A stretch of 20,000 nt of DNA from Microthyrium microscopicum (lineage: Eukaryota). The notes under the pieces were generated by a model. The model did not search any database, had not been told where the DNA came from, and was given only the letters and a program-made list of their open reading frames with translations. Below are positions 1 through 20,000 of this stretch, in pieces (position 1 is the first letter of the stretch; each line of letters begins with the position of its first letter). Made by a program: the position numbers and the translations under genes. The stretch spans positions 2,829,314-2,849,313 of the forward strand of contig MU004233.1 of assembly GCA_010405405.1 (NCBI GenBank). The letters run 5' to 3'.

Positions 1-1270
1 GCTTTCTAAAGATACTGACGCATCATGTCCAGACAAGAGGCCAACATTGATCGTATTGCCCACAGTGTGCTAACTTAGCAATAGCTACTAAGGCCTAAAT
101 CGACGGACGAGCAAGCGCATGGACGATCAAGATGGATGCCATCTCTTACCTCAGCGACCCAACAGCTTGGAACCATTAGTGAAGATTTTTGGGGGCAGTG
201 GAAAAAGGCTGAAGCATTTGATAGGTGTAGTTGCGATGTTGCAGTGCTGTTGTGCTTCCAGGGCGTCCGTGTCAACCGTTAAAAGCTAAGGAAGCTATGC
301 CCAGCTAGGTTAAGCGGATCAGGGGATTTAGCGGACGAGCTTGCATAGTCTCATGGAAGGGGACCAACAACTAGTGGCAAAGATGAATGGTCCAAAACAT
401 GGGCTTTCACGTTGGTGATACAGCACAAAGAGCGCATCCTAGAGCTCATGTTGTTGTTTGAGCTGCGCCGAGGGCGGCCACCAAATCCGGTGGTTGAGGT
501 CGAGTTGCATGGAATCGCCCGATAGTGGTTACACGACACCAGCAATCCAGAAGTCTGGCTGTATTTGCTACCGCGGCCTGCCTGTCGACTGGCCATGGCT
601 CTCGAGTTGATGCCGGTACCGCACGGGATGGTGTCCGTGGTTGCTACTCTCACGGCTTGGAGCAGCTAGATGGCGCCAGTTGAGGACTGATCAGGTTGCT
701 CTAGGACTCGAAAGGTCGACTCCGACAGGATGGTTTGTACAGAAGGATAACAATGAATGAAAAACAGCAAAGAGAAAAAGACAAGCGAGGTTGGGAGTGG
801 ACCAGACATCGATGTCGTCCTTGCACAAATAGTAGTGGCTCAGAGAGTCACTTTGATTGGCCACTAAGGGCCAGTTCTACGCCATGATCCATCCAACTAC
901 CGTACCGTACCTCTCCACCATCTGATCTGATCGCTACTTCCAGTCCTTCCCACTACTGATTCTGTTCAGGCCACGCAGGCTTGCTCTCACTGCATGATAC
1001 ATACATCTCGCCATCTCGTTACTGCTTGGCTGCCATGTGGGCCGTAGATCAAGAGGCCACGGTCGACAGTAGCATGGGCAAGGGATCCCGCTGCTGCTTG
1101 AGTACCTGCATTGTTCTCAGCTGCACATTGATCACCCACGTTCATTCAACGCTCTGATTGACCGATCGTCCCGTCTCTATCTATTTGCTATGTTCTACCC
1201 CGTCGGTCTTTCGACTCGCCGCGTCCACGTATTTCGGGTGGGTAGACGCTCTGAGACAGCGAGGCTGCCT

Positions 1271-1346
1271 GTAAGCACCCGATCGGAGAATATTCTGCGA
1301 CTTTCGTTGACCCACTCTCCTCTGTCTATGCTGAACCCCTATGCAG
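1271..1346 (+). other. Putative spliceosomal intron (76 nt) of an unannotated plus-strand transcript
   Basis: GTAAGC donor, pyrimidine-rich interior, GCTGAAC branch-like site at 1330, TGCAG acceptor. No long ORF is associated. Confidence 0.4.
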
Positions 1347-4300
1347 GTTTCCGATGGACAATGATGCGATCTTGCAGCGCCGAGTTCGGCTGGATGATCT
1401 GGATGTTTTGATTGCTTTGATGATGGAGTAATCGGGTTTCTGGAAAGCGCTTTCTACCAAACAAAAAGCAAACATCGAGTCTCCCGGTTTCACTGCATTC
1501 GCAACGGCGATTCGAGTCGCCGAACTGCAGACATATTTTGACTTTGTCGGTCCGGACCGTTTTGTTTACTTTTTATCCGTCGTAATGCACAGTTGCATTG
1601 ACCATTTTTTTCTCCTATCGACATTGATGCCATCCGCTCTGTCCTTGATCCAGTGCTTGGAACTTTCATAGAGTACGTGTCTATCCTGACATGTTTTCGA
1701 ATACGATGGGAAATATGGCATTTCTTCTTTAGCAGCGTCGATGAATACCATCGTCGTCTGTGGGCGGGTGCTTATTTGGTTTACCACTACGTTGGCGCCA
1801 CATCATGCTAGTCCATACTACCTTTCTAGAATACTTGTCATTGGCTGCCTGAGAAGAATATGTGGGTTGAAGATTTATCTTGTATCTTTACTACATATTG
1901 TTCCAACCACACCTCTCATCCCAAACTGATTTTCGACTGTCATTAATGATCATTAAACTTTATTGATGAAAAAGCAACCCTGGGTATCTTGGTACATCAA
2001 ACTTATCACGGAAGCACGGCAGCATAAGGCGCTGTGTAAGTATTCATTCTAGTTTCACAATGTAGAGCTACAAGTTCAGCCTTCTGCCAGTACCGTGGGC
2101 ATTCATACCATCAAGTCGGTATACTTGTCACAGGCGCAAAACGCTGATTTGATGCAAATTTCTCATTAAACCACATCATGCAACAGTTGACTGGCTGGGT
2201 CAAGTTCTTTGTTACATCAACTCGATCAGGAGAGGCTTCATGGGTGTGCTCAAAAAGCAAAATGGGCGGATTCTCATCACCCCAATTATTTAGCTCGAGC
2301 GTTGAATGTAACGTTTCTCTCCCGTGTGATATCCGGCCCTTTCGGCAGTATAGCACGTGGAATATATCGTTCTTTGGGGCCGAAAATTATAGCTCCACCT
2401 GCATACCAAATTTCGAACGTCTAGATCGCCCAATATGTAGCTGGAAATTCTGGAATAATAAAGTTTCTGGTAGTCTTCTCTGACGTTCGCATTAGCGTTC
2501 CATGCGGCATATATGCTGCCTATGCGAAGCTCATCAACACCTCTTCGATCACGATGTCGAAATACTACAGTGACATTCCAACCTTGACATCTACGACCAA
2601 AAAGTTTAAACCAAGGAGGTTCACAAACAAGCATTGCTAACTTAATCAAGCAAACTATCCAAAACTAGCCGGCACTAGAGACACAGTGTTTCTTAATATG
2701 GATATTATAGATCATACCCCTTTCGTCCTCCTGCCATCAGCAATCAGTCCCTGAAGATATGTTGTAGAGAACCATCACATCCAGAACAATCTGATCCATC
2801 GGTTACGCCGCATTCAACAGTGTCTTACTGCCAACCGCTGACACCACGTTTCAACCTCTTGAAGGATGAAGAGATCGAGCCCAGCCGGCCGGTTGAACGG
2901 CGACCAAGCTTAGACCTTGTGTTCTTATTGTTTGTCCAGACAAGCATTTTCAGAGCTACTGACTGGTCCCCAGATTATCGGGACGGATCGTCAGGCGAGA
3001 AGTTGGCACCAGAACGTATAGTACAGGTGTGCAACGCCCTGCCAGCTTCGGACAGTTTTCTCTTACTCTAAGCCCCTTTCGTCAGGCTATTTGCCAACTT
3101 GGCCTTTCTGGAGTTAGTTGAAGACCTTTTGCTCTTATCATGGCCCAGCTCTGTGCTATTGACCATGGATTTCTTAGAGTTCTAGACCTTGAAGTATTGC
3201 TCATTTTAAACATGGCCCTCCATGTTCAGGCTCCACCGGCCGTAAACGCCCGTCTGAACGCCCGTCTCGTGAATTGTAACATCATCCGATCTTCAACTCT
3301 CCTTGTGGTACATTACAATATGCCGGTTGAGTCCGACAATCAAACGGGCCCCAGCCTCCTTCTCCATGGGCAGAGATAGGCATCTCGTAATTATGCTGGG
3401 TTTCTGTATGTATGATCCCGCACAATTTCATTGCGTGAAAAGGCGTAAGATGCATTTCATCATGCAGATGGTCGGCGAGCTATTTTCCTGAATGAGTATT
3501 ATTCAAGTTCTTCCATGGCGGCGAGTTTGTGCAAGACTGCATATCTGCAATTATCCGGTGATTACAACGATTGCGTAGTCCTACTGTCTGACAAACAGCT
3601 GTGATCACAAACTCGTCGCCTTGTTTTGTGGATTGTGTGCGGAGAGCAGAAAATGATCTTCAGTTGGCAGAACTGCACGTCCGTGGGCTAATGGGAGTAA
3701 TGATGTAGTTATTAACACTATTGCTCAGGATCGAAGGGACTAGAGGATCTCCCATAGTCAAAGGGGAAAAATTCAGAGCCTGAGAGCCTTTATTGTCTTG
3801 TTGGTGAGCGCTATAGGTACGTGACGCCATAAGGCTGAGCGTAAGGCTGAGCACCGAATGCTGCACACCTGTCTCAAGATACTAGGATACTGCAAGTCAG
3901 AATAAGTCTGTAGCTTCTGAAAACCCAAATAAAAAGACTCCAAGTAATTAAATTCCCATATGCTGTTATTGTAAACATGTGTTTGCAAGATCAATGACTG
4001 GAAACGTATGAAAAACATAACTGGCGTACTGCCATTGGCTTCACTGGCTCACATTTGCTGTGCTCCGTGATCAACTTCTTTGATCCCATCAAATACGTAG
4101 ATATCAGGACTATTCATTGGATACGATGGACGAATAAGGGTGCTCTCATTATACACGGTGGTGGTCACTACCGTGGCAGATAGGAGGGCCCCATTTGTTG
4201 TCTGTTCATTGATTGTCGATAACGTCGATTCAATCTACCGAGATTTCTGCGGAATCAATAGTTTTAGGGAGTAATTTTGACATGTCGAGTCCCTTAGCGA

Positions 4301-4405
4301 AAAGAATTGTTACAGATATAAGCACTGCCTGGCCGTACTTAGTGCTATGGCACTCAATTAGCCTTGTGCTAACATGAGGCACATGAGTGCAGTACCATTG
4401 TTTGA

Positions 4406-5534
4406 CTAGCAATTAGCTACAACTGCTAAAGGAAGCCGTCTATGCATTCGTGAGATGAGTTCAACATAACTAGCTTCATTTTCCTGCGTGATCACTCCAT
4501 GCCGTACGAAGAAATCGACCATAACAGCAGCAGAATTAGTCTTGAACTCCTCGTTAGCCAAAGCTTGTTTGACTTCGTCCACTGACATGAGGTAGAATTG
4601 TTCCACTTCATCATCATTCGGCTTAAGCTCAAAATCTGCTGGTAACTCCATGTCATATAAGTAGAGTATCTCTGGCGAGATCAGATCCTTTTCTCTTCCA
4701 GACGGCGAGTCATACATGGTGATGTATGTCAACGTGCCAACAGATCTTAGGCGCTCGGCTACCATATTTCCTGGAATCGACGCTTCTTCCATTGCTTCAG
4801 CGGTAATGCATTGGACTGGATCATCAGATGCTTTGACTCCTGGAAAATTTCAGTACAAGTTTAAGATGTCGAAGCACAAGCGATCGAAACCCAAGAAGGC
4901 AGGTTGGGAGCCTTGTAGTGTGCTAGGAGCCTTCAAATGTTCTGGGAGGAGATTTGTACACGAGAGAATCTTACCTCCTGCTACTGTACTGTCCAGCTTT
5001 CCTGGATAGGTGAAAAGCTTCCTTGATCTGCGCGGCACCCAGATCTTGATACCTTCCGACGTCTGGACGTACGCCGTCATATGCGCTCCGCGAGCAACGA
5101 TGCCAAACAGAGCATGCGAGAATCTCTCTACATGACAGAAGTAATTTGCACCAACAATGCGATAGGGCTCACTATGCCGACGATGAAGAATCTCGAAGAG
5201 ATCATTGTCAATGGCGTCGCTAACAATAGTATCAAATGCAGAAACACAACTCTTTTCGAGGTCCGTGTCGTCAGAGACCACCAACTGGACCGTCGTTTTC
5301 GCATGATCGACGCTAAACGCGGAACTCCAGGGCATACGCTTCACAATCTCAGGTCGCATCATGCCATGAGGGCGCGTATCCTGTGGGAGATAGAGCTTAT
5401 AGAAGTCAGGCTGCTCATCGTAAGGGAATCTTGTCTCGCATCGTTAGCGCATGATTTACTGCTTGGCTAAGGATTGCTCACCGATCGCAGGCCTCGACTA
5501 GCTCCAAGTAAGACTTTCCAGGCTCTTTCTTCAT
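4406..5534 (-). CDS. Nudix hydrolase, YJR142W-like (thiamin pyrophosphokinase-related) family; 3 exons 5534-5482, 5429-4975, 4839-4406; 313 aa
   Basis: Splicing joins ORFs 4850..5362 and 4406..4792 with an upstream exon into one 942-nt frame: MKKEPGKSYLELVEACDRFPYDEQPDFYKLYLPQDTRPHGMMRPEIVKRMPW...FGIVARGAHMTAYV...IWVPRRS...TYPGKLDSTVAGG|VKASDDPVQCITAEAMEEASIP...PEILYLYDMELP...PNDDEVEQF...FKTNSAAVMVDFFVRHG. These motifs and the divergent Nudix box match my recollection of this fungal family. Both introns are GT-AG and restore the frame. Confidence 0.9.
4840..4974 (-). other. Intron 2 of Nudix gene (135 nt)
   Basis: GTAAGA donor, ACTGAA branch-like site, TTTTCCAG acceptor; removal rebuilds VAGG-VKASD..EAMEEA (Nudix box). 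Confidence 0.88.
5430..5481 (-). other. Intron 1 of Nudix gene (52 nt)
   Basis: GTGAGC donor, GCTAAC branch site, AAG acceptor; removal joins ACD-R-FPY in frame. Confidence 0.85.
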
Positions 5535-5969
5535 TTTTGCTTGCAGAGGTAGTGTGTTTGTTGAGAACTTGAGCAGAGTCTAGAGGTGAGTTTTAGGTTT
5601 CTCTAAGTGCGGCACGTTCCGCTCGGCTAGTGGACGCAGCCGTGATCAGCATGTCCATTGTTGTTGCAGGAGCAAACAGTGAAATTCCAAATCGAGGCCG
5701 AGTTGCGGTTCTGGACTCATGATGTATGACTAGCGGTGTAATTTTCAAGTTGAAAGTCGTGGCGGCGCTGATCTTTGGTAAGCTCCTTGCGGCGCCCATG
5801 AAATCTTATAAATAAAACCGCAGCGTCTCAGCCGCGGTCTTGCTGTCTTGTATTCTTAATTAGATATATAACGCATCGCCTGAGTGTCAAGCCGTACCAT
5901 GATGCGATGGTTCTCGCCAGCGCGTGCTTTTGCATGCGGCACTTCATGCAAAGGCTCTGAAGCTTCGCC

Positions 5970-6590
5970 TCATTTGGAAGACGTCTTGGTCTCAACCACC
6001 TCTTTGACGACCTTAGCAATCAAAGATTTCTCTACCATATGCCCTTCAAATGCCCCATCTGGCCTTGTGCAAGCCTTCATGACTTCTCCAATATTGACCT
6101 TATGTCCACTCGCGCTCAGCTCGTCCACAACCTTCTGAACAACGGCTCGCACCTCATGTTCGGTCATGACCTTGATATCGCCTGCATAGCCCTCCAGTAT
6201 ATTGAGCTCCTCCTCCTCCTTAGCAACCAGATCTTTGCGATCTGCCTCGTAGAATTCTTGTATCGATTGCCGTGTGGTGCCCATCTTCTTCTTTATTAAA
6301 GCCAGCAGCGCGAGATCATCATTGACTGGAGCGGCCGTCTTGGAGCTGTTTGTAATGTCTGCTAGGATTGCACGAAGTACGGTTAGGCGGGGTTTATCGC
6401 GAGCGCGCATTGCGGTCTTGAGGTCGTCGCGAAGTCGCGAAAGGAGGGTCGAGGGCGGCGCGTTTGTGGATGTTGAATATGATGATTTGCTCCATATTGT
6501 TTGGCGACTTGCCCTGGGAAGCTGACATAGGCGAAAAGTGATTAATGAGCAGAGAGTATGGCGGTATAAAACATGAGCGCGGGAAACCAT
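5970..6590 (-). CDS. AIM41: Altered inheritance of mitochondria protein 41 (GatB/YqeY domain), 206 aa, probably mitochondrial
   Basis: First ATG in the 5970..6677 frame is at 6590. The N-terminus is Arg/Ser/Leu-rich and lacks acidic residues (presequence-like), followed by YqeY motifs LLSRLRDDLKTAMRARDKPRLTVLRAILADI, EFYEADRKDLVAKEEEELNILEGY and NIGEVMK. Confidence 0.9.
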   Translation of the reverse strand: MVSRAHVLYRHTLCSLITFRLCQLPRASRQTIWSKSSYSTSTNAPPSTLLSRLRDDLKTAMRARDKPRLTVLRAILADITNSSKTAAPVNDDLALLALIKKKMGTTRQSIQEFYEADRKDLVAKEEEELNILEGYAGDIKVMTEHEVRAVVQKVVDELSASGHKVNIGEVMKACTRPDGAFEGHMVEKSLIAKVVKEVVETKTSSK

Positions 6591-7064
6591 AGTTGTTGGG
6601 ATGCTGAAAAAGCCAACGACGTGATCAATGAGGGTGATGGACGCTTGGTTATAGCAAAAGGAGAGTTTGCTTTTCAACTGAAACTCAAAGGAAGAAAGAG
6701 ATGAAAGAAATGGGACCTTGGAGATGTCCGCATTGAGCTTGTGAGCTTCATGATGTTTTTTGGATTAGACATGGAGCAAGTAGAAAACATGAGAAATCCA
6801 CGCTAGTGTGATTTGAACTTGATCTAACCGAATCAGGGGCTGTCAACCGGTGCATGTGAGGTCCTTGATTGGCCAGTCTAACTCTAGCCAGCCACACTAA
6901 CTCTGGAGATGGGATCCCTGCAAGTTCAACTTCAACTTCAACTCCAAGAAATTTTCTGCCACCACAAAAAAGTCCAACATCCCGTCAGTTCCGAAAAGAT
7001 CTCGCAGCGATTGCTCTCCAGCACGCGGCTAGCCCACTGCCATACACAGCACACAGTATCCATT
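6591..7064. promoter_or_regulatory. Short divergent intergenic region, a likely bidirectional promoter for AIM41 and MPP10
   Basis: Head-to-head genes with 474 bp between the likely start codons (318 bp if MPP10 starts at 6909). Inferred from gene layout only. Confidence 0.6.
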
Positions 7065-9182
7065 ATGGCCAAAGCTATTCAGACTCTCCCTTCGCATACA
7101 GCAGCCATCGACGCCCTCAAATCTACCCCACATGAATTTCTCCAACCCACTCCAGATTTACACTCCTCTTTCCTCGCGCTCTCCAAATATTACCTGGATC
7201 CAGTAGCCTCTGCCGTCAGTAACACTCAACTCGACCGCCTTAAGACTTCGCGCCAAAATCGCAAACGGAAGCGAAGAAATGGCGAGGATGAGGAGCCTGT
7301 TCTACGATTAAAGAGTGTGGTCACTCAAGGATTTGACGCACAACAAATATGGGAACAGGCACGTCGAATTGCTGCAGCTGTAGATGTCGAGGTGCAACGC
7401 GCGAACGAGATACAAGAAGCTCAGCTTGCAGAACTTGACTCGTCCTCTAAAGAGGATGAGCAGCAGTATGCGAATGGAACCATGTCGCTAGATGAAGAGT
7501 CGGAAGACGACGAAGGTGCAGAGGAATTAAGTGAGATGGATGAGGATGAGCCTGGGGATTTGGAGGACGATGATGCTCTCGAGGACTTGGATAACGAAGA
7601 TGAAGAAGAAGACTCGGACTCCGAGACAGAAGAGGTTCAAGCAAACGGCGGCATCCGCAAAACCGATAAATTTGGGCTCAACGATGGTTTCTTTTCTATT
7701 GATGATTTCAATCGAAGAACAGAAATGCTTGAGCAACAAGATTTTCAGGGCGACCAGGACTTTGATGCTGCCAGTGATGAAGAAGATATTGAATGGGATG
7801 CGGATCCTACTGGCATCGAAATTCTTGATGAACCACAGGCCAGGAAATCACGACATCATGATCTGAATGAGGACGACGAGGACGAAGATGACGAACTGGA
7901 TGATGAGGAGAATGGGCCTACGTTTGGCGATATGGATCTCTTTGCTGCAGAAGGAGAAAGCGAAGAAGATGACGACGACGATATAGAAGACGATGATGAT
8001 GGACCACAAGTCGAAAATCTCAAGTACTCTGACTTCTTCGAACCACCAGCTGGCGCAAGAGGCAAATCAAAGTCCAAAAAGCGAACTTTATCTAATGGCA
8101 ACAATGCTGAGGTTGCGATACTGGACGATGAAAACGACATGGAGCGCACAATGGAAGCTGTACATAGGGATTTGTTCTCAGAAGAGTCCGAACCTGAGGA
8201 TGACTCTGAAAGTGGTCAACCCGTCAATCTATCCACCCACGAGCGCCGCAAGGAAGTCATTCTCAAGCAAATCCGCGAACTCGAAGCAATAAATGTCTCC
8301 AAAAAGCCATGGGTTCTGTCCGGGGAAGCACGAGCATCAGACCGTCCTACCAATGCGCTTCTCGAGGAAGATTTAGATTTTGAACGCGCAGGAAAGCCAT
8401 TACCGGTCATCACAAAAGAGACTAGTGAAGAAATCGAAGCGCTCATCAAACGCCGCATTCTTGCGGGTGAGTTTGACGAGGTTCGCCGCCGAAGACCAGA
8501 TGAAGCTTTCACTTCAAATCTTGGAAGACGAGGTAGAGTCTTCGATGAAGATATTGATGCACCACGGAAAAAGGGTCTGGCTGAGGTCTACGAGGAAGAG
8601 CACCTCAAGCGTACTGACCCCAACTTTGTCGATCAGCGAACCGCGAAAGTCAAGAAAGAACACGCTGAGATTGAAGCAGCCTGGAAAGATGTTGCTCACA
8701 AGCTGGACTCTCTGGCCAGTTTCCGATACAGACCAAAACCAGCTGAGATGAACATTTCAGTCCGCACTGATGCTCCTGCCATGGCTCTTGAAGATGCCAG
8801 ACCCAGTGGTGTCGGTGGAGATATTGGCACCTTAGACCAACTGGCGCCACAGGAGATATTTGCTCCTGGTGATGTGAAAGAAAAGGGCAAAGTCGTGACT
8901 AGAGGCGGCGCTGTCATTGATCAGGTGGAGCTGACTCGCGAGGAGCGCAAGCGTAGACGACGCAGAGAAAAGGAGAGAGCGAAGAAGGCTGGTGGTCAGA
9001 AGGAAGATGTCAAGCCGGGCGGCAAGCCTGCTAATAAGAAGAGTGATGAGAAGAACCAAATTGCAGGCAACCTCAAGAAGGGAGGTGTTCAGATCATTGG
9101 AAAGAGAGGAGATCTGCGGGATGTTGAAGGCAATGAGGTATCTGAGGCTAAGAAAGCTACGACGGGCAGTTTTAAGCTTTGA
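7065..9182 (+). CDS. MPP10: U3 snoRNP / SSU processome protein Mpp10, single exon, about 705 aa (alternative in-frame ATG at 6909)
   Basis: Long ORF with acidic tracts and Mpp10 motifs: GFDAQQIWEQ, DKFGLNDGFFSIDDFN, LKYSDFFEPP, LSTHERR, KKPWVLSGEA..RPTNALLEEDLDFE, PVITKETSEEIEALIKRRI, LDSLASFRYRPKP, LAPQEIF, basic ELTREERKRRRRREKE and C-terminal SFKL. Confidence 0.95.
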   Translation: MAKAIQTLPSHTAAIDALKSTPHEFLQPTPDLHSSFLALSKYYLDPVASAVSNTQLDRLKTSRQNRKRKRRNGEDEEPVLRLKSVVTQGFDAQQIWEQARRIAAAVDVEVQRANEIQEAQLAELDSSSKEDEQQYANGTMSLDEESEDDEGAEELSEMDEDEPGDLEDDDALEDLDNEDEEEDSDSETEEVQANGGIRKTDKFGLNDGFFSIDDFNRRTEMLEQQDFQGDQDFDAASDEEDIEWDADPTGIEILDEPQARKSRHHDLNEDDEDEDDELDDEENGPTFGDMDLFAAEGESEEDDDDDIEDDDDGPQVENLKYSDFFEPPAGARGKSKSKKRTLSNGNNAEVAILDDENDMERTMEAVHRDLFSEESEPEDDSESGQPVNLSTHERRKEVILKQIRELEAINVSKKPWVLSGEARASDRPTNALLEEDLDFERAGKPLPVITKETSEEIEALIKRRILAGEFDEVRRRRPDEAFTSNLGRRGRVFDEDIDAPRKKGLAEVYEEEHLKRTDPNFVDQRTAKVKKEHAEIEAAWKDVAHKLDSLASFRYRPKPAEMNISVRTDAPAMALEDARPSGVGGDIGTLDQLAPQEIFAPGDVKEKGKVVTRGGAVIDQVELTREERKRRRRREKERAKKAGGQKEDVKPGGKPANKKSDEKNQIAGNLKKGGVQIIGKRGDLRDVEGNEVSEAKKATTGSFKL

Positions 9183-9562
9183 GATACACAAAGCATCTAC
9201 TATCCTCACTTTGCCATATCTGATAATCCACGATTCCATCCTCATTAACTCTCCCAGCTCGGAGTGATTTGAAAGTATTATGTTGCGAGAGAAGTATATA
9301 AGTACCTTTCTGAGTCTTACCATGAGAGCAATACGAGGTTGAAACACGCATTCGCTATCCACTGTCGCAGGAACAAGTTCGCACTATCATATCCGAGCCA
9401 TCAAGTGATGCGAGAGCTCACACACAAAAGGGTAATATCATTCCATATGGAGATTCAGGAAAATTAACACATTCCAAATCATATCTTCCCGCAATCTGTC
9501 AGGCACTGCATAATCATTTCAACAGCTTCAGTCGCCTTCTTAGCTTTATGAATACCTACCAT

Positions 9563-9585
9563 TATATATATATATATATATATAT
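9563..9585. repeat. (TA)11 microsatellite
   Basis: Perfect TA run read directly from the sequence. Confidence 0.95.
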
Positions 9586-12500
9586 TTCAGGTCGCTCGAT
9601 TGTATTCTTCGTTCAAAAATCAATGTGAAAGCCTCCGATAGCCCTGTTGGCAGCCGTCTGGAAGAGATCGTCACGAATGTAAATAACAGCAGACGGGAAA
9701 GACGAGAGTATAATGCTTCTACAGGACACCACGGTAAATATCGTCCTCGAGGCTGCTCAAGCCTCCATGCTATGTGCTGGTTGAAATACAACCTTGGAAG
9801 TGAGAGCCTCATATCCGACCACTATCTTCACCTATTCAAATCAACATGTTGGCACAATGAATGACCCACTCCCATCAGCCTCGTTGGCTCTTAGACGCTA
9901 CGCTCCTTTATCAAGTACTTTATTTGCCATGAAGGACGTACAGGTTCGACTGGTTTATCGAATTCAATGAGAAATATAGCACTCTTTGCTTAAAAACGTC
10001 CGTGGCAGCGATCAGAGTTGATTGGAGAACGCCATTTATTTTGCTATGCCGTTTTCAAATCTGCAAAGGCTCTTTCCAGGATGAGGATAGAACCTCTACG
10101 CATCCTAGGAATGCTAATGTCGGAGACTTGGTTGATGGGGGTCCGACAAGTGACAGAGGGCATCAGCTTCGCTAAACGAAAATTGGAGAGAAAAGAGAGC
10201 ATCATAAGGTTTGTTCTACATGGAGTGGTTGTCTTCTTCCTCCACTAGCAGCCTACATGGCAGCATAAACCTCTTTTGGAACGAAAATGCATGGTTCTAA
10301 TGCTGATAGGCTTACTCCATGGATATAGTGTAAGAAAAGCCACGGTATTGATCTTCATGAATAGTCGCTTCTTGAGTTTGCGCCTTATTGCGCAATATAC
10401 GAAGCGGCTCTTTTGTATCCAACACTACGGGTTCGATGCCATCAATCGCAAGTATGTCGCTATATTGTTCTCTCCTTTCAAGATTAAGGAGGCTCGTTGG
10501 GCGTAAACCTTATGCGAGATAAGTTTTGATCGCCACGGCAAAGGACCCGCCCTGGAATCCTTTCCCGATGAATATAGCATTGAAACGAACTTAATCTGAG
10601 TTTACGGGTAGATAATTACCCTCTTAGAACCACCGTCTTCGAGGAATTCACTTGGATGTGTGGTTACACAGAATAACTTTCAGAGACAAATTTATATTAG
10701 ATCTATCTCAGTCCCAGCCTGGCAAACAGGCATCCATCTCACCAGCCAGGGTGTTCTGCAGACTCGAGTGTCTAGGCTACCATAGCACCTCCTAATGTAG
10801 TATTAGAGAAATCGAAAAGAGAAAACTTCTTATTTGTATCCATGTTGTACCGCAATTGCGCAAAAGTCACGGTAACCTAGCATATTGTATACAAGGGAAG
10901 AACGGGCCGATCCGCTAGGGCGAATCCTACAGGCCCTTTGGGAAGGAGGTATAATATGTTTTGATATGACTGTCAATCAATAACCATCGTGCGAATTACG
11001 GGGTGCCGAGTAAGCGGCAGCGTGGGATGTAAGATACGATAGCAACTTGAACCAAGCGTCTGCCAGGTCGTAGAACGAGACAAGCGTCCGTATCTATCAA
11101 CAAAGGCATGTATGGGTGTGGGTGCGTGGCCTTTTGGTGTGGCAAAGGAGCACTGTAGCTGCGGCTCGGGTGTGGGTAAATGAGCGATATGAGCTGCATT
11201 TCTCCAGAGAATCCTATTTCCGGGGTATGATCTGAGCCTCTACGCGGAGAGGGCAATCAAGTCTTCGGCAGGCAAGGCTGAAACAGCATGGTCCGTCAGT
11301 TTGGTCTGGCAAATTGGACCGAGGGAGGCAACTAAAGGAGGAAATGGGTGTTTTCGGAGACCTCGGATCACAGACCTAGATGAGGGTGGGAGATTGTATA
11401 TCTCGGCAGTGTCGGGCCAGTTGAGTCTATATTATAGATGAGATTTCTTGGTGCGTTACCAGGCCTCTGGTGATGTACCTTGGCGATGGGGATGGCGTTG
11501 GTTTTTTAATGGTTCGGCAGAAGGCCTGTAACTGGCCAGGGCTTTGGCCGGCAATCATTCGGGGAGATGACTGGGGGGCCTCTCTATTAATGAATCTGAA
11601 TGCTTAGGTATGTTGATGGTCCGAGATTGTAGTCCTGCTTCCTCGGCATAGGATTAGCAACTGTGACTCGACGCCGAAGATGACGTTTTCTTTGGCTAGA
11701 GATGATGCAAACAGTCCTTTAATGACAGACTAAATGAGTACTTGAACATTTCGTTCGGTGTAAAGATAAGTTGTATCCAAATGCGAATGTATCTATGCTC
11801 GGTATTCTTAGTACATGTAGATGACTGTTATAAGGGCTCAGACACTCCAGTAGGCAGTGTAGCATGTTTGCAAAAATAGGTAGGATATGAAAGCCGCCTA
11901 GTGTTCGTCTAGATAGAATGATAACCATCCAGGGAACACGAAGCATTAGATGCTTCCGATTGTTCGCTCGCAAGGCTGGCGTGGACTACAGGGCTTTCGG
12001 TCTGCTTTGGGGCTCTACTGTCCTAAATAGGACGTTTGCCGATGCTCTGAACAGACCAGGTTTCCAGAAGGTGATGCGCACCTGGGAGCCGGCTTCTTGC
12101 GAGAAGCGACCGTGCCAGTGAGATTGACAAGTTGTTTGGGCTATAGAACGAGTCAACCAGGGGTATTGGTTTCGATACAGCTTCTAGAAGGTAGTGATGG
12201 TAGATCAGGATTCACAGCGCATGGTTGTCAGCAAGTGGACAAAATAAAAGAGACACTCCAAGTGACTGCGCTGTCTACCATCGCGCTTTGGAAAAAATGC
12301 CCGCTTCAATCACCAGCGCATTCGATGTGAAATAGCGCATTTGACTTGCGAGAGTACCAAGTTGAAGACGTAGCACTTGATGGGAGCCTGTCGTTTATTT
12401 TGTCGACACGTTGGTTGCATGCACAAACATCAAGGAGAAGAGAGGGCTTGCACGCTGACTCTCCGCGGCTCAAACCTCCTGGCGCACCGTTCCGCCCTAA

Positions 12501-14850
12501 TCCAAAAGGAGTGGGCAATATAGATGGCAGATCGCTCAGCCAGAACTGATAAGGGAGATGAAGGGGTTTATCCGCCAAGATTGCGACAGCTTGCATGTAC
12601 GTCGGTCGACATGTGGTTCCAGACAGACAAATACGATGTTTGCCATCACGAAAATTGTCGATTATTCGTGATTTCAATCAAAGATTAACCCAAGCTCTTT
12701 TGACGCAATACCGCCAGGAAAGTGGAGATGCGCTTTTACGGGCGCGAGATGAAGTGATAATGCTGCTGCTGCAAGTCATGTCGCAAAGCGTCATGCAGTT
12801 GCAGAATTGGGGACAATCTCCTGCGCAAAGCCGATGAAAGATTTCTGACAGCCGACTAACGCCTCTCATGTACATTGCTTGCTAACCTTTTCCTGGAAAT
12901 AAGACCTATAACGGTGTTGGAATATCGAGTTTTGGCTCGTGAAAGATAAAAAAAAAGTGTTTCCTATGAGGCTCGGCTTCTCCACAAATGATGCGTGCCA
13001 TCCAATCCTTCTCCGCGATTCAAACACATGGAGAACGCTTTTCAACCCCCACGGTAAGCCTTTTTTGATCGGCCTTGACAGAAGGCGGAGGTCCAAGCAG
13101 TCCGATGCCACCAAATTTGCGGCTGCTCTAAACCCCGGCAATGCTTCTGGCAGCCAGAGCCAAGAGGGTGTGGGATAATTAATACGGAGGATTCCTCAAT
13201 GAGGGCTGCCAACCCCCCTATCCTACCCCAGAGTTTCTTTTAAGGGTGAACTTCCTTAAGCTGGAGACGAGGCGATCATACATGCCAGGGAGGTTGTAAA
13301 CATCGGAGCCCTTGGATGCCAACGCCGACTCCTTCGTTTTGACTTGTCCTTTACGACGGGGCCCTGCTCTGCTGACCCTTAAAAATGTCTAGGTAATTTT
13401 AGCGTATATAGCGTGAGTTTAAGAGTACGCTAAGTATAGGCCTATGTATATAATATAGCTTATAAGGATAAGTAAGAAGTACTTAAACTTAAACTTAGTC
13501 TAGTATATTTAATTAAATTCTTAAGGAGCTTAGTATTATTTTAAGAGTCTTTTAAAGTATTATTCTAATATATATTCTTTAGTTTTATATAAGATAAATA
13601 TAGTAATATAGTATATACTAAGTATACTAATCTATATTATTTTTAACTACTACCTAGTTTATAATAACTAAGTAGTATTAAGTATTTATAAGATAGTATA
13701 TACTAAACTAAACTAAAAATATATTAAGTTAAACTAAAGAGTTAAAGATATATTTTATAATAAAAGCTTATAAGCTTAGTATATAATATTTAATATAAGT
13801 TTCTAAAAGTAATAAGTATAAAAGAATAATTAAAGCTTTAGAGTATTAGTTTATATTTAGAATATCTATTTTAAGAAGCTATAATAAGAAAGTAAGTATA
13901 GTATATACTAAATAATAAATATTAAATTTAAATAATTAAAACTTACTAAATAATTATTTATAAAAGTTAGTAAAGTAAGTATATACTTATTTAAAAAGTA
14001 CTATTTAAACTTTTATTATAAAAGTTTAGTATCTATAAGCTAAGCTTAAGTCTATTATAAAATCTCTTAAGCTATTTAACTTAACTTCTTTCTTTAATTT
14101 CTTCTATATTTTTTAATATACTTATTAGAAATTTATACTTTATTAGTTTATACTAATCTTAAACTATCTACTTACTTTCCTCTACGCCTTTAGCTTAGTC
14201 TTATTCTAAGTATAAGCTAAAGATATAGTAGTTTCTATAATTAATTAAGTATAGTTCTACTTAGTTACTATTTAAATAACGTAAAATCCTAATCCTACTT
14301 TTAGTATCTAAGCCTATAATAAGCTTAGTATATACTAGTAAATATTTAAAAACGTACTAATATAAATAGGTCTAATTATTAATCTTTATTTAGGCTATAT
14401 CCTACCTAATTTATAAAATTAAGCCTAATACGTACTAGCTATAAATTAACTTAGATAGCTTTTTATACTTCTAATTACTTATACGTATCTTTAAGTTATT
14501 ATAAGTTCTTTAAGTATACTCTAGCTAAGTTATCTTAAGATAGTATATTTTAAGCTAGTCTTATACTAAGTATAGGCTAATATAGAGATAGTCTAAGGCA
14601 ATATTCTACTAGGCTTTATTAATATAAACGTATAAATAAAAGTATAGGTTAAAATTAAACTATACTTAGTATATACTAATAATATAATAGTTACTAAGTT
14701 AAAAATAATTTTATAGCCTTAGGAGTAATATATAATTAAATTATTAAGAATAAAATAAGTATAAGTTTCTTTAGTATATATTTAATATAAATAGAACTAA
14801 TTAAAGAATTTAGATATATTATTATATTTATAAGACTTATTTTAATTATA

Positions 14851-15748
14851 GTAAGTTATAAGCTAGTCTTATACTAAGCTTATACTAACTTTATAGTAGT
14901 TAAATATAAATTAATTAAAAATACCTTAAAGCTAATACTAGCTTATATAGAATAGTAAGTTTAAGATTAAGTTATACTAAGTATATACTAACTTATTAAT
15001 ACTTTAGCCTACTAGATTCTTTAATATAGTTAAGATACTACCTAGTTTATAAATAAGCCTAGGTAAGTTTATATTATACTTAATATAGGCTAAATTAATA
15101 TTTTATAGCTATAGTCCTTATAGTAGTATAATTAAAAAAATTTATTAAGATACTAAGGATATTATATAAGTTATAATATTTTAAGCTAAGTACGTACTAA
15201 CTATAGAAGAGCTATTAACTATACCTTCTACTTAATTTATATTAGTTTTTTATTTTATTATTATCTAAACTATAGTTATAGCCTAAGACGTAAAGTAAGT
15301 TAATAGATCTTTCTACTTATAATAAGTATATACTAATTATATAATAGAAGGAAGATTCTTTAAAATCTACTTTACTAGCGTTAGGTAAGTTAATTTATAA
15401 GAACGTTAAGCTTAGTACGTACTAACTAATATATTAGTAGTACCTTTAGGACCTTTAGGACCTCTACTAGCACTAGATAAGTTATTCTAAGCTAGATTAA
15501 GCTTAGTACATACTAACTAATATATTAGTAGTACTACTAAGACTACTAGAATCTTTACTACTACTATATAAGTTATTTTACGCTAGATTAAGCTTAGTAT
15601 ATACTAACTAATATATTAATAGTATTTCTAAGACTTTTAGGACCTCTATTACTACTATATAAGTTATTCTAGACTAGATTAAGCTTAGTATATACTAACT
15701 ATTATAATAGTAGCTCTTTTAAAATCTTTACTACTACTTTTACTACCT
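14851..15748 (+). pseudogene. RIP-inactivated, intron-dense gene relic (about 9 intron-like units in 900 bp)
   Basis: Ordered donor/branch/acceptor units at 14851-14896, 14955-14999, 15063-15108, 15166-15206, 15295-15347, 15385-15437, 15477-15528, 15568-15619 and 15659-15710. Some donors read ATAAGT and some acceptors TAA, consistent with G-to-A mutation. Product unrecognisable. Confidence 0.55.
15385..15748 (+). repeat. Tandem repeat, 4 x 91 bp (52-nt intron-like segment plus 39-nt exon-like segment)
   Basis: CTTAGTAYRTACTAACTA starts at 15411, 15502, 15593 and 15684 (exact 91-nt period). Units share RTAAGTTA...TTAAGCTTAGTAYRTACTAACTA...TAR-TAG. The fourth exon-like segment is more diverged. 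Confidence 0.9.
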
Positions 15749-18700
15749 TTAGCGCTATATACTAGTTATAAGTAAAATTAAGTATAATAACTTATAGTAA
15801 ATATATACTAACTAGTAATTATAGTATCTAGATTTTATAAGTATAAGAGTAAGGTACCTATTATTTAAATTATAGCTTTAAAGTATCTACATTATAAGTT
15901 ATATTTAGCTTATATAAACCTTATATTAACTAAATTATTAAGAAACTTAGGCTTAAGTATAGTATATATTAAAAGTTATAGGAGTTTATTTTATTATTTA
16001 GCTAAGTAATATTAGTAAGTATAGGCTAAATATAGGTAAAAAGATTTATAATATTATAATTTATAAGTAATAAAATAAATATACTAGCTTATACTAAGTA
16101 GAAGTAGCTATATAATATAATAAGTAGTTAATAGTTTATTTATACTTAGCTTAGGCTAAATATAAAGAACTTAACTATAATTTTTTCTTAAACTAAGTAA
16201 CTTACTAAAATAAGATTATAATATTTAACTATAATATTTAAGTAAATAAGTATAATAATAGTAATTTAATATATACTATATATAAATATAGGTAATAGAA
16301 GTATTATAGTATAAAAAGATCTTATAGTAAATACTACTATATACTAATTATAGATAATATAAAGTAGTTTAAAGATTAAAATATATTTAACTTAGAGAAT
16401 AATTACTTTATATTAAGATAGTAACTTCTTTACTAGTACGTATATAGCTTATAGATATACTTTACTCTTTACCTTTTAACTAATCTAATAACTTAAAAAA
16501 TAATTATTATAATTTTCTACTTAAGTTAAAGGCATACTATATAAGGTTAAAACTTAAAATAAGTATATATCATATTATAAAAATAGTACTTATAACCTAA
16601 ATACTATTATAAGAATGTCTACTCTACTAATAAGTTTAGGCTATAGTAAGTATATACTAGCTATAACCTAATTAGTTATTTCTTACTCTCTAGCTTAATA
16701 GTAGTTAGGTAAGATTAAAGTTCTTATATTTAGTATATTATAAGTATATACTAATAGTCCTTTAGGATATATATATTATAATTATTTTATAATTACTACG
16801 CCTAGTTAAGTATATATTATACTTTTACTTAGCACGTACTATTAAAAACTAACCTCTAGCTTTATTACTATATTTATACTATATATTTAGGACTTTATAA
16901 AGTAGAAAGTATACTACCTAAGAATTACTTATATTTAAAATAAGCTAACGTTATACTAGTTAGTACTCCCTTTATAGCCTCTAGAATTTAATAAGTATAT
17001 TTAGCTAATATATATCTAGTATAGGCTAATTATAAATAGTTTTTATTAATTACTTTATAAACTAGTTCGTTAGCTAGATTAAGGCTTTAGCTTTACTAAA
17101 GACTATCCTCTATAAGATAAAATATATATAATTAGTATATACCTAGTATAGCCTCTCTAACATAGCATAATAGTCTAATAAATATAGAATTTATTCTTAA
17201 TATATACTATAAGTATTTAGGATATTTAAATAGCTTATTAATTTTATTAACTTAAATATAGTATATTATAACTTAATTTAGTATAGAGGTAGTATATATA
17301 CTAATTATAAAGTAGTTAATAAAATTCTTATTTACTAATAGCCTATGCTTAACTTATTTAACTTAGAGGTTTAATTAATAGCTTTAGTAGCGTTACTATA
17401 GTAAATATTAATATCTAGCCTTAATAATACGTATATAATATACGCTAACTAGACTAAAAGTAAACTTTATTTAAAGATAGTTCTATTTATATAGCTTAAT
17501 ATAGATAATAAGCTATGCTTAGTATATATATAATATAGTATAATAAATACTTTACTTCTACGTATTAAAGATATTACGTTTTCTTCTATAATAACTAGTA
17601 TATACTTATTATAGGCTAAAGCTAGACTTAAGATAAATAAGGTAATTTATAATAAACTATAACTTCTTTTTAAGTCTATAGCTTTTATATTAATTATAAA
17701 AGCTTAATAGATTAGTAGGTATATCTACTAATTATAGTAAATATTTCTTCTATATTAATATATAGTAGCTAATAGATCTTTATTTACGTATATAACGTAT
17801 CCTATACTTATTTTATTAAATAGTATTAGCTTACTTCTATATATATATATAATAATTAATCTTAAATTATTTACTTTAATTAGTACGTACTATACGTAAG
17901 ATTAATTTCTTTTTCTCTTTTAGTTTATATTAACTTTATAAAACCTTAAAAAGTAAAAATTTATATATTATACTTATACTTATTATTAGTATAATAATAA
18001 TCTATATAGGCTAAGCTTATATCTATAGTTTATTTAAAATATTACCTTTCTCTTACTTTTTTAACTATTCTATACCTTTAGCTTAAGCCTATCTTAAGTA
18101 TAATAACTACCTATCTTAATTTCTTAGCTTAAGCTAAAATTATATATAGCGTAGATTAATATTATAAGATCTTTAAGAACTTTCTTAGAAATATATATCT
18201 AAAATAAGAATATATTTATAGTAAGTTTAATACGTATTATAGCTTTTTCTACGTCTATACTAACGTTATACTTATAGATTTAATTAAATACTTAAATTCT
18301 AAATATGTCTTATTAATAAGTAAGTTTTTATATTAAGGCTATAGTTAGTACGTATTAAGCTTATAATAAGTAAAACTAATTATACTTTACTTAAGCTAAA
18401 TTAATAAGGTAGCTATAATAATTATAAAGAATAAAGTAATAATTATAATAGTATAGATATAGGCTTAGTATATATAAGAGCTATACTAACCTCTAAATAA
18501 AAAATAGTAAGCTTTTTACTAATTTAGTTAAGCTCTCTATAATTTTAAGCCTATAAGTTTAAGTACTATATAAAACTAGTATATACTAATTATAATCTAA
18601 ATAGCTATTAGTATATTAATAAGAAAGGTATAATCTATAGTTATATTATTAAGATATTTATAAGTATATATATACTTTGCTTATACTTAATTTATTATTA

Positions 18701-20000
18701 ATTAAGTAGCTTTACTACTACTATTAAGTTTAATACCCTAGCCTTAATAAGTTTACTTTACTTATATTTAGTACGTACTTATTCTTTATTAATAGCTAAA
18801 GATACTAAGTTATCTAACTAATTTACTATTAAGGTTAATACTTTCTATTAATAAGTATAATTTCTACTTAGGGCTTATATATACTAACTATATATAGTAT
18901 TTTTACCTTTATAATTCTAGTCTAAGATTAAAAATTCTAGTAGTTTATTAATAAGCTTAGGTAAGTATAGCCTATATATTATATATGCTAGACTAATATT
19001 AATAGTTATATTTATAATAATTCTCTAATCTTTAATATTTATAATAAGTTAAAAGATTTAGTATAAGTAAAATACTTATATAGGCTTAATATATACTAAA
19101 CTTAAGTAGAAAAAATAATTTTACCTTTTATAAACTTATTAGTACTTACTTATTTTATTACTATAAGCTTAGTTATATTAAGTTTATATATAGTATAAGT
19201 TAAACCTTTATTTAATTTAAGCTAAGTACATATTAATATTAATTTAATAAAGAGCTATTACTTTATCTTCTTCTTCTACTTCTAAATATAGTAAGTTTAA
19301 TAATTCTATATTAAGTATATACTAATACTATAAGTAGAGTCTAAAGATAATAAGATTATTACTTTATTACTTATCTATTTTTATAAAAGCTAAAGCTATA
19401 CTAAGCTTAAGGCTCCTCTAAAATTCTATTACTAAATATATACTAAGCCTAAGTCTCTTTTAAAATCCTATAGCTAAGCTTAAGTTAAGCATTATTATAA
19501 TAAGAAGTCTATAGCGCTAAAGAAGTATAAGGCCTTAACTTTAGTCTATACTAAGCTTAAGGCTAAGCCTAAGTATAAGTTAGCTAAGTATAAGCTAAAA
19601 GCTATTAGCTAGCATATTTTTAGTAAGTTTAAGTTCTATTATATAGAGTACGTATTAACTATAAAAGCCTAAATTATATTTAAAGGATATATCTAAGAAG
19701 CTAGAAATAAATTACTAATATATACTAAGGTTAGCTTTGCTATTAAGGAAGAAGATATTATTAATAATAAGTATATACTTAATACCTATAATCCTACTTT
19801 ATTATTATTTTAGTATAAGACTAATATTTAGGCTTAGTATATACTAGACCTAAATTTAGACTATTATAAAGTAAAAGATTTACTAGGCTAAGTATATACT
19901 TATTTTTATATAGTAGTTAAATTAAAACTATAGCCTTAGTATATACTAAAAAACCTATTTCTTTTTCTTTTATAAATTTTTATTCTTTAAGTAATCTAAA

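Follow-up and report, generated by a model that had tools for sequence, protein, structure and literature searches.

The 20,000-nucleotide stretch of contig MU004233.1 from Microthyrium microscopicum that was analysed here (the window) ends in AT-rich DNA through which a short, near-palindromic word recurs many times. This raises the question of what the recurrence records, an earlier note having considered an intron signature, a footprint of intron generation or an array of protein-binding sites. The Mpp10 protein places the source among the Ascomycota. The DNA concerned is a single block.

13385-20000, no strand assigned: RIP-saturated AT-rich repeat copy of a multi-copy family, extending past the window end (base composition, contig alignments)

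The block is in an advanced RIP state and belongs to a multi-copy family. Its GC content is 0.196 over positions 13385-20000 (range 0.15-0.23) with a sharp border, where GC drops from 0.48 to 0.15 at ∼13400-13500, and its 6615 dinucleotides include 12 CA and 10 TG, with TA at an observed/expected ratio of 1.54. This depletion of CpA/TpG and excess of TpA is confined to the sharply bordered block, which is repeated in the genome in copies that diverge mainly by C-to-T and G-to-A transitions. Contigs from the source runs match it at 80-95% and differ from it by almost nothing but transitions; in run X1, 237 of 313 aligned contig pieces are <99% alike, with 727 transitions (A>G 147, C>T 223, G>A 135 and T>C 222) against 31 transversions, and depth is 300-650 on the block compared with 112 on the single-copy flank. 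Variable places number ∼790, 40 of them listed individually. Runs X5 and X6, from a second organism, contain only small pieces and were left out of account. RIP-degraded repeat families occupy AT-rich blocks (isochores) in Pezizomycotina genomes, and the block resembles them in its abrupt switch of GC (0.48 to 0.15-0.23), the near disappearance of CA and TG, the TA excess, its multiple copies and their transition differences. It differs from them in that one palindrome of 8-10 bp dominates the word statistics (z of 12-15) and in that no retroelement or transposase remnant was found in it.

The repeat is apparently non-coding. A six-frame Pfam search of the block with stops read as X gave no family at E up to 1, and remnants of an LTR retrotransposon (reverse transcriptase, RNase H, integrase, gag) were not found in the block, where GC is lower than in L036, an unrelated RIP-saturated retroelement contig, and the signal could have been lost; the same search on L036 weakly detected RT_RNaseH remnants (E of 2.4e-4). 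Period-3 power in 12 windows of the block was 0.3-2.5 with a mean of ∼1.2 (null mean 0.76, 99th percentile 2.43), where RIP at GC 0.20 may have erased a coding signal, compared with 10.7 in L036 and 22 in host genes. Rfam gave no match to the block at E up to 1 and a tRNA scan gave none. We also considered a hairpin or cruciform and rejected it, as the folding energies of six motif copies with their flanks (-1.2 to -3.3 kcal/mol, z of +0.6 to -0.8) are no better than those of shuffles and reveal no stable hairpin.

The recurrence itself stands. The exact pattern TTAGTAYRTACTAA occurs six times (14666, 15412, 15503, 15594, 15685 and 19936), whereas 200 window shuffles give 0.00, and with up to one, two and three mismatches there are 23, 43 and 73 matches, where 100 order-3 Markov replicas of the block give 0.79, 6.6 and 31.8. 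The core GTAYRTAC is found 25 times, compared with 1.18, 1.46 and 2.47 when the block itself is shuffled with 2-, 3- and 4-letter words preserved (300 shuffles per word length, maxima 5, 5 and 7), so that none of the 900 shuffles reaches the observed count; if the three extra copies of a tandem array are dropped, ∼22 cores remain against 1-2.5. GTAYRTAC is the top 8-mer of the block (z of 12), and against an order-3 model GTATATAC and AGTATATACT reach z of 12.2 and 15. All 14 coordinates given in the earlier note fall among the sites with 0-2 mismatches, and the shuffle control that it proposed, with 2- and 3-letter words kept, places the motif far above composition. Its spacing of 100-150 bp is correct as an average, since the 43 sites lie 151 bp apart in the mean (median ∼105), but not as a rule, the range being 11-425 bp with no periodicity (best Rayleigh R of 0.18 against a null mean of 0.186).

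What is enriched is this word in particular. G(TA)3C occurs 20 times and the motif's internal spacing is specific, because G-TATA-C, that is G(TA)2C, occurs only three times and G-TATATATA-C, that is G(TA)4C, once; likewise, AGTA-N2-TACT is found 26 times compared with 1-9 at every other spacing from 0 to 20. Within the block neither TATATA alone (91 against 81-96) nor palindromes in general (175 8-mers against 160) are enriched. The motif is specific to the block: the host part of the window lacks it, with one relaxed core (12593), no GCACGTGC and one CACGTG (2354). Information content falls to about zero outside positions -8 to +13, and the symmetry ends at ∼14 bp, a C being present at -4 in 12 of 26 sites and the matching G at +11 in two. 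Individual copies are as follows; they have no strand assigned and come from the mismatch scan unless stated otherwise.

13608-13621: motif copy ATAGTATATACTAA, one mismatch
13693-13706: motif copy ATAGTATATACTAA, one mismatch
13898-13911: motif copy ATAGTATATACTAA, one mismatch
14143-14156: motif copy TTAGTTTATACTAA, the one mismatch a transversion within the core
14325-14338: motif copy TTAGTATATACTAG, one mismatch
14666-14679: exact copy TTAGTATATACTAA (exact and mismatch scans)
14978-14991: motif copy TAAGTATATACTAA, one mismatch
15187-15200: motif copy TAAGTACGTACTAA, CG centre, paired with the decayed copy at 19086 (also internal alignment)
15323-15336: motif copy TAAGTATATACTAA, one mismatch
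15412-15425: exact copy TTAGTACGTACTAA, first of the tandem copies, centre CG (exact scan, core list)
15503-15516: exact copy TTAGTACATACTAA, second of the tandem copies, centre CA (exact scan, core list)
15594-15607: exact copy TTAGTATATACTAA, third of the tandem copies (exact scan, core list)
15685-15698: exact copy TTAGTATATACTAA, fourth of the tandem copies, with C and G at 15691-15692 in a paralogous contig (exact scan, contig alignment)
16741-16754: motif copy TAAGTATATACTAA, one mismatch
16829-16842: motif copy TTAGCACGTACTAT, the sole core with CA left in its left step (core list, CpG survey)
17880-17893: motif copy TTAGTACGTACTAT, CG centre (also core list)
18345-18358: half-decayed copy TTAGTACGTATTAA, with T for the last C and AAGCTT to the right (also 91-bp unit profile)
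18576-18589: motif copy CTAGTATATACTAA, one mismatch
18768-18781: motif copy TTAGTACGTACTTA, CG centre (also core list)
19086-19099: decayed copy TTAATATATACTAA, G changed to A (also internal alignment)
19312-19325: motif copy TAAGTATATACTAA, one mismatch
19541-19554: motif copy TTAGTCTATACTAA, AAGCTT to the right, module in opposite orientation (also 91-bp unit profile)
19834-19847: motif copy TTAGTATATACTAG, one mismatch
19936-19949: exact copy TTAGTATATACTAA (exact and mismatch scans)

The centre of these copies preserves their history. Of 26 cores, 5 retain CG and one has CA, although CG makes up 0.6% of the dinucleotides of the block, and 14 of its 38 CpG sit in TACGTA. Along the four tandem copies the centre runs CG, CA, TA, TA; the internal paralogues at 15187 and 19086 read TAAGTACGTACTAA and TTAATATATACTAA; and a 338-bp paralogous contig (15588-15925) shows C and G in place of the window's T and A at 15691-15692. 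The CG centre is thus ancestral, and the motif, which is older than RIP, is a property of the family. This bears out the earlier proposal that reversing RIP leads to a CpG-centred ancestor, and the mutational series described for 16831, 15414 and 15505 is as stated. The membership of TATATGCT (18982) in that series is doubtful, as it pairs with another recurrent word, TATAGGCTAA, in the only internal alignment. The outer steps are less tractable: GCACGT is kept only at 16829-16842, the other present copies being TACGTA or TATATA; the sole evidence for the left step is the CA that survives at 16833, and on the right no intact core has TG. The sequence is compatible with GCACGTGC, but CA and TG, and at a slower rate CG, all become TA under RIP, so that the ancestral outer steps have no unique reconstruction; GCACGTGC, GCACGCAC, GTACGTAC and others all give the same RIP product. 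The exact ancestor that had been proposed, YAGCACGTGCTRA, is compatible with the data, and the CA at 16833 backs its left step, but it is one of several words that would end in the same product.

We consider it most likely that the recurrence is the fossil of a site carried many times by a once-active repeat, not an intron signal, and that the motif as it stands today is a relic without function. Before RIP, the family would have borne ∼40 dispersed copies of a short word, with a core of 10-12 bp, or up to ∼20 bp if the common left flank AAGCTTAG is included, and an ACGT centre of the form A-G-(Y-R)-C-G-(Y-R)-C-T, compatible with AGCACGTGCT. Local tandem duplication, with units of 91, 42 and ∼21 bp, would have amplified some of these copies. 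In the active element the word may have served as a reiterated cis-acting site, for instance a putative binding site for a dimeric protein. On both strands, RIP would then have turned CA and TG into TA, and CG likewise but more slowly, until all variants converged on the AT-only palindrome AGTATATACT, whose G and C would survive because they stand in ApG and CpT, contexts that RIP spares here. What the data show is the enrichment, its restriction to this block, the RIP state, the multi-copy family and the CG centre; that the ancestral copies were functional sites, and that a protein of this type bound them, is what we infer. For the reading as a whole, one apparently non-coding, RIP-saturated copy of a multi-copy ascomycete family whose motif is the remnant of a reiterated ACGT-centred site, we put the chances at about even.

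The alternative that survives best is that duplication did everything, and that short tandem or segmental duplications, with satellite-like growth, spread a functionless word now recognisable merely as a RIP end state. Some copies clearly did arise by plain local duplication, in the arrays below.

15406-15713, + strand: 91-bp tandem array of 3.4 copies, units opening with the module TTAAGCTTAGTAYRTACTAAC, centres CG, CA, TA and TA (TRF, nhmmer)
19390-19471, + strand: 42-bp tandem duplication with two degenerate motif copies (TRF)

The 91-bp array (TRF score 441, 85% matches; nhmmer E of 4.5e-26 to 2.6e-19 for its four copies) holds four of the six exact motif copies. The 42-bp duplication (period 42, 2.0 copies, 82% matches) contributes site 19433 to the two-mismatch list, and TRF also finds 21/22-bp tandem duplications. 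Duplication is further favoured by one 245-bp internal pair that rises above noise (86.9 bits, the replicas reaching 73.4 at most) and by an excess of weak self-matches (30 compared with 3-14 at ≥40 bits). Beyond the 91-bp array and that pair, self-BLAST remains at the level of Markov replicas. Self-similarity at a distance of 11 bases (z of 6) was considered as a separate feature and set aside: identity is 0.434 where the motif is touched and 0.365 elsewhere (0.343 expected), and it mostly reflects how the module is put together, with CTAACTA coming 11 bases after CTTAGTA.

Outside the array, however, the 91-bp profile matches the block only through its motif end, the first 20-43 positions, and there the ∼20-bp module occurs in both orientations; neither this profile nor an alignment anchored on TATAGGCTAA yields a longer common unit. 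The flanks carry about zero information and the spacing is aperiodic, and only 15406-15713 (91 bp × 3.4) and a few two-copy arrays have the form of a satellite. Random decay, moreover, should wear the core as fast as the flanks, since both have equally reached the RIP end state. Most copies sit in unlike flanks, as would be expected of a reiterated cis-acting site rather than of plain duplication, and we regard duplication by itself as a minority possibility, if one of some substance.

Still less probable, in our judgement, is that the AT-only palindrome works today, as a predicted array of sites that a dimeric protein would bind within AT-rich heterochromatin, for instance at a centromere or another structural domain. 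The core is sharp, symmetric, ∼10-12 bp long and dense (∼1 per 150 bp), as a working site would be, but the copies are still decaying by RIP-type changes (the GTATATAT and ATATATAC forms, with two mismatches in 20 of the 43 sites), and no single sequence is kept, because the centre varies between CG, CA and TA.

Insertion or gene conversion could instead have spread a tiny palindromic module once RIP had acted, the module being too short for RIP to recognise; copies in unlike flanks and a ∼20-bp module in both orientations would fit, and yet this is very unlikely. Inside the copies there is a RIP-type series (CG to CA to TA in the array), and the site is common to paralogues; at least part of RIP therefore came after the copies. 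Furthermore, of the 36 indels between paralogues the 12 listed are all 3 bases or shorter, and the listed flanks show no consistent target-site duplication as a direct repeat in the three bases either side of the core. Inverted ends as in a MITE are likewise missing, the symmetry stopping at ∼14 bp.

The intron reading, in which the right half of the motif is or used to be a branch site, with the element tied to intron gain, is not supported, and we assign it a very slight probability. TACTAAC is the textbook branch-site word, and it is found 11 times on the + strand and three on the - strand; GTAAGT is similarly skewed (14 against 4), and intron-like strings on the + strand number 18 where 7.5 ± 3.1 are expected. 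This last count, however, takes in the motif's own words, GTAAGT has no preferred distance to the motif, and there is no room for an intron because the donor-like and branch-like halves abut. The symmetrical, proliferating stwintrons of Hypoxylaceae, as described in PMC8469720, are introns of 90-200 nt inside genes, with inverted ends of 45-55 nt and a different palindrome, WTTCTAGAAA. The block shares with these and with introner-like elements a repeated sequence, internal symmetry and words resembling splice signals; here, in contrast to those introns, a 14-bp word lies in RIP DNA with no detectable gene, its donor- and branch-like halves adjoining.

Finally, the motif might be a by-product of composition or of the sequence preference of RIP, to be expected in any saturated block and built, as it is, solely of RIP end-state dinucleotides (TA, AG and CT); in the block, most G come directly after an A (529 AG) and most C directly before a T (547 CT). 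Saturating RIP simulated on the 13.4-kb host part gave 0-1 copies, and on Markov sequence (500 kb) the yield was 0.16-0.93 per 6.6 kb. L036 (14.7 kb, GC 0.25), a metagenome contig from another organism chosen because it holds two cores, has four cores where 3.1 are expected, and its top 8-mer reaches a z of 5.9; the unrelated-RIP control consists of this one foreign contig and simulation. A metagenome scan for motif pairs returned at least 117 stretches, and most of the 112 loci examined are minisatellites or chance matches. Only L036, L065 and the short L079 among them are RIP-like, and these three show no kinship to the block beyond BLAST matches at noise level; the motif copies of L065 belong to a 35-bp satellite. 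A scan of viral contigs for the exact 14-mer gave at least 115 stretches; the 114 loci examined hold mostly single matches, ten of them having 3-5 cores in up to 10 kb, and none is RIP-like. The motif is not a general RIP product: shuffles up to 4-letter words, simulated RIP and L036 give ∼1-3 copies rather than 25, and G(TA)3C outnumbers its shorter and longer forms, so this explanation is refuted as far as these controls reach and retains hardly any credibility.

The probable fossil of a reiterated site can be set beside known systems. Plant DNA transposons such as En/Spm and Ac carry arrays of short transposase-binding motifs in subterminal regions, a few hundred bases beside their ends. 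The block is alike in holding many copies of a word of 10-12 bp, in both orientations, in the otherwise unrelated sequence of one element; it differs in that its copies span at least 6.6 kb and in that no end, inverted terminal repeat or transposase was found. Palindromes with an ACGT core, the E-box/G-box CACGTG and the A-box TACGTA, are bound by dimeric bHLH and bZIP proteins. The probable ancestral centre here is likewise ACGT, set in a symmetric 8-10-mer, and GCACGT persists in one copy; most present copies, however, are TATATA, and the ancestral outer bases are not recoverable. Six metagenome contigs (L006, L009, L012, L052, L063 and L078) contain minisatellites of AGTAYRTACT-type units of 9-14 bp, which belong to the same 10-mer family with CG, TG/CA and TA centres. 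Those units are head to tail in DNA that is not RIP-like ((CA+TG)/(AC+GT) of 0.87-1.06), whereas the copies in the window are single and dispersed. Among the matches listed, the literature holds no description of this word or of a palindrome array in RIP DNA. The family could be of an undescribed kind, a long non-coding fungal repeat with dense GCACGTGC-type sites (∼1 per 150 bp over >6.6 kb) for a dimeric protein, possibly linked to centromere or heterochromatin, although we hold this to be improbable.

RIP blocks are usually dismissed as featureless, and here one short word stands out as a clear statistical signal. The locus illustrates that different ancestral words can end, under RIP, as one and the same palindrome, and that the change can be dated by the CpG that survive. 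Should the motif prove to be duplication debris, the lesson would be one of caution, in that motifs in RIP DNA need block shuffles, RIP simulation and an unrelated RIP control first. If the ancestral binding site is true, the repeat family would have been organised around a protein-binding array, which would offer a handle on what seeded the AT-rich block.

GC content falls from ∼0.48 to 0.15-0.23 at ∼13385-13500 and stays low to the end of the window. The dinucleotides of this AT-rich block (13385-20000) carry the signature of saturated RIP (repeat-induced point mutation), with only 12 CA and 10 TG among 6615, TA at 1.54 times expectation, G mostly after A (AG, n = 529) and C mostly before T (CT, n = 547). 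The GC-normal host part to the left contains ordinary genes for a YqeY-like protein and Mpp10, the nearest protein clusters to the latter being from Ascomycota. When contigs of the sequencing runs containing the window were aligned to positions 10001-20000 at ≥80% likeness, summed depth was 112 on the single-copy flank compared with 300-650 over the block, 237 of 313 aligned pieces were <99% alike, and the differences in run X1 comprised 727 transitions and 31 transversions. The excess depth, the divergent pieces and the dominance of transitions identify the block as one member of a RIP-mutated family with many copies. None of the matches listed in the metagenome and viral scans was a relative. 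Similarity within the block is like that within Markov replicas except for a 91-bp array and one 245-bp pair. No coding remnant was detected: six-frame Pfam scans of the block, in which stops were treated as X, found no match at E up to 1, and Rfam and tRNA matches there were likewise nil. Period-3 power in the block (0.3-2.5) is at or near the null (99th percentile, 2.43), compared with 22 for host genes and up to 10.7 for L036, an unrelated RIP-saturated metagenome contig of 14.7 kb (1-14759; GC 0.25, CA+TG index 0.04), where the still clear periodicity indicates that codon periodicity can survive saturating RIP.

The same alignments gave low-depth pieces (2-4) from runs X5 and X6, labelled as a second organism, that are identical to the genes and the RIP block, together with pieces of high depth that match the AT-rich part incompletely; this pattern may reflect mixed samples or a close relative. 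At 10001-10053 the summed depth is very high (2613 in X1 and 38223 in X3, versus 112 and 854 beside it) and many contigs stop or diverge at 10011-10053, so that this segment looks like a short dispersed repeat within otherwise single-copy, GC-normal DNA. A (TA)n microsatellite of ∼24 bases at 9563-9586 gives the strongest k-mer signal in the GC-normal host part.

The near-palindrome TTAGTAYRTACTAA recurs in the block, as had been claimed from the sequence alone, and does so far above chance. Six copies are exact, and allowing up to one, two and three mismatches yields 23, 43 and 73 matches, where order-3 Markov replicas of the block give 0.79, 6.6 and 31.8. Its core, GTAYRTAC, is present 25 times, compared with 1.2, 1.5 and 2.5 in shuffles keeping 2-, 3- and 4-letter word counts, and none of 900 shuffles reached 25. 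Among the 8-mers of the block GTATATAC is the most over-represented (20 versus 2.15, z 12.2), and among the 10-mers AGTATATACT ranks first (19 versus 1.38, z 15). The signal is specific to spacing: G(TA)3C has 20 occurrences, compared with 3 for G(TA)2C and 1 for G(TA)4C, and AGTA-N2-TACT has 26 versus 1-9 at every other spacing; neither TATATA alone nor palindromes in general are enriched in the block. One local feature contributes to the exact copies:

15406-15713: 91-bp tandem array, holding four of the six exact motif copies

The excess is still ∼10-fold once the extra copies of this array are removed. Across the 43 sites with up to two mismatches the mean spacing is 151 bp, so the recurrence every 100-150 bp given in the earlier note holds as an average but not as a regular spacing, because intervals range from 11 to 425 bp and show no periodicity.

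As far as tested, the motif is not a by-product of RIP, the control consisting of simulation and one foreign contig. Saturating in silico RIP produced 0-1 cores in the 13.4-kb host part and 0.16-0.93 GTATATAC per 6.6 kb in 500 kb of Markov sequence. L036, which from its RIP saturation and weak RT_RNaseH remnants (E 2.4e-4) is a RIP-mutated retroelement of LTR type, served as the kind of control the earlier note had proposed; it holds 4 cores versus 3.1 expected, despite selection for holding two, and its top 8-mer reaches a z of only 5.9, so that this one contig from another organism shows no enrichment.

The conserved part of the motif reads A-G-T-A-(TA or CG)-T-A-C-T, with weaker information to the left (TA.RCTTA) and right (TAAYTA), none past about -8 and +13, and a frequent longer form, AAGCTTAGTAYRTACTAAC. 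Most copies share an orientation, since a GC(T)TWA flank lies to the left in 12 of 43 sites and to the right in 3. A profile of the 91-bp unit matches outside the array solely to its first 20-43 positions, and hence this module, the motif with its common left flank, recurs in dissimilar surroundings. Folding argues against a structural role, the six copies examined being no more stable than shuffled sequence. Self-identity of the block at lag 11 is 0.378 versus 0.343 (z ∼6, in both halves), being highest where the comparison touches the motif (0.434; 0.365 elsewhere), and TRF reports 14 short period-11 arrays. After masking of the main motif, two further words recur: TATAGGCTAA (6 versus 0.97; at 14571, 15084, 16020, 17020, 17610 and 18005) and AGTAAGTTTAA (4 versus 0.23; within 14940-19620). 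Several occurrences of TATAGGCTAA or its variants (16151, 18982) lie upstream of a copy of the main motif, at a distance of ∼95-115 bp, but no longer unit common to the two could be aligned. The word TATATGCT at 18982, which had been listed alongside the mutational series of the motif, aligns with this other word, TATAGGCTAA.

Because RIP changes are limited to C-to-T and G-to-A, a CG can only be ancestral, and several lines show that the motif is older than RIP, belongs to the family and, as the earlier note had deduced, was CG-centred. The core centre is CG in 5 of 26 cases and CA in 1; 14 of the 38 CG in the block lie within TACGTA, and at least four more are in half-decayed copies (AGTACGTAT three times, ATACGTACT once). 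The four tandem copies have the centres CG, CA, TA and TA, a paralogous 338-bp contig covering 15588-15925 has C and G at 15691-15692 (among the 40 of ∼790 variable places listed), and the internal pair at 15187 and 19086 reads TAAGTACGTACTAA versus TTAATATATACTAA. The two outer steps were probably CA, TG or TA, since they are TA in 51 of 52 instances and CG in none; the copy at 16829 retains CA on the left. As RIP turns CA and TG alike into TA, GCACGTGC, GCACGCAC, GTACGTAC and others are all possible ancestors. The proposed ancestor YAGCACGTGCTRA is therefore compatible with the copies and right in its centre, but not unique in its outer steps, and the present symmetry may be partly made by RIP. 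Of the surviving CA/TG in the block, 12 of 22 are in a GCA/TGC context, a hint of resistance to RIP in this context in this fungus, as if G before C protects. Among metagenome contigs scanned for motif pairs, L006, L009, L012, L052, L063 and L078 contain minisatellites of AGTAYRTACT-type units (9-14 bp) in which the centres are a mixture of CG, TG/CA and TA; these contigs, unlike the block, are not RIP-like. The partly RIP-like contig L065 has at 3700-4350 a ∼35-bp satellite with a unit near CTATTTAGGAGTATATACTATAGGGTAATAATAGGG, adjoining DNA of GC 0.09-0.11.

We consider pure duplication debris an unlikely source of the copies: random decay should erode core and flanks alike, and a sharp core among dissimilar flanks favours a reiterated cis-acting site instead. 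That the sites still work in heterochromatin is improbable, and spread of a small module after RIP is more improbable still. An intron signature, including the branch-site link drawn previously, is very hard to sustain, because the donor-like and branch-like halves adjoin directly, GTAAGT keeps no preferred distance to the motif and no gene is apparent in the block; the symmetrical proliferating introns of Hypoxylaceae, in the available portions of PMC8469720, have a different palindrome and sit within genes. Splice-like words are strand-biased in the block (GTAAGT, 14 on + versus 4 on -; TACTAAC, 11 versus 3, with 4 of the 11 inside the tandem array), which suggests that the ancestral sequence had polarity. 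An artefact of composition is scarcely credible given the shuffles.

We judge the chances about even that an ancestor with a reiterated ACGT-centred site survives here as a RIP fossil. The active ancestor would have carried an ACGT-centred word of 10-12 bp at some forty places, local tandem duplication would have multiplied some of these copies, and RIP would then have fixed every variant in a single AT-only end state, the motif of today being its fossil. In the portions of the literature available to us we found no account of this word or of palindrome arrays in RIP DNA. The block is thus of a known kind, a RIP-mutated repeat, and its unusual feature is a dense, family-specific palindromic word.

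Follow-up and report, generated by a model that had tools for sequence, protein, structure and literature searches.

Here, we propose that the AT-rich part of the window (by which we mean the whole stretch of 20,000 nucleotides that was analysed) represents a single dead copy of a segment, at least 6 kb long, that is repeated in the genome of a Dothideomycetes-like fungus, and that this segment once carried an intron-dense, internally duplicated gene on the + strand. We hold this reading with somewhat better than even confidence. It is based on the block being saturated with repeat-induced point mutation (RIP), having further copies in the genome, bearing a polar excess of intron-like units, containing a tandem module, and yielding a stop-poor frame once the units are spliced out, all of which were observed directly.

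The AT-rich block extends from 13450 to the end of the window at 20000, has no strand assigned, and was delimited by GC content and dinucleotide indices. Its GC is 0.15-0.23 per 500 nt (about 20% overall), and the host DNA at 1-13450, which is ordinary fungal genic DNA, has a GC content near 47%. Within the block, the observed/expected ratio is 0.05 for CpA and 0.03 for TpG, TpA/ApT is 1.72, and (CpA+TpG)/(ApC+GpT) is 0.03. These indices are the signature of saturating RIP. The host genes adjoining the block are the + strand gene for Mpp10 (U3 snoRNP; 6909-9182) and, on the - strand, an ORF with a YqeY domain (5970-6677) and a weak NUDIX-like ORF (4406-4792). The closest named relatives of the Mpp10 product are from Dothideomycetes (Tothia, Lojkania, Venturia, Verruconis, and others) at 44-47% identity; its sole 100% match is the window's own protein and the next best is 58% identical. 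Given these relatives and the low identities, we take the host to be a Dothideomycetes-like ascomycete of which that protein collection includes no close sequenced relative.

Contigs from four public sequencing runs were aligned to 13000-20000, with a cut-off of at least 80% identity. One run (X1) supplied 233 matching contigs, 156 of them less than 99% identical to the window (77 at 99% or above, 41 at 95-99%, 71 at 90-95%, and 44 below 90%), and these contigs differ from the window at 727 transition places versus 31 transversion places. Distinct contigs of about 90% identity span 15167-15520, 15321-15617, and 15588-15925, so that 15167-15925 is covered free of gaps, joints at contig ends with sides of 20-25 nt having been set aside as repeat-word matches. 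Hence the interval flagged by the first-pass annotation (14851-15710) lies in a multi-copy segment of the source genome. The copies of the segment were nearly identical before RIP and are separated now by RIP-type changes. Depletion of CpA and TpG, excess of TpA, further copies, and differences that are almost only transitions are found together here, and they bear out the earlier view of this DNA as a repeated element. In a run presumed to be RNA, no contig matched 13000-20000 at 80% identity or above.

Blocks of AT-rich DNA degraded by RIP in the Pezizomycotina mostly derive from retrotransposons or DNA transposons with few introns. The present block resembles them in its CpA/TpG depletion, its TpA excess, its sharp GC boundary at normal genes, and the C:G to T:A differences between copies, but is unlike the usual case in that a Pfam search detected no transposon domain and a polar array of intron signals persists. 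The Pfam search, run on all six frames of the block at 13450-20000 with X in place of stops, returned no families at E values up to 1; Rfam gave no matches at E up to 1 and a tRNA scan gave no genes. Purine/pyrimidine-coded self-comparison, direct and inverted, found that the window contains no paired LTRs or TIRs. With no Pfam match in six frames, nothing points to the cargo of a large DNA element or to an endogenous virus, both of which had been suggested earlier.

The intron-like units form a run of 13 consecutive members on the + strand at 14755-16107, each with a donor ([GA]TAAGT), a branch site (CTAA[C/T]), and a YAG acceptor, 41-59 nt in length and separated by gaps of 36-112 nt. The first-pass annotation had described nine such units in the correct order in 14851-15710, at about 10 introns per kb; all nine are present where it placed them (41-55 nt, gaps 36-88 nt), at about 9.6 units per kb of DNA, and the array exceeds its interval. 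Units 1 (14851-14896, 46 nt) and 2 (14955-15007, 53 nt) both read GTAAGT...TACTAAC...TAG, as does unit 6 (15385-15437, 53 nt), the first and best-preserved intron-like unit of a tandem array discussed below. Unit 3 (15063-15108, 46 nt) reads GTAAGT...GCTAAA...TAG, unit 4 (15166-15206, 41 nt) ATAAGT...TACTAAC...TAG, and unit 5 (15295-15347, 53 nt) GTAAGT...TACTAAT...TAG. Units 7 (15477-15528, 52 nt), 8 (15568-15622, 55 nt), and 9 (15659-15710, 52 nt) are tandem copies with ATAAGT donors, and unit 10 (15768-15824, 57 nt; ATAAGT...TACTAAC...TAG) lies beyond the originally flagged interval. All of these units are on the + strand. Since three of the nine are tandem copies of a fourth, the number of independent units in 14851-15710 is six.

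The donors of the nine units are GTAAGT in five and ATAAGT in four. In units 4, 8, and 9, a T precedes ATAAGT, which makes a G-to-A change by RIP plausible there; in unit 7, the preceding base is G and the A is not explained by canonical TpG-to-TpA RIP. The donor G is retained in unit 6, to which units 7-9 are related as tandem copies. The branch [AG]CTAA is present in all nine and lies 6-16 nt before the unit end in eight; in unit 2, 16 nt after the branch reaches an internal TAA and the TAG acceptor is further on. As in U2-type introns, the branch is near a YAG acceptor and the length (41-55 nt) is near the fungal mode. There are no - strand units in 14851-15710, and a single one (15743-15795) overlaps the 13-unit run. 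Most modules measure 90-129 nt, a fairly regular length. GC in the inter-unit segments (0.222) is barely above that in the units (0.191), a point against the gene reading.

RIP enriches TAAGT, CTAA, and TAG, and one might therefore suppose that ordered triplets of these words arise at random, as a pure artefact of composition. All three words hold TpA and are without CpA or TpG, and RIP can make them from unrelated sequence (in simulations, for example, ATAAGT from ACAAGC). We assessed this with a fixed pattern ([GA]TAAGT, 10-45 nt, [AG]CTAA, 3-22 nt, YAG), which finds 23 units on the + strand of the AT block versus 2 on the - strand, with a maximum of 9 per 880 nt. Under strand-symmetrised Markov models (orders 1 to 5), the mean is 5.2-7.5 units and the densest 880 nt hold at most 5-6; of 300 simulations per order, none attained 23 units or 9 per 880 nt. 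RIP simulated to saturation on host DNA (1-13390), with or without extra transitions to 14-22% GC, gives per 13.4 kb 1-6 units on the + strand, 1-4 on the - strand, and at most 2 per 880 nt. The strict GTAAGT form of the pattern occurs 7 times on the + strand and 0 times on the - strand (0.5-0.8 expected), and single words are skewed likewise (GTAAGT 14 on + and 4 on -; TACTAAC 11 and 3). The artefact is thus largely refuted by the Markov models and by simulated RIP of host DNA, and we consider it very improbable. The polarity and the excess establish that the unit array is not chance, and the ordered signals are more frequent than in simulated AT-rich sequence, a comparison of the kind that the first-pass annotation had called for.

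The youngest part of the array is a tandem repeat of 91 nt on the + strand at 15405-15747 (about 3.4-3.75 copies), each copy of which contains an intron-like unit of about 52 nt and a putative exon of 39 nt (13 codons). Tandem Repeats Finder reports it at 15406-15713 with period 91, 3.4 copies, 85% matches, and no indels. When the sequence is recoded as purines and pyrimidines, which is insensitive to RIP transitions, 15405-15656 and 15496-15747 (a lag of 91) are 94% identical. Units 6-9 are the members of this array, and, as 91 is 52 + 39, the length of the exon is a multiple of three. The same recoding found no other direct or inverted repeats in 13401-20000. A degenerate satellite running through the whole block was considered and rejected, autocorrelation showing the 91-nt period alone and confining it to 15401-15720.

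Outside this array, the units are alike in little more than their splice signals. With the tandem copies collapsed, purine/pyrimidine identity in the 16 nt before the branch CTAA is 0.67 versus a null of 0.52, a level reached by none of 2000 resamples, and in the 16 nt after the donor it is 0.50. The 5' parts of the units are at background in gapped local comparisons (z 0.5 and -0.6, tandem copies collapsed), as are the inter-unit segments (z -1.5 and -0.7, likewise collapsed), and no exon homology was found among the older modules. RIP leaves purine/pyrimidine coding intact and so cannot account for similarity that is limited to the branch. Because the similarity is limited to the signals and the extended branch region, the units outside the young tandem array are not copies of one element. 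Divergence to background elsewhere with retention of three ordered signals would be the expected trace of former selection for splicing, which implies, on sequence grounds, that such selection once acted here. The units thus have the properties expected if a single transcription unit on the + strand once contained them as spliceosomal introns, and we regard them as putative introns of that kind.

Did the segments between these putative introns once code for protein? Unit borders were set by the fixed pattern and not adjusted to frame. Removing the units leaves a core at 15109-15893 (+ strand) in which eight exons (15109-15165, 15207-15294, 15348-15384, 15438-15476, 15529-15567, 15623-15658, 15711-15767, and 15825-15893) join into a single frame of 140 codons interrupted by 2 stops, while 15 and 22 stops occur in the two alternative frames; stop density in the AT block is 0.126 per position. 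The core would hold 7 introns in 422 nt of exon, with phases 2, 0, 1, 1, 1, 1, 1. The eight-exon window was picked after inspecting the data, and the accompanying test takes the best result over all 8-exon runs and frames: dinucleotide shuffles per exon gave P 0.0003 (0.03% of 3000 trials), and P 0.0007 (0.07%) when the three tandem exons were forced to be mutual copies. When the removed intervals were slid along the sequence, the stop count was lowest at shifts of -2 to 0 nt, and moving the intervals by 12-45 nt left 9-15 stops. Without splicing, the best windows of 140 codons hold 11 stops (+) and 12 stops (-) in 14700-16160, and 7 (+) and 5 (-) in the whole AT block, and the spliced reverse strand has 9 stops in 146 codons. 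Within the core frame, stops (TAA or TAG) make up 2 of the 17 TAN codons, compared with 51% of TAN words in the block (binomial of about 0.001, calculated by hand). The two residual stops, TAA at 15146 and TAA at 15866, could derive from CAA by RIP; since every residual stop is explicable as RIP-made, an open frame after reversal of RIP (deRIP) is by itself a weak criterion.

The outer six segments do not maintain the frame, and with 13 units removed there is no common frame over all 14 segments (40, 28, and 24 stops per frame in 264 codons; random-phase P 0.48). A test of phase only is weak, at P 0.015, becoming 0.074 with related exons locked together. Much of the stop-free length is low-complexity CTA/TTA repeats, a second frame is likewise open in the tandem part, and outside the tandem part TA dinucleotides have no clear codon periodicity (17/23/27). 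The first-pass annotation had described a gene relic, to be checked by splicing out the units and looking for a continuous ORF. In the present copy, read with its RIP changes in place, that description is partly supported, by units that are polar and conserved at splice signals alone and by the stop-poor frame of eight exons, and not by the outer exons, which lose the frame. Other genomic copies carry small indels relative to the window at 14468-14471, 18451-18461, and 15134, the last being 1 nt inside an A-run of the exon at 15109-15165. Small indels could explain the loss of frame outside the eight-exon core. A second, looser cluster of eight + strand intron-like units lies at 18221-19608 and includes a very good one at 18221-18277 (GTAAGT...TACTAAC...TAG); the frame test on this cluster gave P 0.03-0.22 and no convincing frame, so the method is not always positive.

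The codons of the core frame are mainly CTA (22) and TTA (18), with CCT and GGA also occurring, and the tandem part has introns all in phase 1 and exons of 36-39 nt. As now read, the product of the tandem exons would be rich in Leu, Pro, and Gly. Because NTA codons can derive from NCA or NTG by RIP, before RIP it was probably a low-complexity repeat rich in Pro, Ser, and Gly. In another copy, CCT is found where the window has CTA (differences at 15535 and 15536), which fits the Pro-rich reading. We infer a protein-coding transcript, from which the units were once spliced, with a Pro-rich product.

If the segment carried such a gene, how might its present form have come about? Before RIP, the + strand gene would have had one intron per approximately 100 bases, part of this density coming from a module of exon plus intron that was duplicated in tandem. 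Its most recent copies would be the 91-nt repeat at 15405-15747, each with a 52-nt phase-1 intron and a 39-nt exon of low-complexity coding sequence. RIP then converted CpA and TpG to TpA throughout, which would have destroyed the coding sequence. GTAAGT, TACTAAC, and TAG are without CpA or TpG and survive RIP, while common variants such as GTGAGT, CTGAC, and CAG are pushed towards the consensus. The introns would look uniform because the consensus signals are immune to RIP and the variants are converted to them. In simulated RIP on host DNA, ACAAGC...CTGAC...CCAG became ATAAGT...CTAAC...CTAG.

A further feature of the block is a 10-nt palindrome, AGTA[C/T][A/G]TACT, the core found at the branch site of intron-like units. 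It has 24 sites in the AT block (13610-19947) and none in 1-13449, and is often extended to TTAGTA..TACTAA. The form AGTATATACT occurs 19 times versus 0.7-5.2 expected under the Markov models, the total of 24 being reached with the CG and CA variants. Another genomic copy has C at 15691 and G at 15692, from which it follows that the core AGTATATACT was formerly AGTACGTACT, the un-RIPed form still present in units 4 and 6. A + strand donor lies 8-50 nt upstream of 11 of the 24 sites (about 6 expected from a background of 0.256), and a - strand donor is found at 1 of 24 (about 3 expected, background 0.127). The remaining 13 have no + strand donor upstream, and about half of the sites lie outside intron-like units, so the core is not solely an intron feature. 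Where no donor precedes it, the core may mark the branch site of an intron that has since decayed, or may belong to an unrelated motif that was repeated in the ancestral element.

This spread of the palindromic core across the whole block would also suit a non-genic array of short repeat modules (a satellite or decayed small elements), whose founder monomer happened to contain splice-like words and whose inter-unit segments were never exons. The regular module length, mostly 90-129 nt, agrees with this, as do the plain tandem repeat that makes up the youngest part and the GC of only 16-27% in the first four inter-unit segments; moreover, a RIPed monomer of 100 nt has about a 10% chance of holding a unit (5-7.5 expected per 6.5 kb). 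An array of this kind is difficult to reconcile with the lack of any periodicity or purine/pyrimidine repeat outside 15405-15747, or with modules that have diverged to background yet keep three ordered signals, which implies selection on the signals. Nor does it account for unit removal leaving far fewer stops than are found in shuffles or after displaced removals. We therefore consider the non-genic array unlikely.

The palindrome likewise bears on whether the units belong to a proliferating family of short introns, introner-like or arising by other intron copying, in which, not long before RIP set in, a transcribed repeat took up one insertion after another of units of about 50 nt with a palindromic branch core (ancestrally TTAGTACGTACTAA). 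The shared branch region extends past the usual 7-nt consensus, the core 10-mer is in marked excess (the 19 occurrences given above), and the host groups with the Dothideomycetes, the class for which introner-like elements are described (PMC3609843). The units resemble those elements in looking alike, in having the canonical signals of spliceosomal introns, and in occurring in a Dothideomycetes-like host, but differ from them, as characterised in PMC3609843 and PMC4457414, in length, structure, and extent of similarity. Introner-like elements are about twice as long as regular introns by the criterion in PMC3609843, whereas the present units, at 41-59 nt, are of regular size. Stable structure is not in excess (folding z-scores of -2.06 to +2.10, mean about +0.3, for 10 units compared with dinucleotide shuffles), the units are alike around the branch site and not in their 5' halves, and the sole near-identical copies are due to a tandem duplication that copies the exon too. 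Folds pair the two ends of no unit, as transposon-type introner ends would, the longest 5' stems (units 1 and 2) stopping about 7-11 nt before the 3' end. No internal inverted repeat was found in the block at the purine/pyrimidine level, and TAG/TA words are too common for target-site duplications to be judged. RIP may have erased both structure and similarity, so the departures in length, structure, and extent of similarity are not decisive, though they lower the claim to membership. We consider an intron family of this kind quite unlikely, and the introner-like elements suggested in the first-pass annotation are not supported by units of ordinary length, with no excess structure and no whole-length copies save the 91-nt duplication. 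A more specific version, for which our estimate is equally low, would see introns caught in the act of spreading: mini-introns, each about 50 nt long and with a palindromic core (ancestrally TTAGTACGTACTAA, a branch site on either strand), multiplying in a young multi-copy element by module duplication and insertion at new sites, then frozen by RIP and preserved through RIP-immune splice signals.

Our preferred reading, a dead gene that gained introns in part by internal duplication, has closer parallels in introns duplicated within one gene. In fungi, such duplications by segmental duplication are described as near-identical introns, unremarkable in length and in folding energy, with the flanking exon duplicated (Collemare, van der Burgt and de Wit 2013, PMC3609843), and a Cryptococcus gene cited there has putative same-gene duplications from duplicated exonic repeats. 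Units 6-9 with their 39-nt exons correspond exactly to this description, being 85% identical in nucleotides and 94% in purine/pyrimidine coding over intron and exon. Unlike the cases in PMC3609843, the gene here is dead, saturated with RIP, and located in a multi-copy segment, and the array is embedded among at least 9 further close introns whose exons are not detectably related. Its density of about 10 introns per kb of DNA compares with fewer than 3 per kb of coding sequence in most fungi (PMC3609843). The (stw)introns of the Hypoxylaceae (PMC8469720) are sequence-similar and internally symmetrical, with terminal inverted repeats of 45-55 nt. They share with the present units the character of proliferated look-alike fungal introns with internal symmetry, but here the symmetry is limited to a 14-nt palindrome at the branch site, within a unit that measures only 41-59 nt in all. 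A literature search on RIP acting on splice signals returned nothing in titles and abstract openings, a result that pertains to those titles and openings and makes no claim of absence from print. The locus is thus an unusual combination of known things, a RIP graveyard and a same-gene exon-intron duplication.

If our reading is true, a fungus of a normally intron-poor group once had a repeated gene with approximately 10 introns per kb of DNA, and the tandem exon-plus-intron module offers a concrete case of intron number rising through segmental duplication. As consensus splice signals lack a RIP target and variants are converted to the consensus, intron arrays can outlive exons in RIP graveyards. 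Surviving arrays would then be readable as polarity markers of dead genes. In turn, gene finders may build intron-rich models in RIP-degraded DNA. As the relic is dead and has no protein family assigned, the wider impact is modest.

Two minor observations concern the block as a whole. A second small tandem repeat is present at 19390-19471 (period 42, 2 copies, 82% matches), with a weaker third copy at 19540-19581. In addition, a run from another study that is labelled as another organism (X5) contains short contigs identical to parts of the block, at a depth of 2-3 and within 13770-18126, among them 15053-15222 and 17934-18126 with 0 differences; these could represent the same species under another label, or carry-over.
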